A stretch of 64,000 nt of DNA, from assembly GCA_031546705.1 (NCBI GenBank), contig JAVBJX010000026.1, positions 13,604 to 77,603 of the forward strand. Direction: 5' to 3'. The notes under the pieces were generated by a model. The model saw nothing but the letters and a program-made list of their open reading frames with translations, ran no database searches and had not been told where the DNA came from. Source of the DNA: Bacillales bacterium (lineage in GTDB: Bacteria > Bacillota > Bacilli > Bacillales > JAVBJX01). The stretch's first letter is position 1. Every line of letters starts with the position of its first letter. This document shows positions 1 through 64,000 of this stretch, piece by piece. A program made the translations under genes and the position numbers.

Positions 1-216
1 AGGATTGGTTTAATAGACAATGGAGCCGTGTTGGTAGTTGTATAAAAACTTTCAGCGTGCTGCAAATAATAAACGAATGTATAGCTATTTTCGTAGCTTT
101 TTTGTTTGGCGTTATCGATATTCATTTGTTCATAGCATGTTTGTAAAAGTTTTTGAACAGTACTGACAGAGTAAAAAGTAGAAAATGTGTGCCATTCATT
201 GTTCATTGTTTTTCAC
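1..216 (-). CDS. yaaC: YaaC-like protein, 5' portion only (ORF runs off the left edge)
   Basis: Reverse-strand ATG at 216-214 with a GGGTGA SD upstream. The frame stays open to nt 1 (MNNEWHTFSTFYSV...NAKQKSYENSYTFVYYLQHAESFYTTTNTAPLSIKPIL). It resembles my recollection of B. subtilis YaaC (KKSYDNCYPFIYYLEHG...SPLSIQPIL), which lies in the same dacA neighbourhood. It is absent from the ORF track because there is no stop in the window. Confidence 0.55.
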
Positions 217-300
217 CCTTTCTTTTGAAGAACGCTATTTCTTGACAGTAGTATAACCACTTGTTACGCTAACTAGTAGCATCTCCACTGGGAAGGGGAT

Positions 301-1686
301 ATGTTTTATGAATCTGTTGGGGGGATATTGTTGAAAAAACTATGGAAAAAGTGCTTCATAACTGCTATTTTAACGCTCTTATCAGTAGCGATTATGATTC
401 CACAAGGAAATGTGTATGCAGATGGTGGAATATCCATTGAAGCAAAATCTGCAATTATGGTCGATGCAAAAACAGGTCGGATTCTTGTTGCACAAGATAT
501 TGATACTGTTTCAGGAATTGCTAGTATGACAAAAATGATGACAGAGTACTTATTGTTAGAGGCAGTAAAAGAAAAGAAAGTAACGTGGGATCAAGAATAT
601 GCTGTAAGTGAATATGCGTATAAAGTATCACAAAAACGTAATTTATCAAATGTGCCACTAAGAAAAGATGGAAAGTATACAATCAAAGAGCTTTACGAAG
701 CGATGGCCATTTATTCAGCAAACGGTGCATCTGTTTCTATTGCTGAAGCAGTTGCTGGCACAGAAGAGAATTTTGTGAAGATGATGAATGACAAAGCTGC
801 ACAAATGGGAATTAAAGATTTTAAATTCGTTAACAGTACAGGGTTAAATAATAAGGATTTACAAGGGTATCATCCAAAAACCTCTGGAACAAATGATGAA
901 AATGTCATGACTGCTAAAGGAGTTGCTACATTAGCGTACAACTTACTTCATGATTTTCCAGAAGTTACAGATACATCAAAGATTCCTAAAAAAGTATTCC
1001 GAGAAAAAACAAAAGATAAAATTAAAATGGATAATTGGAATTGGATGCTTCCTACACTTATTTATGGATATGAAGGAGTAGATGGTCTAAAAACAGGTCA
1101 TACAGATTTTGCTGGTTATTGTTTTGCAAGTACAGCAGAAAGAAATGGTATGAGATTAATTACAGTTGTTCTGGATGCAAAATTAAAAGGAAAGCCTTCT
1201 TACAAAGCCCGTTTTGATGCAACCAAAAAGTTGCTTGACTATGGTTTTGCTAACTATACAACTGAAGAATTATTTAAAGCTGGATATCAAGTAGATAAAA
1301 ACAAAACAGTTCCAGTTACTAAAGGAAAAGAAGATAATGTAACGATTGCGACAAAATCACCTATCTCTATGGTTATTAAACGTGGAGACAAAGGTAAATA
1401 TAAACCTGTCTATACCGCCGATAAAACAAAATTAGATAAAGATGGAAACCTGACTGCTCCAGTAAAAAAAGGAGATGTCGTGGGATCTTTGGCTGTACAA
1501 TATGATGGAGGATCAGATGGAGGATTTCTAACAGCGGAAGGGCAAAACTTAGTGAAAGTGGATGTTATTACTTCTGGCGATGTCGAAAAAGCTGGTACAT
1601 TTTCTTTAATTATGCGTAGTATTGGTGGTTTCTTTAGCGATGTTTGGAATGGTGCAGCTGATACAGTAAAAGGTTGGTTTTCATAA
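301..1686 (+). CDS. dacA: D-alanyl-D-alanine carboxypeptidase (low-MW PBP, PBP5-like)
   Basis: Signal peptide (KKCFITAILTLLSVAIMIPQGNVYA). Active-site motifs SxxK (ASMTKMM), SxN (YSANGA) and KTG (LKTGHT). The start is uncertain: ATG 301 abuts its SD, whereas TTG 328/331 lies 6 nt after GGGGGG and is more plausible. Confidence 0.9.
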   Translation: MFYESVGGILLKKLWKKCFITAILTLLSVAIMIPQGNVYADGGISIEAKSAIMVDAKTGRILVAQDIDTVSGIASMTKMMTEYLLLEAVKEKKVTWDQEYAVSEYAYKVSQKRNLSNVPLRKDGKYTIKELYEAMAIYSANGASVSIAEAVAGTEENFVKMMNDKAAQMGIKDFKFVNSTGLNNKDLQGYHPKTSGTNDENVMTAKGVATLAYNLLHDFPEVTDTSKIPKKVFREKTKDKIKMDNWNWMLPTLIYGYEGVDGLKTGHTDFAGYCFASTAERNGMRLITVVLDAKLKGKPSYKARFDATKKLLDYGFANYTTEELFKAGYQVDKNKTVPVTKGKEDNVTIATKSPISMVIKRGDKGKYKPVYTADKTKLDKDGNLTAPVKKGDVVGSLAVQYDGGSDGGFLTAEGQNLVKVDVITSGDVEKAGTFSLIMRSIGGFFSDVWNGAADTVKGWFS

Positions 1687-1734
1687 TACCCTTGCTTTTT
1701 TTGAATAGTTATAGTAGAGTAGACTTCAAAATAT

Positions 1735-1961
1735 TGATAATGCGTTGATAGGAAATAGTAGCAAGTAACTTTGTCTTTAGAGAGCTGATGGGTGGTGTAA
1801 ATCAGTGTCAAGCCTTGCGAATCCATCCTTGAGCGGCATACGAACATTTTAAGTATGCACGGAAGAGTCCGTTATAATTTTTTCGAGTGGAAGATATATC
1901 TTCAACTAGGGTGGCAACACGGGTAAATTCTCGTCCCTTTTTTAGGGACGGGATTTTTTTA
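1735..1961 (+). promoter_or_regulatory. T-box riboswitch leader of serS, Ser specifier UCC
   Basis: Stem I elements are present: AGAGAG bulge and distal GCTGATGGGTGGTG. The specifier-loop context GAA-TCC-A lies at 1819-1825, with the codon at 1822-1824. The T-box sequence AGGGTGGCAACACGG lies at ~1907-1921. The terminator is CGTCCCT-tttt-AGGGACG plus a T-run (1931-1961), just before the serS SD. Confidence 0.85.
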
Positions 1962-1981
1962 TTTAAAAAGGAGGAAGAAGT

Positions 1982-3259
1982 ATGTTAGATGCAAAGTTTT
2001 TACGAACTAATTATGAGGAAATCAAAGAAAAATTACAGAGTCGTGGGGAAGATTTAACAGATTTTGGCAGATTTGGTGAGTTGGATGTTCGCCGCCGAGA
2101 ATTGCTTGCTGAAACAGAAGTATTAAAAAAGAAACGGAATGATGCTTCTGAGCAAGTAGCTTTACTTAAAAGAAATAAGCAAGATGCTGAAGCACTTATT
2201 GTAGAAATGCGTGAGGTTGGTGACAAAATCAAAACGATTGATGAAGAGTTACGAAAAATAGAAGCAGATTTTGAATTGGTTATGTTATCTATACCAAATA
2301 TTCCCCATGAATCTGTTCCTGTTGGGACTTCAGAGGATGACAATCAAACTCTTCGGACTTGGGGAGAAGTACCAACATTTTCTTTTGATCCAAAAGCACA
2401 TTGGGATATTGCGACAGAGCTTGGAGTATTGGACTTTGAGAAAGCGGCAAAAGTAACAGGAAGTCGGTTTGTGTTCTATAAAGGAATGGGAGCGAGACTT
2501 GAGAGAGCATTAATGAGTTTTATGTTAGATTTACATATCGATGAACATGGATATGAGGAAGTATTGCCGCCATATATCGTAAATCGTGCAAGTATGACTG
2601 GTACAGGACAGTTACCTAAATTTGAAGAAGATGCATTTCGTATTGAGAGTGAAGATTATTTCTTAGTTCCAACAGCAGAAGTACCTGTAACAAATATGCA
2701 TCGTGATGAAATTTTATCATTAGAAGAACTTCCTTTAAGTTATGCAGCGTATAGTGCTTGCTTTCGTTCTGAAGCGGGATCTGCTGGTCGTGACACTCGT
2801 GGATTAATTCGTCAGCATCAATTTAATAAAGTGGAACTCGTGAAGTTTGTTACTCCAGAAAATTCTTATGAGGAATTAGAAAAATTAACAGGACATGCGG
2901 AGAAAGTATTACAATTACTCAAATTACCGTATCGAGTACTTCGGATGTGTACGGCTGACTTAGGTTTTACAGCAGCAAAAAAATATGATATTGAAGTGTG
3001 GATTCCAAGCTATGGCACATATCGAGAAATTTCTTCTTGTTCTAACTTTGAAGCATTTCAAGCTCGGCGAGCAAATATTCGCTTCCGCCGTGAGCAAAAT
3101 GCAAAACTGGAATTTGTTCATACATTGAACGGGTCAGGACTTGCGATTGGGCGGACTGTTGCCGCTATTTTGGAAAATTATCAGCAAGAGGATGGAACAG
3201 TGATTATTCCGGAAGTGTTAAGACCTTATATGGGAAATAGAGAAGTAATTTCAAATTAA
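1982..3259 (+). CDS. serS: seryl-tRNA synthetase
   Basis: 425 aa with the N-terminal coiled-coil arm and class II core motifs ([30 protein letters not shown]). It is preceded by a Ser T-box. Confidence 0.97.
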
Positions 3260-3312
3260 AAGAGGATGGGGTAATCAAGGTGGTTTTTACCACTTTTGCC
3301 CCATCCTCTTTT
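3258..3312. terminator. bidirectional intrinsic terminator between serS and the MerR gene
   Basis: A 14-bp perfect stem, AAAAGAGGATGGGG (3258-3271) with CCCCATCCTCTTTT (3299-3312), plus an inner GGTGG/CCAC hairpin. A/T runs lie on both sides. Confidence 0.75.
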
Positions 3313-3314
3313 AA

Positions 3315-4079
3315 TTACTTCTTCATTCCAGTGTAAATATGAACCGCATCTCTTAAAAATTCAGCCGTACCCGGTTGTTCTTTATCATAGTAAGCAGTGA
3401 ATCTTTCATCATCTACATACATTTGGGCAAGCCCTGCATGAGCTTCTTTTGAGTAAGCATCCCAGTAAAAACATAACCATTGACGGTGTAAATCTGCTGC
3501 TTTTTGGGCTAATTCTCCTGCTGGATCACCATTTTTGAACGCTTCGCTAAGTGTTGTAATAACATCATCGGCTAACTGGGTTACGGTATCGTATTCTTCT
3601 TGGGTCATGCCTTTTACTTTTTGATTTGATTTATTTACAGCATTATCCCCGTATTTTTCCCGTACTTCTTTTCCATATTTTTTTTCGTTGTCGTCAACCA
3701 GTCTTTGTTTGAAGCCTTCAAATTTTTCTTTATTACTCATTGTTATTCTCCCTTCTGTTGAAGCAATTGTTTTTTCAACATTGGCTATTAATGAATTTAA
3801 CTGACTTCTTTTTTCGAGCAGTTTTTCATGGTGTTCTTTTAGTGCCTTTGAACTGTCAAAAGATGGTGCTGTGACAATAGCTTTAATACTTTCTAAGCTC
3901 ACACCAAGTTCCCGATAAAAAAGTATTTGCTGTAACTTATCGACTTTCTCTTGACCATAAATGCGATAACCGGATGAATTTATTCTTGTAGGCTGGAGCA
4001 TATCAATTTCATCGTAGTATCGTAATGTTCTTGTGCTAATACCTGCGAGCTTAGCAAGCTTTTGGATTGTGTATTCCAT
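3315..4079 (-). CDS. MerR-family regulator, TipA/Mta-like (N-terminal HTH, C-terminal TipAS-type domain)
   Basis: N-terminus YTIQKLAKLAGISTRTLRYYDEIDMLQP...GYRIYGQEKVDKLQQILFYRELG is the MerR HTH plus coiled coil. The length (254 aa) and C-terminal half are like B. subtilis Mta. Confidence 0.8.
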   Translation of the reverse strand: MEYTIQKLAKLAGISTRTLRYYDEIDMLQPTRINSSGYRIYGQEKVDKLQQILFYRELGVSLESIKAIVTAPSFDSSKALKEHHEKLLEKRSQLNSLIANVEKTIASTEGRITMSNKEKFEGFKQRLVDDNEKKYGKEVREKYGDNAVNKSNQKVKGMTQEEYDTVTQLADDVITTLSEAFKNGDPAGELAQKAADLHRQWLCFYWDAYSKEAHAGLAQMYVDDERFTAYYDKEQPGTAEFLRDAVHIYTGMKK

Positions 4080-4185
4080 AAAGTCACCTCCTGATAACTT
4101 AACTATAAACTTTGACGTAACGTGAAGGTCAAGAGGTTTTTTTAAAAATTTTCTAACGAAAGTTTACTTATTATTTTCAGTGATA

Positions 4186-4553
4186 CTATCTCCAAATCCA
4201 CTTGGAAAAATATTTATTTACAGAAACTTGTACATATTGTTCCCCTGTACCATTTTCAAACATTAAGCGTAAGCCACTACGTTTTTCCTCATTTTCCTTA
4301 AAACCTTCATTTTCCATGTAATCTGAAAGTAAATTGTAGGTGTCATCGGGCTTTGCAAAAATAACTTTAGGATATTGTTGTATCTCCACATATGTAGCAT
4401 CAGTAAAAATAATTTTCACTAAACCAATGACTACTGAGCTTGGGTTAGCGACCGGAAACTTTGCATATGAAATAAAGCAGAAATACAAATCATAACAATT
4501 AGACCAATCCATAAAACAAGTCCCTTTTTATTTCTCTTAAACTCGGTAGCCAA
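4186..4553 (-). pseudogene. small membrane-anchored protein, apparently split by a 1-nt frameshift
   Basis: GGAGGTG SD then TTG at 4553 opens a frame encoding a classic N-terminal anchor (ATEFKRNKKGLVLWIGLIVMICISALFHMQ). That frame stops at 4431-4433. The track ORF (4186-4512) is in another frame, and its first ~25 codons look non-protein-like. The two frames join sensibly at the A/T3 run at 4460-4462. Confidence 0.45.
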
Positions 4554-4565
4554 CAAAACACCTCC

Positions 4566-5234
4566 TTATTTCATCGTAATCGGTTGCAAACATTCTCCAA
4601 TCTTTTCAACTAACACTTCAATCCCTTGCTCATCATGAATAAGATCATAATCTTGAATATTCAATTTAAGGACTGGACAAGCAGTAAAATTATCAATCCA
4701 ATATTTATAACGTGTATGCATCTCTTGCCAATAGGTAATCGGTGTGTGCTGTTCTTCGGTACGACCTCGTTCTTGAATACGGGTGACAATGTCGTCTAAA
4801 TTTCCATCTAAGTACAAAAGTAAGTCGGGATGAGGGAAATATGGAGTCATGACCATTGCCTCAAACAAACTAGTATATGTACGATAATCCATTTCTGTCA
4901 TTGTTCCCTTTTCATAGTGCATTTTCGCAAAAATACCAGTGTCTTCGTAAATGGAGCGGTCTTGAATGACACCGCCACCTTGTTCAAAAATATGTTTTTG
5001 TTTTTTAAAACGCTCTGCAAGAAAGTAAATTTGTAAATGAAAGCTCCATCTTTCAAAGTCATTATAAAATTTATCTAAATATGGATTGTCATCTACTTCT
5101 TCAAATGATGCTCGAAAGCCAAGTGCTTTAGCAAGTGCATTAGTCATTGTTGATTTACCAACACCAACTGTTCCAGCGACAGTGATAATAGTATATTCTT
5201 TAATATGATATTTTTCTCGTAAGTTCATGGTCAT
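4566..5234 (-). CDS. dck: deoxyadenosine/deoxycytidine kinase
   Basis: P-loop AGTVGVGKST followed by long stretches that match my memory of B. subtilis Dck (EEVDxNPYLxKFYxDFERWSFHLQIYFLAERFK, DRSIYEDTGIFAKMH, TSLFEAMVMTPYFPHPD). Confidence 0.9.
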   Translation of the reverse strand: MTMNLREKYHIKEYTIITVAGTVGVGKSTMTNALAKALGFRASFEEVDDNPYLDKFYNDFERWSFHLQIYFLAERFKKQKHIFEQGGGVIQDRSIYEDTGIFAKMHYEKGTMTEMDYRTYTSLFEAMVMTPYFPHPDLLLYLDGNLDDIVTRIQERGRTEEQHTPITYWQEMHTRYKYWIDNFTACPVLKLNIQDYDLIHDEQGIEVLVEKIGECLQPITMK

Positions 5235-5413
5235 CCTCCTTACCCATAGAAATCATTTTACCATAGGATAGAATGATGAGGGGGTTTTTATTTTGGTGCA
5301 AAACGTATTTGTTTGTACTAATATTTTTAGAAAAAACCTTGACTTGTATCACAGCATTTGGAAATAATAAGTAGTATGCTTAACATAACATAAACAAAAA
5401 GGAGATATGTACG

Positions 5414-5914
5414 ATGGAATGTTTTGGTAATTTTTCTGTGAAACCAATCACTGAATATTGTCCAGCTATTCAAAGTTTACTTGATGAGCATCCAATATTG
5501 CGTGAACAAATGTCCGATATGTCAAAAAAAGGACAAGAATTGATTAAAACAGGAAAAGGTGTGGAAGAATTAATTCAACTCGAAAAGAAATTTAGAGTAG
5601 AGCTTGATGTACATGCGGAGAAAGAAGAGGGTGCTTTATTTCCGATGGTTGGTAAATATATTGGCACAGAAACAGGGCCGATTGCTGTGATGGAGTATGA
5701 ACATGAACAAGCTAAGAATCTTCTTGTATTATTTGAAGAAAAAGCACAAGACTTAACAGAAGACACACCATCACAACTTGCTAATATATTGATTGATGCT
5801 TGCAATATATTGTCATCCCACTTTGATAAAGAAGAACAAGTATTGTTTCCAGCAGCGGAAAATATGTTGAGTGTGGATGAGAAAGATGAACTGTTTAAAA
5901 TGATGGGGTTATAG
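5414..5914 (+). CDS. hemerythrin (HHE cation-binding) domain protein
   Basis: Repeated H/E metal-ligand motifs (HPILREQ, HAEKEEGALFP, EYEHEQA, HFDKEEQVLFP). AGGAG SD. Confidence 0.75.
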   Translation: MECFGNFSVKPITEYCPAIQSLLDEHPILREQMSDMSKKGQELIKTGKGVEELIQLEKKFRVELDVHAEKEEGALFPMVGKYIGTETGPIAVMEYEHEQAKNLLVLFEEKAQDLTEDTPSQLANILIDACNILSSHFDKEEQVLFPAAENMLSVDEKDELFKMMGL

Positions 5915-5953
5915 AAAATAATGAAACCGATTTAGCTGTGAATTTTCTAAGCA

Positions 5954-5994
5954 AAAAGGGAGTATGGACGTAGTTGCTCACACTCCCTTTTTTT
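5954..5994. terminator. bidirectional terminator between the hemerythrin gene and yaaH
   Basis: AAAGGGAGT...ACTCCCTTT 9-bp stem flanked by A- and T-runs. Confidence 0.7.
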
Positions 5995-7277
5995 CATCCT
6001 CGTTTCACCACTTGAAAATTATCTTGAATCAAAAGCCAATTCTGAGGAAAAGCAAGACCTAATTTCCAGTAGCTAATACCACGCAATTTTAGTTCCTTGA
6101 GAAGATTAAATTTTGCCTGAATAGAACGAGCGTCTTCAAACCAAACGACATGTTCTTTGCCATCACGTCTATAAGAAAAATGTGGTGCTTGGGCAACGGT
6201 GTCGTATTCAATAGCGGCATTATGTTGACGTGCGAGTGCAATAGCTTGTTGTGGGCTAACAACCTTTGCATATGTTCCTTCTACAAATGGAAGTGTCCAA
6301 TCATAACCATATAGATTCTGTCCCATCATAATTTTTTGTGAAGGAATTTCAGTTACGGCATATTCGAGAACTTTACGAACTTGATTAATTGGTGACACAG
6401 CCATAGCTGGTCCTCCGCTGTATCCCCACTCATACGTCATTATCACGACAAAATCAACAATTTCTCCATGTGCTTTATAATCGTGTGCCTCGTACCATTT
6501 TCCTTTCTGCATGGCACTTGTCTTAGGAGCAAGTGCAGTGGACAAGAGCCATCCTTCTTGGTGAAATCGCTGTTTTGCTTTTCGTAAAAATTGATTATAA
6601 GCTTCTCGATCTTGGGGACGTAAATATTCCATATCAAAATGAATGTCTTTGAAATTATATTTTTTGGCTGTGGCAACGATATTTGTTAGCAGTTTGTTTT
6701 GTAGTGCTTCATCATTTAAAATTAATGCCCCAAGTGTGTCGCTAAACTGGTCATTCTCCAGATTTGTTACGACCATAATGAGGGTTGTGTTTGTGTTATT
6801 AGCAATGGAAGGAAAGTTGTACAACTCAGGTTCTTGTAGGGAACCATCTCGTTTGATTTGAAAACTAAAGGGTGCTAAATAAGTAAGAAGTGGTGCAACC
6901 TCCCGTGTATATTTTTCTAAGGCAGGAACAGCAGCAGGCGTTTGTGGCTCAACATAGCCGTTTACTTCTGTCTTTGTTTTTTTTGCAGGTGGGATATATA
7001 ACTTTTGTCCAACTTTGAGTGGCGTGTTTAGAGAAATATTATTTACTCTGGCGAGTTGTGCCGTGGTTATTCCAACACGCCGTGAGATAATCGGAAGTGT
7101 GTCGCCGGGCAGAACCCAATAGAAACGCCCAACAATTGGAATGACAAGTGCTTGACCAATAACAAGTTGGTCTTGCTCATTTATTTGATTTGCGTCAGTG
7201 ATTTTTTTTACGGTTGTATTGTAAGCTTCGGCAATACTATATAATGATTGTCCTTGCCGAACGACATGAATTTGCAT
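5994..7277 (-). CDS. yaaH: spore cortex/peptidoglycan hydrolase YaaH/SleL (2 x LysM + GH18)
   Basis: 427 aa, the same length as B. subtilis YaaH. It has two N-terminal LysM repeats and long matches to YaaH (FDMEYLRPQDREAYNQFLR, YEAHDYKAHGEIVDFVVIMTYEWGYSGGP, VWFEDARSIQAKFNL, RGISYWKLGL). Confidence 0.9.
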   Translation of the reverse strand: MQIHVVRQGQSLYSIAEAYNTTVKKITDANQINEQDQLVIGQALVIPIVGRFYWVLPGDTLPIISRRVGITTAQLARVNNISLNTPLKVGQKLYIPPAKKTKTEVNGYVEPQTPAAVPALEKYTREVAPLLTYLAPFSFQIKRDGSLQEPELYNFPSIANNTNTTLIMVVTNLENDQFSDTLGALILNDEALQNKLLTNIVATAKKYNFKDIHFDMEYLRPQDREAYNQFLRKAKQRFHQEGWLLSTALAPKTSAMQKGKWYEAHDYKAHGEIVDFVVIMTYEWGYSGGPAMAVSPINQVRKVLEYAVTEIPSQKIMMGQNLYGYDWTLPFVEGTYAKVVSPQQAIALARQHNAAIEYDTVAQAPHFSYRRDGKEHVVWFEDARSIQAKFNLLKELKLRGISYWKLGLAFPQNWLLIQDNFQVVKRG

Positions 7278-7449
7278 ATGATTCCTCCCTTAGAGGTGAA
7301 ATTATTTTAGTCAGTGTACTTTTGATTTTATGAAGGAGGGCATGTCTTAATGACAAAGGTAAATTTTACAGGAGAAAAAGTTAGTATGAGACAACGAATA
7401 TAGTATAGAATTGATTATAGAAAAAATGAATGTTTATTAAGGTGCCTAA

Positions 7450-7944
7450 ATGAACGATGAATACTATATGAAATTAGCAATAGAAGAAGCAAAAAAAGCA
7501 GAAGCAATTGGTGAAGTTCCCATTGGAGCAATTATTGTGCAAGGGGAAGAAATTGTATCAACCGCTTATAATTTACGAGAAAGTGAAAATCGAGCGATTG
7601 CTCATGCGGAATTACTAGCAATTGATCTTGCTTGTAAAAAAACAAATTCATGGCGACTTGAACATGCGACACTCTATGTCACGCTTGAGCCATGTGCGAT
7701 GTGTGCAGGAGCCATTCTTCTATCAAGAGTTGAACGGGTTGTTTTTGGAGCAATTGATTCAAAAGGTGGTTGTGCAGGGACGATTGTTAATTTATTACAA
7801 GAGTCACGTTTTAATCATGAAGCAGAAGTGGTGAGTGGTGTATTGGCGGATGAATGTGGACAATTACTTAGTGATTTTTTTCGGAAGATTAGGGAAGAAA
7901 AGAAGAGTAGGAAGTTGGAAAAGAATTTACTTAAAAATGAATAG
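7450..7944 (+). CDS. tadA: tRNA-specific adenosine deaminase
   Basis: CDA zinc motifs HAE (AHAELLAI) and PCxxC (LEPCAMCAGA). The position upstream of scr matches Bacillus. Confidence 0.93.
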   Translation: MNDEYYMKLAIEEAKKAEAIGEVPIGAIIVQGEEIVSTAYNLRESENRAIAHAELLAIDLACKKTNSWRLEHATLYVTLEPCAMCAGAILLSRVERVVFGAIDSKGGCAGTIVNLLQESRFNHEAEVVSGVLADECGQLLSDFFRKIREEKKSRKLEKNLLKNE

Positions 7945-7999
7945 CTAGAACAAAATGTTAGCAACAAAATCCTCACCAATAATTAACAAAACACAAGCG

Positions 8000-8028
8000 T
8001 TGCATTTCAAAAGAAAAAACGATATACT
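8000..8028 (+). promoter_or_regulatory. sigma-A type promoter of scr
   Basis: TTGCAT (8000-8005), 17-nt spacer, TATACT (8023-8028), ~6 nt before the start of SRP RNA homology. Confidence 0.6.
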
Positions 8029-8033
8029 TATAA

Positions 8034-8302
8034 GTGCTGTGCTAGGTGGGGAGTTAGCGGTGCCCTGTACTTGCAATCCGCTTTAGCAAGACGGAATTCC
8101 TTCTTTCGGCGTGTGTGTTTTGAGGTCTGCCTTAAGTAAGTGGCGTTGATGCTTGGATCCTACGCAATGGGAATTTGTGAACGTGTCAGGTCCGGAAGGA
8201 AGCAGCAATAAGCGAACAATCTCATGTGCCGTGGGGGTATCTGAGCGGAGCAAACTGCTTGAGTAACGCTTGGGATAGCACGTCAACAGAAGGTGCACAG
8301 TA
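8034..8302 (+). ncRNA. scr: signal recognition particle RNA (Bacillus-type long scRNA, ~270 nt)
   Basis: Near-colinear match to the B. subtilis scRNA as I remember it: GTGCTGTGCTAGGTGGGGAG..GCGGTGCCCTGTAC.TGCAATCCGCT...GTCAGGTCCGGAAGGAAGCAGCA...CTGCTTGAGTAACGCTTGGGATAGC..CGACAGAAGGTGCAC. Confidence 0.92.
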
Positions 8303-8318
8303 TAAAATAATAAGTATA

Positions 8319-8350
8319 AGCCGACTTAGGTTTCTAGGTCGGTTTTTTTA
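8319..8350 (+). terminator. intrinsic terminator after scr
   Basis: CCGAC..TAGG/..TAGGTCGG hairpin followed by T7. Confidence 0.65.
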
Positions 8351-8396
8351 TGTTTTTTAACATATTTAAGTTAAATGATATACTTCCGCTATATTT

Positions 8397-8559
8397 TTAA
8401 CAATGCTTAGAGAGATGAGAATTTTTTAAGAAATTCCCAGATTCCTCTGCTTGCTGAATGCCTAGACTATTTAAAGGTATATCGGTTTTTCCTTGAAGTT
8501 TTCCTAAAACGTTCCACTGTATCCCCATGTCTTATTAAACATATCTTAGTGATTTTAAT
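8397..8559 (-). pseudogene. histidine phosphatase (phosphoglycerate-mutase family) N-terminal remnant, frameshifted and truncated
   Basis: One frame reads KICLIRHGDT (RHG catalytic motif). The continuation QWNVLGKLQGKTDIPLNSLGIQQAEESGNFLKNS is in a different frame and ends at TAA 8397-8399 after ~45 codons. There is no ATG/GTG/TTG start and no remainder of the ~190-aa family. Confidence 0.55.
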
Positions 8560-8642
8560 TCATCCTTTCCAGCTATGTATATTACATAAAATAAAACTCC
8601 CATCAGCAGGAGCAAAAAACTCTTACACCGATGGAAGTCTAT

Positions 8643-11585
8643 CTATTTCACAGCATACACGACTAGCTTACTCTTATTTTGTGAGGCATCTATCACCTGA
8701 ACCGAAATAAATGTACCTTTCCTTTGTTTTCCAATATTGAAAGAAAACAGTTGTGTACTAGTAGCTTTTGTTGTATATGTTTTACTTCCTAGTTTGATTA
8801 TTACTTGACTGTTTGCCTCAGCCTTTCCTGATAACAAAGTGCTTTTGGTTGTAAACAAATTAATACTAGCTTGTAATGGTGGTGTGACATCTTTAACAGT
8901 AATTGTTTTTTCAATGGTTCCACCGTCTGTTTCAGCAGATATTGTTACAATGGTTCCTGCTTTTAATAGGGAAGTACTGAAAGAAAATGTTTCTTTATCT
9001 GTTATTTTGGTTGTTCTAAAAATTACATTTCCTATTTTTACTGTAATAATTGCTTCACTTGTCCCACGACCTGTAATCGTTTTACTTACGTCCGTAATTG
9101 GATTGACTTGTAGGAAAGGAGGTTCTTTTACGACAAGTGGATCATATTCTTTTACTGTTCCTTCATTTGTAAAAATTGTATTTGTGGTGGGACCAAGTTT
9201 CATATCCTGATCTTTTTTTGTTGTATCAATAAGGAGTGAGTTTGTGCTTAAGTCAATAAGATTTGCTCTACTCATCTGTTCATTTGTTTCACCAAGAAGA
9301 AGGATATTATTTTTAGAAATGTCAATGCTTGTTACATTAGCTAGATTTGTATGGATGGTTTGATTTGTAGTTTCATAACCTTGTTCCACATTGTAAACGC
9401 CATTGATTCCATCACCAACAACAATTAATTGTTTGTTATCTTCTGTATAGGCAAAACTTGTATCATAGTAGCCTGAAAAATGGAGGTCATGAAGTTTCGC
9501 ACCTGTATCAAGACTTTGAATGTGCAGGTTACGTTGTTCATCATTTTGCAAAGAATAAAGCATAATGGCTAATGATTGGTTTGTTTCATTTATAGCTAAT
9601 TGGTGGATAGACCAGTTAGGAAAATTAAACTTTTGTGTTTCGCTTATATCAGACATATCAAAGTAAACAACGGAACCTTGTGAGTTTCCTGTTATGAGGG
9701 TCGCACTGTCTTGGGTAAATAAATAATCGGTAAATTCTCCTTCTATTTGTGTAACTGTCCAATGTTTATTTACATCCCAAATAAGGATTTGTTGGTCGAA
9801 TAAAAGGGCGACTTTTGTACCATCAGAACTAATTCGTACATTTTTAGGTGTGTCTTCAATATAAGTAGTTGTCGGTAACTTTTCTCCCGTTGTCATATCC
9901 CAAAGAAAAACGTCACTGTTTGTTTCATGAGTAACAGGATCAATTGCTTTGTTTATGGTAACCATCCATTTTCCGTTATCACTTATATCCATTGAAGTTG
10001 TATTTTCTGTTTGTGTCCATATCTTTTTTACTTTTAGTCTATCTTCACGATAGATAGGGTAACTTTTTGCTTTTACTGTAACAATAATAGAATCGCTTTT
10101 TAAGCCAAAATTATCCTCCGCAACTAATTTAAGTTCACTACCTATTTTCGCAGAAATCGGTATAGAAAATGGAACAGTGGAGAGGTCGCTTCCTTTTGGT
10201 GTTGTCGTTGTCAGTGTATGACCATCTGCAAATGTTGCTGTTATTTTACTGTTTGGTGTTGCTTGCCCAGTAATCTTCTCCTCTGTACTAGTAGCGGTCA
10301 GTTGCACATTATATCCATTTGGCAAAACAGCAAATGTAAAACGTGGCAAAGCGTACGAACCAATAGAGATACGCCCATCCGCTGTAACAATTTGCTTTCC
10401 ATTATTTGTAAAAGGAATACTACCATCTACGAACTCAGAAGTTGCTGTAAGATTTCTTTTAAAATGATAATCTTCATAATTATAAATAAGGTCATCTAGT
10501 TTTGCTAGATTTGTAATATTTTTCGTTTGTCCATCAAACATGTTTGCGTTGACTTGTATATTTTTTGTTTCGTTTGCTGTAAATGCTTGTTTTTGTGGTG
10601 TAACAGTTATAGATGAAAATACTTTAAAAAATTCAACTATATAAGTAATTGTGGCAAAAGAGCCATCTAGTTTTTGTAACCCTTCAATTGTCACATTGAA
10701 TGTATCACCATCTTGAATGAGTTGGTCATCTGGGCGGAAAATAATACAATTTCCAATACCAAATCCTTCTTCATTGACATAAAATATCCCATCACTTTGT
10801 CCTTTGCTAAAATTCCATGTTTTGTTATCCCTTGGTCTGGTGAGTGTAACAGAAATATTTTCGGCATGAGGTTGTGTATATAGAGTCGGATTTACAGTAA
10901 CAGACCATGGAAACTGCTTACCAAATGATTCAAGTGGCATATACCCAGCACTTGGAAAAGCAATATAATCATAACGTACAGATTCATTTCGACTCGTATC
11001 AAAAATTTGCATAGCGGTCATAGTATCAGCAAAACCAAATCCTGTTTTTTGTAAATCTGGATTTAAAATCCAGCGACGATGTCCAAGTTCTGGAATATTT
11101 ACTGAGTCGCCATCATTCATATAGCCATCAACGACGGAAGAATAAATGGATGCATATCCTTTTCCGATATTACTAGAGGAGGTAGATTCGTAACCTGCAC
11201 GATAAAATTCATCAGACATCCAAAGCGGTTTATTTGGATGATGGCTAAACTCTCCGCTAATAGCCAAAAGAAGAGCTCCATATTGTGCTTGAACATTTAA
11301 TTGCTCATCTATCTGAATATCATCAGGAAGATTTGCTAAGTAACGAGCAAAATTTGTTGCCTTCAATCCATCTTGTAAGGCGGAGTCATCCAGTTTTCCG
11401 ATAGATGGATTTTTTTCATCTATATGAGGTGTCTCTACATAGATTTGCTTAGAAGTTGGTAATGAGTCTATATATTTTTTTGCAATCTGTTCTTTGGAAT
11501 CATTAACCGCATGAACAGGAGAAGCAAGAGAGAAGGAAATGCTTATTAAAAAAAATAAAATACATTTTTTAAACAAAAAAATCAC
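8643..11585 (-). CDS. large secreted protein: CAP/SCP(PR-1-like) domain + beta-propeller-like repeats + C-terminal Ig-like repeats
   Basis: GTG start with signal peptide MIFLFKKCILFFLISISFSLASPVHA. CAP-type signature GHRRWILNPDLQKTGFGF. The centre has repeated blade-like motifs (ISDNGKWMVT, SSDGTKVALL, FTQDSATLITG). The C-terminus has two ~75-aa Ig-like repeats (TITGRGTSEAIITVKIG..., LLSGKAEANSQVIIKLGSK...). Confidence 0.65.
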   Translation of the reverse strand: MIFLFKKCILFFLISISFSLASPVHAVNDSKEQIAKKYIDSLPTSKQIYVETPHIDEKNPSIGKLDDSALQDGLKATNFARYLANLPDDIQIDEQLNVQAQYGALLLAISGEFSHHPNKPLWMSDEFYRAGYESTSSSNIGKGYASIYSSVVDGYMNDGDSVNIPELGHRRWILNPDLQKTGFGFADTMTAMQIFDTSRNESVRYDYIAFPSAGYMPLESFGKQFPWSVTVNPTLYTQPHAENISVTLTRPRDNKTWNFSKGQSDGIFYVNEEGFGIGNCIIFRPDDQLIQDGDTFNVTIEGLQKLDGSFATITYIVEFFKVFSSITVTPQKQAFTANETKNIQVNANMFDGQTKNITNLAKLDDLIYNYEDYHFKRNLTATSEFVDGSIPFTNNGKQIVTADGRISIGSYALPRFTFAVLPNGYNVQLTATSTEEKITGQATPNSKITATFADGHTLTTTTPKGSDLSTVPFSIPISAKIGSELKLVAEDNFGLKSDSIIVTVKAKSYPIYREDRLKVKKIWTQTENTTSMDISDNGKWMVTINKAIDPVTHETNSDVFLWDMTTGEKLPTTTYIEDTPKNVRISSDGTKVALLFDQQILIWDVNKHWTVTQIEGEFTDYLFTQDSATLITGNSQGSVVYFDMSDISETQKFNFPNWSIHQLAINETNQSLAIMLYSLQNDEQRNLHIQSLDTGAKLHDLHFSGYYDTSFAYTEDNKQLIVVGDGINGVYNVEQGYETTNQTIHTNLANVTSIDISKNNILLLGETNEQMSRANLIDLSTNSLLIDTTKKDQDMKLGPTTNTIFTNEGTVKEYDPLVVKEPPFLQVNPITDVSKTITGRGTSEAIITVKIGNVIFRTTKITDKETFSFSTSLLKAGTIVTISAETDGGTIEKTITVKDVTPPLQASINLFTTKSTLLSGKAEANSQVIIKLGSKTYTTKATSTQLFSFNIGKQRKGTFISVQVIDASQNKSKLVVYAVK

Positions 11586-11652
11586 CTAACTTTCTTAGAA
11601 TTCTTTCTACTAGTTTACAATTGTCTGAGAAGAGAAGCAACTTAATTAGATT

Positions 11653-11693
11653 TTTAAGTCTATATTGCATTGTTAATTCTAAATAGACTTAAA
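11653..11693. promoter_or_regulatory. 11-bp perfect inverted repeat, candidate enhancer (UAS) for the gabT sigma-54 promoter
   Basis: TTTAAGTCTAT (11653-11663), N19, ATAGACTTAAA (11683-11693). The centre lies ~91 bp upstream of the -24 GG. Confidence 0.45.
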
Positions 11694-11762
11694 GAAAAAC
11701 AAAAAATTAGTTAGCGTTTACATTTTCAAATATAAATAAACGATAAAAATAAATTATTAAGT

Positions 11763-11778
11763 TGGCACGTTTTATGCA
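11763..11778 (+). promoter_or_regulatory. sigma-54 (-24/-12) promoter of gabT
   Basis: TGGCACGTTTTATGCA with exact GG-N10-GC spacing, 47 nt upstream of the gabT ATG. Two sigma-54 activator genes lie in the same island. Confidence 0.78.
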
Positions 11779-11824
11779 TAAACATATATTTTGAAATATA
11801 TTTTTTAGAGAAAGGGAGAAAAGT

Positions 11825-13129
11825 ATGTCGAAATCAGCAGATTTATTAAAAAGAAGACAAGCAATTGTTGCTCAAGGAGTAAGTTTTGGGAATAGTTCTT
11901 TTGCTGAAACAGCAGAAGGAGCTATTATTACAAGTGTTGATGGTAAAGAGTTTATTGATTTTGCCGCTGGAATTGGCGTAATGAATGTTGGACATAGTCA
12001 TCCGAAAGTCAAAGAAGCACTTCACAAACAAGTAGACCTTTTTACACACACAAGTTTTAACGTAATGATGTATGAATCATACATTGAACTTGCTGAAAGA
12101 CTAGTGAAATTAACACCGGGGGATATGGCGAAGAAAGTAATGTTTTTAAATAGTGGAGCGGAAGCAGTTGAAAACGCTGTCAAAATTGCTCGCAAATATA
12201 CCAAACGTCCAGCTATTATTTCATTCGCTAGAGGGTTTCACGGAAGAACGTTGCTTACAATGACTATGACTGGAAAAGTGAAACCATATAAATATGAATT
12301 TGGTCCATTTGCTCCAGAAGTGTACAAAGCTCCATATCATTATCCTTATCGCCGTCCAGCACATATGACGGAAGAGCAATATGAACAAGAAACAATAGAT
12401 CAATTTAAAGATTTACTTTTACATGAAATTTCTCCAGAAATAATCGCAGCAGTAGTAATGGAATCTGTTCAAGGCGAAGGTGGTTTTATTGTTCCTTCCA
12501 AAAGATTTGTTCAAGAAGTAGCGGCTTTCTGTAAAGAACATGGTATTTTATTTATTGCTGATGAAATTCAAACTGGTTTTGGTAGAACAGGAAAAATGTT
12601 TGCAATGGAACATTATGAGGTTGTTCCAGATTTAATGACAATCGCTAAATCACTTGCGGCAGGTCTTCCACTCAGTGGTGTTGTTGGTCGTGCGGAAGTG
12701 ATGGATGCGGCAAATCCAGGTGAATTAGGTGGAACATATTCAGGAAATCCACTTGGTTGTCAAGCGGCATTAGCTGTTCTTGATATTATTGAAGAAGAAA
12801 AATTACTTGATCGTGCTGTACAGATAGGTGAAACAACAATAGCTCAGTTTAATAAATGGCAACAACAATTTAAACAAGTAGACGGCGTTCGTGGACTTGG
12901 GGCAATGTGTGCCTTTGAAATTGTGAAAGACAAGGAAACAAAAGAGCCAGATGGAGCTTTAACGAAAAAAATTATCGCAGAAGCAAATGAAAAAGGCTTA
13001 TTAATAATTAGTGCAGGAACATACGGAAATGTTGTTCGTTTGTTAATGCCGCTTGTTATTACAGATGAGCAATTACAAAAAGGATTTGCTATTTTAGAAG
13101 ACGTAATGAGTCAATATATGACAAAGTAA
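11825..13129 (+). CDS. gabT: 4-aminobutyrate (omega-amino acid) aminotransferase, class III PLP
   Basis: 434 aa with GIGVMNVGHSHPKV, DEIQTGFGRTGKMFA and PLP-lysine context TIAKSL. It is followed by a succinate-semialdehyde dehydrogenase gene. Confidence 0.88.
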   Translation: MSKSADLLKRRQAIVAQGVSFGNSSFAETAEGAIITSVDGKEFIDFAAGIGVMNVGHSHPKVKEALHKQVDLFTHTSFNVMMYESYIELAERLVKLTPGDMAKKVMFLNSGAEAVENAVKIARKYTKRPAIISFARGFHGRTLLTMTMTGKVKPYKYEFGPFAPEVYKAPYHYPYRRPAHMTEEQYEQETIDQFKDLLLHEISPEIIAAVVMESVQGEGGFIVPSKRFVQEVAAFCKEHGILFIADEIQTGFGRTGKMFAMEHYEVVPDLMTIAKSLAAGLPLSGVVGRAEVMDAANPGELGGTYSGNPLGCQAALAVLDIIEEEKLLDRAVQIGETTIAQFNKWQQQFKQVDGVRGLGAMCAFEIVKDKETKEPDGALTKKIIAEANEKGLLIISAGTYGNVVRLLMPLVITDEQLQKGFAILEDVMSQYMTK

Positions 13130-13346
13130 TCTTTAGGTAGAAAATATATAGAATTCTTTTTTTCGTGATTTATAAGGGATTGTGGCACTCTGTTTTGCTT
13201 TTAGCAAACACAATACTCCCAAAGTTAGGTGTTACTTTCCCAAATAATGATTGAATTTGAGGGTACTGTTATATTCAATGCTTAAAGAATTATTTGTCAT
13301 CTAAAATAAAATTCAGAAATATATCCCATTACAAGGAGTGTTACTC

Positions 13347-14759
13347 GTGAAACAAACACCAATGTATATTAATGGAGAGTGGATAACACTTGAGCAAGAA
13401 ATCCAAGTAAATAATCCTGCCACCAATGAAATTATTGCGACTGTTCCAAGAGCAGGAGCAGTAGAAGCAAAATTAGCAGTAGATGCCGCTTATGAAGCGT
13501 TTAAGGATTGGTCACAAAGAACAGCCGCTGATCGTGCAGCGTTACTTATGAAGTGGTTCCATCTTCTTGAAGAAAATTCAGAAGAAATTGCTCGCATTAT
13601 GACAATGGAACAAGGAAAACCACTGAAAGAATCTCGTGGCGAAATGACATATGCCAATAGTTTTATTAGTTGGTATGCTGAAGAAGGAAAAAGAATTTAT
13701 GGAGAAATAATTCCAGCATCTGTAACTACGAAACGCCTATTTGTTCACAAACAACCAATTGGAGTTGTTGCTAATATTACACCGTGGAATTTCCCAGCGG
13801 CAATGATTACTCGTAAAGTAGGGCCAGCTCTTGCAGCGGGATGTACAACGGTTATTAAACCAGCAAGCCAAACACCACTTACAGCTTTCAAAATGGTTGA
13901 GCTTGCCGAAAAAGCAGGAATTCCAAAAGGTGTTATTAACATCATTACAGGAGATTCAAAAGCAATTGGTAATACGTGGATGGCAGATAGTCGTGTAAGA
14001 AAAGTTTCGTTCACTGGCTCAACCGAAATTGGGAAGTTATTAATGCGTCAAGCGGCAGATACAGTGAAAAAAGTAGCACTTGAGTTAGGTGGACATGCTC
14101 CATGTATCGTAACAAAAAATGCCAATATTGATAAAGCTGTTGCAGGAGCAATTGCTTCTAAATTCCGTAATGCAGGTCAAACTTGTGTTTGTACAAACCG
14201 TATTTATGTTCACGAATCAATCGCTGAGGAATTTTCTAAGAAATTCGCTGAAGCTACAGAGAAGTTATGTGTTGGAAATGGTTTGGAAGACGGAACAGAT
14301 GTTGGACCGATGATTGATGAAATAGCTGTAGGCAAAGTACAAGAACAAATTGAAGATGCGAAAGCAAAAGGAGCAACTGTTTTAGTTGAAGGTTCAGCAA
14401 ACGGATCGTTTATGACACCTACTGTTATTAGCAATGTCACAGATGAAATGCTTTGTATGACGGAAGAAACATTTGGCCCACTTGCACCAATCGCTACATT
14501 TAAAACAAAAGAAGAAGCTGTTGAGCGAGCAAATAATACACCATTTGGTCTAGCGGCATATGTATTCTCTGAAAATATTAGTGAAGCAATTTACATTGCG
14601 GAAAATCTTGAATATGGGATTGTTGGTTTAAATGATGGATTGCCATCAACTGTTCAAGCGCCATTTGGTGGATTTAAAGAGAGCGGACTAGGTCGTGAAG
14701 GTAGCCATTTTGGAATTGAAGACTTCTTGGAAATTAAGTATATTTCATTAGGTTTATAG
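13347..14759 (+). CDS. gabD: succinate-semialdehyde dehydrogenase (NAD(P)+)
   Basis: ALDH family with ELGGHAP and catalytic Cys context FRNAGQTCVCTNR. The likely start is GTG 13347, 8 nt after AAGGAG; the track ORF begins at 13338. Confidence 0.88.
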   Translation: MKQTPMYINGEWITLEQEIQVNNPATNEIIATVPRAGAVEAKLAVDAAYEAFKDWSQRTAADRAALLMKWFHLLEENSEEIARIMTMEQGKPLKESRGEMTYANSFISWYAEEGKRIYGEIIPASVTTKRLFVHKQPIGVVANITPWNFPAAMITRKVGPALAAGCTTVIKPASQTPLTAFKMVELAEKAGIPKGVINIITGDSKAIGNTWMADSRVRKVSFTGSTEIGKLLMRQAADTVKKVALELGGHAPCIVTKNANIDKAVAGAIASKFRNAGQTCVCTNRIYVHESIAEEFSKKFAEATEKLCVGNGLEDGTDVGPMIDEIAVGKVQEQIEDAKAKGATVLVEGSANGSFMTPTVISNVTDEMLCMTEETFGPLAPIATFKTKEEAVERANNTPFGLAAYVFSENISEAIYIAENLEYGIVGLNDGLPSTVQAPFGGFKESGLGREGSHFGIEDFLEIKYISLGL

Positions 14760-14825
14760 GTTTTATTATTTGCTAGTTTAGAAGCGGTTACGATATTTAA
14801 ATCATTTCTCAGATATTTATTAATG

Positions 14826-14929
14826 CAGTCTATATAGACGGTAAAAAAGATTTCATGGATCGAACACGAGTAGTTCTAAGGTTTATATTTTCGTTTCAAT
14901 GAAAACAATATTACCGTCTATACAGTCTA
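14826..14929. mobile_element. MITE-like element: 90 bp with 12-bp perfect terminal inverted repeats and a 7-bp direct duplication
   Basis: CAGTCTA [TATAGACGGTAA ...66 bp... TTACCGTCTATA] CAGTCTA. TIRs lie at 14833-14844 and 14911-14922, flanking repeats at 14826-14832 and 14923-14929. A diverged second copy lies at 40605-40711. Confidence 0.7.
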
Positions 14930-15423
14930 TATACAACTGATTTATATTTTTGACATAAGGAATACGAGAGTCCAAACTTGCGAATAATGGCCCGTGGAAT
15001 CGTAGAGATATGTGATTTTCATCTGCTTCTTTTTCAGTCGTTATGTATGGACATAGTTAAGGCATGACGACTGTATTAATCGGTTGTATATAGCTGCGTA
15101 TTTTTGGAATATGGGTACTTATTGCAACAAGATAATTTGTGTAAAAAGAACGAAACAAAAGCTAATTTCGGAATAGTTTTATAAATACAACCGAAAACAT
15201 GTAAACCATATTGATTCGGTCAGATCCATTCTGTTGAGAAGAATGAATATTCGATTTTATCTTTAACAGTAAATCCTTCGTGGTAACTCAGTGTGATTTT
15301 TGATGTTCAATAAGTATTTTTAAAAATTATAGTAGAAATCACCGACTCTATTTTGTGAATTAGAGGATTATTTCCGAGTGAAGAAAAAACCAATAAAATA
15401 GAATTATAGCTGTTTGGTGCAAG

Positions 15424-15446
15424 AATTAATGCTAGTAGCATTAATT
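15424..15446. promoter_or_regulatory. perfect 11-1-11 palindrome upstream of the ureohydrolase gene (candidate operator/UAS)
   Basis: AATTAATGCTA g TAGCATTAATT, ~115 bp upstream of ATG 15562. Confidence 0.4.
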
Positions 15447-15561
15447 TCTTATATTCTCAAATAATTAAAAATAAATTATTGAAAGAGATAGAGATATTGA
15501 GCAATATATAGGACATTTTTATTCAATTAAGTTTTTACGAAAATTTAGGAGGAAGCCATTC

Positions 15562-16521
15562 ATGATAAAGTATATGCCAAAAGATTCTTTTCAATCCCCA
15601 CGTTTTTGTGGAGTCCGCACATTTATGAGACTTCCTTATATAGAGCAAGTAGATGAGCATATGGATTTTGTTGTTACAGGAGTTCCGTTTGACACGGGTC
15701 AATCTTTTAGAACTGGTGCAAGATTTGGTCCAGAAGCTATCCGTGATTTTTCGATGCTTTTACGTCCATACAATCCAGAGCAAAATATTAACGTGTTTGA
15801 TTACATTTCTGGGGTTGATTATGGTGATATTTCTGTTGTACCAGGCTATATTGCTGAAACGTATGAAAAAATCGAAGCTGGACTTACACCAGTTGTTGAT
15901 GCAGGAATTATCCCGATTACATTAGGTGGAGATCATTCAATAACTTTAGGAGAATTACGGGCAATTGCTAAGAAGCACGGTCCCGTAGCATTACTCCAAT
16001 TTGATGCACATTCGGATACATGGGATAGCTATTTTGAAAAAAAATATAACCATGGTACGGTCATGCGTAGAGCAATCGAAGAAGGGCTTATTGATGTATC
16101 ACGTTCAATTCAAGTTGGAATGCGTGGAGGTTTATACGGACCAGAAGACCTTCAAAATGCACGTGATTTAGGATTGGAATTATTTACAACAAACGAATAT
16201 AAAAAATTAGGTGTTCCTAAAATGCTAGAGATTATTCATGAGCGTATAGGAAAAGGTCCAACATTTTTGTCATTTGATATTGACTTTTTAGACCCAATTT
16301 ATGCACCAGGGACAGGAACACCAGAAGTTTCAGGGGCGAGTATTGATGATGCTCTAGCTTTTGTCCGAGGTTTAGTTGGAATTGATTTCGTTGGATTTGA
16401 TCTTGTGGAAGTGCTTCCTGCTTATGATCATGGTCAAATAACCGCTGCTGCGGCTTCAAATATTGTCTATGAATTTATTACTCTTATTGCTATTGCTAAA
16501 AAAGAGAGTCAGGGTAAATAA
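15562..16521 (+). CDS. agmatinase / guanidinobutyrase-type ureohydrolase
   Basis: Arginase-fold Mn-binding motifs GGDHSIT, DAHSDTW and SFDIDFLDP..GTGTPE. N-terminus FCGVRTFMRLPY is typical of the agmatinase/guanidino-acid hydrolase branch. Confidence 0.85.
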   Translation: MIKYMPKDSFQSPRFCGVRTFMRLPYIEQVDEHMDFVVTGVPFDTGQSFRTGARFGPEAIRDFSMLLRPYNPEQNINVFDYISGVDYGDISVVPGYIAETYEKIEAGLTPVVDAGIIPITLGGDHSITLGELRAIAKKHGPVALLQFDAHSDTWDSYFEKKYNHGTVMRRAIEEGLIDVSRSIQVGMRGGLYGPEDLQNARDLGLELFTTNEYKKLGVPKMLEIIHERIGKGPTFLSFDIDFLDPIYAPGTGTPEVSGASIDDALAFVRGLVGIDFVGFDLVEVLPAYDHGQITAAAASNIVYEFITLIAIAKKESQGK

Positions 16522-16694
16522 TTAAGGAGGAGACAATCTACTCACCAATCTGCATAATTTTTTGTGCATCTGATTGTTTTTCAGAGTATGTCTTCTCCAA
16601 TCTTAAGAGATTTTTTTCAGTAAATTTAATATTTATTGATGTGTAATACTTAATTGGATATACAGATATTTTTAAAAAATAAGGAGGAAAACCT

Positions 16695-18089
16695 ATGCAG
16701 TTTGTTGATATTCTTATCATGTTAATTTATTTTGGTGTACTAATTTTTATAGGTTTTCTTGGCTCAAGACGAGCAAAAACTTCCAATGAGTATATTGTAG
16801 CTGGGCGGAACTTAGGATTTGTTATGTATCTAGGTTGTTTAGCAGCAGTTGTATTAGGTGGGGCATCCACAATTGGAACAACTAAACTTGGCTATCTATA
16901 TGGTATTTCAGGAGTATGGCTTGTTTGGATGTTAGGGCTGGGAATTCTAGCCATTGGTATGTTTCTTATTAAAAAAATATCTGGTTTGGAAGTCTTAACA
17001 ATTAGTGAACTGCTTGCAAATCGGTATGGCGAGAGAACAGGATTGGTTAGTGCTGTAGTAGCAGCTATTTATGCATTAATGGTAACGGTTACACAAGTAA
17101 TTGGAATGGGTACAATTTTGCATGTGTTACTTGGTTGGAATGAAGCTTTATCTATGGGTGTAGGTGGAGGAATTGTTGTTTTTTACACTATTTTAGGTGG
17201 TATGTGGTCTGTTACAATGACGGATATTGTACAATTCGTCATCAAGACTGTAGGTATTTTCTTTGTTATGTTACCACTTAGTTTATCAAAAGCAGGAGGG
17301 TTTGAGGGACTGAACAACCATCTTCCAGCAAGTTCTTTTAGTTTTACTACAATAGGTGCTAGTTCAATCATTCAATATTTTCTTTTGTTCTGTTTGGGAA
17401 CGATTGTAGGACAAGATATCTGGCAACGGATTTTCACGGCAAGAACAACTAAAATCGCTCGAGCAGGTACAATAGGTGCAGGTATCTATAGTGTTCTTTA
17501 TGCACTTGCTGTTAGTGTAATCGGTATGTCAGCAGCTGTTGTTCTTCCGAATCTAAAAGATCCACAAACTGCTTTTGCACATATGGCATTAGAAACATTA
17601 CCTCCAGGTATTTTGGGGCTTGTACTTGCTAGTGTAGTATCTGCACTCATGTCTACCTCTTCAGGGACGTTACTTGCTTCTTCAACATTAGTTGTAAACG
17701 ATATTATCAAACGTCATTTTGTTCCGAATATAGGGGAGCGTCAATTTCTGCTAGTATCAAGGATAACTACAACGATCATTGGAATAATAACGATTGTGTG
17801 TTCTATTTGGATTCGAGATGTTCTTGTTGCATTAGATGTTGCTTATGCAGTTCTTTCAGGAGCGATTTTCTTTCCTATTATTCTCGGATTCTTTTGGAAG
17901 AGAACGACAGCGAATGCGGCATTTTATTCCATTTTGTTGAGTACAGTTGTTGTTCTAGTAGGTCTAGGAGTAAAAGGGGTAGCTTCCACAGATCCTATTA
18001 TTTATGGGCTTATAACAAGTGCGATTGTTATTGTTGCAGTTTCATATATGGATTCTAATAAGAACATAAGTGACACATACACAAGTTAG
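16695..18089 (+). CDS. sodium:solute symporter (SSF) family transporter
   Basis: 464 aa, ~13 predicted TM helices, SSF-like N-terminal region (GRNLGFVMYLGCLAAVVLGGASTIGT). AAGGAGG SD. Confidence 0.8.
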   Translation: MQFVDILIMLIYFGVLIFIGFLGSRRAKTSNEYIVAGRNLGFVMYLGCLAAVVLGGASTIGTTKLGYLYGISGVWLVWMLGLGILAIGMFLIKKISGLEVLTISELLANRYGERTGLVSAVVAAIYALMVTVTQVIGMGTILHVLLGWNEALSMGVGGGIVVFYTILGGMWSVTMTDIVQFVIKTVGIFFVMLPLSLSKAGGFEGLNNHLPASSFSFTTIGASSIIQYFLLFCLGTIVGQDIWQRIFTARTTKIARAGTIGAGIYSVLYALAVSVIGMSAAVVLPNLKDPQTAFAHMALETLPPGILGLVLASVVSALMSTSSGTLLASSTLVVNDIIKRHFVPNIGERQFLLVSRITTTIIGIITIVCSIWIRDVLVALDVAYAVLSGAIFFPIILGFFWKRTTANAAFYSILLSTVVVLVGLGVKGVASTDPIIYGLITSAIVIVAVSYMDSNKNISDTYTS

Positions 18090-18425
18090 ATTGGGAATCA
18101 CACGTAAAAAAGAATCGTTGTATTGAAGGAATGAAATAGCTTTCAATACAGATATTATGGCAGTTTGCGAAATTGTTCGGAAAAAGGTTAGGAGAAAATT
18201 TTTAATTAGACAATGAAAAAACTATGACGCTTGCTAGAGGAAAGCTAGGATTTTTTGAAAGAGTATAATGAAAAGTTAGCCCTTGAACTTTCTGCACAAT
18301 AAGTGAAACTGCTATAATATTGGCATTATATGATTCTTGGGTGTTTTAAAAAATGATAGTTTCTTTAATTTTTACTCTCTATCCAGTTACCCAGGATTAT
18401 TTTAGAAAAAGAGGAGGTTATACAG

Positions 18426-19811
18426 ATGTTTGATCCACAAGTTACAGAAAATAAGAAAGTTACAAGTAAATTAAAACTACGACATATTACGATGATTTCA
18501 ATTGGAGGAGTTATTGGAGCAGGGTTATTTGTTGGTAGTGGGGCGGTTATTAATGCGACTGGACCAGGAGCAATTATTTCATACTTGATTGCGGGAATAG
18601 TTGTTATTCTTACAATGAGAATGCTTGGAGAGATGGCAGTTGTGAATCCAATAAGTGGTTCATTTTCCACATATGCTCAAACATTTATTGGACCTTGGGC
18701 GGGATATACAATTGGCTGGCTGTATTGGTTTTATAGTGTCATGGTAGTTGCGATTGAAGCAATTGCTGGTGGTGCAATTGTGCATGGTTGGCTTCCATCC
18801 ATTCCAGTATGGGTACTTAGTTTAGTTTTAACTGTATTACTTACACTCACAAATGTAGTTTCTGTACGATCATTTGGTGAGTTTGAATATTGGTTCTCGA
18901 TGACAAAAGTTATTGCCATTTCCCTCTTTCTTTGTTTAGGGGTAGCCATTATTTTTGGGATTGTACCTGGAGTAGAGTCACCAGGGACACATAATTTATT
19001 TGAGTTAGGTGGATTTATGCCTAATGGAATAAGTTCTGTTTTTGTAGGAATGATTACGGTAGTATTCTCCTTGTTTGGAACAGAAATTGCCGCAATTGCC
19101 GCAGGAGAAGCAGAAAATCCAAAAGAAGCTGTAGTTAAAGCGATTAATAGTGTTGTTTGGCGTATTCTCCTATTTTATATTGGTTCGATTACGATATTAG
19201 TTATACTTTTTCCTTGGAATTCTACTGAATTATTAAAAAGCCCATTTGTTACAATGCTAGACTTGTTGGATATTCCAGCGGCGGCACAAATTATGAATAT
19301 TGTTGTTTTGTTATCTGTTCTATCATGCTTGAACTCTACTTTGTATACAAGTTCTCGTATGTTGTTTTCGCTTTCAGAAAAAGGAAGTGCACCAAAGATT
19401 TTTATGCACATTAACAAGGGTGGTGTTCCAGTCCCTGCTTTGCTTGCAGGTACAGCGTTCTCTTATGTTTGTGCACTATTTAAATTTATTTCCCCAGATA
19501 AATTGTTCTTATTTTTAATCAATGCATCAGGAGCGATTGCTTTACTTGTGTATTTATCCATTGCGTTTTCTCATATTATTTCTAGACGACAAATGGAAAA
19601 AAACAATCCTGAACAGTTAGTCTTAAGAATGTGGCTGTTCCCATATTTAACCTATGTAACTATTGGGATGATTTTAGTTATTTTGTTCTCGATGCTATTT
19701 ATAGAGTCTTTGCGTTCTCAATTTTACTTAACGGGTGGAGCAACGGCATTTATTCTTTGTTGTTATTTCTTATTTGGAAGAAAAAATCAACGAGTTATTG
19801 AGCAGAAATAA
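18426..19811 (+). CDS. APC-family amino-acid permease, GabP-like (copy A)
   Basis: LRHITMISIGGVIGAGLFVGSGAVINATGPGAIISYLIAG is the AAT/GabP signature. 12 TM. About 90% identical to 26353-27732. Confidence 0.85.
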   Translation: MFDPQVTENKKVTSKLKLRHITMISIGGVIGAGLFVGSGAVINATGPGAIISYLIAGIVVILTMRMLGEMAVVNPISGSFSTYAQTFIGPWAGYTIGWLYWFYSVMVVAIEAIAGGAIVHGWLPSIPVWVLSLVLTVLLTLTNVVSVRSFGEFEYWFSMTKVIAISLFLCLGVAIIFGIVPGVESPGTHNLFELGGFMPNGISSVFVGMITVVFSLFGTEIAAIAAGEAENPKEAVVKAINSVVWRILLFYIGSITILVILFPWNSTELLKSPFVTMLDLLDIPAAAQIMNIVVLLSVLSCLNSTLYTSSRMLFSLSEKGSAPKIFMHINKGGVPVPALLAGTAFSYVCALFKFISPDKLFLFLINASGAIALLVYLSIAFSHIISRRQMEKNNPEQLVLRMWLFPYLTYVTIGMILVILFSMLFIESLRSQFYLTGGATAFILCCYFLFGRKNQRVIEQK

Positions 19812-19907
19812 AAAGAGTTATTGTATACCAAGAAAATATATTTTAGTCAGTTAGGCAATAGGTTTTCTAGTGTTATAAGTTTTAGAGTTTCTCTTTAATG
19901 AAAACGC

Positions 19908-19936
19908 TTTACAAACACTATATTGTGGTATATGAT
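19908..19936 (+). promoter_or_regulatory. sigma-A type promoter of the CoA-transferase operon leader
   Basis: TTTACA (19908-19913), 17-nt spacer, TATGAT (19931-19936). Confidence 0.55.
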
Positions 19937-19964
19937 TGTGTCAATAATCAAAATATAACTGTCA

Positions 19965-20057
19965 CATCTGCTGGACTTCCTTTTCAGGAAGCCATTCGCA
20001 GATGATGAGCCAGTAGAACTACACAAAATAGTTGTGTGGTTTTGCTGGCTTTTTTTA
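19965..20057 (+). promoter_or_regulatory. leader RNA: imperfect hairpin followed by a very long intrinsic terminator directly before the SD
   Basis: Hairpin 1 is CATCTGC...GCAGATG (19965-20004). The terminator is a ~26-bp stem at 20008-20050 (AGCCAG...ACACAA-loop-TTGTGT...CTGGCT) plus T7. GGAGG follows at 20063. Confidence 0.55.
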
Positions 20058-20081
20058 TAATTTGGAGGTGAGCAATGCCGA

Positions 20082-21263
20082 ATGACTGCATTACAAGGTT
20101 TAAAAGTAATTGATCTCACAAGAGTTCTTGCAGGACCTTATTGTACAATGATTTTAGGGGATTTAGGTGCAGATGTTATTAAGATTGAAGGGCCTGGAAG
20201 TAGTAGTGACGAAACTCGCCAATGGGGACCACCATTTAAAGGAGATCAAAGTGCGTACTACTTAACAGCAAATCGAAATAAACGAGCGATAACACTAAAT
20301 TTAAAAGAACCTGAAGCAAGAGAAATTCTTCGTACGATGATAAAAACAGCAGATGTGGTGATTCAGAATTTTAAAGTAGGCTCAATGGAAAAATGGGGAC
20401 TTAGTTATGAGGAATTTCATGAGTTAAATCCTCGTCTAGTTTATTGTTCGATTAGTGGTTTTGGTCAATATGGGCCGTACAAAGATTTGCCAGGCTATGA
20501 TTATATTGTTCAAGCAATGGGTGGCATGATGAGTATTACAGGGGATAAGGAGCCAATGAAAGTTGGGGTTGCAATAGCTGATATTGCTACGGGTTTGTAT
20601 TGTACGATTGGAATTTTAGCGGCATTACAAGAACGGGAACAATCAGGAGTCGGACAACATATTGATATTTCTCTACTAGACTCACAAATGTCTATTCTAG
20701 CTAATGTTGCTAGTAACTATCTAATGTCAGGAATTATTCCAAAGCGATATGGAAACCAACATCCAAATATTGTTCCATACCAAACGTTTATGGCAAGTGA
20801 CTCAGAGATGGTTGTAGCTGTAGGGAATGATCGCCAGTTTCAAAAGTTTTGTCAAGTGCTGGGCAAATTAGAATTTACAGAAGATGTTCGTTTTCAAACG
20901 AATACCGCAAGACTTCAGCATAGAGAAACATTGGTTGTATTGTTACAAGAAGAATTTAGAAAACACCCGTGTAAGTATTGGCAAGAGAAACTAAATAAAG
21001 TAGGGGTTCCAAACGGACCAATTAATAATATGGAACAACTATTTAATGATCCGCATGTGACTGCCAGAGAAATGAAAGTTGAAATTAATCATCCAACAAT
21101 TGATAAAATTAATCTTGTTGGTAGCCCGCTGAAACTTTCAAGAAGTAAAGTAGAAATCAAACGGCATCCACCGCTTGTAGGAGAACATACAGTAGAAGTT
21201 TTAAAAGAGTATGGATTTAGTGAGCAGCAAGTTGACGATTTTTTACTAAGAAATATCTTATAA
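20082..21263 (+). CDS. family III CoA-transferase (CaiB/BaiF/Frc type)
   Basis: N-terminus LKVIDLTRVLAGPYCTMILGDLGADVIKIE and GYDYIVQAMGG are typical of the family. Confidence 0.88.
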   Translation: MTALQGLKVIDLTRVLAGPYCTMILGDLGADVIKIEGPGSSSDETRQWGPPFKGDQSAYYLTANRNKRAITLNLKEPEAREILRTMIKTADVVIQNFKVGSMEKWGLSYEEFHELNPRLVYCSISGFGQYGPYKDLPGYDYIVQAMGGMMSITGDKEPMKVGVAIADIATGLYCTIGILAALQEREQSGVGQHIDISLLDSQMSILANVASNYLMSGIIPKRYGNQHPNIVPYQTFMASDSEMVVAVGNDRQFQKFCQVLGKLEFTEDVRFQTNTARLQHRETLVVLLQEEFRKHPCKYWQEKLNKVGVPNGPINNMEQLFNDPHVTAREMKVEINHPTIDKINLVGSPLKLSRSKVEIKRHPPLVGEHTVEVLKEYGFSEQQVDDFLLRNIL

Positions 21264-21280
21264 ATATGGGGGTTATGTAC

Positions 21281-22474
21281 ATGATGGATTTTGCACTAAC
21301 AGAAGAACAAGAAGCAGTTCGCAAAGTAGTACGCAGTTTTGTTGACAAGGAAATCTTGCCACATATTCATGATTGGGATACAAGACAACATTTTGAACCA
21401 AATATTTTGAAACGACTTGCTAAACTTGATTTAATGGGCGTTTGTATTCCTGAGAAATATGGTGGTATGGGAATGGATTACAATACACTTGCGATTGTTT
21501 GTGATGAGTTAGAGCGTGGTGATACAGCATTCCGTACAGCAGTATCTGTACATACTGGCTTAAACAGTATGACTCTTCTTCAGTGGGGAAATGAGTTTCA
21601 AAAGGAAAAATATTTAACACCACAAGCAAGAGGGGAAAAAGTCGGAGCATTTGGCTTAACAGAGCCAGGAGCAGGATCGGATGTAGCTGCAATGACAACA
21701 ACAGCTACTCGTGACGGTGATTTCTATGTATTAAACGGTTCAAAAACATGGATTTCTCTCTGTGATTACGCCGATAATTTCTTGGTTTTTGCGTATACAG
21801 ATAAAAGTAAAGCACATCATGGTATTACATGTTTTATTGTGGAACGTGATCTCCCTGGATTTGAAACAAAAGCGATCAAAGGAAAACTAGGAATTCGTGC
21901 AGGTAATACAGGTGAATTATTCCTTGAAGATGTTCGTGTTCCAAAAGAAAATGTACTTGGTCTTGAAGGAGAAGGTTTCAAAATTGCTATGGCTGCTCTT
22001 GATAACGGACGTTTCACTGTTGCGGCTGGAGCATGTGGACTCATTAATGCTTGTTTAGAAGAAAGTGTGAAATATTGTCATGAACGAAAAACATTTGGTA
22101 AAGAAATTGGAAGACATCAGTTAGTCCAACAAATGATTGCCAAAATGTCATCAAACCTAGAAATTTCTCGGATGCTTGTATACAAAGCTGGTTGGTTAAA
22201 AAATCAAGGCGTTCGCAATACACAAGAAACATCTTTAGCTAAATGGTTTTCTTGTAATGCAGGATTTGAAGCAGCTAGTGATGCGATTCAAGTTCATGGT
22301 GCGTATGGTTATTCTAGTGAATATCCAGTAGAAAGATTCTTGCGTAACTCTAAGGCACCAGTTATTTATGAAGGAACTCGTGAAATTCATACGATTATGC
22401 AAGGGGAATATGCTCTTGGTTATAGAGAAGATAAACCGCTTCGTTGTATGTTACCTGCATGGCCATTTGAATAA
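21281..22474 (+). CDS. acyl-CoA dehydrogenase
   Basis: ACAD motifs GLTEPGAGSD and YEGTREIH (catalytic Glu region). The likely start is ATG 21281, 8 nt after GGGGG; the track ORF starts at 21266. Confidence 0.88.
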   Translation: MMDFALTEEQEAVRKVVRSFVDKEILPHIHDWDTRQHFEPNILKRLAKLDLMGVCIPEKYGGMGMDYNTLAIVCDELERGDTAFRTAVSVHTGLNSMTLLQWGNEFQKEKYLTPQARGEKVGAFGLTEPGAGSDVAAMTTTATRDGDFYVLNGSKTWISLCDYADNFLVFAYTDKSKAHHGITCFIVERDLPGFETKAIKGKLGIRAGNTGELFLEDVRVPKENVLGLEGEGFKIAMAALDNGRFTVAAGACGLINACLEESVKYCHERKTFGKEIGRHQLVQQMIAKMSSNLEISRMLVYKAGWLKNQGVRNTQETSLAKWFSCNAGFEAASDAIQVHGAYGYSSEYPVERFLRNSKAPVIYEGTREIHTIMQGEYALGYREDKPLRCMLPAWPFE

Positions 22475-22560
22475 GATTGTTCTAGGACTTCCTCCCATCA
22501 TTGACGATACCACTTTGTTGAAGTACTTTATGGGTAGACATGCGCTGGAAAGGTGGTTAC

Positions 22561-22875
22561 ATGATGAATGGAAAATCAATTTTTATTGCAGGACATGCTA
22601 AACTTCCACAAGGAATGGCAGCAAAAAGTGTGTATGACTCTCTTACCGTTACATTAGAAATAGATAAGAAATACGGGGTCATCTTGGAAGCGTCTTGTAC
22701 ACTTGTTACAGATCATGGAAAAAAATTTATCAGTTCATTACTACGAGGATGTAGTTTGAAAGATGGAATTGATGAAGCAATAGAACTTGTTCAAGGTAAC
22801 TATAAAGGAAAAGCTCAACACGCATTGATGGCAGCACTACGAGATGTGTATACACAGTATGAAATCATTCATTAG
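22561..22875 (+). CDS. small conserved protein (DUF3870-like, from memory)
   Basis: The ORF is MMNGKSIFIAGHAKLPQGMAAKSVYDSLTVTLEIDKKYGVILEASCTLVTDHG... with a GAAAGGTGG SD. The family label is from recollection only. Confidence 0.5.
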   Translation: MMNGKSIFIAGHAKLPQGMAAKSVYDSLTVTLEIDKKYGVILEASCTLVTDHGKKFISSLLRGCSLKDGIDEAIELVQGNYKGKAQHALMAALRDVYTQYEIIH

Positions 22876-22894
22876 TGAATAGAAAAAGATGAGG

Positions 22895-23004
22895 GTGAGT
22901 GTATAGTTTACTAAAATGTTGGTTTTACAATTTTTTGGTAACCAATCCTAAACATGAGTATGGGTCAATTGGAGTGTTTTTTTTACTTCTTTTGATCCAA
23001 ACTC
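22895..23004 (+). repeat. dispersed repeat copy 1 (loop-conserved hairpin module + terminator-like hairpin module)
   Basis: TTTACTAAAATGTTGGTTTTACAATTTTTTGGTAACCAATCC, then GAGTATGGGTCAATTGGAGTGTTTT...TGATCCAAACTC. Aligns with the copies at 30835, 49681, 56935 and 58623. Confidence 0.7.
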
Positions 23005-23295
23005 CCCGTTCTATAGATTGAAAATTACGCAACTTTTCATAATTAATGTATTTTTGAATGTCTTTCATTTATAGTATTAACTTGACATTTTTTGAATATA
23101 AAATATATTTTTATGATTTTTTGTTCGTAAGTATATAGATATGATGTATTTCAAGAGGAGGAATGAAGATAACAACAAATTACAGAAGGTTAGAATGTTA
23201 AGGAGTTATCTTTTAAAGATTTAAGTATATATGAAAGCGGTTTCAATAAAAATAAAGAAAATTCTGGATGTGTGATGTTTGGAGGAATGGTAATT

Positions 23296-24675
23296 ATGGA
23301 GACAAAACCAGCTACCCTAAAACGCTCACTTGGGCTCTGGGCAATTGTGCTTTTAGGTGTAGGATATATGACACCAGCGGTAATATTTGATACTTTTGGA
23401 AGTGCTTCTGTAGAAACGAATGGTCACGTACCATTAGCGTACATTCTTGCCTTAGTGGCGATGCTCTTTACCGCAATTAGTTATGGAAAACTTGTACGTT
23501 TGTATCCAAGTGCAGGATCGGCATACACATATACACAAAGATCGATTAGCCCCCATGTTGGATTTATGGTTGGCTGGGCATCACTACTTGATTATTTATT
23601 TTTACCAATGATTAACGCTTTGTTAATGAAACTGTATTTACTGGCACTTTTCCCAGAAGTACCAGTATGGATATGGGTAACTGTGTATGTTGCTTTCATT
23701 GTTTCGCTCAATCTTTATAGCACAGGTACAATGTCTGGCTTTAATTCTCTTTTAGTTGTGTATCAATCTGTTATTCTTCTTGTTTTTATTGCACTAGCAG
23801 CGAAACTTGTTATAAGCGGAATGGGATATGGAGAGTTTACGATTAAACCTTTCTATGAACCAGGAATGGATGTAGGTGGTTTAATCACAGGTGCTACGCT
23901 CCTATGTTTCTCGTATATTGGATTTGATGCGGTTTCTATGTATTCAGAAGAAACAGCGACCCCTGCAAAAACAATTCCAAAAGCTATTTTCTTAACTGCA
24001 TTAATCGGTGGAGTTATGTTTATCACTAGTTCATACTTTGCCCAATTAATTTTCCCAGATGTTACGAAAGTTTTCTCAGAAGAAGTTATATCAGATTCAA
24101 CTGCTTCTGATATAGGTTTTTTAACAGGCGGAAAAATATTTCAAATTATTTTATTAATTGGTTCTATCGCAGGTGTCACGTCATCTAGTTTAGCGACACA
24201 TGCAAGCGTGTCACGTCTGTTGTACGTTATGGGACGAGACCATGTTCTTCCTAACAAAGTTTTTGGATACATTCATCCGAAATATCGAACACCATCTATA
24301 AATGTTATTCTAGTTGGGTTATTTAGTTTTACTTGTTTATTTATGAGTTTAGAAATGGCAATTCATTTCGTTAACTTTGGGGCATTGACCGCATTTACTT
24401 TCGTTAATTTCTCTGTTATCGCAGAGTTTGTAGTGAAAAGAAAACGGTATAAAACAGTGCAAGACATTTTCTCTTACATCGTTTTGCCACTGATAGGAGC
24501 AACTTGTGTAGGTGTACTTTGGATTAATCTTGATGTAACTGCTTTGATATTAGGAGGCAGTTGGGCTGTGATTGGATTTTTTTATTTAATGTATTTAACA
24601 AAAATGTTCAAAGTTGCTCCGGCAATCATTCATTTTGAAGAGGCTGACGAGGAAGAAGTTAATCTAACGATATAA
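23296..24675 (+). CDS. APC-family permease, PlaP/PuuP-like putrescine importer (copy B)
   Basis: LKRSLGLWAIVLLGVGYMTPAVIFDTFG...GHVPLAYILALVAMLFTAISYGKLV matches my memory of E. coli PlaP/PuuP. The likely start is ATG 23296 after GGAGGA; the track ORF starts at 23272. Confidence 0.82.
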   Translation: METKPATLKRSLGLWAIVLLGVGYMTPAVIFDTFGSASVETNGHVPLAYILALVAMLFTAISYGKLVRLYPSAGSAYTYTQRSISPHVGFMVGWASLLDYLFLPMINALLMKLYLLALFPEVPVWIWVTVYVAFIVSLNLYSTGTMSGFNSLLVVYQSVILLVFIALAAKLVISGMGYGEFTIKPFYEPGMDVGGLITGATLLCFSYIGFDAVSMYSEETATPAKTIPKAIFLTALIGGVMFITSSYFAQLIFPDVTKVFSEEVISDSTASDIGFLTGGKIFQIILLIGSIAGVTSSSLATHASVSRLLYVMGRDHVLPNKVFGYIHPKYRTPSINVILVGLFSFTCLFMSLEMAIHFVNFGALTAFTFVNFSVIAEFVVKRKRYKTVQDIFSYIVLPLIGATCVGVLWINLDVTALILGGSWAVIGFFYLMYLTKMFKVAPAIIHFEEADEEEVNLTI

Positions 24676-24806
24676 CATGGATGTTATGCTCTGACAATGC
24701 TGTATAACGAGTTTCTCTTTCTAAAAAATACGTGGCAGTGGTTTAATAAAATCAACTCCGTTATGCTACAATCATAATAATATGGTTTTGGCAGGAGGAA
24801 TGAAGT

Positions 24807-26150
24807 ATGACGGAACTTATAGAAGAGCTATATGCTATCTTTGAATATTCTTTCGATGAAATTTTTGTAATGGATGCAAATGGAATTGTTGTAAGAGTGA
24901 ATTCTGCTTGCCAACGTCATTATGAAATGAAGAAAGAAGATATTATTGGGCGTAACGTCAAAGAGTTACAAGAAATGGGTACATTCTATCCTTCGGTTAC
25001 ACTAGAAGTGTTGAAGACAAAAAAAGCAGTGGAGCTTATCCAAAAAACCGATAAACAACGATATTTGCATGTGAAAGCAACACCTGTGTTTGGCAACGCT
25101 GGACAATTAAAAAGTATTATTAGTTACTCACGAGATTTAACGGAACTGATGGAGCTATCTAATAAAGTAGAGGAAATGGAAGAGCAATTACAAGCATATA
25201 AACAAGAATTACTTCCAGTGTACACTAGAGAAGGCATGATTATTAAAAGTGAACAAATGAAACATGTTTTTCAACTCATCGATCGAATTGCTGACATCAA
25301 TATTACCATTTTACTTCTTGGTGAAACGGGTGTTGGAAAAAGTGTAATTGCCAAAAATATTCATTATTTAAGCAATCGTAAAGAAAATTCATTCTATGAA
25401 ATTAATTGTGCAGCTTTACCTGAAACACTCATTGAATCAGAGCTTTTTGGTTATGAATCAGGAACATTTACAGGTGGATTAAAGCAAGGGAAAAAAGGCT
25501 TAATAGAGATGGCCAATAAAGGAACACTTTTTTTAGATGAAATTGGAGAACTTTCCCTTTCGGCTCAAAGCAAGCTGCTTCAAGTGTTACAACAAAAAAT
25601 TGTTCGCCCAATTGGTTCAAATAAAGAAATTCCGATTGATGTTCGAGTGATTGCGGCAACTAATCAGCCATTAGAAAAAATGATACAGATAGGAACATTT
25701 CGTAAAGACTTATATTATCGTCTAAATGTTGTTCCAATCACGATTCCACCTCTAAAAAATAGAAGAGAGGATATTATTCCGTTAGTACATTATTTTTTAG
25801 AGAAATTTAATCAACAGTATGTACGTTCTATTCAAATGTCTCCAAAAGTTTTATCAGCTTTTTTAAAATATGATTGGCCAGGAAATATTCGAGAACTTGA
25901 AAATATAATTGAACGTCTTGTTGTTACAAATGAAGGAGTAGTAACACTTGGTAATTTGCCTTTTGTACAAACACATACAAAAAATCAAATAGGTGTGACA
26001 CTTTCTGAGTTAATGGATGATTTTGAACGAACTATTATTCAAACAGCTTACGAAAAATACCACTCATCATATAAAGTGGCGGAACATCTAGGAATTAGCC
26101 AATCGGCAGCGATTAGAAAGATTCAAAAGTATATAAACCAAACGAATTAA
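24807..26150 (+). CDS. sigma-54-dependent transcriptional activator (PAS + AAA+ + HTH), RocR/AcoR-like
   Basis: Walker A GETGVGKS, sigma-54 contact loop ESELFGYESGTFTGG, Walker B LFLDEIGE, and C-terminal HTH SYKVAEHLGISQSAAIRKIQ. Confidence 0.9.
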   Translation: MTELIEELYAIFEYSFDEIFVMDANGIVVRVNSACQRHYEMKKEDIIGRNVKELQEMGTFYPSVTLEVLKTKKAVELIQKTDKQRYLHVKATPVFGNAGQLKSIISYSRDLTELMELSNKVEEMEEQLQAYKQELLPVYTREGMIIKSEQMKHVFQLIDRIADINITILLLGETGVGKSVIAKNIHYLSNRKENSFYEINCAALPETLIESELFGYESGTFTGGLKQGKKGLIEMANKGTLFLDEIGELSLSAQSKLLQVLQQKIVRPIGSNKEIPIDVRVIAATNQPLEKMIQIGTFRKDLYYRLNVVPITIPPLKNRREDIIPLVHYFLEKFNQQYVRSIQMSPKVLSAFLKYDWPGNIRELENIIERLVVTNEGVVTLGNLPFVQTHTKNQIGVTLSELMDDFERTIIQTAYEKYHSSYKVAEHLGISQSAAIRKIQKYINQTN

Positions 26151-26352
26151 TTTGTACATTGCTGAAAATCATGGGTATGGATTTGTTGGTTTATATGATG
26201 GATTACTATTAACGGCTCAAGTCCAGTTTGACGGAATTAAAAAAATGGACTTGGTCGTAAAGATAAATATGTTGAAATTTTGTAAAATTTATTTTTTCAT
26301 TATTCGCTAATTTGAAACCGTTTACTTTAAAAAAGAATAGGAGATTACTCAG

Positions 26353-27732
26353 ATGTTTGATCCACATGTTACAGAAAATAAGAAAGTTACAAGTAAATTA
26401 AAGCTACGGCATATTACGATGATTTCGATTGGAGGAGTTATCGGAGCAGGGTTATTTGTTGGTAGTGGGGCGGTTATTAATGCGACTGGACCAGGAGCGA
26501 TTATTTCGTATTTAATTGCAGGGGTAGTTGTTGTTCTTATAATGAGGATGCTTGGGGAGATGGCTGCTGTTAATCCAATAAGTGGTTCATTTTCCACATA
26601 TGCTCAAACATTTATTGGACCTTGGGCAGGATATACAATTGGCTGGCTGTATTGGTTCTATACTATTATGGTAGTTGCGATTGAAGCAATTGCTGGTGGT
26701 GCAATTGTGCATGGTTGGCTTCCATCCATTCCAGTATGGGTACTCAGTTTATTATTAACGATTTTGCTTACACTTACAAATGTAGTTTCTGTACGGTCAT
26801 TTGGAGAATTTGAATACTGGTTTTCGATGATAAAAGTGATTGCTATTACTCTTTTTCTCTGTTTAGGAGTAGTTATTATTTTTGGATTGGTACCTAGTGT
26901 AGAATCACCAGGGACACATAATTTATTTGAGTTAGGTGGATTTATGCCTAATGGAGTTGGATCTATTTTTGTAGGAATGATTACGGTAGTAGTTTCTCTT
27001 TTTGGAACGGAAATTGCTGCAATTGCTGCAGGAGAGGCAGAAAATCCAAAAGAAGCTGTAGTTAGAGCGATTAATAGTGTAGTTTGGCGTATTCTATTAT
27101 TCTATATTGGATCAATTTCTATTTTGGTTATACTTTTTCCTTGGCACTCTACCGAATTATTAAAAAGCCCATTTGTTACAATGCTAGATTTGCTGGATAT
27201 CCCAGCGGCGGCACAAATTATGAATATTGTTGTTTTGTTATCTGTTCTATCATGCTTGAATTCTACTTTGTATACAAGTTCCCGTATGTTATTTTCGCTT
27301 TCAGAAAAAGGAAGTGCACCGAAGATTTTCTTGCACATTAACAAGGGTGGTGTTCCAGTTCCTGCTTTGCTTGCAGGTACAGCGTTCTCTTATGTTTGTG
27401 CATTATTCAAATTTATTTCTCCAGATAAATTATTTGTATTTCTATTAAATTCCTGTGGAGCGATTGCTCTAATTGTGTATTTATCCATTGCATTTTCTCA
27501 TATTATTTCCAGGCGACAAATGGAAAGAACTAATCCAGAACAATTAGTTATAAGAATGTGGTTATTCCCATACTTAACCTATGTAACGATTGCAGTAGTT
27601 TTAGTTATTTTCTTCTCCATGTTATTTATAGATTCAATGCGTTCCCAATTTTTCTTAACCGGTGGGGCAACAGTATTTATTATGTGTTGTTATTTCATGT
27701 TTGGACGGAAAAACCAAAAAGTGATTGATTAA
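26353..27732 (+). CDS. APC-family amino-acid permease, GabP-like (copy A')
   Basis: Paralogue of 18426-19811 with the same signature and length. The first ~450 nt are >90% identical at the DNA level by eye. Confidence 0.85.
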   Translation: MFDPHVTENKKVTSKLKLRHITMISIGGVIGAGLFVGSGAVINATGPGAIISYLIAGVVVVLIMRMLGEMAAVNPISGSFSTYAQTFIGPWAGYTIGWLYWFYTIMVVAIEAIAGGAIVHGWLPSIPVWVLSLLLTILLTLTNVVSVRSFGEFEYWFSMIKVIAITLFLCLGVVIIFGLVPSVESPGTHNLFELGGFMPNGVGSIFVGMITVVVSLFGTEIAAIAAGEAENPKEAVVRAINSVVWRILLFYIGSISILVILFPWHSTELLKSPFVTMLDLLDIPAAAQIMNIVVLLSVLSCLNSTLYTSSRMLFSLSEKGSAPKIFLHINKGGVPVPALLAGTAFSYVCALFKFISPDKLFVFLLNSCGAIALIVYLSIAFSHIISRRQMERTNPEQLVIRMWLFPYLTYVTIAVVLVIFFSMLFIDSMRSQFFLTGGATVFIMCCYFMFGRKNQKVID

Positions 27733-27751
27733 GAAGTATTTTCAAATAAAA

Positions 27752-27789
27752 ACTATGCGAAAATGAATAAAAAATCAATTGTGCATAGT
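27752..27789. promoter_or_regulatory. inverted repeat, candidate UAS for the second sigma-54 promoter
   Basis: ACTATGC (27752-27758), N24, GCATAGT (27783-27789). The centre lies ~94 bp upstream of the -24 GG. Confidence 0.35.
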
Positions 27790-27863
27790 GTTTATTTGAA
27801 GCAAATGAATATGAAAGTTTCATGTTAGTATAATTGTGTGCTAACAACTCCCTAGAAAATTGT

Positions 27864-27879
27864 TGGCACGATTATTGCT
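27864..27879 (+). promoter_or_regulatory. sigma-54 (-24/-12) promoter of the aldehyde dehydrogenase-patA operon
   Basis: TGGCACGATTATTGCT with exact GG-N10-GC spacing, 46 nt upstream of ATG 27925. Confidence 0.82.
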
Positions 27880-27924
27880 TGTATATACAGATGAGATTTA
27901 TAAAAAATAGAAGGAGGAAGAACA

Positions 27925-29394
27925 ATGAATTTTAAAATGTACATTGATGGTCAGTGGGTAGATGCTAAAAGTGGTAAAACAAAAGATATTTTGAACCCTG
28001 CAAATGGAGAAGTTCTTGCAACAGTAGCTAAGGGTGATGTAGAAGATGCTAGGTTAGCAATTAAAGCAGCAAGAGAAGCATTTGATTCAGGATGTTGGTC
28101 TGATTTAACAACAGCAGAACGTGCGGCGTATTTATTTAAAATTGCGGATAAGCTAGATGAAAAAGCGGCAGAGTTAGCAGAATTAGAAACATTGGATAAT
28201 GGAAAGCCACTTCGTGAATCAGAATATGATCTTGCCGATGCAGCTGCTTGTTTTCGTTATTACGCAGGAATTGTGACAAAGCCAGACGGTCAGACGTATC
28301 ATGTGGGTATGCCAATGCAAGCGATGGTTGTTCGTGAGCCAGTTGGTGTGTGTGGCTTAATTGTTCCTTGGAACTATCCACTACTAATGGGTATATGGAA
28401 AATTGCTCCAGCACTTGCGGCAGGGAATACAATTGTTTTCAAACCAGCAGAAATAACACCTGTTTCATCAATTAAATTGTTTGAAATTATGGAAGAAGTA
28501 GGAATTCCTGCAGGAGTTGTGAATTTAGTTTTAGGAGCAGGATCAAAGGTTGGAAATGAAATTGCAGAAAGTCATGATGTTGATAAAGTGTCCTTTACAG
28601 GTGGAACGGAAACAGGTCGCACGATTATGAAAGCGGCTACAGGAAATGTGAAGAACATTTCGTTAGAGCTAGGCGGAAAATCTCCGAATGTTGTATTCGC
28701 TGATGCAGACTTTGAAACAGCAGTTGACTATGCGTTATTTGCGATTTTCTGTAACCAAGGACAAGTATGTTCTGCAGGTTCTCGTCTACTTTTAGAAGAA
28801 AGCATTTACGATAAATTTATTGAGAGATTAGTAGAAAGAGCAAAACAAATTCGTGTAGGTCCTGGTATGCAAGAAAATGTGGAGATGGGTCCATTAGTAA
28901 GTGAATCCCATATGAAAACAGTACTTGACTACATTGAAATTGGTAAACAAGAAGGAGCAAAACTTGTTTGCGGAGGAAATCGTATCACAAATGACGGCAT
29001 GGACAAAGGCTACTTTGTGGAGCCAACTATTTTTGTTGATACAACACCAAAAATGAGAATTGTTCAAGAAGAAATTTTCGGTCCAGTGCTTGTCGTACAA
29101 AAATTCCGAGATGAGGAAGAAGCTATTAAGTTAGCAAATGACTCTGCATATGGATTAGCAGCAGCTGTATGGACAATTGATGGAGCAAAAGGGCTTCGAG
29201 TAATCAAAAAACTTCGTGCAGGTATTACATGGGTTAATAGCTATCACTTTACGTTCAATGAAGCTCCATGGGGTGGATACAAACAAAGTGGTATTGGTCG
29301 GGGACTTGGCACATTTGGATTTGATGAATTTACAGAAGTTAAACAAATCAATATTAGTACACAAGTAGAACCAGTTGGATGGTTTGAAAATTAA
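27925..29394 (+). CDS. aminoaldehyde (gamma-aminobutyraldehyde/betaine-aldehyde type) dehydrogenase
   Basis: Strong colinearity with B. subtilis GbsA from memory (REPVGVCG.I.PWNYPLL, WKIAPALAAGNTIV.KP.EITP, ELGGK.PN, GQVCSAGSRLL, APWGGYKQSG). The operon partner is a putrescine aminotransferase. Confidence 0.88.
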   Translation: MNFKMYIDGQWVDAKSGKTKDILNPANGEVLATVAKGDVEDARLAIKAAREAFDSGCWSDLTTAERAAYLFKIADKLDEKAAELAELETLDNGKPLRESEYDLADAAACFRYYAGIVTKPDGQTYHVGMPMQAMVVREPVGVCGLIVPWNYPLLMGIWKIAPALAAGNTIVFKPAEITPVSSIKLFEIMEEVGIPAGVVNLVLGAGSKVGNEIAESHDVDKVSFTGGTETGRTIMKAATGNVKNISLELGGKSPNVVFADADFETAVDYALFAIFCNQGQVCSAGSRLLLEESIYDKFIERLVERAKQIRVGPGMQENVEMGPLVSESHMKTVLDYIEIGKQEGAKLVCGGNRITNDGMDKGYFVEPTIFVDTTPKMRIVQEEIFGPVLVVQKFRDEEEAIKLANDSAYGLAAAVWTIDGAKGLRVIKKLRAGITWVNSYHFTFNEAPWGGYKQSGIGRGLGTFGFDEFTEVKQINISTQVEPVGWFEN

Positions 29395-30789
<1,395 letters not shown>

Positions 30790-30834
30790 TAAAAAAGGAA
30801 AATGGGAAAACGTTCCATTTGAATAGTTTTAGCG

Positions 30835-30946
30835 AATAGAAAGGTTTACTAAAACATTGATTCTATAGTATTTTGGCAACCATTCATTATATGAGTTTGG
30901 GACAATCTGGGTGTTTTTTTCACCGACTGTTCCAAACTCTTTTTTT
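30835..30946 (+). repeat. dispersed repeat copy 2; its second hairpin doubles as the patA terminator
   Basis: TTTACTAAAACATTGATTCTATAGTATTTTGGCAACCATTCATT, then GAGTTTGGGACA...TGTTCCAAACTC (30893-30939) with an inner GGGTG/CACC hairpin, followed by T7. Confidence 0.7.
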
Positions 30947-31097
30947 ATTGAATTATATTTTACTATTTTTTCTTCTCAATTAGGTATTTTATGCAGTATA
31001 ATAAATTCATAAAATGTAGGAGAGAGGGATTATACTGTCAGCAAATTGGTTTATCAAAAAAGCATATACCGTTACACTTGAATCTTCTGTTAGTGAT

Positions 31098-33140
31098 GTG
31101 TGGGCAATTATGTCACAATACAATGAACCATACGTTTTTATTTTGGATTCAAAAAAGTCTTGTGAAATTATTGCTTTTATCCGAAATACGGATATTATGC
31201 CTTCTCTAAATCGTGCTGAGTGGATGAATAAAAAAGTTAGTTCGCTTCCTTTCCATACAAATGTTATGTTTATTCAACAAGCGGCAGGAATGTTAGATTT
31301 CTTTAAGGTTTTCGGTGAAGAAGTAGTTGTGATTCGTGATAAGGAAGGAAAGTGTACAGGATATTTGCATCGTGAAGATATTTTGTATTATTTATTGACT
31401 CACCAATCAACTGCTTCTAATTGGATGCGTTCTCTCTTAAATTCTATTCCAATGGGAATTATCATTACAGATGTTCATGGGAGAATTGAGAATTTTAGTT
31501 CTGAAGCTTTAAGGATGATCCGAACAACACCAGATAAACTCAGGGAGCACCCTATTGGAGAGTTATTAGATGAATCTATTTTTACAAAAGTCATTGAGCA
31601 TGGGGAAGTTATTACAAACCATGTCATTATGAATGAGCGAATAGGAGTTTTATCCGATTTTGGACCAATTCGTAATAAAAATGGCAATGTTACAGGGGTG
31701 ATTATTGTTCTGCAAGATTTGCCATACATGGAGAATATGGCAGTGGAATTGGAGTATGTCAAAAATTTGAATACAGACTTACAGGCAATTCTTTCCAGTA
31801 TTTATGATGAAATAATAGTAGTGAATGAACAAGGTGTACTCCTTCGATATAGCGGAAATCTCATTAAAGATTTTTGGGAAATTGATAAAGAACAATTAAT
31901 TGGAATTAATTTAATGGAGCTTGAGCATGAAGGGACTTTTTTTTCGGCGATTGTAAAGAAAGTATTGGAGCAAGGAAAGAAGGTATCCGTCACACAAGAA
32001 AGCCGGTCTTTAAGAAATGTACTAGCAGTAGGAAATCCTGTGTTTGATGAGACTGGAAAGCTCGAGAGGATTGTTATTGCTCTACGGGATATTACAGAAA
32101 CAGTTATGTTAAAAGAGGAGTTAAAGACGGTAAAACAATTATCAGAGAGATATAAAAAAGAATTAGAATATCTTCGGGATAAAAAATATGATAGTAATCG
32201 CAAACTAGTATATGGTAGTGAAAAAATAGAACAGGTAATGAAATATATTTATAAGGTAGCAAAAGTTGGTTCTACTGTCTTACTTACTGGTGAATCAGGT
32301 GTAGGAAAAGAAGTATTTGCTCGAACTATTTCTGAAATTGGCTCAAGAAGTGATAAACCATTTATTAAAGTAAATTGTGGGGCAATTCCTGAAACGCTTT
32401 TGGAAAGTGAATTATTTGGTTATGTGAAGGGTGCATTTACAGGTGCGAATCCAAGTGGAAAACAAGGGTATTTTCAAATGGCGAACAATGGAATTCTTTT
32501 TTTAGATGAGATTTCAGAAATTCCACTTAACTTACAAGCTACTCTACTTCGGGTGTTGCAAGAGAGGGAACTTACACCAATTGGTGGTGCTACTATTGTT
32601 AAAGTAGATGTGCAAATTATAGCAGCAACAAATAGAAACTTAGAAAAAATGGTAGAAGAAGGTAGTTTTAGAGAAGATTTGTATTATCGCCTAAATGTTA
32701 TCCCAATTCATGTCCCTTCTTTAAGGGAACGTCCAGAAGATATTCCGCTACTAAGTCTACATTTTCTACAAACATTTAATGAAAAATATGAACGAAACAA
32801 ACAAATTTCTCAAGATGCTTTAGATGTGTTAGAATCATATTCTTGGCCTGGAAATATACGGGAATTACAAAATATGATGGAACGATTAATTGTAACAACC
32901 GATGAAGATTTAATTGATGCCACAGAGATAACTCCACTACTAAAAAAAAGAAAACAACATATAAAACAAAAATTAATGCCACTAAAAGAGGCAACAAAAT
33001 TATTTGAAGAGCAGATGATTAAGCAAGCCATGGATGAATATAAAACGACCTCCGCAGCTGCGAAAGTGTTAGGAGTCAGTCAATCTACTATTAGTAGGAA
33101 GTATCAAGAAATAAAAGAGCACATGGGACGAGAATATTAG
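31098..33140 (+). CDS. sigma-54-dependent transcriptional activator (CBS pair + 2 PAS + AAA+ + HTH)
   Basis: Walker A GESGVGKE, ESELFGYVKGAFTGA, LFLDEISE, and HTH TSAAAKVLGVSQSTISRKY. The true start is probably upstream (31029-31035); see findings. Confidence 0.9.
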   Translation: MWAIMSQYNEPYVFILDSKKSCEIIAFIRNTDIMPSLNRAEWMNKKVSSLPFHTNVMFIQQAAGMLDFFKVFGEEVVVIRDKEGKCTGYLHREDILYYLLTHQSTASNWMRSLLNSIPMGIIITDVHGRIENFSSEALRMIRTTPDKLREHPIGELLDESIFTKVIEHGEVITNHVIMNERIGVLSDFGPIRNKNGNVTGVIIVLQDLPYMENMAVELEYVKNLNTDLQAILSSIYDEIIVVNEQGVLLRYSGNLIKDFWEIDKEQLIGINLMELEHEGTFFSAIVKKVLEQGKKVSVTQESRSLRNVLAVGNPVFDETGKLERIVIALRDITETVMLKEELKTVKQLSERYKKELEYLRDKKYDSNRKLVYGSEKIEQVMKYIYKVAKVGSTVLLTGESGVGKEVFARTISEIGSRSDKPFIKVNCGAIPETLLESELFGYVKGAFTGANPSGKQGYFQMANNGILFLDEISEIPLNLQATLLRVLQERELTPIGGATIVKVDVQIIAATNRNLEKMVEEGSFREDLYYRLNVIPIHVPSLRERPEDIPLLSLHFLQTFNEKYERNKQISQDALDVLESYSWPGNIRELQNMMERLIVTTDEDLIDATEITPLLKKRKQHIKQKLMPLKEATKLFEEQMIKQAMDEYKTTSAAAKVLGVSQSTISRKYQEIKEHMGREY

Positions 33141-33199
33141 AAGTTAATTCTGAAAATTATTTACCTGTGTTTTTAATAAAAATATTGGAGGAATGATAC

Positions 33200-34582
33200 A
33201 TGAACAAACCGGCTACTTTAAAAAGGTCGCTAGGACTTTGGGCAATTGTTTTATTAGGTGTGGGTTATATGACACCAGCTGTTGTATTTGATACGTTTGG
33301 AAGTGCTTCAGTAGACTCAGGCGGTCACGTACCAATGGCTTATATATTTGCCTTAGTTGCGATGCTTTTTACAGCAATTAGCTATGGAAAACTTGTAAAT
33401 TTATACCCAAGTGCGGGGTCTGCGTACACATATACGCAGAAATCAATTAGCCCTCATGTTGGATTTATGGTTGGGTGGGCGTCATTACTAGATTATTTAT
33501 TTTTACCGATGATTAATGCATTACTCATGAAACTTTATTTATATGCTCTCTTTCCAGAAGTGCCAATGTGGATATGGGTAACTATTTATATTGCTTTTGT
33601 TGTTGCACTTAATATTTATAGTACGGGTACGATGGCTGGTTTTAATACAATTCTAGTTGTATATCAGTCTGTTATTCTTCTTGTTTTCAGTGCATTAGCA
33701 ATAAAACTTCTTTTTGCAGGGATGGGTTATGCAGAATTTACAATTAAACCTTTCTATGAGTCTGGAATGAATATAGGTGGTTTAGTTACTGCAGCTACCA
33801 CTCTATGTTTCTCTTACGTTGGTTTTGATGCTGTTTCCATGTACTCAGAAGAAACGAAGAATCCAGCAAAAACGATTCCAAAAGCTATTTTCCTAACTGC
33901 ATTAGTTGGGGGAATTATGTTTATTACAGCGTCTTACTTTGCTCAATTGATTTTCCCAGATGCTGCAAAATCTTTTACAGAGGCAGCACTTGCTGATTCG
34001 ACTGCTCCAGAGATGGGGTTTTTAACTGGTGGAGAAATATTTAAAACAGTTTTACTTGTAGGCTCTATAGCAGGTGTTACATCTTCCAGCTTGTCTTCTC
34101 ATGCGAGTGTTTCTAGACTTTTGTATGTTATGGGACGGGATCATGTTATACCTAATAGAATTTTCGGATACATCCATCCAAAATATAGAACACCATCTAC
34201 GAATGTTATTCTTGTTGGTATATTTAGTTTTACTTGTTTATTTATAAGCTTTGAAACAGCACTTCACTTCGTTAACTTTGGAGCATTAACCGCATTTACT
34301 TTTGTTAATGTGTCTGTTATTGCCGAATTTGTATTTAAAAGAAAACAGTATAAGACGTTAAAAGATATTTTTACTTATATTGTGTTGCCTTTACTTGGAG
34401 CAGGTTTTGTAGGTGTACTTTGGTACAATCTTGACATCACTGCGTTAAAACTAGGACTTAGTTGGTCAGTTATTGGTTTCATTTATTTAATGTATTTGAC
34501 AAAAATGTTTAAAGTTCCTCCAGTTGTTATTCACTTTGAAGAGGCAGATCAGGAAGAAGTTAATCAAAATATAGAGCATTAA
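33200..34582 (+). CDS. APC-family permease, PlaP/PuuP-like putrescine importer (copy B')
   Basis: Paralogue of 23296-24675 (~80% aa identity by eye) with the same FDTFG...GHVP..AY...LFTAISYGKLV signature. Confidence 0.82.
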   Translation: MNKPATLKRSLGLWAIVLLGVGYMTPAVVFDTFGSASVDSGGHVPMAYIFALVAMLFTAISYGKLVNLYPSAGSAYTYTQKSISPHVGFMVGWASLLDYLFLPMINALLMKLYLYALFPEVPMWIWVTIYIAFVVALNIYSTGTMAGFNTILVVYQSVILLVFSALAIKLLFAGMGYAEFTIKPFYESGMNIGGLVTAATTLCFSYVGFDAVSMYSEETKNPAKTIPKAIFLTALVGGIMFITASYFAQLIFPDAAKSFTEAALADSTAPEMGFLTGGEIFKTVLLVGSIAGVTSSSLSSHASVSRLLYVMGRDHVIPNRIFGYIHPKYRTPSTNVILVGIFSFTCLFISFETALHFVNFGALTAFTFVNVSVIAEFVFKRKQYKTLKDIFTYIVLPLLGAGFVGVLWYNLDITALKLGLSWSVIGFIYLMYLTKMFKVPPVVIHFEEADQEEVNQNIEH

Positions 34583-34590
34583 GAAATAAA

Positions 34591-34636
34591 AGAGGGAGAT
34601 GGACAGTTACAATTTTGTAATCATCCGTCTCCCTCT
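34591..34636 (+). terminator. intrinsic terminator after permease B'
   Basis: AGAGGGAGATGGA...TCCGTCTCCCTCT 13-bp stem with one mismatch. Confidence 0.65.
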
Positions 34637-34755
34637 ATTTAACGCTTTTCCGAAAGAAGTCTCCATCTTAAAGCTTGTGAAGTGCTAAAAGCCCAACGGT
34701 AAGATGAAGATGAATTTCAGTTGGCAAAGACAAAAAGGTTTTGGTTTTTATTTGG

Positions 34756-36462
34756 TTAAACTTTAAAAATATGGATTTTATTTTGTAATTCTTCTGCCAT
34801 ATCTGCTAGAGATGCAGAAGATGCTGAAATTTCTTCTATGACGGCAAGTTGCTCTTCTGTTGCTGCAGAAACGCTTTGAGTATTTCCTGAGTTAGATTGA
34901 GCAACATTTTTTACGCTTTCTAATGTATGGTACATTGTTTGAGAATTTTTTGACATTTGTCCAAAAGCGTTAGTAACTTCTTTGATTTGTACAACAATCT
35001 CTCCTACAGCTTGTTGAATTTGTTTGAATGATGATCCTGCATCATTTACTTTTCCACTACCACTACTTACTTCTTCAGTTGCAAACTGCATAGATTTTAC
35101 AGCTTTTTCTGTTTCAGATTGAATACTAGAAATGAGCGTAGAAATTTGAGAAGCAGAAGCTCCAGATTGTTCAGCAAGTTTTCGAACTTCATCAGCAACA
35201 ACAGCAAATCCTTTTCCTTGTTCACCTGCCCGAGCCGCTTCAATAGCAGCATTTAAAGCGAGTAAGTTCGTTTGAGCAGCAATCCCGGTGATAACTTGAA
35301 CAATTTCTCCAATTTCTCCAGAACGTTGCTCAAGACCAGAGATAACTACACTAAGTTCTTGAATGGCATTGTTAATTGTTTCCATTTGGGAAATAACCAT
35401 TTCAATTGCTTTATTTCCATCTAATGATTTTTCAGCGGCTTGTGAAGATGTTTTGGAAACGATATTTGCACTTGTAGAGATTTTTTCTACGCTATCATCC
35501 ATCTTTTCTAATGTTGTGGTTGTGTCGATTAATTGTTGAACTTGGTTATCTGTTCCTACAGCAACATCTTGCATAGAAGATGCAATGTACTCTGTTGCAT
35601 TAGAAGTTTGTGAGGCACTAGCATTCAATGTTTCAGAAAACGTAGCAACTTTATCAGAAGTTCTGCTAATTTGTGAAATTAATTCTCTAAGTTTTGCTGT
35701 CATATGATTATACGATTTTGTCAATATACCAATTTCATCTTTTGATTGATAAGAAAGTGTTTTTGTAAAATCTCCTTCTTCGGCTAGTTCCATAGCAACT
35801 TGTATTCTGGCGAGTGGAATCGTTATTAAACGAGTAATATATATTCCTAGTATAACAGCGACAATTAGAGAGATTGCACCAATGATTGATAGTGTCCACA
35901 CCGCTACATCCGCATCTTTTGCACTCTCTGTATTATCTTCGGCGGCAAGTTGTTTATTAAGATCTTGCATTTTATTGGAGATTGGTGAAAATTTATTGCG
36001 AAATTCGATGAGTTCATTTTTGTATTGAATGAGTGCAGTTCCGCTTAGGGAAGACGTTGTTACTAACTGGATGTCTTTGTCCACGGCTTGTTGATAACTA
36101 GGATAAAGTGCTACGGCCTCTTGAAGAGCACTTTTTTCTTCTGCTGTTAAGTCAAATGCTTGTAATTGTGTTAAATGTTCCCCTGCATCTTTTGAGCGTG
36201 TTTTTGCTACCTCGATATGTTCATTTTGTACTTTTGCATCTGGTTCAATTGCCGCTGCAAGTAACATTTCTTCTACTGTGCGTGTAGCTGAGCGAAAATC
36301 GCCAACTATTAGACCAGGAACTAAATGATGATCATATAAATTTGTCACAACTTTTTTTGTTTGAATAGAGTTTACGACACCAACTGTTAAGACAATGGAA
36401 AGCAGAGCAAACATAGCAATGATTAGTACAGCAAGTTTTTTACCTACTCTTAAGTTTTTCAT
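34756..36462 (-). CDS. methyl-accepting chemotaxis protein
   Basis: TM1, ~170-aa helical sensor, TM2, HAMP, and the invariant signalling hairpin [39 protein letters not shown]. Confidence 0.92.
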
Positions 36463-36556
36463 GATTTTTTCTACGTTAGTTATATTGCTGTTTTCGTTTT
36501 ATGAAGATAATCAAAGTGGAGTGATTTCCCCTGTTTTTAATCACCTTACTTTCTTT

Positions 36557-37380
36557 TTATATTTCAAATACCTGAATTTTGGCATATAATTTATCAGCCA
36601 TTTGTGACAATGATTCCGAAGCTGTGAAAATTTCACGCATTGCTGTTAGTTGTTCTTTTGTGACTGATGATACGTTTTGAGAATTACCAGCGGCGTTTTC
36701 AGCGACAACTTTTACATTTTCTACAAAACGGAACATTGCTTTAGAATCTGTAGACATATGCTCCACGGCTGTTGTTACTTCTTTAATTTGATAAACACCG
36801 CTGTCAATTGATTGTTGAATTTCTTTGAATGATGTTCCTGCATCTTTTACACTTTTTTCATATACTTGTTCAGCAATTTGTTCATTTGCTGTTCGTAATA
36901 CATTTGTAAGATCAGAAATTTTTTCACGATAGTCAATGATTTCATTTTTGTATTGAATGGTTTGTTGTTCCGTTGCAAAGTGTTTTGCAATATGGCTTTG
37001 CATTACTTGCTTATACTCAGAAAAAAATTAGCTAAAGCTTGGAGCATAGTTTGTTCTGTTTGTGTTAGGGTAGTTGTTTGTAACTTTTGTAAAGCATCCT
37101 CTGTTTGTTGCAAATGTGTTTCTGCTTTTTTTAAGTGTTCGTTTTTTAACTTTTAGTCTTTTTCGATGGCTGGCAGCAAGTAACATTTCTTCTAAAATCC
37201 TTGCATTTCCACGAAAATCTCCTAAAAACAAGCTAGAGCGAAGACGTTCTTCGTATAATTTATTTATAGCTTGTTGTAAGAACTTCGAATTGATAAGCCC
37301 TGCAGCTAATGTTCCGGATAGAAGAAATAACATTGTTACAATTAAAACAGTCATTTTTCTTCCTACCTTTAAATTTTCAT
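36557..37380 (-). pseudogene. decayed paralogue of the adjacent chemoreceptor (frameshifts, nonsense codon, ~0.86-kb internal deletion)
   Basis: GGAGG plus ATG 37380 runs into TAA after 3 codons because of an A4-run frameshift. The N-terminus NLKVGRKMTVLIVTMLF...EEMLLAA then needs a +1 shift. There is an in-frame TAA at 37153-37155, where the paralogue has PDAKV, and another shift near 37020-37030. The last ORF joins the sensor end (IQYKNEIIDYREK...SVKDA) directly to the C-terminal tail (GTSFKEIQQ...), so TM2, HAMP and the signalling hairpin are missing. Confidence 0.8.
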
Positions 37381-37548
37381 AGCAATCCTCCCTGAAATTA
37401 AATTTCTTTTTTAAGTCTGCAATTATAAATGAGAACATTTTTATGAAAAAACCGTGTTTATACATTTGCTTATTTATATAGTATACATGAATGTTTATCA
37501 ATCATTATTAAGGACATGTAACGTTATTGTGAATATATAATAAAAAAA

Positions 37549-37576
37549 TTGAAACTCTAGTGAAATTTCATATAAT
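37549..37576 (+). promoter_or_regulatory. near-consensus sigma-A promoter upstream of the DUF262/DUF1524 gene
   Basis: TTGAAA (37549-37554), 16-nt spacer, TATAAT (37571-37576). It lies ~315 nt upstream of ATG 37891. Confidence 0.45.
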
Positions 37577-37890
37577 TTCAAGAAATATCCGTTTATCAAG
37601 AGGAATTATTCTGTGGAAGATGTTTTGAGCAGTAGACTACATATAAATAAAAGAACAGGGCAAGCATCTAGGAACGTTCATACGTTCACCATCAAGAAAA
37701 AAACGAGAAGTTTTTGTATAAGAGGTATTTCTTGTCTCTTTTATTCTAGCCACATGAAGAAAATCTACTTTGCAGCTGGATTATTTGATTGAATGGAAAA
37801 AATAGAGTAGTTTTACTGTACAATATAGTAATGATAACTAAGTTGTAATTAATAATATTTATTATTTTAATATCTAAGAAAGGAATCGAA

Positions 37891-39546
37891 ATGAAAGCAT
37901 CTGAAACAAATTTTCTTAAATTTCTTCAAGGAACAAAGCAGTTTATTATCCCTATATATCAGCGAACGTATAGCTGGACAATAGAGCAGTGTCAAAATTT
38001 TTGGGATGATATTGTGAGAACGGCAGACCAAAAAATAAAAGGGCATTTTATGGGATCGATTGTTTATATTGAAAGAGGACTATATCAAATTTCTACTGTT
38101 CCTCAATTACTCGTTATTGATGGACAACAACGGATGACTACACTGACATTGTTTCTTCTAGCATTAGGAAAAGTGATTGAAAAACGTGGGAAGTCTTTTA
38201 TTACAAGGAAGAAGATAATGAACTATTATTTGCTTAATAGTGAAGAAGAAAGCCAACTATACAACAAGTTAGTTTTGACAAAACGTGATAAAGACACATT
38301 ATTTCGCTTAATTTCAGATACACCCTTACCAGCAGATTATTCGCAAAAAATATATGAAAATTATTTATTTTTTTTCAGAGAGATAGAAGAAAGCGAGTTA
38401 GATTTGCAACAGTTGTATGAAGGGATTTCTAAATTAATTATTGTTGATATTTCGCTAGATCGTGATAATGATAATCCACAATTAATTTTTGAAAGTCTAA
38501 ATTCTACAGGTTTGGATTTGTCACAATCTGATTTGGTTAGAAACTTTGTATTAATGCAACTTACACAAAGAGAGCAAGAAACTTTATATAATGATTATTG
38601 GTATCCAATGGAGGGAGAGTTTTTTGACCGATTTATTCGAGATTATTTGACAGTGAAACTGAAACGTATTCCAAACATGCAACAGGTGTATACAAGTTTT
38701 AAAGAGTATGTACATCACAATGAGTTGTCTATTCAAGAAATTATTGCAGATATGTATGACTACTCGAATCGATTTATGAAGTTAGTAGAGAAAACAGAAG
38801 AAGATAGACAGTTAAAGCAAGTGTTAGTAGATATTGATTCCTTAAAAGTCGATGTTTCTTACCCTTTTCTGTTGGAGGTATATGCCGATTATGAAAAAGA
38901 AATGATTTCTAAAAGTGATTTTTTGATTATTTTAAAATGGGTAGAGTCATATATTTTTCGCCGTTCTGTATGTGGTTTACCAGCAAATTCGTTAAATAAA
39001 GTTTTTGCGACACTTCATAAGGAAATGGATAAAACACATTATATGGAGGGTATGCGGGAAATGTTTCTAATGAAACGTTTGCAGACACGATTTCCAACCG
39101 ATTCGGAGTTTGTAAAAAGTTTTAAGGAAAAAGATATGTATCATTCCAAGCATCGGCACTATGTACTACGAAAGTTAGAGAATTTTAATCGGAAAGAACT
39201 TGTTTCGATTAAGGAATATACAATTGAACATATTATGCCACAAAATAAAGAATTATCAGCGGAGTGGAAAGAAGATTTAGGTGAAGATTGGAAGGAAGTT
39301 CATTATGCTTATTTGCATACGATTGGAAATTTGACGTTGACGGGATATAATTCTAAGCTAAGTGATCGCCCATTTAAAGAAAAACGAGATATAGAAGGTG
39401 GATTTGCTGATAGCCCACTAAGATTAAATGAAGGACTTGGGAGATTAGAAAGATGGAATGAAGAAGAGATTACAAAACGTGCCGATATGTTGGCGGAAAA
39501 AGCATTGCTAGTTTGGAATTATCCATATAAGAGACAGAGAGGATAA
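37891..39546 (+). CDS. DUF262/DUF1524 two-domain nuclease (GmrSD-family type IV restriction-like)
   Basis: N-terminal ParB/DUF262 motifs IPIYQRTYSW and DGQQRMTTL. C-terminal His-Me/DUF1524 motifs EHIMPQN ... HTIGNLTLTGYNSKLSD. 551 aa, single gene. Confidence 0.8.
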   Translation: MKASETNFLKFLQGTKQFIIPIYQRTYSWTIEQCQNFWDDIVRTADQKIKGHFMGSIVYIERGLYQISTVPQLLVIDGQQRMTTLTLFLLALGKVIEKRGKSFITRKKIMNYYLLNSEEESQLYNKLVLTKRDKDTLFRLISDTPLPADYSQKIYENYLFFFREIEESELDLQQLYEGISKLIIVDISLDRDNDNPQLIFESLNSTGLDLSQSDLVRNFVLMQLTQREQETLYNDYWYPMEGEFFDRFIRDYLTVKLKRIPNMQQVYTSFKEYVHHNELSIQEIIADMYDYSNRFMKLVEKTEEDRQLKQVLVDIDSLKVDVSYPFLLEVYADYEKEMISKSDFLIILKWVESYIFRRSVCGLPANSLNKVFATLHKEMDKTHYMEGMREMFLMKRLQTRFPTDSEFVKSFKEKDMYHSKHRHYVLRKLENFNRKELVSIKEYTIEHIMPQNKELSAEWKEDLGEDWKEVHYAYLHTIGNLTLTGYNSKLSDRPFKEKRDIEGGFADSPLRLNEGLGRLERWNEEEITKRADMLAEKALLVWNYPYKRQRG

Positions 39547-39557
39547 TCTCTCTATCC

Positions 39558-39830
39558 TCAATGAATAGTTGTATTAATAGGAAGCATTGCACCGTTTAAA
39601 TGATGGAGATTCATCATTAGTGTTTTCAATTGCTCATCTGTTTTTTCTTGGTGTTCTTGAATAATTTCTACTATATCGGAAATAGAATGTACATCATTTA
39701 CTAAATTTTCGACAATGGTAACAGTACGTTCTTGATGGTTAACGAGTGTTGAAACAATTTCTGCTAATTTGTCCTGTCTATCTGATATCGTTTGTAAGAA
39801 TTCCATTATTTGCTGTGTTGACTGTTTCAT
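39558..39830 (-). CDS. hypothetical small coiled-coil protein
   Basis: GGAAGGTG SD 5 nt before ATG 39830 (the track ORF starts at 39869). 90 aa, heptad-like, acidic, His/Gln rich. Converges on the nuclease gene with an 11-nt gap. No family recognised. Confidence 0.4.
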   Translation of the reverse strand: MKQSTQQIMEFLQTISDRQDKLAEIVSTLVNHQERTVTIVENLVNDVHSISDIVEIIQEHQEKTDEQLKTLMMNLHHLNGAMLPINTTIH

Positions 39831-39987
39831 AAAATCACCTTCCAGTTTTGTATGTTTAGAGTGTACCATGAAAATTTAAGGAAATAAAAGGATTTATGTA
39901 ATTTTTAGGCCACATAGTAAACAAATCAATAAAAAGTTAATGTGTTATTATAAAAAAAGCCAAGATACATTTAATACGGGAGATAAA

Positions 39988-40460
39988 ATGATGTCAAAAA
40001 AATAACGTTAGAGGAAACTCGTTCTATAGGGATTGATACAAATCATCAGGTAATGGAAAATGGAGAAAAACGATTTAGATTGGTATGTACAGATGGAAGC
40101 TTGTATATTCGTACTGTTGCTTCGGATCAAGGTGCGTGGCAGAATAGCCATTATCATAAATCTTTGGAAGAGTTTTATGTTATACAGACAGGCTGAATTA
40201 TTTATGCAGAGTATAATTCTAAAGGAGAATCCAAGTTGCATTTTATTGAACAAGGAGATAGTGTTACAGTAAATCCGTTTGTTCATCATAATATGTATAT
40301 GTCGGCAAATACGGTAATCCACATAGTAAAGTATGACGATGCTAGCGGAACAAATTGGTTTTCTTCTAAAGAGCTAGATGCCTTGACAAAACATATATCT
40401 GAGTCAGAATTAATTCTTCTGGAATATGAATCATTATTGGGAAATGAGATTGTTGAGTAA
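39988..40460 (+). pseudogene. cupin-fold protein gene disrupted by an in-frame TGA (and possibly an A7 frameshift at the 5' end)
   Basis: Perfect cupin motif 1, GAWQNSHYHKSLEEFYVIQTG, is followed immediately by TGA at 40194-40196. The same frame then continues as IIYAEYNSKGESKLHFIEQGDSVTVNPFVHHN. GGGAGA plus ATGATG at 39988 is out of frame by one nt across the A7 run at 39996-40002. Confidence 0.6.
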
Positions 40461-40604
40461 ATCAACTAATTTTTTGCGTTATACTTTTTTTGATGTAGAC
40501 TGAGGAAGCTTCCAATATCTTAACAAAGATGGAACAATTGGGGTGTTTTATCTCTTTGTCCCATCCTCTTTTTTGGGCAATAATTTACACGAAAAAATAT
40601 TGTA

Positions 40605-40711
40605 TATAGAAGGCAAAAAAGATTTCAACTGATTTTGAGCTATTCGCATCAAACATAAGTAGTTTCAAGGTTTATATTTCCGCATCACTGAAAACAATAT
40701 TACCGTCTATA
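40605..40711. repeat. second, diverged copy of the 14833-14922 TIR element
   Basis: TATAGAAGGCAAAAAAGATTTCA...AAGGTTTATATTTCCGCATCACTGAAAACAATATTACCGTCTATA. The left TIR is degenerate, there is no flanking duplication, and it has a 17-nt indel relative to copy 1. Confidence 0.65.
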
Positions 40712-40956
40712 TAAATTGATTGCGATGTATTCGTGGTGTACAGCTATTTTTGTTTTTACGGTGTTAGCCATTATTTTTATTCAACAACAATTTTACCACA
40801 TATTTACCCCCTTTTTTCGGAGATTTTTACACATCTCTTCATATATAATAAATACAAAGAAAATAATTCGAAGTGTCTCCCCCTTGAGATATTAGAAGTA
40901 AAAGAAGGCTGGACGAAATTCGGTTTTAATGATTTCGTTCAGCTTTCTTTTACTGT

Positions 40957-41292
40957 TCAAGATGTTTTGCTTTTGATAAAGAATAAACCCCACCATACAA
41001 GTAAAAATAAATAACCTGTGACTGTAAAAATAGACCACATAGACCCTTGTTGTAAATGGATAACTAAATGTTCAAATTCATTTGTTCCTGCTGGTCGTGC
41101 AATACCATTTAGTAAACTAATTACTGGAATAGTTAAAGTAAAAAGAATGGTTATATTAGACATTGTTTTCATTTTTTTACGAGTAACACTAAATAATCCA
41201 GCTCCTAATGTCATTAATAACGATAACCAATAAATTACCCAAAACCAATTAGGTAAACTTTCCCAGTACATTTTCTCACCCTTCTTAATCAT
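40957..41292 (-). CDS. small integral membrane protein (3-4 TM)
   Basis: Hydrophobic segments. Its start overlaps the stop of the upstream GDYXXLXY gene by 8 nt. Confidence 0.5.
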   Translation of the reverse strand: MIKKGEKMYWESLPNWFWVIYWLSLLMTLGAGLFSVTRKKMKTMSNITILFTLTIPVISLLNGIARPAGTNEFEHLVIHLQQGSMWSIFTVTGYLFLLVWWGLFFIKSKTS

Positions 41293-41809
41293 TTTTTGAA
41301 CTTTCCAGATTCGTCAAATCCGTTAACAAACCATACCCATCTCGCACTTTTAAATGAGCAATCATTTTACCTGCACGCACTTTTTCTTCCAATGTTTTCC
41401 CGGTATTCTCTGCTACATAATAACGATTACCAAAATTATACTCAACCACTGTATTGCCAGTTTCGTCCGTTTCTCCATAAATAAATGCTTTAAGAAAAAT
41501 TCCAGAATCAGGTTTATTTTTTGTCACTTTACTAACGACATAAACCCCACCACTTGTTACTAACTGCACATACACATGTTGCTTGCCATACTCATTCCGT
41601 AATTCTGAATCTATTTTTTCGGATGACACTGATTCGATATCATAATTCAAATGCACATAATCTCCATAAAATAAATCACGTGGGTCAACAAGTTTGGTTT
41701 GAATTGTAATCTCTGTTCCATTCACCATTGTAAAAAGCGGTTTTAAAGTAATAAAAAATAATAAAATAATCGGAACAGCTAAGGAAATAAAGAGATGTTT
41801 TCTACTCAT
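41285..41809 (-). CDS. GDYXXLXY-domain protein (N-terminal membrane anchor)
   Basis: Literal motif GDYVHLNY at DLFYGDYVHLNYD. Single N-terminal TM. 4-nt overlap with the upstream gene. Confidence 0.75.
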   Translation of the reverse strand: MSRKHLFISLAVPIILLFFITLKPLFTMVNGTEITIQTKLVDPRDLFYGDYVHLNYDIESVSSEKIDSELRNEYGKQHVYVQLVTSGGVYVVSKVTKNKPDSGIFLKAFIYGETDETGNTVVEYNFGNRYYVAENTGKTLEEKVRAGKMIAHLKVRDGYGLLTDLTNLESSKND

Positions 41810-42879
41810 TCCACTACCCCCTTACGCTTTCGCTCAAACCAAAATCCAAATATAATGAGCAGTAAACCACCGATAATAAAGAATAATGATTTTGGCAAGA
41901 AATCATAAGTAAAATCAGTGTAGAAACGAAAAATAAATGCACAGATGATAATCAAAGAAGGAAGATTCCCATGCTGAATACGGTAGAAAGAATACAGCAC
42001 AAAAATTACTGCAAAACCAAGTGAAATAATAGTTCCATCATTTATAGAAAGCAATTGCTCAAAGTAGCGAGGAAATGTTAATAAAAGAGCCGCAACCCCT
42101 TGAAATAAAGAACCAATCCAAAGAAGTGGTTTGTGATAATCTTTGTGCTTGATATAAGTCAACAAAGTGCCAAAAAAGAAAGTAATAAGTATCGCATATA
42201 CTTCATTTTTTCCAAGTTCAAACCACACTGCACTTCCACCAACCAAATAACATGTTAATAATAAAATAAATGAAAACAAAACAGGTGACTTTTTAAATAT
42301 ACGCTCATTTGTTACATACATAAATGGTAAATACAGAATCAGAAAATATGGATACATAGAAGATGGTATCAGTAGCTCAGAAGAATACATACACATAAGA
42401 AAAACTGTAAATAATGCAATCCAAAAATCACGCAAAAAAAGCATAAGAGGAATAATTCCAAGCATCCATATAAAAAAGGTATTATGGTAATTACCACCAA
42501 GATGAAATATTTGCCCAATTAGAAAGATAGAAGCTCCGTAAATACATATTCCAATATAATACAAACTTCGAGATGTTTTTGGATACGATTTTTCTGAAAT
42601 AGCTCCAAATGTATAAAAAGTAATCAGTGAAATAAGCAGTATACATATTTTCAGTGTACTAGACATTGCATCCCAGTTTCCAGCAATAAAACTTAAGATT
42701 CCAACCCCTAACAAAATTGCTCCCAAAGCAAGTACAATTCGAATAAAATCTGCTTCTTTTTTGACTTCATAGTGAACTAATAATTTTTCAGCATCATCGA
42801 AATGTCCTTGATTCTCTAAAGAATGAAGTTCTGTCTTCAAAAAGTCAAACTGTGCTTTTGAAATGATTCTTCGTTCCAT
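41806..42879 (-). CDS. polytopic membrane protein (DUF2157-like, usual partner of GDYXXLXY proteins)
   Basis: 357 aa with a soluble ~40-aa N-terminus followed by ~10 TM helices. The family label comes from remembered gene-pair context. Confidence 0.5.
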   Translation of the reverse strand: MERRIISKAQFDFLKTELHSLENQGHFDDAEKLLVHYEVKKEADFIRIVLALGAILLGVGILSFIAGNWDAMSSTLKICILLISLITFYTFGAISEKSYPKTSRSLYYIGICIYGASIFLIGQIFHLGGNYHNTFFIWMLGIIPLMLFLRDFWIALFTVFLMCMYSSELLIPSSMYPYFLILYLPFMYVTNERIFKKSPVLFSFILLLTCYLVGGSAVWFELGKNEVYAILITFFFGTLLTYIKHKDYHKPLLWIGSLFQGVAALLLTFPRYFEQLLSINDGTIISLGFAVIFVLYSFYRIQHGNLPSLIIICAFIFRFYTDFTYDFLPKSLFFIIGGLLLIIFGFWFERKRKGVVE

Positions 42880-42930
42880 AAATTACCCTCCTATCTTATA
42901 TAGATTAGTTTATGAGAAAACTATATCTGA

Positions 42931-43425
42931 TTATACATTTGATTTCACAGTTGGGAGGTTGGAAAGTATATAGGCGTTTGGTTCTGTTAATTCTAACAGG
43001 CGAATCTTTGCATCTTCATAATAAAAAGAACTAAATAAATGACAGTCTTTTTCATCCAAAATTCGATAATGTTGGCTAAGAAGATTTTGTTGAATTCTAT
43101 ATGATTCAATACTTTCTACTTCCGTCCACCATACTTTTCCACCAAGCGTCTTTTTCGGTGTATTCAGTCGTTCATGTGCTACCGTTGCCACAACATTAAG
43201 TGGAGAATCACCCAAAGTTGCTTCCAGAATCTCACTTTCTTGAAACAATGCACAAATTGCAATAACATGTGACCAATTCGCTTCTGCTCTTCCTTTTTCA
43301 ATTTGAATAAGTGTTTTCTTAGACATGCCAATAACTTCTGCCATACGATCTTGTGTGTAGTTTTTCTCGGTGCGAATCAGTTTTAATTTTGCTGTAACAG
43401 TTGTGATAAGTTGTTGTTTGTTCAT
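42931..43425 (-). CDS. XRE-family HTH transcriptional regulator
   Basis: HTH KNYTQDRMAEVIGMSKKTLIQIEKGR plus a ~90-aa C-terminal domain. Confidence 0.75.
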   Translation of the reverse strand: MNKQQLITTVTAKLKLIRTEKNYTQDRMAEVIGMSKKTLIQIEKGRAEANWSHVIAICALFQESEILEATLGDSPLNVVATVAHERLNTPKKTLGGKVWWTEVESIESYRIQQNLLSQHYRILDEKDCHLFSSFYYEDAKIRLLELTEPNAYILSNLPTVKSNV

Positions 43426-43557
43426 TGTAGCTCCCTTTAAAATTAAATTTATATATTTTATGTAATTTTACACTTTATGTATAAAAAATGCAAATGAAAA
43501 GTGTTTGTTAAAAATAGTACTAGTCTTGTGATAAGAGTTTTTTAAAAGATTTTTATT

Positions 43558-43611
43558 GAAAAAAATAGAGTGAGCGGATGGATGCAATTTCTGCACCAAT
43601 CCGCTCACTCT
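43558..43611 (-). terminator. intrinsic terminator of the RND pump gene
   Basis: 12-bp perfect stem AGAGTGAGCGGA/TCCGCTCACTCT followed (minus strand) by a T-run. Confidence 0.75.
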
Positions 43612-43620
43612 CATTTCTTG

Positions 43621-46600
43621 TTACGCATTTCTTCTCTTTTTACCTCTAAGTTTAGCTAATACTTCATACACAATTGGCACAACAACGAGCGTCAATAGTG
43701 TAGAACTCGTTAATCCACCAATAACCGTTACCCCAAGACCTTTAGAAATAAATCCACTTCCTTCAAAACCAAATGCAAGTGGAAGTAGTGCTCCAATTGT
43801 AGCAAGGGCAGTCATAAGAATCGGGCGAACACGAGTTGCTCCAGCTTCAAGGAGGGCATTTCTCGTTGATAATCCTTCGTTTTCTTTATGAATAACACGG
43901 TCAATTAAAACGATGGCGTTTGTGACAACAATACCAATGAGCATAAGTACACCGATCATTGCTGAAATACTAATTGTTTCTTTGGCAATGAGTAATCCAA
44001 GTAAAGCACCAATAACAACGAATGGAAGAGAAACCAAGATAGCAAGTGGTGCTAATCCTCCACCGAATGTAATGACGAGAATAAGATAAACAATGGCAAC
44101 TGCCGCAAGCATAGCAATTCCAAGTTGTGTAAATGATTCTTGAATATCCGCTGAAACCCCAGCCATAGATACAGTTACTCCAGATGGAAGTGATAATGCA
44201 TCTAATTTTGTTTGTACATCTGCTGATACTTCATTTACTTTTGTTGTTGTTGGTTCACCAGTTACTTTTACATAGACTTTCCCATCACGTCTTGTTAATG
44301 TATCTGCGGTTGCGCCTTCTTTCACATCAACTACATCTTTGATTTTCACTTCTGTGCCGAATGGCGTTTTGATTGTGCGATTTAGTAAATCGTCAATTTT
44401 ATTATATTTGTGTTCTTTGACTGTTAAATACACATTCATATCTTGTCCATCTTTTTCGATGGTTGTGACTACAGGACGTTGACGCACTGGGCTAATTTCC
44501 ATACCAACTTGTGCGGCTGTAAGTCCAAGTTGACTTAATTTCTTTTGGTTAGCAACTAGTGTGTATTCTTGATATGTTGCGGACATACTTGTGTCTACAT
44601 TCTTAAGTTTATCTGAGTCTTTCATTAATTTCTCAACATTATCAACAATTGGTTTGATTTGGTCAATGCTTTCTCCATAGACATACACATCTACATTACT
44701 ACTTGTTCCCGCACCACCCATGTCTTGGGTAGCCCATGTTCCTTTTGGAGACTTAGCATTTAAATCTTTAATGACTGTTTCTTTTTCCTTATCAAAGTCT
44801 TTTGTGTCTTTTTCATAAGATATAAAGAACAATGCTTGGTTAGATGCACCTGGATTCATTGGGTTTTCGGCACCAACAGAATATTGAACAATGTCAACAC
44901 CTTTTCTACCCATAAGATATTTTTCAGCTGTTAGTGCATTTGCTTCCACATCTTCCATAGTTCTTCCTGGAGCAGGGGCAAATGTAACAATTAGCATTTT
45001 TTCTTCTGAATCAGATGAAATAAAACTTGTTCCGACAATTGGAACGAGGAAGAGACTACCCACAAGCATAAGTATTGCCGCTCCAAATGTAATTAATTTA
45101 TGCTTTAATGACCATTCTAAAATCTTTCGATACGTTGTTGCTAATGCACCATGACCTTCTTCATGATTGTGCTTACTAACGTTTTTACCCATAGTAAATA
45201 ACGAGTGAGCAAGCATTGGAACGATGGTAATAGCTACTAATAAAGAAGCCGTTAGTGCAAATACAATCGTTAAAGCGAATGGTAAAAATAATTGTCCAAC
45301 CATCCCAGAAACTAGTCCCATTGGTAAGAATACAGCGATGGTAACGATAGTTGAAGACATGATTGGCAAGAACATTTCTTTTGTTGCTTCCCTAATTAAA
45401 TCTCGACCTCGTAATGTTTCTCCTGGTAATGCCATTCTTCGATAAATATTTTCAATAACAACAATGGAATCATCTACAACCCGTCCAATAGCAACGGTCA
45501 TTGCTCCTAGTGTCATCATGTTCAATGTAATATCTAGGTAGTGTAGAATGAGAATAGCAATGAGTAGTGACATTGGAATAGATATAACAGAAATAATTGT
45601 TGAGCGAATGTTTCTCAAGAATAATAGAATAATAATTGCGGCAAATATACCGCCAAATAAAGCTTTACTCATCATTGTTTGAACTGACTCTTCGATAGGT
45701 TTACCTTGATCAAAAGTAGTAGTTATTTCTACGTCAAAGTCTTTTTCAAGCTGCGTAATTTTGTCAGTTACATTATTAACAACAGCAACTGTATTAGCAT
45801 CAGATGCTTTTACAATTTGTATTCCAATTGCTTCTTCCCCATTTGTTCTTGTAACAGAAGAAGCTTTTCCAACAATCTTAATATCGGCAATCTCAGATAA
45901 TGCCACAGTTGGAAGGGAGATTGACATAGCAAGAGCTTTATTTAATTGTTGCTGTCCAGTCGCCGCACCTTGTTGGGCTGCTTGCATTCCTTGTGCTGGC
46001 GGTAACAATGCCATTTTTGTTGACATTCCTTGTTGAGTTTCAGCTTGTTTTGGTGTGTAAGGAATTTTCATTGCTTTTAAATCTTCTAATGTTGTAATGT
46101 GTCCATCAACAACAACGGACTTTTGTGTATCCTTGAATGTATATAATCCAAGTGGCATGGATAGTTTTGATGCTTTAATCATATTTTGGACGGTTGCTTC
46201 ATCCAGTCCAAGTGCCATCATTTTGTCTTGCTTAAAAACAAGTTGAGCTTCTTCTACATATTGTCCAGCAGTTTCGACTGTGGCAACTCCGTCTAATCCT
46301 TCTAAAGCTGGAGCAATATCATTTTCTACTTTTTTTGTTAATGCGGCAAGTGGCAAATCTTTATTTGCTACACTGATTGCAATAACTGGAAAAGCATTAA
46401 AATTAATTCGTGATACTTTCGGAGCTTGAACCCCATCTGGAAATTTCATAGAATTTACAGCATCTTTTGCTTCTGTTTCTGCTTTCTCCATATCTTTTTT
46501 GAAACTATATTCAATTTGAATAGCAGAAACATTTTGAAAGGAGCTAGAGCTAACAACATTTACGCCATCTAAATTTTGCAAACGTTGTTCTAGCGGTTTG

Positions 46601-46794
46601 GAAATTTTTTCTGTTACTTCATCAGGTGTTGCTCCTGGATAGACGGTCATTACGGTTACGACTGGAATGGTAATGTTTGGAAGCGTTTCTAGCTTCATTT
46701 TCATTCCTGAATAAATTCCTGCTGCTGCAATAATAAAAGTCATTAGCAAAACAGCGAATTTATTACGCAACGAAAAATTAATAATACTGTTCAT
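43621..46794 (-). CDS. RND-superfamily efflux transporter (AcrB/SwrC-like)
   Basis: 1057 aa with a 12-TM topology and two large extracytoplasmic loops. The N-terminus SIINFSLRNKFAVLLMTFIIAAAGIYSGMKMKLETLPNITIPVVTV is typical of the family. Confidence 0.9.
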   Translation of the reverse strand: MNSIINFSLRNKFAVLLMTFIIAAAGIYSGMKMKLETLPNITIPVVTVMTVYPGATPDEVTEKISKPLEQRLQNLDGVNVVSSSSFQNVSAIQIEYSFKKDMEKAETEAKDAVNSMKFPDGVQAPKVSRINFNAFPVIAISVANKDLPLAALTKKVENDIAPALEGLDGVATVETAGQYVEEAQLVFKQDKMMALGLDEATVQNMIKASKLSMPLGLYTFKDTQKSVVVDGHITTLEDLKAMKIPYTPKQAETQQGMSTKMALLPPAQGMQAAQQGAATGQQQLNKALAMSISLPTVALSEIADIKIVGKASSVTRTNGEEAIGIQIVKASDANTVAVVNNVTDKITQLEKDFDVEITTTFDQGKPIEESVQTMMSKALFGGIFAAIIILLFLRNIRSTIISVISIPMSLLIAILILHYLDITLNMMTLGAMTVAIGRVVDDSIVVIENIYRRMALPGETLRGRDLIREATKEMFLPIMSSTIVTIAVFLPMGLVSGMVGQLFLPFALTIVFALTASLLVAITIVPMLAHSLFTMGKNVSKHNHEEGHGALATTYRKILEWSLKHKLITFGAAILMLVGSLFLVPIVGTSFISSDSEEKMLIVTFAPAPGRTMEDVEANALTAEKYLMGRKGVDIVQYSVGAENPMNPGASNQALFFISYEKDTKDFDKEKETVIKDLNAKSPKGTWATQDMGGAGTSSNVDVYVYGESIDQIKPIVDNVEKLMKDSDKLKNVDTSMSATYQEYTLVANQKKLSQLGLTAAQVGMEISPVRQRPVVTTIEKDGQDMNVYLTVKEHKYNKIDDLLNRTIKTPFGTEVKIKDVVDVKEGATADTLTRRDGKVYVKVTGEPTTTKVNEVSADVQTKLDALSLPSGVTVSMAGVSADIQESFTQLGIAMLAAVAIVYLILVITFGGGLAPLAILVSLPFVVIGALLGLLIAKETISISAMIGVLMLIGIVVTNAIVLIDRVIHKENEGLSTRNALLEAGATRVRPILMTALATIGALLPLAFGFEGSGFISKGLGVTVIGGLTSSTLLTLVVVPIVYEVLAKLRGKKRRNA

Positions 46795-46852
46795 AAAAAT
46801 GTTCCCCCTTAAAAAAATTAACGCATTATGCGAAAAAAATATATTAAGTGAT

Positions 46853-46899
46853 TGACGGATCAGTCACTGCTTAGTACAATATAACTGACTGGTTAGTCA
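46853..46899. promoter_or_regulatory. two TGAC-N6-GTCA palindromes in the RND/TetR divergent region (candidate TetR operators)
   Basis: TGACggatcaGTCA (46853-46866) and TGACtggttaGTCA (46886-46899). Confidence 0.5.
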
Positions 46900-46983
46900 T
46901 GTGTCAAGTGATTCCTTAGTAGAACAAGGAGAAATTCTATATGTATGTAATGAAAATCAGCCGACAAAAGAGGTGATATATTA

Positions 46984-47829
46984 ATGAAAGAAAAAGAAAA
47001 ACTCATTATTTATGCGGCAATTAAATTATTTGCTTCTAAAGGAGTTAGTGCGACTTCTATTCAAGAGATTGTGGATGAATGTAAAATATCTAAAGGAGCT
47101 TTCTACTTATATTTCAAATCAAAAGAAGCATTGTTATTGGCAATATTTGAGTATTATCATTCAACGATGCAAGCAGATGTAGAATTAGTAGAAAAAGAAT
47201 TATTACCTCCAAGGGAGAAGTTTATTAAACAAATTGCTGTGCGTTTTGAGCGAATTCAAAAAACACGAGAATTCATTATTATGACTGCAAAAGAGCAAGC
47301 AATTCCTTTTAATAAGGAAACAGGTCAATTTATGCGACATATGAAAGAAGTAGAGTATCAATTTATAGTAAGAAGTTTGACTGATGTGTATGGTGAAGAA
47401 ATTATTCCATATCATTTTGATTTAAACTTACTGCTCCATGGAATTAGTAAGATGTATGTAGAGGTACTTGTTCTTGAAGGAGTCAAAGTTGATTTTTTCC
47501 AAGTTGCTACATTTATTCTAAGCAGATTAGATGATTTAGTAGAAGGGTTAATCCGAAAAAAAGAAGTTTCTATCTTCTCTGATTTAGGTATTGGTATGTG
47601 GTGTGAAAATGATTATGATGTATTATTAAAAATGCTTACAAAGATGAAGCAAAATGCGGTAAATGATGAACATTTACACATTACTTTGGACACATTGGAA
47701 ATAGAAATGAAGAAAGAAACCCCACGAATTCCAATCATTCAAGGAATGCTTGCGAATCTTAAATCATATCCAGAACATACAGCGTTTCAGAAACAAGTAG
47801 CAGATTATTATCAAGTAAAATTAATATAA
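46984..47829 (+). CDS. TetR/AcrR-family transcriptional regulator (long C-terminal domain)
   Basis: N-terminal HTH KGVSATSIQEIVDECKISKGAFYLYFKSKE. Divergent from the RND pump gene. Confidence 0.82.
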   Translation: MKEKEKLIIYAAIKLFASKGVSATSIQEIVDECKISKGAFYLYFKSKEALLLAIFEYYHSTMQADVELVEKELLPPREKFIKQIAVRFERIQKTREFIIMTAKEQAIPFNKETGQFMRHMKEVEYQFIVRSLTDVYGEEIIPYHFDLNLLLHGISKMYVEVLVLEGVKVDFFQVATFILSRLDDLVEGLIRKKEVSIFSDLGIGMWCENDYDVLLKMLTKMKQNAVNDEHLHITLDTLEIEMKKETPRIPIIQGMLANLKSYPEHTAFQKQVADYYQVKLI

Positions 47830-47859
47830 GGAGGCTGGGATCCCAGCCTCCTTATATTA
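47822..47859 (+). terminator. 38-bp perfect palindrome after the TetR gene
   Basis: TAATATAAGGAGGCTGGGA|TCCCAGCCTCCTTATATTA, fully self-complementary, overlapping the stop codon. Confidence 0.6.
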
Positions 47860-48052
47860 TGTCCGTTTCTCCTATCGTTTGACACAAATCATAAATTAGA
47901 ATTAAAATAGAATTTGACTGAAATAAAAGTAAGTATTTTTAAAGAGAACTTTTAATCGGCTTTCTCTGTATAAAAACTTGTTAGAAAAAATATAATTGAA
48001 GACCAGCAAGAGAATCACATATATTACATTAAAAAAATTAAAGGAGAAATAA

Positions 48053-49120
48053 ATGCCGAAATCAAAAATTTTCACCATATCCTTACAAATTCTTATCATT
48101 CTAGCTATTGTGTATGTTGGACAAAAAGTTTCATTTTTATTTACACCAATTATGGTGTTTTTTTCAACGTTATTTATTCCTGTACTTATATCGGGATTTC
48201 TATATTTTCTTTTTATGCCAATTATTATGTTTCTAGAAAAATTGCGACTTAGTCGAGGTATGGCCATTCTTGTTTTATATGTATTAATCATTAGTATTAT
48301 CGGATTAGCTTTAGGGACGGTTGTTCCGATGTTAGGAACACAATTAAATGATTTATTTCATAATTTCCCAGCCTATGTAAATGCATTGAAAGACTACATT
48401 CATACATTGAAATGGATTCCAGAAGGAACAATAGAGTCTCTCAATCTGATTGATCTTATTAATAAATATTCTAATGAAATTCAAAAGCAAGTACAAACAA
48501 ATGCTAATGCCTTATTTGGGGTTGTATCAAATGCAGCAGTCATTATGATGACTGTTCCAGTGTTATTATTCTATATGTTAAAGGATGGACATCTTTTCCC
48601 AGATACCTTACTTAAATTAGTACCAAAAAGATATACAGAAGAAGGACAAAACATTTTGAAAGAAACAAGAGCAACAGTGTCTTCTTACATTCAAAGCCAA
48701 GTTATTGTCTGTCTATTGGTTGGTGTTTGTGCAACAATTGGTTATGCGATTATTGGTATTCCAAATGCCTTATTACTTGGAACAATTAATGCTTTTACAA
48801 ATATTATTCCGTATTTCGGACCATTTATTGGAGCAGTTCCTGCGGTTATTGTGGGATTTTTTGTATCACCAACAACAGCACTTATGTCCATCGTTGTTAT
48901 ACTAATCATTCAACAATTAGAAGGAAATGTAATTTCACCAATGATTATGAGCAAGACAATTAGCACACACCCAGCTACCATTATATTGTTAATGCTTGTT
49001 GTAGGAAATTTGTATGGTATATTAGGGATGGTTTTGGCAGTTCCTACGTATGCTGTTGGAAAACTTTTAGTTAAAAATATATCTCGGATTATTGAATTAC
49101 GAAAAAGAACGGATATTTAA
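48053..49120 (+). CDS. AI-2E family transporter (PerM/UPF0118)
   Basis: 355 aa, 8 TM, with the conserved C-terminal half (NIIPYFGPFIGAVPAVIV, QQLEGNVISP). Confidence 0.82.
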   Translation: MPKSKIFTISLQILIILAIVYVGQKVSFLFTPIMVFFSTLFIPVLISGFLYFLFMPIIMFLEKLRLSRGMAILVLYVLIISIIGLALGTVVPMLGTQLNDLFHNFPAYVNALKDYIHTLKWIPEGTIESLNLIDLINKYSNEIQKQVQTNANALFGVVSNAAVIMMTVPVLLFYMLKDGHLFPDTLLKLVPKRYTEEGQNILKETRATVSSYIQSQVIVCLLVGVCATIGYAIIGIPNALLLGTINAFTNIIPYFGPFIGAVPAVIVGFFVSPTTALMSIVVILIIQQLEGNVISPMIMSKTISTHPATIILLMLVVGNLYGILGMVLAVPTYAVGKLLVKNISRIIELRKRTDI

Positions 49121-49564
49121 ATGGAAGTTAAAATAGTGAAGAATAATAAAAAAGATTTCTTGGATTTATTACTTCTAGCAGACGAACAAGAAAGTATGGT
49201 TGATAAGTATTTAGAACGAGGAGAATTATTTGCCTTATATGATGGTGATTTAAAAAGTATTTGTGTTGTAACAAAAGAAACAGATACAGATTATGAATTA
49301 AAAAACTTAGCGACATATGAAAAGTATCAAGGTCAAGGATATGGCAGTTATTTAATAAAGTATATATTTGAACACTACAAAGGCAAGTGTAAATCTATGT
49401 TTGTAGGAACAGGTGATAGCCCTCGGACAATTCCTTTTTATCGGCATTGTGGATTTCAAATTTCTCATAGAGTAGAAAATTTTTTCATTGAAAACTATGA
49501 TAATCCTATATTTGAAGATGGCGTTCAACTTGTTGATATGGTTTATTTGAAAAAAGATTTTTAA
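49121..49564 (+). CDS. GNAT-family N-acetyltransferase
   Basis: Acetyl-CoA motif YQGQGYGSYLIKYI. The ATG directly abuts the upstream stop. Confidence 0.8.
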   Translation: MEVKIVKNNKKDFLDLLLLADEQESMVDKYLERGELFALYDGDLKSICVVTKETDTDYELKNLATYEKYQGQGYGSYLIKYIFEHYKGKCKSMFVGTGDSPRTIPFYRHCGFQISHRVENFFIENYDNPIFEDGVQLVDMVYLKKDF

Positions 49565-49619
49565 TAATCATTTCCAGAATCAAAATACTATTTGAGTTAG
49601 TGTCCTATTCATAGACACA

Positions 49620-49670
49620 AAAATATCTGATAAAATCTGTTTCTCTTGATTTTGTCAGATATTTTTATTT
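49620..49670 (+). terminator. intrinsic terminator after the GNAT gene
   Basis: AATATCTGATAAAATC...GATTTTGTCAGATATT 16-bp stem (1 mismatch) plus a T-run. Confidence 0.75.
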
Positions 49671-49680
49671 TAGGATCTAT

Positions 49681-49887
49681 CTGAGTTTGGGATTAGTTCA
49701 CTAAAACATTGATTTTATGGAATTTCTGCAATCATTCATTTCACGGGTCTTTGACATAATTATTTTTTTGGTGTTTTTATGAAATGAATGGTACACTAAA
49801 ACATTGATTTTACAGGATTATGATAACCATTCATTTCATGAATTTTGGACGATTGGGGCAAAATGCCCCTTTTCGTCCAAAACTCAG
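49681..49887 (+). repeat. composite repeat: two loop-conserved hairpin modules nested inside an outer inverted repeat
   Basis: The outer arms are CTGAGTTTGG...CCAAAACTCAG. Copy 3a is TTCACTAAAACATTGATTTTATGGAATTTCTGCAATCATTCATTTCAC. Copy 3b has a 14-bp perfect stem, ATGAAATGAATGGT (49779-49792) with ACCATTCATTTCAT (49826-49839), around the loop ACACTAAAACATTGATTTTACAGGATTATGATA. Confidence 0.75.
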
Positions 49888-49958
49888 TTTGACACAATCA
49901 GTCACCTACAATTAGAATATAACTATAAATATTACAAGTAAGAGGTGAGTAAGCCTTC

Positions 49959-50399
49959 ATGAAAATTAGTAGTAGATTTAGTGTAGCCACGCATATTTTA
50001 GCCCTTCTTCATTTAGAAAAGAAAACGTTGTGTACATCAGAATGGATAGCTAATAGTGTGAATACAAATCCCGTGGTGATTCGGAGAATACTTGGACAAT
50101 TAAAGAAAGCAGAAATCGTTCAAGTCCGCTCAGGTGTTGGGGGATCTTTTTTAATGAAGGAATTAGCAGAAATTACATTGCTAGATGTGTATCACGCAGT
50201 TGAAGTTGTCGATGAGGGTGAACTTTTTCAAGTACATGAAGGAACAAGTGACGAGTGTCTTGTTGGGGCGAATATTTGCTCTGTATTATCTCCGATTGTT
50301 TGTCGTGCCCAATCAACAATGGAACAAGTGTTGGCAGAAATAACAATGGAAGAAGTGGTTACGGATTTAGAAAATAAATTAGGAGGGTGTACTGAATAA
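49959..50399 (+). CDS. Rrf2-family transcriptional regulator with a three-Cys motif
   Basis: N-terminal wHTH (SRFSVATHILALL...NPVVIRRILGQLKKAEIV) and C100-x6-C107-x7-C115 (DECLVGANICSVLSPIVC). Confidence 0.85.
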   Translation: MKISSRFSVATHILALLHLEKKTLCTSEWIANSVNTNPVVIRRILGQLKKAEIVQVRSGVGGSFLMKELAEITLLDVYHAVEVVDEGELFQVHEGTSDECLVGANICSVLSPIVCRAQSTMEQVLAEITMEEVVTDLENKLGGCTE

Positions 50400-50400
50400 A

Positions 50401-51108
50401 ATGACGAAATCAAAAAAGCAAACAACGAGTAGTGCAACTAGCATGAACAACACAAAATTAACATTTTGGACAATTGGTGTGATTGCTTTATGTGTGCTAG
50501 GATTTATTTTAATGGTGATGAATAAAGAAGATAAACCATCGAAAAGTGTAGCAATTGATTATACAAATCAACCATTCTTAGGTAAGGAGGATGCAAAGGT
50601 TAGTATAATTGAATTCGGTGACTATAAATGTCCATCTTGTAAAAATTTCACACAATCCTCTTATCCAGATATCAAAACAAAATTAATTGATACGGGAAAA
50701 GTGAAGTTTTATTTTATGAACGATACCATTGTTAACGTAGATACAGATTCTACACGTTCTGCTCTATTTGCGGAAGCTGTGTATCAACAACTTGGAAATG
50801 AAGCATTCTGGAAATTCCATGAAAATTTATACAAAAACCAACCAGAAGATCCTAACCTTGAAAAAGCGGATTATTTTACGGAAAAATTATTAACGGACAT
50901 ATTGAAAGAAACAGCATCCGCTGAAGAAATACAAAAAGTAGTGACGGTATTTAAAGATAAAAAAGCAGCGGACGCTTTAAAGAAAGATATGGATTATGTG
51001 AAACAATTAAATGTAACAGGCACACCAACCTTAATTGTAAATGGAAAACAATTTACAGGTGATTCAATTGATGATTTAATCAAAATGGCTGAGGAAGCAG
51101 CAAAATGA
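50401..51108 (+). CDS. bdbD: DsbA-family thiol-disulfide oxidoreductase (BdbD-like), membrane-anchored
   Basis: CPSC active site in FGDYKCPSCKNF. N-terminal TM. Followed by an overlapping BdbC-like gene. Confidence 0.85.
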   Translation: MTKSKKQTTSSATSMNNTKLTFWTIGVIALCVLGFILMVMNKEDKPSKSVAIDYTNQPFLGKEDAKVSIIEFGDYKCPSCKNFTQSSYPDIKTKLIDTGKVKFYFMNDTIVNVDTDSTRSALFAEAVYQQLGNEAFWKFHENLYKNQPEDPNLEKADYFTEKLLTDILKETASAEEIQKVVTVFKDKKAADALKKDMDYVKQLNVTGTPTLIVNGKQFTGDSIDDLIKMAEEAAK

Positions 51109-51509
51109 ACAAACCTCTTCTTTTTGGGTGGATTGTTTCTATTGTAGCAACGTTAGGTAGCTTGTATTTTAGTGAAGTTAAGCATTTTATTCCATGCGAA
51201 CTTTGTTGGTATCAGCGAATTTTTATGTATCCTATCGTTCTTTTATTAGGTGTTGCTTTCTATCAAAATGACCAAAAAGTTTACAAATATATTTTGTCAT
51301 TGTCCGTGATTGGACTTGCTATATCAACATATCATACAGCATTACAAAAACTTCCATCATTGCAAGGTTTCGGTTCATGTTCAAGCAGTGCTCCATGTAC
51401 GAGAGATTATATTAACTGGTTTGGTTTTGTTACAATTCCAATCTTAGCATTAGTTGCTTTTCTTTTAATTACTATTAGTATGGTGGTTGTGAGAAGAAAT
51501 TCAAGGTGA
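51105..51509 (+). CDS. bdbC: disulfide bond formation protein B homologue (BdbC-like)
   Basis: 134 aa, 4 TM, CxxC motif CELCWYQR, second Cys pair in the loop (GSCSSSAPC). Confidence 0.85.
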   Translation: MNKPLLFGWIVSIVATLGSLYFSEVKHFIPCELCWYQRIFMYPIVLLLGVAFYQNDQKVYKYILSLSVIGLAISTYHTALQKLPSLQGFGSCSSSAPCTRDYINWFGFVTIPILALVAFLLITISMVVVRRNSR

Positions 51510-51564
51510 GAATAGGGTAAATGAAAAATACTTAAGAGTAAATATGGTGTAAATTTTAAATAAG

Positions 51565-51603
51565 GCTTGGTCAAAAGGGGTAAAACACTCCAATTGACCA
51601 AGC
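51565..51603. terminator. bidirectional terminator-like hairpin between bdbC and the histidine kinase gene
   Basis: GCTTGGTCAA...TTGACCAAGC 10-bp stem. On the minus strand the loop reads CAATTGGAGTGTTTT, the same loop motif as the other terminator-like repeat hairpins. Confidence 0.6.
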
Positions 51604-51631
51604 TTCATTTAATGAATAGTTGATTTCTCTC

Positions 51632-53011
51632 CTATTCACATGGAATAGAGATAATAAAGGTTGTTCCTTTTTCTAATTCACTTTCCGCTTCAATCGTTCC
51701 ATTGTGAAGTTCTATAATTTCTTTGACAACCGCTAAACCTAGACCAGTACCGCCAGTAGATCTTGTTCTTGATTTATCTACTCGATAAAAACGTTTAAAG
51801 ATATGGGGTAAATCTTCAGCAGGAATGCCTACTCCTTCATCTTCAATCGTCATTACCAAGCAATCAAGTTGTTCCATTACCTTAATAGTAATAGTGGAGT
51901 GTTTGTAGGCATATTGGTAAGAATTCATTAGTAAGTTTTGTAATACTTGATAGAATCGGTTAACATCCATATTTACATAAGTATCCATATGGCAATGAAT
52001 ATCTAATGTAATGTTCTTCTCTAGTAAAATACTAGAGAGTTTATCATGTACATTTCTTAGTAAGTCGTAAACGCAATGTTTAGTTTTATGTATAATAAAA
52101 TTATGATGTTCCGATTGAGCAAGAAACATCAAATCTTGAACAAGCTCCGTTATTCGGTCTATTTCTTCTTTGATAATGTGTAAATACTCATTTCTTTCAC
52201 TATCCTTCACAGAATCTTTTGAGGCAAGATCAGCATAACCTCTGATAAATGTTAAAGGGGTTCGTAATTCATGAGCAACCGTTGCCAGAAATTCATTTCT
52301 TTCTTTTTTTATAAAATCTAATTCAGAAGCTAATTTTTGGATGGAATTTGCTAAATCACTAATTTCATCATTTGATTGCATATCAAATGCTACGGATAAA
52401 TTTCCTTTTGCCATTTTCTCCGTTTCTTCTTTCATGGAAATCAAAGGCTTAGTAAGACTCTTTGATAAGAATAATGTAGTAATAATGGTAATTAAAAAAG
52501 TTATTACACCTGTTAATAAGAAAATCATTTTTAGACGAAAAATGAGTGCTTGGATAGATTTAGTATTTAAAAACATATAGACATAGCCTGCCGTACGATT
52601 ATTCAAATTGATTGGGCTGACAGTAGAGATATAATTATCCCCTTTCCAATCGGAGTGGATAATAGATCCATTTTCTTTGATATGTGATTTATTTAATGAC
52701 AAATGTTCTTTCATTAAAGAATCAAGTGGATGAGATTTGCCAAGTATTTTTTCATCAACGGATTGAATCACTACTTTCGTTTCGGCTTCCGACTCCATTA
52801 AAGCAACGTGCTTAATTGTTTCGCTAGTAAAGTGTTTTTCTAATACATCACGATGACTATTACCCCTAGTAATAAGTGAATGAATTTCTTCATCAACTCT
52901 GGTTTTGACTAGCGAAACATATAAAGTTGAAAATAATAGCGTCTCAATTAGTAAAGTTAAAATTAAAAAAGCTAACCCAAGCTTAACAGAAATAGATTTT
53001 GTTCTAAACAT
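51632..53011 (-). CDS. sensor histidine kinase (2 TM, periplasmic-type sensor, HAMP, HisKA, HATPase_c)
   Basis: H-box ATVAHELRTPLTFIRGY, N-box NLLMNSYQY, G-boxes DEGVGI and GGTGLGLAVVKEI. Confidence 0.9.
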   Translation of the reverse strand: MFRTKSISVKLGLAFLILTLLIETLLFSTLYVSLVKTRVDEEIHSLITRGNSHRDVLEKHFTSETIKHVALMESEAETKVVIQSVDEKILGKSHPLDSLMKEHLSLNKSHIKENGSIIHSDWKGDNYISTVSPINLNNRTAGYVYMFLNTKSIQALIFRLKMIFLLTGVITFLITIITTLFLSKSLTKPLISMKEETEKMAKGNLSVAFDMQSNDEISDLANSIQKLASELDFIKKERNEFLATVAHELRTPLTFIRGYADLASKDSVKDSERNEYLHIIKEEIDRITELVQDLMFLAQSEHHNFIIHKTKHCVYDLLRNVHDKLSSILLEKNITLDIHCHMDTYVNMDVNRFYQVLQNLLMNSYQYAYKHSTITIKVMEQLDCLVMTIEDEGVGIPAEDLPHIFKRFYRVDKSRTRSTGGTGLGLAVVKEIIELHNGTIEAESELEKGTTFIISIPCE

Positions 53012-53020
53012 AATATCTCC

Positions 53021-53695
53021 TTAACTATTGGATAACCATTTGTATCCAACCCCATAGACAGATTTCAAATAATCATCAATTGGATAATTTGACATTCGCA
53101 ATTTATCTCGCAAATTACGAATGTGTGAATCAACCGTTCTTCCTTCTGTATCTGCTGAAAATCCCCATACTTTTTCAATTAAATGTTCTCTACTAAAAAT
53201 TTGATTGACATGACAAAGAAATAGTCCAAGTAATGAAAATTCAATGGGTGTAAGTGTGATAGATGAATGTTTGTAAGTAACAAGATGTTTTTGCGGATCC
53301 CATACCAGATTATTAAAAGATACTCGTTTAATGGCTAATGTTCTCCGCAGTATTGCATTTATTCTTTCGAGTAATTCATCTTCATGAAATGGCTTTGTGA
53401 TATAGTCATCCGATCCAATTTTTAATCCGTGTACAATATCATTCTTTTGATCACGAGCGGTTACCATAATAATTGGAACGTCACTAAACTCTCTAATTTT
53501 TTGACACGTTTCCCACCCATCCATTACAGGCATCATCACATCAAGTAGTACTAAGTCATACTGATTTTGTGTTAAATAAGTAATTGCCTCTTCGCCTGAG
53601 TAGGCTTTTGTACAATGGTATTGATGCGGAGTAAGATATAGAGCTAGTAAATCAAGCATTCTAGGTTCATCATCAACAAGTAAAATAGAAATCAT
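53021..53695 (-). CDS. OmpR/PhoB-family response regulator
   Basis: Receiver domain (LLVDDEP, DLVLLDVMMP, ITKPF) plus a winged-helix C-terminus (VDSHIRNLRDKL...YGVGYKW). Confidence 0.9.
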   Translation of the reverse strand: MISILLVDDEPRMLDLLALYLTPHQYHCTKAYSGEEAITYLTQNQYDLVLLDVMMPVMDGWETCQKIREFSDVPIIMVTARDQKNDIVHGLKIGSDDYITKPFHEDELLERINAILRRTLAIKRVSFNNLVWDPQKHLVTYKHSSITLTPIEFSLLGLFLCHVNQIFSREHLIEKVWGFSADTEGRTVDSHIRNLRDKLRMSNYPIDDYLKSVYGVGYKWLSNS

Positions 53696-53741
53696 ATGAA
53701 CACTTCCCTGATATTTTTCCCTTTACTATATCATAAAAAAT

Positions 53742-53810
53742 TGCAGAAATTATGCAGATTGGTTACGATTTTCTTCAATGTTTTTACATCATTTCTGCAC
53801 TTTTTCTGCA
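53742..53810. promoter_or_regulatory. two oppositely oriented pairs of 11-bp-phased TCTGCA direct repeats (candidate response-regulator boxes)
   Basis: TGCAGAaattaTGCAGA (53742-53758, reads aTCTGCAtaatTTCTGCA toward the regulator gene) and TTCTGCActttTTCTGCA (53793-53810, toward the oxidase gene). TATACA lies ~9 nt downstream of the second pair. Confidence 0.55.
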
Positions 53811-53946
53811 CATATATAGTATACACTATGAAAAAAAGGAGGAAATGTAACAGTAGAAATATGTTATTATGTCGCCTTGCTACTAACAGTATGCAAGATA
53901 TTAATTGTAATCGCTTTGATAAATCAAAGATGAAAAGGAGAAAATA

Positions 53947-55443
53947 ATGAGTAAGAAATTGGTTTTTAGCGTAGTGGCTATTATTATCACTCTACTTTTA
54001 GGTGTTTCAGTAGGAATGATATGGGGGAGAAGTCAATCTTCGCATTCTATGGATAATAGTCATATGATGAGTGATGGTACTAAGATGGATAATGATCATA
54101 TGATGAGGATGGAACACGGGGCGGTAGAACTGAATAACAGCAAACAGAAAGAACGGCAACTCGCCATACCTACAATGTTACAGCCGGATAAAGATACTGG
54201 GAAAGATATTACTTATACAGTAGTTGCTAACAAAGGAGAAATGAATTTTAAAGACGGAAAAAAAACAAAAACGCTTGGTTATAATGGGAATTTTCTTGGA
54301 CCAGTATTAAAAATAAAAAAAGGTCAAACGGTTCACATCAAAACAGAAAATCAATTATCAGAAGAAACTTCTTTTCATTGGCATGGGTTAGTTCTACCCT
54401 CTAGTGCAGATGGTGGACCACACCAACCTATACAATCTGGTAAAACAAAACAAGTTGACTTTACTGTAAATCAAGAGGCAGCAACATTATGGTTTCATCC
54501 GCATCCAATGGGAAAGACTGCGAAACAAGTTTATGAAGGATTAGCAGGACTTCTTTATGTAGAGGATGACAAACAATTAGATATTCCAAAAAACTATGGA
54601 AAAGATGATATTCCTGTTATTGTTCAAGACAGAAAATTGAACGAGAATAATCAATTTGATTATGAAAATGATCTAAATCCAGATGGAACAACAGGAAATA
54701 CATTACTTATAAATGGAACAATTAATCCGTATTTTAACGTCACAAGTGAAAAAATTAGATTACGTTTAGTGAATGGCTCTAATGCTAGAAACTATAACTT
54801 TACCTTAGATGATCATTCTGACTTTACGCAAATTGCAACGGATGGAGGTTTTTTAGAAAAACCAGTATCTCTAAAAAAATTACCTTTATCTCCAGGAGAA
54901 CGGGCGGAGATTGTAGTAGATACAAGTAAATATAAAAAAGGCAGTCAAGTTCGTTTGATGGATGGCAATATCACCATATTATTACTTAAAATGGCTGATA
55001 GAGAAAAAAGCAACCCGTTACCTAGCAAGCTAAATCAAATTAATTCACCGTTAAAAGGAATAGAAAATATACACGTTGAAAAAATAGAAATAGCGGGCAT
55101 GGGACATATGGTTACTATCGATGGTAAGACATTTGATATGAATAGAATCGACAAAAACATCAAACAAGGAAAAGAAGAAGTTTGGGAAATATATAATGCT
55201 CCTGATATGATGGGCGATATGATTCATCCATTTCATATTCATGGTGTTCAATTCCAAATTATTTCCAGAAATGGTAAAATTCCATCAGCAAATGAACAAG
55301 GATGGAAAGATACGGTTGCTATCCATCCAAAAGAAACAGTAAAATTACGAGCTGAATTTAAAGAAAAAGGAGTGTTCATGTACCATTGCCATATTCTTGA
55401 ACATGAAGAAAATGGTATGATGGGGCAGTTTGAAGTTGAGTAA
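53947..55443 (+). CDS. multicopper oxidase (three-domain, CueO/CotA class)
   Basis: Copper-ligand motifs HWHG, HPHP, HPFHIHG and HCHILEHEENGMM. N-terminal TM/signal. His/Met-rich segment (HSMDNSHMMSDGTKMDNDHMMRMEH). Confidence 0.9.
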   Translation: MSKKLVFSVVAIIITLLLGVSVGMIWGRSQSSHSMDNSHMMSDGTKMDNDHMMRMEHGAVELNNSKQKERQLAIPTMLQPDKDTGKDITYTVVANKGEMNFKDGKKTKTLGYNGNFLGPVLKIKKGQTVHIKTENQLSEETSFHWHGLVLPSSADGGPHQPIQSGKTKQVDFTVNQEAATLWFHPHPMGKTAKQVYEGLAGLLYVEDDKQLDIPKNYGKDDIPVIVQDRKLNENNQFDYENDLNPDGTTGNTLLINGTINPYFNVTSEKIRLRLVNGSNARNYNFTLDDHSDFTQIATDGGFLEKPVSLKKLPLSPGERAEIVVDTSKYKKGSQVRLMDGNITILLLKMADREKSNPLPSKLNQINSPLKGIENIHVEKIEIAGMGHMVTIDGKTFDMNRIDKNIKQGKEEVWEIYNAPDMMGDMIHPFHIHGVQFQIISRNGKIPSANEQGWKDTVAIHPKETVKLRAEFKEKGVFMYHCHILEHEENGMMGQFEVE

Positions 55444-55587
55444 TAGAAAAATAATTTCCACAGCCTAGAAACTGCGAAATCTGCTATTATAGAGTATACC
55501 TTAGTTTATTCATAAGTGATATAATTTGAATAGCTCACTTTAATACAAATAGTAAACTACCAAAACACACTAATGGAGGAAATTATT

Positions 55588-56073
55588 TTGAAAAAACAAG
55601 TATCTATTCTATTGTTGGCTAGTCTTGTATTAGCTGGTTGTAGTAAGGAAGTCGAACACAAAGAAGAATCAGCAGCTCCTGTAGAATCAGCAATTCCTGT
55701 AGAAATAACAAAAAGTCTTGAAATATTACCAAGTTTTGTAAATGGTCATCCTGATATTGTTGCCCTTGCTTACAAAACAGCGGCTAAAAATCAAGAACTA
55801 CTCACATATATTCCTTGTTATTGCGGATGTGGAGATAGTATTCAGCATAAAGACAATTTAGATTGTTTTATTAAAGAAATAAAAGAAAATGGGGAAGTTG
55901 TTTGGGATGAGCATGGTGTAAATTGTGATGTATGTATTGAAACAGCGATTGAATCTGCACAGCAACATCAAGATAAAGTGCCAGCAAGTGAAATCAGAAA
56001 ATATATTGATGAGAAATATAAAGAAGGTTATTCAGAACCAACAAAAACAGAAATGCCACCAGCAAGTTTGTAG
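55588..56073 (+). CDS. PCYCGC-motif lipoprotein
   Basis: The likely TTG start at 55588 lies 8 nt after GGAGG. Lipobox LVLAGC. Literal motif IPCYCGCGDS plus a later CDVC. Confidence 0.7.
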   Translation: MKKQVSILLLASLVLAGCSKEVEHKEESAAPVESAIPVEITKSLEILPSFVNGHPDIVALAYKTAAKNQELLTYIPCYCGCGDSIQHKDNLDCFIKEIKENGEVVWDEHGVNCDVCIETAIESAQQHQDKVPASEIRKYIDEKYKEGYSEPTKTEMPPASL

Positions 56074-56138
56074 TGTCAAAAAGAGTGGTATTGTCCGGGA
56101 AATAATGTAAAAACTATTTTGTAGGAAGGAGGTTTTTT

Positions 56139-56834
56139 ATGTTAAAGAAAATATTTGCTGAAAATATGGGTGTTAGCAATTTAGGATGGTTAAGAAGTAA
56201 ATTTCATTTTTCATTTGCAGAGTATCATAACCCAGAGAATATTAATTTTGGTGTTTTGCGTGTATTAAATGATGACTTAATTGCGGCTGGTACGGGATTT
56301 GATACACATCCACATCGGGATATGGAAATTATTTCCTATGTAATTGATGGTTTTTTAACACATGGAGATAGTATGGGGAACAAACAAACATTAAAACGTG
56401 GAGATGTGCAGTATATGAGTGCAGGTACTGGTGTATACCATAGTGAACATAATTTAGGCAAAGAAACGGGAAGATTTTTACAAATCTGGATTATGCCAGA
56501 TAAGCGTGGTTATACGCCAAATTATGGCGATCACCGTTTTACAGAAGAGGATAGACATAACAAATGGTTATATATCGCTTCTCAAGACGACGATGCTCCT
56601 GTGAAAATTAATCAAGATATTCATATGTATGTACTTGAATTAGACACTGGAAGAGAAGAAACATTTACAGTTGGATCAAATAGACAAGCCTATTTAGTAC
56701 AGATTGAAGGTTCCTCTAAGATTAATGATGTGACACTTGATGAAAGAGATGCACTGGAAATTGTAGAGGAAGATATTACGATTCAAGCGAGTAAAAATTC
56801 TCATTTCCTTGTGATTGAGATGGAGAAAAGCTAA
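56139..56834 (+). CDS. pirin-family protein
   Basis: Cupin metal motif HPHRDMEIISYV and HSEHN. 231 aa. Confidence 0.88.
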   Translation: MLKKIFAENMGVSNLGWLRSKFHFSFAEYHNPENINFGVLRVLNDDLIAAGTGFDTHPHRDMEIISYVIDGFLTHGDSMGNKQTLKRGDVQYMSAGTGVYHSEHNLGKETGRFLQIWIMPDKRGYTPNYGDHRFTEEDRHNKWLYIASQDDDAPVKINQDIHMYVLELDTGREETFTVGSNRQAYLVQIEGSSKINDVTLDERDALEIVEEDITIQASKNSHFLVIEMEKS

Positions 56835-56835
56835 T

Positions 56836-56885
56836 ATGTATACAAAAAAACGAGCTAACAAGATGGCTCGTTTTTTTGTATACAT
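56836..56885. terminator. bidirectional terminator (20-bp perfect inverted repeat)
   Basis: ATGTATACAAAAAAACGAGC taacaagatg GCTCGTTTTTTTGTATACAT. Confidence 0.8.
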
Positions 56886-56934
56886 CAAGCTAATTGTGGG
56901 AAATACTGGTGCAGAAGTTTTTTGAAGAGTTTTT

Positions 56935-57000
56935 AGTGAAATGAAAGTTTCATCAAAATGATGATTCTACAGGATTTTGGCAACTATTCATTTTACGAGG
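56935..57000 (+). repeat. dispersed hairpin repeat copy 5 (diverged)
   Basis: GTGAAATGAAAGTT-TCATCAAAATGATGATTCTACAGGATTTTGGC-AACTATTCATTTTAC. The stem is retained with one indel. Confidence 0.6.
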
Positions 57001-57039
57001 TTTTTGCAATCGAGGTGTATTTCCCCCCTAACTCTCTTA

Positions 57040-57660
57040 TTAGTTTCTACATACATAATCGGCTATTTCTACAGGTTTTTCGGTACACAGATAGTGATCT
57101 TCACCTTTCCAATATCTTTCTTCATATTTCTTCATACGGTCTTCCATGCTACCAATATACGTATCTCTCTTCAAGACCCGTTCATACCTTGTTTGGCGTG
57201 AGCAGTCAAGGTATATAACAAAATTAAAAAAACTTCGCCATTCTTTTCGCTGTAAAAAAATTCCTTCTATGATGCAAATAGTGTTCTTCTCTAAGAAAAA
57301 AGATTGCTCGGTAAGCGAATCATTTTCTTTATTATAGAAAGGAAGGTGAATATTTGTATTTCCACATTTAAGTGGTTGGAATAACTTTTCTTGGAGCATG
57401 GCAATATCCCATTGTAATTGATAATACTCATACCAACTTTCAAAACCTGTGTTATACCTCTCATCTGCTCGGGTAATGTGATTATCCATATGAATAACAC
57501 AAATAGAAATATTTTTCGCTGCAAAAAATATTTCTAAGTCATGAGTAATTGTAGATTTTCCTGCACCGCTAAGACCATCTAGCCCAACAATAAAATGGGT
57601 GGATGTATCTTTTTTCTCTGTGTAGCAATGTAAGATTTCAGAAGTTAGTACAGTTATCAT
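57040..57660 (-). CDS. P-loop kinase of the uridine kinase/phosphoribulokinase-like family
   Basis: Walker A GLDGLSGAGKST. 206 aa. Substrate not assignable. Confidence 0.65.
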   Translation of the reverse strand: MITVLTSEILHCYTEKKDTSTHFIVGLDGLSGAGKSTITHDLEIFFAAKNISICVIHMDNHITRADERYNTGFESWYEYYQLQWDIAMLQEKLFQPLKCGNTNIHLPFYNKENDSLTEQSFFLEKNTICIIEGIFLQRKEWRSFFNFVIYLDCSRQTRYERVLKRDTYIGSMEDRMKKYEERYWKGEDHYLCTEKPVEIADYVCRN

Positions 57661-57776
57661 GTTAGCTAAAACTCTCCTTGATTCAGAATAGCAAAAAATT
57701 AATTTTCAAGATTTAGAAATAAACCTTAAAAACTAAACCTGTTTACTTGTGTAGGCTGTTTCCTGTTTTCGTTCTT

Positions 57777-58151
57777 TTATTTTAATGAGAATCCTTCATT
57801 GAAGTTTGTATATATTGTATTAGTAGATAAGAGCTCATGTATATATCGCTCTACTTTTCCTTTGTCCCGTTCCGTTAGTTGACCGAATTTTATTAGCGTT
57901 TCAATGTCGTCTGGTATATGTAACTTTGATTCTTCATCGCCTCCTGTAATAAGCCAATCAACGGTAACACCTAATGCACGGCTTATTAAAAATAAGTTTT
58001 CCGCTGAAACATTAACAACTCCACGCTCTATTTTGCTTAGAGCTCCCTGAGTAACCCCTGTTGAAGCGAACAAATCCTCGTGAGTTAAATTTTTCTTTTT
58101 TCTTGCTTGTTTTATCCGTTCTCCTACCAAATTTTTAAAATCAATTAGCAT
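57777..58151 (-). CDS. XRE-family HTH regulator (cI-like, 124 aa)
   Basis: HTH KNLTHEDLFASTGVTQGALSKIERG plus a ~55-aa C-terminal domain. GGAGG SD. Confidence 0.8.
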   Translation of the reverse strand: MLIDFKNLVGERIKQARKKKNLTHEDLFASTGVTQGALSKIERGVVNVSAENLFLISRALGVTVDWLITGGDEESKLHIPDDIETLIKFGQLTERDKGKVERYIHELLSTNTIYTNFNEGFSLK

Positions 58152-58174
58152 AGTAAATACCTCCAGTAAATCAA

Positions 58175-58283
58175 ATTCTTATAAGAATAGTTTCGTTGAC
58201 TTGATTCTTGTGAGAATATATAATGATAGTAATAAGATTAGTAAACTTCATTACTTTTATACTATCATATTTTTGCTTATAAG
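58175..58283. promoter_or_regulatory. divergent control region: consensus promoter plus CTTATAAG palindromes
   Basis: 14-bp perfect palindrome ATTCTTATAAGAAT (58175-58188). Promoter TTGACT (58196-58201), 17-nt spacer, TATAAT (58219-58224), reading toward 58311. Second CTTATAAG at 58276-58283. Confidence 0.6.
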
Positions 58284-58310
58284 ATATAGGAAGAAGGAGG
58301 GGAAAATAAT

Positions 58311-58493
58311 ATGGGACTGACAGATTTTGGTAGGGATGTAAAAAAACGGTTAATTGAGTTAGGAATGACACAACGAGAACTGGCAGAAAAGATTGGAACA
58401 AGTAGTCAATACTTAAACGCAATTTTAAATGGAAGAAAAACAGGCGAAAAGTATGTGCCTAAAATTATTCAATTTATGGATGAAGAGAAATAA
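58311..58493 (+). CDS. small XRE-family HTH protein (Cro-like, 60 aa)
   Basis: HTH GMTQRELAEKIGTSSQYLNAILNGRK. GGAGGGG SD. Confidence 0.75.
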   Translation: MGLTDFGRDVKKRLIELGMTQRELAEKIGTSSQYLNAILNGRKTGEKYVPKIIQFMDEEK

Positions 58494-58622
58494 CTTACAA
58501 AGATCTAATTGAAAAATATATGGGCATTACAAATAGCTTACATGCTCTATACAGAAGCGGTGAAGTATAGAGCTTATGATAAAAATAAGGTTAGGAAATA
58601 AATCGGTTTGAAGGGGTTTTAA

Positions 58623-58683
58623 TGTTGAGGATTGGTTCACTAAAACATTGATTTTACAGGGTTTTAGTAACCAATTCTCGACA
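58623..58683 (+). repeat. dispersed hairpin repeat copy 4 (15-bp stem, conserved loop)
   Basis: TGTTGAGGATTGGTT (58623-58637) pairs with AACCAATTCTCGACA (58669-58683): 13 Watson-Crick pairs plus 2 G-U. The loop is CACTAAAACATTGATTTTACAGGGTTTTAGT. Confidence 0.75.
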
Positions 58684-58727
58684 GTAGTAGAGGGTTTTAT
58701 GGTTATTATATGTTCAGAAATATGCAC

Positions 58728-59855
58728 TTACCCTTTCTTCATCCAATGCCCCAAATCATTTTTCTTCAACACATCTTCCAATAATTGTGGCAATAAGTTC
58801 GGTGTACAACCAAAACAAGGAATTCCTATTCTTCCTAATTTCTGGGCGTTTCCTTCATGATATACAGGAATTCCCTTATCAGAAAGTGCTAATAAAGCAA
58901 TTACCTTCACCCCAGATTCGTGCATTTCTCTCATCCTCTTTAACATCCCAGCTTGATTTCCAAACTCATATAAATCAGAAACCAAAATAAAAATCGTCTT
59001 TAGTGGGTCTGTAATGAACGGCTCACAATATTGTAGAGATTTATGAATATCCGTTCCACCACCAAGTTGAATACCAAACAACATATCAACAGGGTCGGCT
59101 TTGCTTTGTTCTGTTAAATCAACTACCTCTGTATCAAAAACAACGACATGTGTTTTTAATGCAGGTAAACTTGCAAAAATTGATCCAATAATCGAAGCAT
59201 AAATTGCTGATTCTGCCATAGAGCCACTTTGATCAATATCTAAAATAATTGTCCAGTGACTTTGTTTTCTTGCTCGATCAAAGAAATAAAAGCGTTCAGG
59301 AATAACAATTTTTCTTTCCTTATCATAATTTTTTAAATTACGATTAATCGTGTATTTCCAATCAATACTTTGTGCTCCACTTGGTAAAGGGGAGTGACTT
59401 TTTTTATTTATTGCACCTTTGACGGCTTGACGAATATCATTTTCTAGTAGTTGTTTAACTTCTTCCACAAGTAATCGGACTAATTCTCTTGCACTATCTT
59501 TTGTTTTTTCAGGAATTTTACCTTTTAATGAAATGAGTGTAGCGACCATTTCAATACTAGGTTTGACACTACTTAGCATTTCAGGTTCAAAGAGTAGTTG
59601 GGTTAATCCTTTTCGTTCAATAGCATCGTTTTGAATGACGGAAACAACATCGGTTGGAAAAAAGGTGCGTACATCTCCAAGCCATTTTGTTAATGTGATG
59701 GAAGATTTCTCCAGTCCTCCTTGATGGCTATCATCATAAATTGCAGATAGTGCTTCATCCATAATTTGTTCTTCAGCAGTTAATGAATAATGCCCTGAGA
59801 AATTTTTCTCAACTGCTTGTCCAAGAATTAATCGCCAACGTTTTGTTTGTTCCAC
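58728..59855 (-). CDS. VWA-domain protein (YehP/CoxE-like)
   Basis: GTG start 6 nt after GGAGGG. ~190-aa helical N-terminal region, then a VWA domain with MIDAS residues DIDQSGS, GGGTD and VSD. Confidence 0.85.
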   Translation of the reverse strand: MEQTKRWRLILGQAVEKNFSGHYSLTAEEQIMDEALSAIYDDSHQGGLEKSSITLTKWLGDVRTFFPTDVVSVIQNDAIERKGLTQLLFEPEMLSSVKPSIEMVATLISLKGKIPEKTKDSARELVRLLVEEVKQLLENDIRQAVKGAINKKSHSPLPSGAQSIDWKYTINRNLKNYDKERKIVIPERFYFFDRARKQSHWTIILDIDQSGSMAESAIYASIIGSIFASLPALKTHVVVFDTEVVDLTEQSKADPVDMLFGIQLGGGTDIHKSLQYCEPFITDPLKTIFILVSDLYEFGNQAGMLKRMREMHESGVKVIALLALSDKGIPVYHEGNAQKLGRIGIPCFGCTPNLLPQLLEDVLKKNDLGHWMKKG

Positions 59856-59866
59856 ACTATCCCTCC

Positions 59867-62068
59867 TTAGAAATCAAAATCGAATTCATTTAATTGCTCA
59901 AGTAACGCTTCTTCCGCTTCATTTAACGTGCCTGCTAATTGTTCACTAATCAAATCTGTATCCATATTCCATAAATCTCCTAGTGATTCTGCTACTCTTG
60001 TTCGGTCTTCATTGGTAAATGAAGTAAATGCTCTTCTTAAAAAGACAACAGCACGTTGAAATTGTTCATCGGAAAGGGAAGTAACATATTGATCAATTTT
60101 CTCCCAAATGTAAAAGCGAGAAAGCAAGGCGTATTTATTTTTCATACATAATCCTTCAAACCAACCTGTCCCTAAATCAACAGGAACACCCGGTGAAAGT
60201 CGGCGTGATATTTCTTCTGCCAATGTTTGTTGATCTATGTTATTTCTTTCTAGTAGGAGTGTACAAGCATAGCCTGATAATAGCGGATTACGATCATCTC
60301 TTAATGCTAATTCACGCAAAGTATGTGTCCATAGGGCTTCATCTACATGTTCATACAATTCAATTCCTACTGCATTGACTCGTTGAACATGAGTCATCAT
60401 TTCTCGTGCCGCTACATTGTCACAACCAGATGCAGGGAGAAGTAGTAATGTTACTCGTAAAAACAATCTTTCGATAATCGGGATAAATGAGGCTGTATCT
60501 ATTTTGCGGACATCGCCATATTGGATAAGCCTTGCTATTTCATTAATCGCAAGAGCCGTATCATTGAAATCTCCTGCATCAACAGATAATCGTTGTAATG
60601 TTACTTTAGCAGTTTCCATCATCTCCGTCATGCCGCAAATATAGGCGTTATAGGTGATACTAGCCGCTTTTGAAATAGTTTCACACTGGTCAAGATTATT
60701 TTTCAATTGGTAGGCTGTTGCCAAATTTAAAGTTTCACCAAGTAGGGTAGATTCTACTATTTGAATTTCCACTTCTGGTGTCCATTGTACATTCCAATTT
60801 TCCGCCCATGATGCTCGGTCTTGTGATGTACTCGAAGGAATTGCAAATTTAATTCCTAACACTTCTAGTTTATGAAGAAAAAATGAACGGTTTAAATCTA
60901 AAAATGCAGCTTCAACCGATTTAACACGCCGATTTTCACGCAAATCTAATTCTAGTAATTGGATTTCATTTGTTCGATATTTTTCTAATTTTAACCGTTT
61001 TAATTCACGATAAAAATCATCTTGTAACGAAGTTTGACTGACTCCTTCTGGTAGACTTCCAATAGAGTTGCCTACTTCCACTTTTGCACACGCTTGAACA
61101 ATGGAAGAAAAATCTCCACGCCCTAAACAAACAGTTGCCGCATCTCGCAAATCTCGGAGTGTTGGCTTGCTATTGCGAAAGGTGGCTAATGAATGTGCTA
61201 AACGGACACTTTCAATAACTTCTGCTGATGACCGAAAGTTACCAAGTTGTCGCATCTGGATAGCAATGGAAGATAAGAAAAATGTTGGTAAGTCCGTATC
61301 ATTTTGTAGACATTTCCACATCATCGAAAAATAATTCGGGGCATGGTTTCCTGCTCCATATCCAGATAGACTGGATAATTTATAATTGGCATAAGGCATT
61401 AGTGTTAATTTTGTTGGAACAGGCTGAATTAATTTTTCATTAAAGACTTCTGTATCTTCACGCAATCCTTTTATATGAAAAGCTCCTGTCACCACAAATA
61501 CTTTATGTCCAGCTTGTTGCATCATAGTAATTTTCTCTCTCATAAAAGCTTCACGAATTCGATTTCGTTCACTTTCCGCATCAAACGAGCGTAATTGTTC
61601 AGAGAAAGTTGTCAGTGCTCGAACAAATAAGTGAGGTTCTTGAATTTGTTCGAATTGACGCTCCCAAAAAGATTCATAGTCTAATTCGTTAGCAGACTCA
61701 ACAATTTGTTCATAAAAATCCCAAGTTAGTCCATGATTATCAAGATCCTGCGATGGAATAGATAAGGTACTTGGTAAATCAATAAATTCGACATGAACAT
61801 GATGTTTTTTTGCCCATTTGATTGCTTGATATTCTGGTGAATATTCGGCAAGTGGGTAGAGAATTGTTTTTACAGGTAACTGTTGTGTATATGCCATAAT
61901 TGCAATCGGTGGCGTTGTGTTTGTGCGAACGATATCGTTCATTAAATCGCTGGCATCGGATGGTCCTTCAATCAAAACAGCAGTTGGTTTTACTTCGTCT
62001 AGCATCTGGCAAAGATGAAAAGCAGAAGCTGGTGATAAATGGCGAACACCAAAAATATATGGTGTCAT
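59867..62068 (-). CDS. 733-aa protein, DUF5682/YehM-like (N-terminal TraB/TIKI-like motifs, long helical C-terminus)
   Basis: The ATG overlaps the upstream stop (ATGA). N-terminus IFGVRHLSPASAFHLCQMLDEVKPTAVLIEGP resembles my recollection of DUF5682 proteins. See findings for the motif analysis. Confidence 0.65.
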   Translation of the reverse strand: MTPYIFGVRHLSPASAFHLCQMLDEVKPTAVLIEGPSDASDLMNDIVRTNTTPPIAIMAYTQQLPVKTILYPLAEYSPEYQAIKWAKKHHVHVEFIDLPSTLSIPSQDLDNHGLTWDFYEQIVESANELDYESFWERQFEQIQEPHLFVRALTTFSEQLRSFDAESERNRIREAFMREKITMMQQAGHKVFVVTGAFHIKGLREDTEVFNEKLIQPVPTKLTLMPYANYKLSSLSGYGAGNHAPNYFSMMWKCLQNDTDLPTFFLSSIAIQMRQLGNFRSSAEVIESVRLAHSLATFRNSKPTLRDLRDAATVCLGRGDFSSIVQACAKVEVGNSIGSLPEGVSQTSLQDDFYRELKRLKLEKYRTNEIQLLELDLRENRRVKSVEAAFLDLNRSFFLHKLEVLGIKFAIPSSTSQDRASWAENWNVQWTPEVEIQIVESTLLGETLNLATAYQLKNNLDQCETISKAASITYNAYICGMTEMMETAKVTLQRLSVDAGDFNDTALAINEIARLIQYGDVRKIDTASFIPIIERLFLRVTLLLLPASGCDNVAAREMMTHVQRVNAVGIELYEHVDEALWTHTLRELALRDDRNPLLSGYACTLLLERNNIDQQTLAEEISRRLSPGVPVDLGTGWFEGLCMKNKYALLSRFYIWEKIDQYVTSLSDEQFQRAVVFLRRAFTSFTNEDRTRVAESLGDLWNMDTDLISEQLAGTLNEAEEALLEQLNEFDFDF

Positions 62069-63150
62069 TTTGTATTCAACTCACTACAAGATTTATAAAG
62101 TTCCCGCCATTCGCTCCCTTTTTTCTTCATGACATTGTCTAAATACTCTTTCCAGACGGCTTTGTCTTTGTCATCATCTTTCACAATTGCTCCTTGTAAG
62201 CCTGCCGCTAAATCTTCTTCTGAAATTTCTCCACTCCCAAAACTAGCGGCAAGTGCCATACTATTTGTTAAGAGTGAAATAGCTTCTGCTGTCGAAATAA
62301 CACTGCTTGGGGATTTAATTTTTTCTTTGCGATCTAATGTTGCTCCGCTTCGTAATTCCCGAAAAATAGTTACAACTCTTTCCACGACATCATTTGTTGG
62401 CAGTTCGGCTTGTAAATCAAATTGTGTGGCTAAATCACGGACACGTTTTCTAACAATATTCATTTCTGTTTCTAAGTCATTTGGGGTTGGTAACACAATA
62501 ATGTTAAAGCGGCGTTTTAAAGCAGATGACATTTCATTTACACCACGGTCACGAGTATTTGCTGTAGCAATAATCGAAAAGCCACGAACTGCGGATAATT
62601 CTGTACCAAGTTCAGGAATGGAAATATTTTTTTCTGACAAAATGGAGATAAGGGCATCTTGTACTTCTGATGAACAACGAGAAATTTCTTCAAAACGAGC
62701 AATGGATCCTTGTTCCATAGAACGATAAATTGGGCTTTTTACTAATGCTTCTTGTGATGGCCCATTAGCAAGGAGTATGGCGTAGTTCCATGAATAACGG
62801 ACTTGTTCCTCAGTTGTTCCTGCTGTTCCTTGAATAACTTTTCCTGAGTCATTACAAATTGCTGCACTAAGCAGTTCAGATAACATGGATTTTGCTGTCC
62901 CTGGTTCACCAATTAATAATAAAGCTCGGTCTGTTACTAATGTAGCAATTGCCATTTCTACTAGTCTTTGATTGCCAATATATTTAGGCGTTATTTCTTT
63001 TTTGCCACACAATCCCCCTGCAATAAAAGTATAAACAGAGCGAGGGGACATTTGCCATCCTGCTGGAATTTTTCCTTTATCTTCTTTTTTGAGTAGTTCT
63101 ATTTCTTCTGCATACAGTTTTTCTGCAGATAAACGTAAGATGTCAGTCAT
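62065..63150 (-). CDS. MoxR-type AAA+ ATPase (AAA_5, YehL-like)
   Basis: Walker A GEPGTAKS, Walker B-like IARFEEISR, sensor-1 IATAN, Arg-finger region SALKRRF. The likely start is ATG 63150 after GGAAGGAAAG; the track ORF starts at 63186. Confidence 0.85.
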   Translation of the reverse strand: MTDILRLSAEKLYAEEIELLKKEDKGKIPAGWQMSPRSVYTFIAGGLCGKKEITPKYIGNQRLVEMAIATLVTDRALLLIGEPGTAKSMLSELLSAAICNDSGKVIQGTAGTTEEQVRYSWNYAILLANGPSQEALVKSPIYRSMEQGSIARFEEISRCSSEVQDALISILSEKNISIPELGTELSAVRGFSIIATANTRDRGVNEMSSALKRRFNIIVLPTPNDLETEMNIVRKRVRDLATQFDLQAELPTNDVVERVVTIFRELRSGATLDRKEKIKSPSSVISTAEAISLLTNSMALAASFGSGEISEEDLAAGLQGAIVKDDDKDKAVWKEYLDNVMKKKGSEWRELYKSCSELNTK

Positions 63151-64000
63151 TGTTTTCTTTCCTTCCGATTGCTTCTTGAAGTGCATATACTACAACAGCT
63201 TTCCAATTCCAAGCTTCTTGGGTCAATTGTTCTTCGACAAATGCTAAGGTATCTATTTGCTGTTTTGGAGTTAGGTAATCAAAAATAATGCTCGGAGCAT
63301 ATGGATAATAATTTCCTTTTTTTAATTTATCTGTTGCTTGTAAACTTCGATAAAGCACTTGTATTGCAGCTTTGTGTTGTGCTCGAGTTAAAGCGTATAA
63401 AGCCCATCTTGTTAACCCGATTGTTAATTCTGGTCTATTATCTATTTGTTGTAAAATTAGTTGGAGATGTTCTGCATTTATTATTTTGGTTGTCATTTTG
63501 AAGACAAGTTCTTTCTCCGTTAACTTCATTAACAATGAAAGCCACCGTTCATCCCATGTATAATTATTGCCAGGAATACAGTGAGCAGAATACATAGGAT
63601 ACAAAGAACTACTATGTTTGGCTGTAAATAGTAAATCTAATGTTTGTAATAGGGCTTTTGCCACCTTATCTTGCCGACCCTTCTCTACAAACGGAGCATA
63701 CAGTTCAAACAATTGGTTGGGCTTGTTCAATTTAAGAGAAGCATCAAAAGCATAAGAAATAAAAAATGCTTGTTTAGCTTTCAAACTTTTAGGCGGATGG
63801 GTGCCAAGTTGCTCTACATATTGTTCTTGTCCATTGTTTAATAATATTTTTAAAACCATATCAAGGATATCTACACTTATCTTTTTTTCTGGTAATTCTT
63901 TTAAGAATTCAATGGTATCTATTGATAACGTGGAAGATTCTTGCAAACGTCCTATCATCATTGCAAAATGTTCTTCAGTTTGCTCACTTGGATCTTCCGA
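63143..64000 (-). CDS. first gene of the AAA/VWA operon, 3' part (frame still open at the window edge)
   Basis: The track lists 63143-63961, but the codons upstream of that ATG (SEDPSEQTEEHFA) are in frame with no stop up to nt 64000. All-helical repeat-like sequence. Its stop overlaps the ATG of the ATPase gene by 8 nt. Confidence 0.5.
   Translation of the reverse strand, partial: SEDPSEQTEEHFAMMIGRLQESSTLSIDTIEFLKELPEKKISVDILDMVLKILLNNGQEQYVEQLGTHPPKSLKAKQAFFISYAFDASLKLNKPNQLFELYAPFVEKGRQDKVAKALLQTLDLLFTAKHSSSLYPMYSAHCIPGNNYTWDERWLSLLMKLTEKELVFKMTTKIINAEHLQLILQQIDNRPELTIGLTRWALYALTRAQHKAAIQVLYRSLQATDKLKKGNYYPYAPSIIFDYLTPKQQIDTLAFVEEQLTQEAWNWKAVVVYALQEAIGRKENND

Follow-up and report, generated by a model that had tools for sequence, protein, structure and literature searches.

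Dispersed two-hairpin repeats in an isolated Bacillaceae lineage, probably decaying copies of a small non-autonomous element

The intergenic DNA at positions 49681–49887 of the stretch analysed here (64 000 nt of Bacillales DNA, referred to as the window) contains two neighboring copies of a hairpin-forming sequence that recurs at other sites. The sequence-only reading of this locus had proposed a dispersed repeat with a conserved loop and covarying stems, maintained by selection as RNA or as single-stranded DNA (ssDNA) rather than neutral. This raises the question of what kind of element the repeat is, and of whether the copies now present are maintained or are simply tolerated.

A covariance model (CM R1) found exactly the six copies proposed, at the places given for them and all on the + strand (63–84 bits, E ≤ 1e-12): 22891–22957 (c1), 30829–30895 (c2), 49681–49747 (c3), 49776–49842 (c4), 56933–56999 (c5) and 58620–58686 (c6). 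No further copy was detected in the rest of the 64 kb, where the next best CM match scored 25 bits. The use of the core 22-mer with up to three mismatches gave four matches against zero expected. The description as a dispersed, structured repeat family is supported. The six copies occupy five loci, since c3 and c4 share one locus, head to tail, and a + strand gene precedes each of them. A weak CM match at 40894–40957 was an ordinary bidirectional terminator outside the family.

The full unit is intergenic, about 115–135 nt in length, and contains two long hairpins. It is made of a 5′ extension with the consensus TTTGAA(G/T)AGTTTT(T)A, a hairpin 1 (HP1, about 60–61 nt) and a terminator-like hairpin 2 (HP2, about 47 nt). 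The ends originally assigned to the element were therefore too short, as the conserved 5′ extension lies outside them and HP2 lies behind. HP1 has an outer stem of 14–15 bp, a middle stem (ACTAAAAC/GTTTTAGT), an apical stem of 3 bp and a 6-nt loop. The 31–33 nt segment first described as a loop is mostly self-complementary; in c6 it adds 8 + 3 bp to the stem and leaves a 6-nt loop (ATTTTA). Since this core forms part of the helix, an anatomy of a conserved loop on a covarying stem is incorrect. HP2 (GAGTTTGGGAC...GTTCCAAACTC) is present in c1, c2 and c4, and remnants of it were seen in c3, c5 and, probably, c6. The modules thus appear in solo, truncated and tandem variants.

The best-preserved copy is c6 (5′ extension TTTGAAGGGGTTTTAA plus HP1 of arm subtype B, 58607–58683, + strand; 83.5 bits), in which 26 of 26 positions are paired, three of them as G·T, around the 6-nt terminal loop. 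It lacks a full HP2, of which only the remnant GAGGGTTTTATGG is left, and lies between a small + strand HTH gene (58311–58493) and a minus-strand VWA gene (58728–59855). The HP1 of c4 (subtype A, 49779–49839, + strand; 82.5 bits) has a perfect outer stem of 14 bp; its middle stem is degenerate, and the core is therefore mostly unpaired in this copy. The HP2 of c4 (49840–49885, + strand) has an outer stem paired at 12 of 13 positions and an inner stem (GGGGCA/TGCCCC), followed by TTTT, and the promoter-like site of an Rrf2 gene (TTGACA-18-TAGAAT, 49889–49918) is found directly 3′ of it. In c5 (5′ extension TTTGAAGAGTTTTTA plus HP1 of a subtype A variant, 56921–56996, + strand; 77.2 bits), the outer stem forms 14 pairs around one bulged base, and altered pairs preserve the middle stem (C-G and T-A, versus T-A and C-G in c6). 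The arms quoted in the sequence-only reading were accurate for c4 (14/14) and for c6 (15/15, including two G·T); those of c5 pair at 14 positions once the bulge is allowed for. Alignment placed a decayed HP2 remnant of c5, with no stable fold, at 56998–57039 (+ strand), adjoining the stop codon of a convergent minus-strand kinase-like gene (57040–57660).

The other three copies are less well preserved. The 5′ extension of c1 (GTGAATAG..., 22876–22893, + strand) starts directly after the TAG stop codon of a DUF3870 gene (22540–22875). According to the pairing table and the fold, its HP1 (subtype B, 22894–22954, + strand; 63.3 bits) has a decayed left arm (outer stem 8/15) and retains the middle and apical stems. 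The HP2 of c1 (22956–23004, + strand) has an outer stem paired at 12 of 13 positions, an inner stem (GGAGTG/TACTTC) and a T-rich loop. In c2, the 5′ extension (TTTGAATAGTTTTA, 30818–30831, + strand) starts 29 nt past the stop codon of a putrescine aminotransferase gene (29410–30789), the HP1 outer stem (subtype A, 30832–30892, + strand; 75.9 bits) is partly decayed (10/15), and HP2 (30893–30946, + strand; fold and helix table) has a 12-bp outer stem and an inner GGTG/CACC stem, followed by TTTTTTT. Finally, c3 (49681–49778, + strand; 63 bits) has no stable fold (z = +2.1). Its left arm is replaced by GAGTTTGGGATTAG, which is similar to the left arm of HP2, its core and subtype A right arm are intact, and its HP2 is reduced to the left half. 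The c3–c4 composite is bracketed by CTGAGTTTGGGA and TCCAAAACTCAG, of which the other copies show a weak version only.

In a fixed register, the outer stem is paired at 15/15 positions in c6, 14/15 in c4, 13/15 in c5, 10/15 in c2, 8/15 in c1 and 7/15 in c3, the last value being at chance level. Contrary to the proposal that the arms stay complementary throughout, a long outer stem is kept in only three of the six copies (c4, c5 and c6); two are half decayed (c1, c2) and one has lost the left arm (c3). The arms belong to two subtypes (A and B), each with an intact member and decayed members, and conservation within a subtype is about 50% in the left arm and about 80% in the right. The compensatory changes are real, both in HP1 and in HP2. 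The covariation is found mainly between the two arm subtypes and between intact copies, while within a subtype most changes disrupt pairs. In HP1, eight pairs show double changes, and 77.6% of the cells are paired, as compared with 35–48% when the partner is slid; this whole-structure pairing is barely higher than that of column shuffles (74.2%; 31/500). In the HP2 outer stem, double changes occur in 4 of 13 pairs, and 3 of 500 shuffles reach the observed score. All these statistics are weak because there are only six copies. The loss of the outer stem in half of the copies, a pairing barely above that of shuffles and the poor conservation of the left arm relative to the right one all argue against the idea that the resident copies are selected rather than neutral.

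The intact helices, read on the + strand, contain 104 Watson-Crick, 9 G·T and 2 A·C pairs (P = 0.03). Such a preference for G·T suggests that the + strand folds as a single strand, be it RNA or ssDNA. The + strand folded as well as or better than the minus strand in all comparisons except that of c4 folded as RNA; for ssDNA, the values were −16.0 versus −10.9 kcal/mol for c6 and −7.2 versus −4.8 kcal/mol for the HP2 of c1. The 5′ half of the core (19 nt, CACTAAAACATTGATTTTA) shows a mean pairwise identity of 82%, above either arm and above its own pairing partner (61%), which hints at a sequence-specific constraint that simple decay leaves unexplained.

The genes upstream of the five loci (DUF3870, aminotransferase, GNAT, pirin and HTH regulator) share no function. 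The counts behind the statement that all copies are on the + strand and at gene 3′ ends are right; with five independent loci, neither bias is significant alone (two-sided p about 0.06 for orientation, p about 0.09 for 3′-end location). The orientation value is, in addition, confounded with gene orientation, as most genes here lie on the + strand. Three of the five loci are beyond, or away from, the terminator of the upstream gene. The intrinsic terminator of the GNAT gene (49620–49672, + strand), recognized from its sequence, precedes c3 and c4, which are therefore past the end of the transcription unit. Similarly, c5 is located past the terminator of the pirin gene (56846–56878, + strand; A-run, hairpin and T-run). 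Both terminators gave weak generic hairpin matches and lie outside the family. Copies c5 and c6 are between convergent genes, nearer to the stop codon of the minus-strand gene. Positions past terminators or between convergent genes are odd for a 3′-UTR RNA and usual for tolerated insertions. Promoter-like sites of the downstream genes are found just past the element at 23082, 30973 and 49889.

A T run follows HP2 immediately in c2 only; in c1 and c4, TTTT follows just the inner hairpin, and the succession of a hairpin and a T run is absent from c3, c5 and c6. Since a scan from the aminotransferase stop codon to the promoter-like site at 30973 flagged no terminator besides the HP2 of c2, this hairpin and its run of seven T are the only terminator-like structure behind that gene, and a role as terminator is plausible, judging by the sequence, for this one copy. 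The terminator part of the earlier small-RNA/terminator suggestion may thus apply to c2 only.

One alternative is that the family is a structured RNA selected by the host in 3′-UTRs, in which HP1 and HP2 would be co-transcribed with the upstream gene and serve as a terminator, as a 3′ stabilizer against exonucleases, or as the source of an sRNA with a functional core (ACUAAAACAUUGAUUUUAC). All copies are co-oriented with the upstream + strand gene, and c1 and c2, which begin 0–29 nt past a stop codon, must be transcribed. The intrinsic-terminator form of HP2 in c2, the sense-strand preference for G·T over A·C, the compensatory changes and the conservation of the core above the arms would also fit. 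Further, the co-transcribed bcr3 repeats of B. cereus correlate with longer mRNA half-lives (PMC3446304). However, c3/c4 and c5 lie behind the terminator of the upstream gene, and c5 and c6 are antisense to the 3′ end of the nearer convergent gene. The outer stem is gone in half of the copies, one of which lacks any left arm, the T run is limited to one HP2, the flanking genes have no common function and Rfam provides no match. Selection as a 3′-UTR RNA is considered unlikely, though marginally less so than the other alternatives.

The search for relatives gave little. Rfam 15, run over the whole window at gathering thresholds, detected SRP RNA and a T-box only and no family for the repeat, and a permissive scan of 49560–49960 returned chance miRNA and snoRNA matches of at most 21 bits. 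BLAST of the c3–c4 region against plasmids (blastn, word size 11; 72,556 plasmids, 7.3 Gb) and phages found only chance fragments of 24–31 nt, with no match to B. cereus-group sequences among the plasmids. The core string had no match in a literature search, and the CM had none in 108 kb of syntenic B. cereus-group chromosome. It is thus correct that no named family is recognizable, at least in Rfam, plasmids, phages, literature strings and this B. cereus DNA. The exact 22-mer was found once in 185,579 species-representative genomes, in a Clostridia MAG (L001), where it lacks arms, scores 17 bits with the CM and lies in a promoter-like stretch (TTGATT-17-TAAAAT) before a gene; the match is due to chance or unrelated. 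A 35-nt degenerate pattern that fits five of the six copies had no matches in metagenome and viral contigs. A loose 20-mer gave at least 120 single matches in metagenome contigs; none of the 80 loci examined had the hairpin, and the best of these 80 (L013, 30 bits) proved to be unrelated on inspection.

No gene that might mobilize the repeat was found either: Pfam identified no transposase, and no Y1 or RAYT gene was present, among the approximately 40 ORFs of the window, which also lacks any IS or integrase. No consistent direct repeat flanks the copies as a target-site duplication would; the GGGTTTTA direct repeat around c6 is better explained by the resemblance of the 5′ extension to the left arm of HP2. 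Neither an empty site nor a second genome turned up in the searches. A second small repeat, unrelated to the first and with inverted-repeat boundaries, is present in two copies in the same window, so the host genome does carry such elements.

Several other candidates were rejected. A coding role does not fit, as there is no conserved ORF, two core frames contain stops and the start contexts differ between copies. Nor is there a promoter inside the element, since neither the TTGATT of the core nor the TTGAAG of the 5′ extension has a consistent -10 partner. Integron attC sites have an R″/L″–L′/R′ architecture and mark the 3′ end of small cassettes that lack a promoter and lie beside an integrase. 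The arms of the repeat lack RYYYAAC...GTTRRRY core sites, the window has no integrase and, unlike attC cassettes, the neighboring genes are large housekeeping or catabolic genes with promoter-like sites of their own. The sequences of dif/Xer sites, of CodY, Rex and sigma-54 sites and of group II intron domains do not fit.

The window is origin-proximal, with a positive GC skew, and its gene order dacA, serS, dNK, tadA, scr is that found at coordinates 10–31 kb in B. cereus. The serS gene is 82–83% identical to that of the B. cereus group, outside which the host lies, in an isolated Bacillaceae lineage. Because the window is just to the right of the origin, the + strand is the lagging-strand template. 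This would explain a single shared orientation if the repeat were an ssDNA hairpin element moved by an HUH (Y1) enzyme, similar to REP/RAYT systems or to IS200/IS605-derived palindrome-associated elements. Such an element would have strand-specific hairpins and, as this class predicts, neither clear terminal inverted repeats at its true ends nor target duplications, all of which agrees with the repeat. The + strand carries every copy, even c5 and c6, whose position between convergent genes means that transcription favors neither orientation, and both the G·T asymmetry and the better folding of + strand ssDNA (c6 and the HP2 of c1) point the same way.

REPs are imperfect palindromes of about 20–40 nt with a GTAG-like tetranucleotide at the 5′ foot, often in inverted pairs, and the genome has a RAYT (Y1 HUH) gene that is flanked by them. 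The hairpins described here, of 60 and 47 nt, are AT-rich and two- to threefold longer; the left arm is preceded by TTTTAG, TTTTAA or TTTTAT instead of GTAG; and the copies are direct, the sole adjacent pair (c3–c4) being head to tail and not inverted as in REPINs. On size, GTAG motif and inverted pairing, the REP/RAYT candidate put forward earlier does not survive this comparison. While the left- and right-end hairpins of IS200/IS605 elements resemble each other, HP1 and HP2 are unrelated, and the window shows no Y1 transposase gene. Mobilization by an enzyme of this kind thus appears doubtful. Equally doubtful is a broader version, in which the repeat would be a strand-specific hairpin element, of ssDNA or RNA, with no counterpart described so far in Bacillaceae. 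Oriented by replication and moved by an HUH-type or other enzyme that recognizes the 19-nt half-core inside a long hairpin, it would amount to a Gram-positive analogue of REP/RAYT, AT-rich and built of two modules.

It is very improbable that the repeat is a cut-and-paste MITE with the HP1 arms as its terminal inverted repeats, recognized in double-stranded form by a transposase whose gene lies elsewhere, and with arm subtypes that reflect different parent insertion sequences instead of a selected hairpin. In favor of this are the perfect 14–15 bp inverted repeats of two sequence types in c4 and c6 and the decay of copies after insertion, and the size and intergenic location are typical of MITEs. 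However, conserved sequence of the family runs on past the arms on either side, as the 5′ extension and HP2, and the HP1 arms therefore do not appear to be terminal; target-site duplications are not consistent, the middle stem and HP2 covary too, and the asymmetry between G·T and A·C is unexpected for an element read as double-stranded DNA. A regulator operator, with the core or three related 15-mers (left arm inverted, core and right arm) as the putative binding site, has the best-conserved part in its favor and a core 15-mer (AAACATTGATTTTAC) that shares 12 of 15 positions with the right arm of subtype A (AACCATTCATTTCAC), but is hardly credible for elements far above operator size that have a second hairpin and lie at the ends of functionally unrelated genes rather than at promoters, none of them in a divergent promoter region.

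The arrangement and state of the copies are probably best accounted for by a family of small interspersed DNA repeats that is non-autonomous, lineage-specific and decaying in place, of the class to which bcr1 (B. cereus group) and the pneumococcal RUP, BOX and SPRITE belong. Most likely, the family is a previously unnamed one of an already known kind, and not a new type of regulatory RNA. The source elements that propagate would need their hairpins, probably as a + sense single strand, a need that would explain why the subtypes have different yet complementary arms. Once inserted, copies would not be maintained and would decay through point changes, arm loss and HP2 loss. Insertions might survive only at harmless sites 3′ of genes, in the interval from the stop codon or terminator to the following promoter or in the gap that separates convergent genes, and with the terminator-like HP2 facing in the direction of the upstream gene. 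Now and then a copy could be co-opted, as the HP2 of c2 and its T run may have been for the aminotransferase gene. We infer that the repeat was mobile and moved by an enzyme, that it folds as a single strand in vivo and that it can act as a terminator.

Published members of this class show two stem-loops, compensatory changes, an excess near gene 3′ ends and in convergent intergenic regions, and a range confined to one lineage (PMC3184786, PMC3049150, PMC3446304). The bcr1 repeat is about 155 bp long, according to the summaries of Okstad 2004, Klevan 2007 and Kristoffersen 2011 in PMC3184786 and PMC6542083, which also place it often within UTRs. The host belongs to the same family (Bacillaceae); both repeats are small, intergenic and limited to one lineage; both are predicted to fold into two independent stem-loops with compensatory changes; and single copies have repeatedly lost stability in both. 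The resemblance is one of kind, not of homology. No sequence similarity to bcr1–bcr18 was found with plasmid blastn, the core 22-mer or the CM in 108 kb, searches that cover chromosome-only families indirectly, while bcr1, 4, 6, 10, 13, 16 and 18 occur on plasmids (PMC6542083). The threshold for a bcr family, a minimum identity of 75% across a minimum of 50% of the length (PMC6542083), was not reached in these searches. In addition, bcr1 (group A) is flanked by TTTAT direct repeats, whereas here TTTAT is present on one side only, to the left of c4 and to the right of c2 and c6.

Like SPRITE, the repeat is AT-rich and of similar length (about 105 nt), forms a long duplex behind which a T/U-rich tract may lie, is enriched near gene 3′ ends and between convergent genes, has no clear target duplication or matching IS, and is suggested to be co-opted occasionally as a terminator. 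It differs in host and sequence, and in that SPRITE is a single 18-bp duplex with a U-tract, whereas here the terminator-like HP2 is a second module with a T run in one copy. With BOX, RUP and BIMEs it shares a modular build (modules absent, truncated or in tandem), tight predicted folds and decaying copies. BOX and RUP end in inverted repeats able to pair with one another and are accompanied by target duplications, neither of them clearly seen here, and the BIMEs of enterobacteria combine 35-nt GC-rich REPs of alternating orientation into mosaics (PMC3049150, PMC3184786), an arrangement not seen in this family.

The present evidence therefore indicates another example of a well-known class and no new mechanism. 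Were the orientation to track replication and not transcription, it would suggest that Firmicutes, from which such systems are, to our knowledge, barely known, have a single-strand mechanism similar to REP/RAYT. The family is of interest chiefly for annotation, since the repeat can be mistaken for a terminator, a small RNA or a short ORF, and short-read assemblies may break at it. The family marks a Bacillaceae lineage without a close relative in the databases searched, and c2, if its HP2 acts as predicted, illustrates how a gene can acquire its terminator from such a repeat.

A dispersed hairpin repeat in six copies, proposed from a sequence-only reading, was found at the sites described: c1 (~22876–23004), c2 (~30818–30946), c3 (~49681–49778), c4 (~49779–49885), c5 (~56921–57039) and c6 (~58607–58683). 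The core 22-mer ACTAAAACATTGATTTTACAGG occurred four times at ≤3 mismatches, always in the + strand, with zero occurrences expected by chance in the window. A covariance model (R1), built from the six hairpins and run unfiltered on both strands of the window, recovered precisely these six sites with 63–84 bits (E ≤ 1e-12). When reverse-strand images of the copies were excluded, the best other match (40894–40957; 24.8 bits) was an ordinary bidirectional terminator and was rejected as a family member. The arms quoted previously were correct, pairing at 14/14 positions in c4, at 15/15 in c6 (two G·T included), and at 14 positions around a one-base bulge in c5. The core count, the R1 scores and the confirmed arm pairing thus place the repeat far beyond chance. 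The census amounts to six copies in a 64-kb window, which is the main weakness of all statistics on the family.

The core had been taken for a conserved 31–33 nt loop; it belongs instead to the helix of hairpin 1 (HP1; ~61 nt, with outer, middle and apical stems). In c6 the helix continues via ACTAAAAC/GTTTTAGT (8 bp) and TTG/CAG (3 bp) up to a 6-nt loop, so that 26 of the 26 model pairs are formed. The middle stem was mostly kept in c1, c2 and c5, in the last by changed pairs (C-G and T-A, versus T-A and C-G in c6), and the core was largely unpaired in c3 and c4 only. The outer-stem arms fell into two subtypes, A (GTGAAATGAATGGTT/AACCATTCATTTCAC; c2–c5) and B (TGTTGAGGATTGGTT/AACCAATTCTCGACA; c1 and c6). 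Family sequence reached beyond HP1 on both sides. On the 5′ side, an extension TTTGAA(G/T)AGTTTT(T)A stood before the left arm of c2, c5 and c6, and partially in c4. Directly 3′ of HP1 lay the terminator-like hairpin 2 (HP2; ~47 nt), whose outer stem is GAGTTTGGGACAA/TTGTTCCAAACTC and whose inner stem is short and GC-rich; it was complete in c1, c2 and c4, reduced to its left half in c3, decayed in c5 and a mere remnant in c6. The full unit is therefore modular, and measures ~115–135 nt. Copy c3, which has GAGTTTGGGATTAG in place of the left arm, is arranged head to tail with c4, and the interval originally flagged (49681–49887) is that tandem pair.

Just upstream of c1, the final codons of the DUF3870 gene (22864–22874) read AATCATTCATT, 11 nt that are found unchanged in the right arm (subtype A) of c3; R1 detects no copy at this gene end. 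The stretch may be an older copy's remnant that now supplies the DUF3870 C-terminus, or a coincidence. The other public sequence of the strain consists only of short Logan contigs (run SRR23967706). One of them, SRR23967706_36710 (window 27878–30899), contains the aminotransferase gene and stops 4 nt past the HP1 of c2, at the start of HP2; this end may reflect assembly-graph branching at repeated sequence.

Compensatory change in the family is genuine. In HP1, 8 of 26 pairs changed on both sides, and 77.6% of the cells were paired, versus 35–48% when the 3′ partner was slid by 1–3 columns. The outer stem of HP2 had double changes in 4 of 13 pairs, and its covariation score was reached by only 3 of 500 shuffles. 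The signal came from the comparison of the two arm subtypes plus three intact copies; overall HP1 pairing was barely above that of column shuffles (74.2%), 31 of 500 being as high. Within each subtype the left arm was only ~50% identical and the right arm ~80%, and within-subtype changes therefore mostly break the helix. The double changes behind the reported ‘covarying stems’ stand, but covariation had been over-read. Nor do the arms stay complementary in all copies: outer-stem pairing was 15/15 in c6, 14/15 in c4 and 13/15 in c5, but 10/15 in c2, 8/15 in c1 and 7/15 in c3. Such a pattern would be expected if the hairpin were needed in propagating source elements and copies decayed after insertion. 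Two observations are more than simple decay would give. Of all segments, the 19-nt 5′ half of the core was the best conserved (82% mean pairwise identity, versus 61% for its pairing partner), and the well-formed helices held, on the + strand, 9 G·T versus 2 A·C pairs besides 104 Watson-Crick pairs (one-sided P = 0.03). In nearly all comparisons, whether as RNA or as DNA, the fold of the + strand equalled or bettered that of the − strand (c6: −37.6 versus −28.0 kcal/mol as RNA, −16.0 versus −10.9 as DNA; c1 as RNA: −36.2 versus −19.1 kcal/mol), the sole exception being c4 as RNA, for which the − strand was slightly better (−47.6 versus −44.6 kcal/mol). The G·T asymmetry and the predicted energies point to a single-stranded form of + sense.

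The window comes from the origin-proximal part of the chromosome of a Bacillaceae species. Its genes include dacA, a T-box leader with serS, a deoxynucleoside kinase gene, tadA and the large SRP RNA gene, in an order that matches 10–31 kb of a B. cereus-group chromosome. GC skew is positive, and the + strand is therefore the leading-strand sequence and the lagging-strand template. No database protein was more than 83% identical to the serS or the aminotransferase product (best matches in the B. cereus group and a Brevibacillus, respectively), and the host is an isolated lineage.

As the sequence-only reading had it, the copies lie at gene 3′ ends, each downstream of a + gene and itself in + orientation. 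Copy c1 immediately follows the stop of the DUF3870 gene, and c2 begins 29 nt past that of a putrescine-type aminotransferase gene. The c3/c4 pair lies past a GNAT gene's own terminator, just before a promoter-like site of an Rrf2 gene; c5 lies past the terminator of a pirin gene and directly adjoins the stop of the gene converging on it; and c6 lies 130 nt past a small HTH gene, with the stop of a convergent VWA gene 45 nt away. None was found in the divergent (~7) or minus-minus (~8) intergenic regions of the window. With five loci (c3 and c4 adjoin), the biases in 3′-end location (p about 0.09) and in + orientation (p about 0.06) are only suggestive. Behind the aminotransferase gene, the only terminator-like structure is the HP2 of c2, which runs into T7; the other HP2s lack a proper T run. 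The proposed terminator role is plausible for c2 only. A Pfam scan of ~40 ORFs of the window identified no transposase.

Other features of the window were recorded. Next to c6 are divergent small XRE-family HTH genes (57777–58493; 124 aa, −; 60 aa, +) with a strong promoter-like site, TTGACT-17-TATAAT (58196–58224). Within 8300–34600, dnaX-ybaB-recR, located 3′ of the SRP RNA gene in the B. cereus group, is replaced by a gene for a 980-aa secreted-type protein (8643–11585, minus; CAP, beta-propeller-like and Big_6 domains). It is followed by ~23 kb of catabolic modules, several duplicated, with sigma-54 activators, amino-acid permeases (paralogues at 18406 and 26333, 92% DNA identity), class-III aminotransferases, aldehyde dehydrogenases, an arginase-family enzyme and a CoA-transferase/acyl-CoA dehydrogenase pair. 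At 37891–39546, a gene for a restriction endonuclease of GmrSD type (type IV, modification-dependent) precedes an AT-rich, gene-poor stretch with short ORFs only (39.6–41.0 kb). Another small repeat, unrelated to the hairpin family, has two copies on the + strand (14831–14922 and 40603–40711; ~86% identity over 64 nt), bounded by inverted repeats TATAGACGGTAA...TTACCGTCTATA; in the second copy, 17 nt are inserted. The minus strand gives the better fold (−28.7 kcal/mol, z = −6.0), Rfam has no match, and the repeat looks like a further MITE-like family.

The proposed comparison of the hairpin repeat with Rfam gave no match. Across 185,579 species-representative genomes, the exact 22-mer had a single occurrence, which was in a Clostridia MAG (CALZID010000006.1; 3400–3459 of the locus). 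That match, exact over 23 nt of core, lacks the hairpin arms and lies in a promoter-like TTGATT-17-TAAAAT upstream of a gene starting MKTLLEKAEKNNIAVGA; it was treated as unrelated, being probably a chance occurrence in 596 Gb. Degenerate patterns run on metagenome and viral contigs gave nothing convincing among the matches listed, and no match was found in plasmids and phages by BLAST, or in 108 kb of B. cereus-group DNA with the covariance model.

The family is thus real and unnamed, as first suggested, and of a well-known kind. Its closest described relative in kind is the B. cereus-group bcr1, a single-lineage repeat with two independent stem-loops that compensatory changes maintain, variable copy stability and transcription within UTRs (PMC3184786, PMC6542083, PMC3446304); HP2 and the positional bias most resemble the pneumococcal SPRITE (PMC3049150). 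The data do not support placing it among the bcr families, given the lack of sequence similarity, inconsistent TTTAT flanks and a different organism.

The repeat is probably a lineage-specific, non-autonomous small interspersed element of two hairpin modules. That it is a host-selected 3′-UTR RNA seems unlikely, since half of the copies lack the stem and three of the five loci lie past the upstream terminator or apart from it. A REP/RAYT-like or IS200/IS605-like single-strand DNA mechanism would fit the uniform + orientation, two convergent sites included, and the G·T asymmetry; the REP-defining size, GTAG motif and inverted pairing all failed, however, and no Y1 gene is visible in the window, which makes the REP/RAYT candidate raised earlier doubtful. 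A replication-oriented single-strand hairpin element in Bacillaceae can be proposed only very tentatively. A classical MITE, bounded by terminal inverted repeats, is improbable, because family sequence goes on outside the arms and target duplication is absent. For the non-autonomous interspersed element, insertions would be tolerated solely at the ends of transcription units, and inserted copies would decay in place, with occasional co-option as a terminator, as may have occurred at c2.
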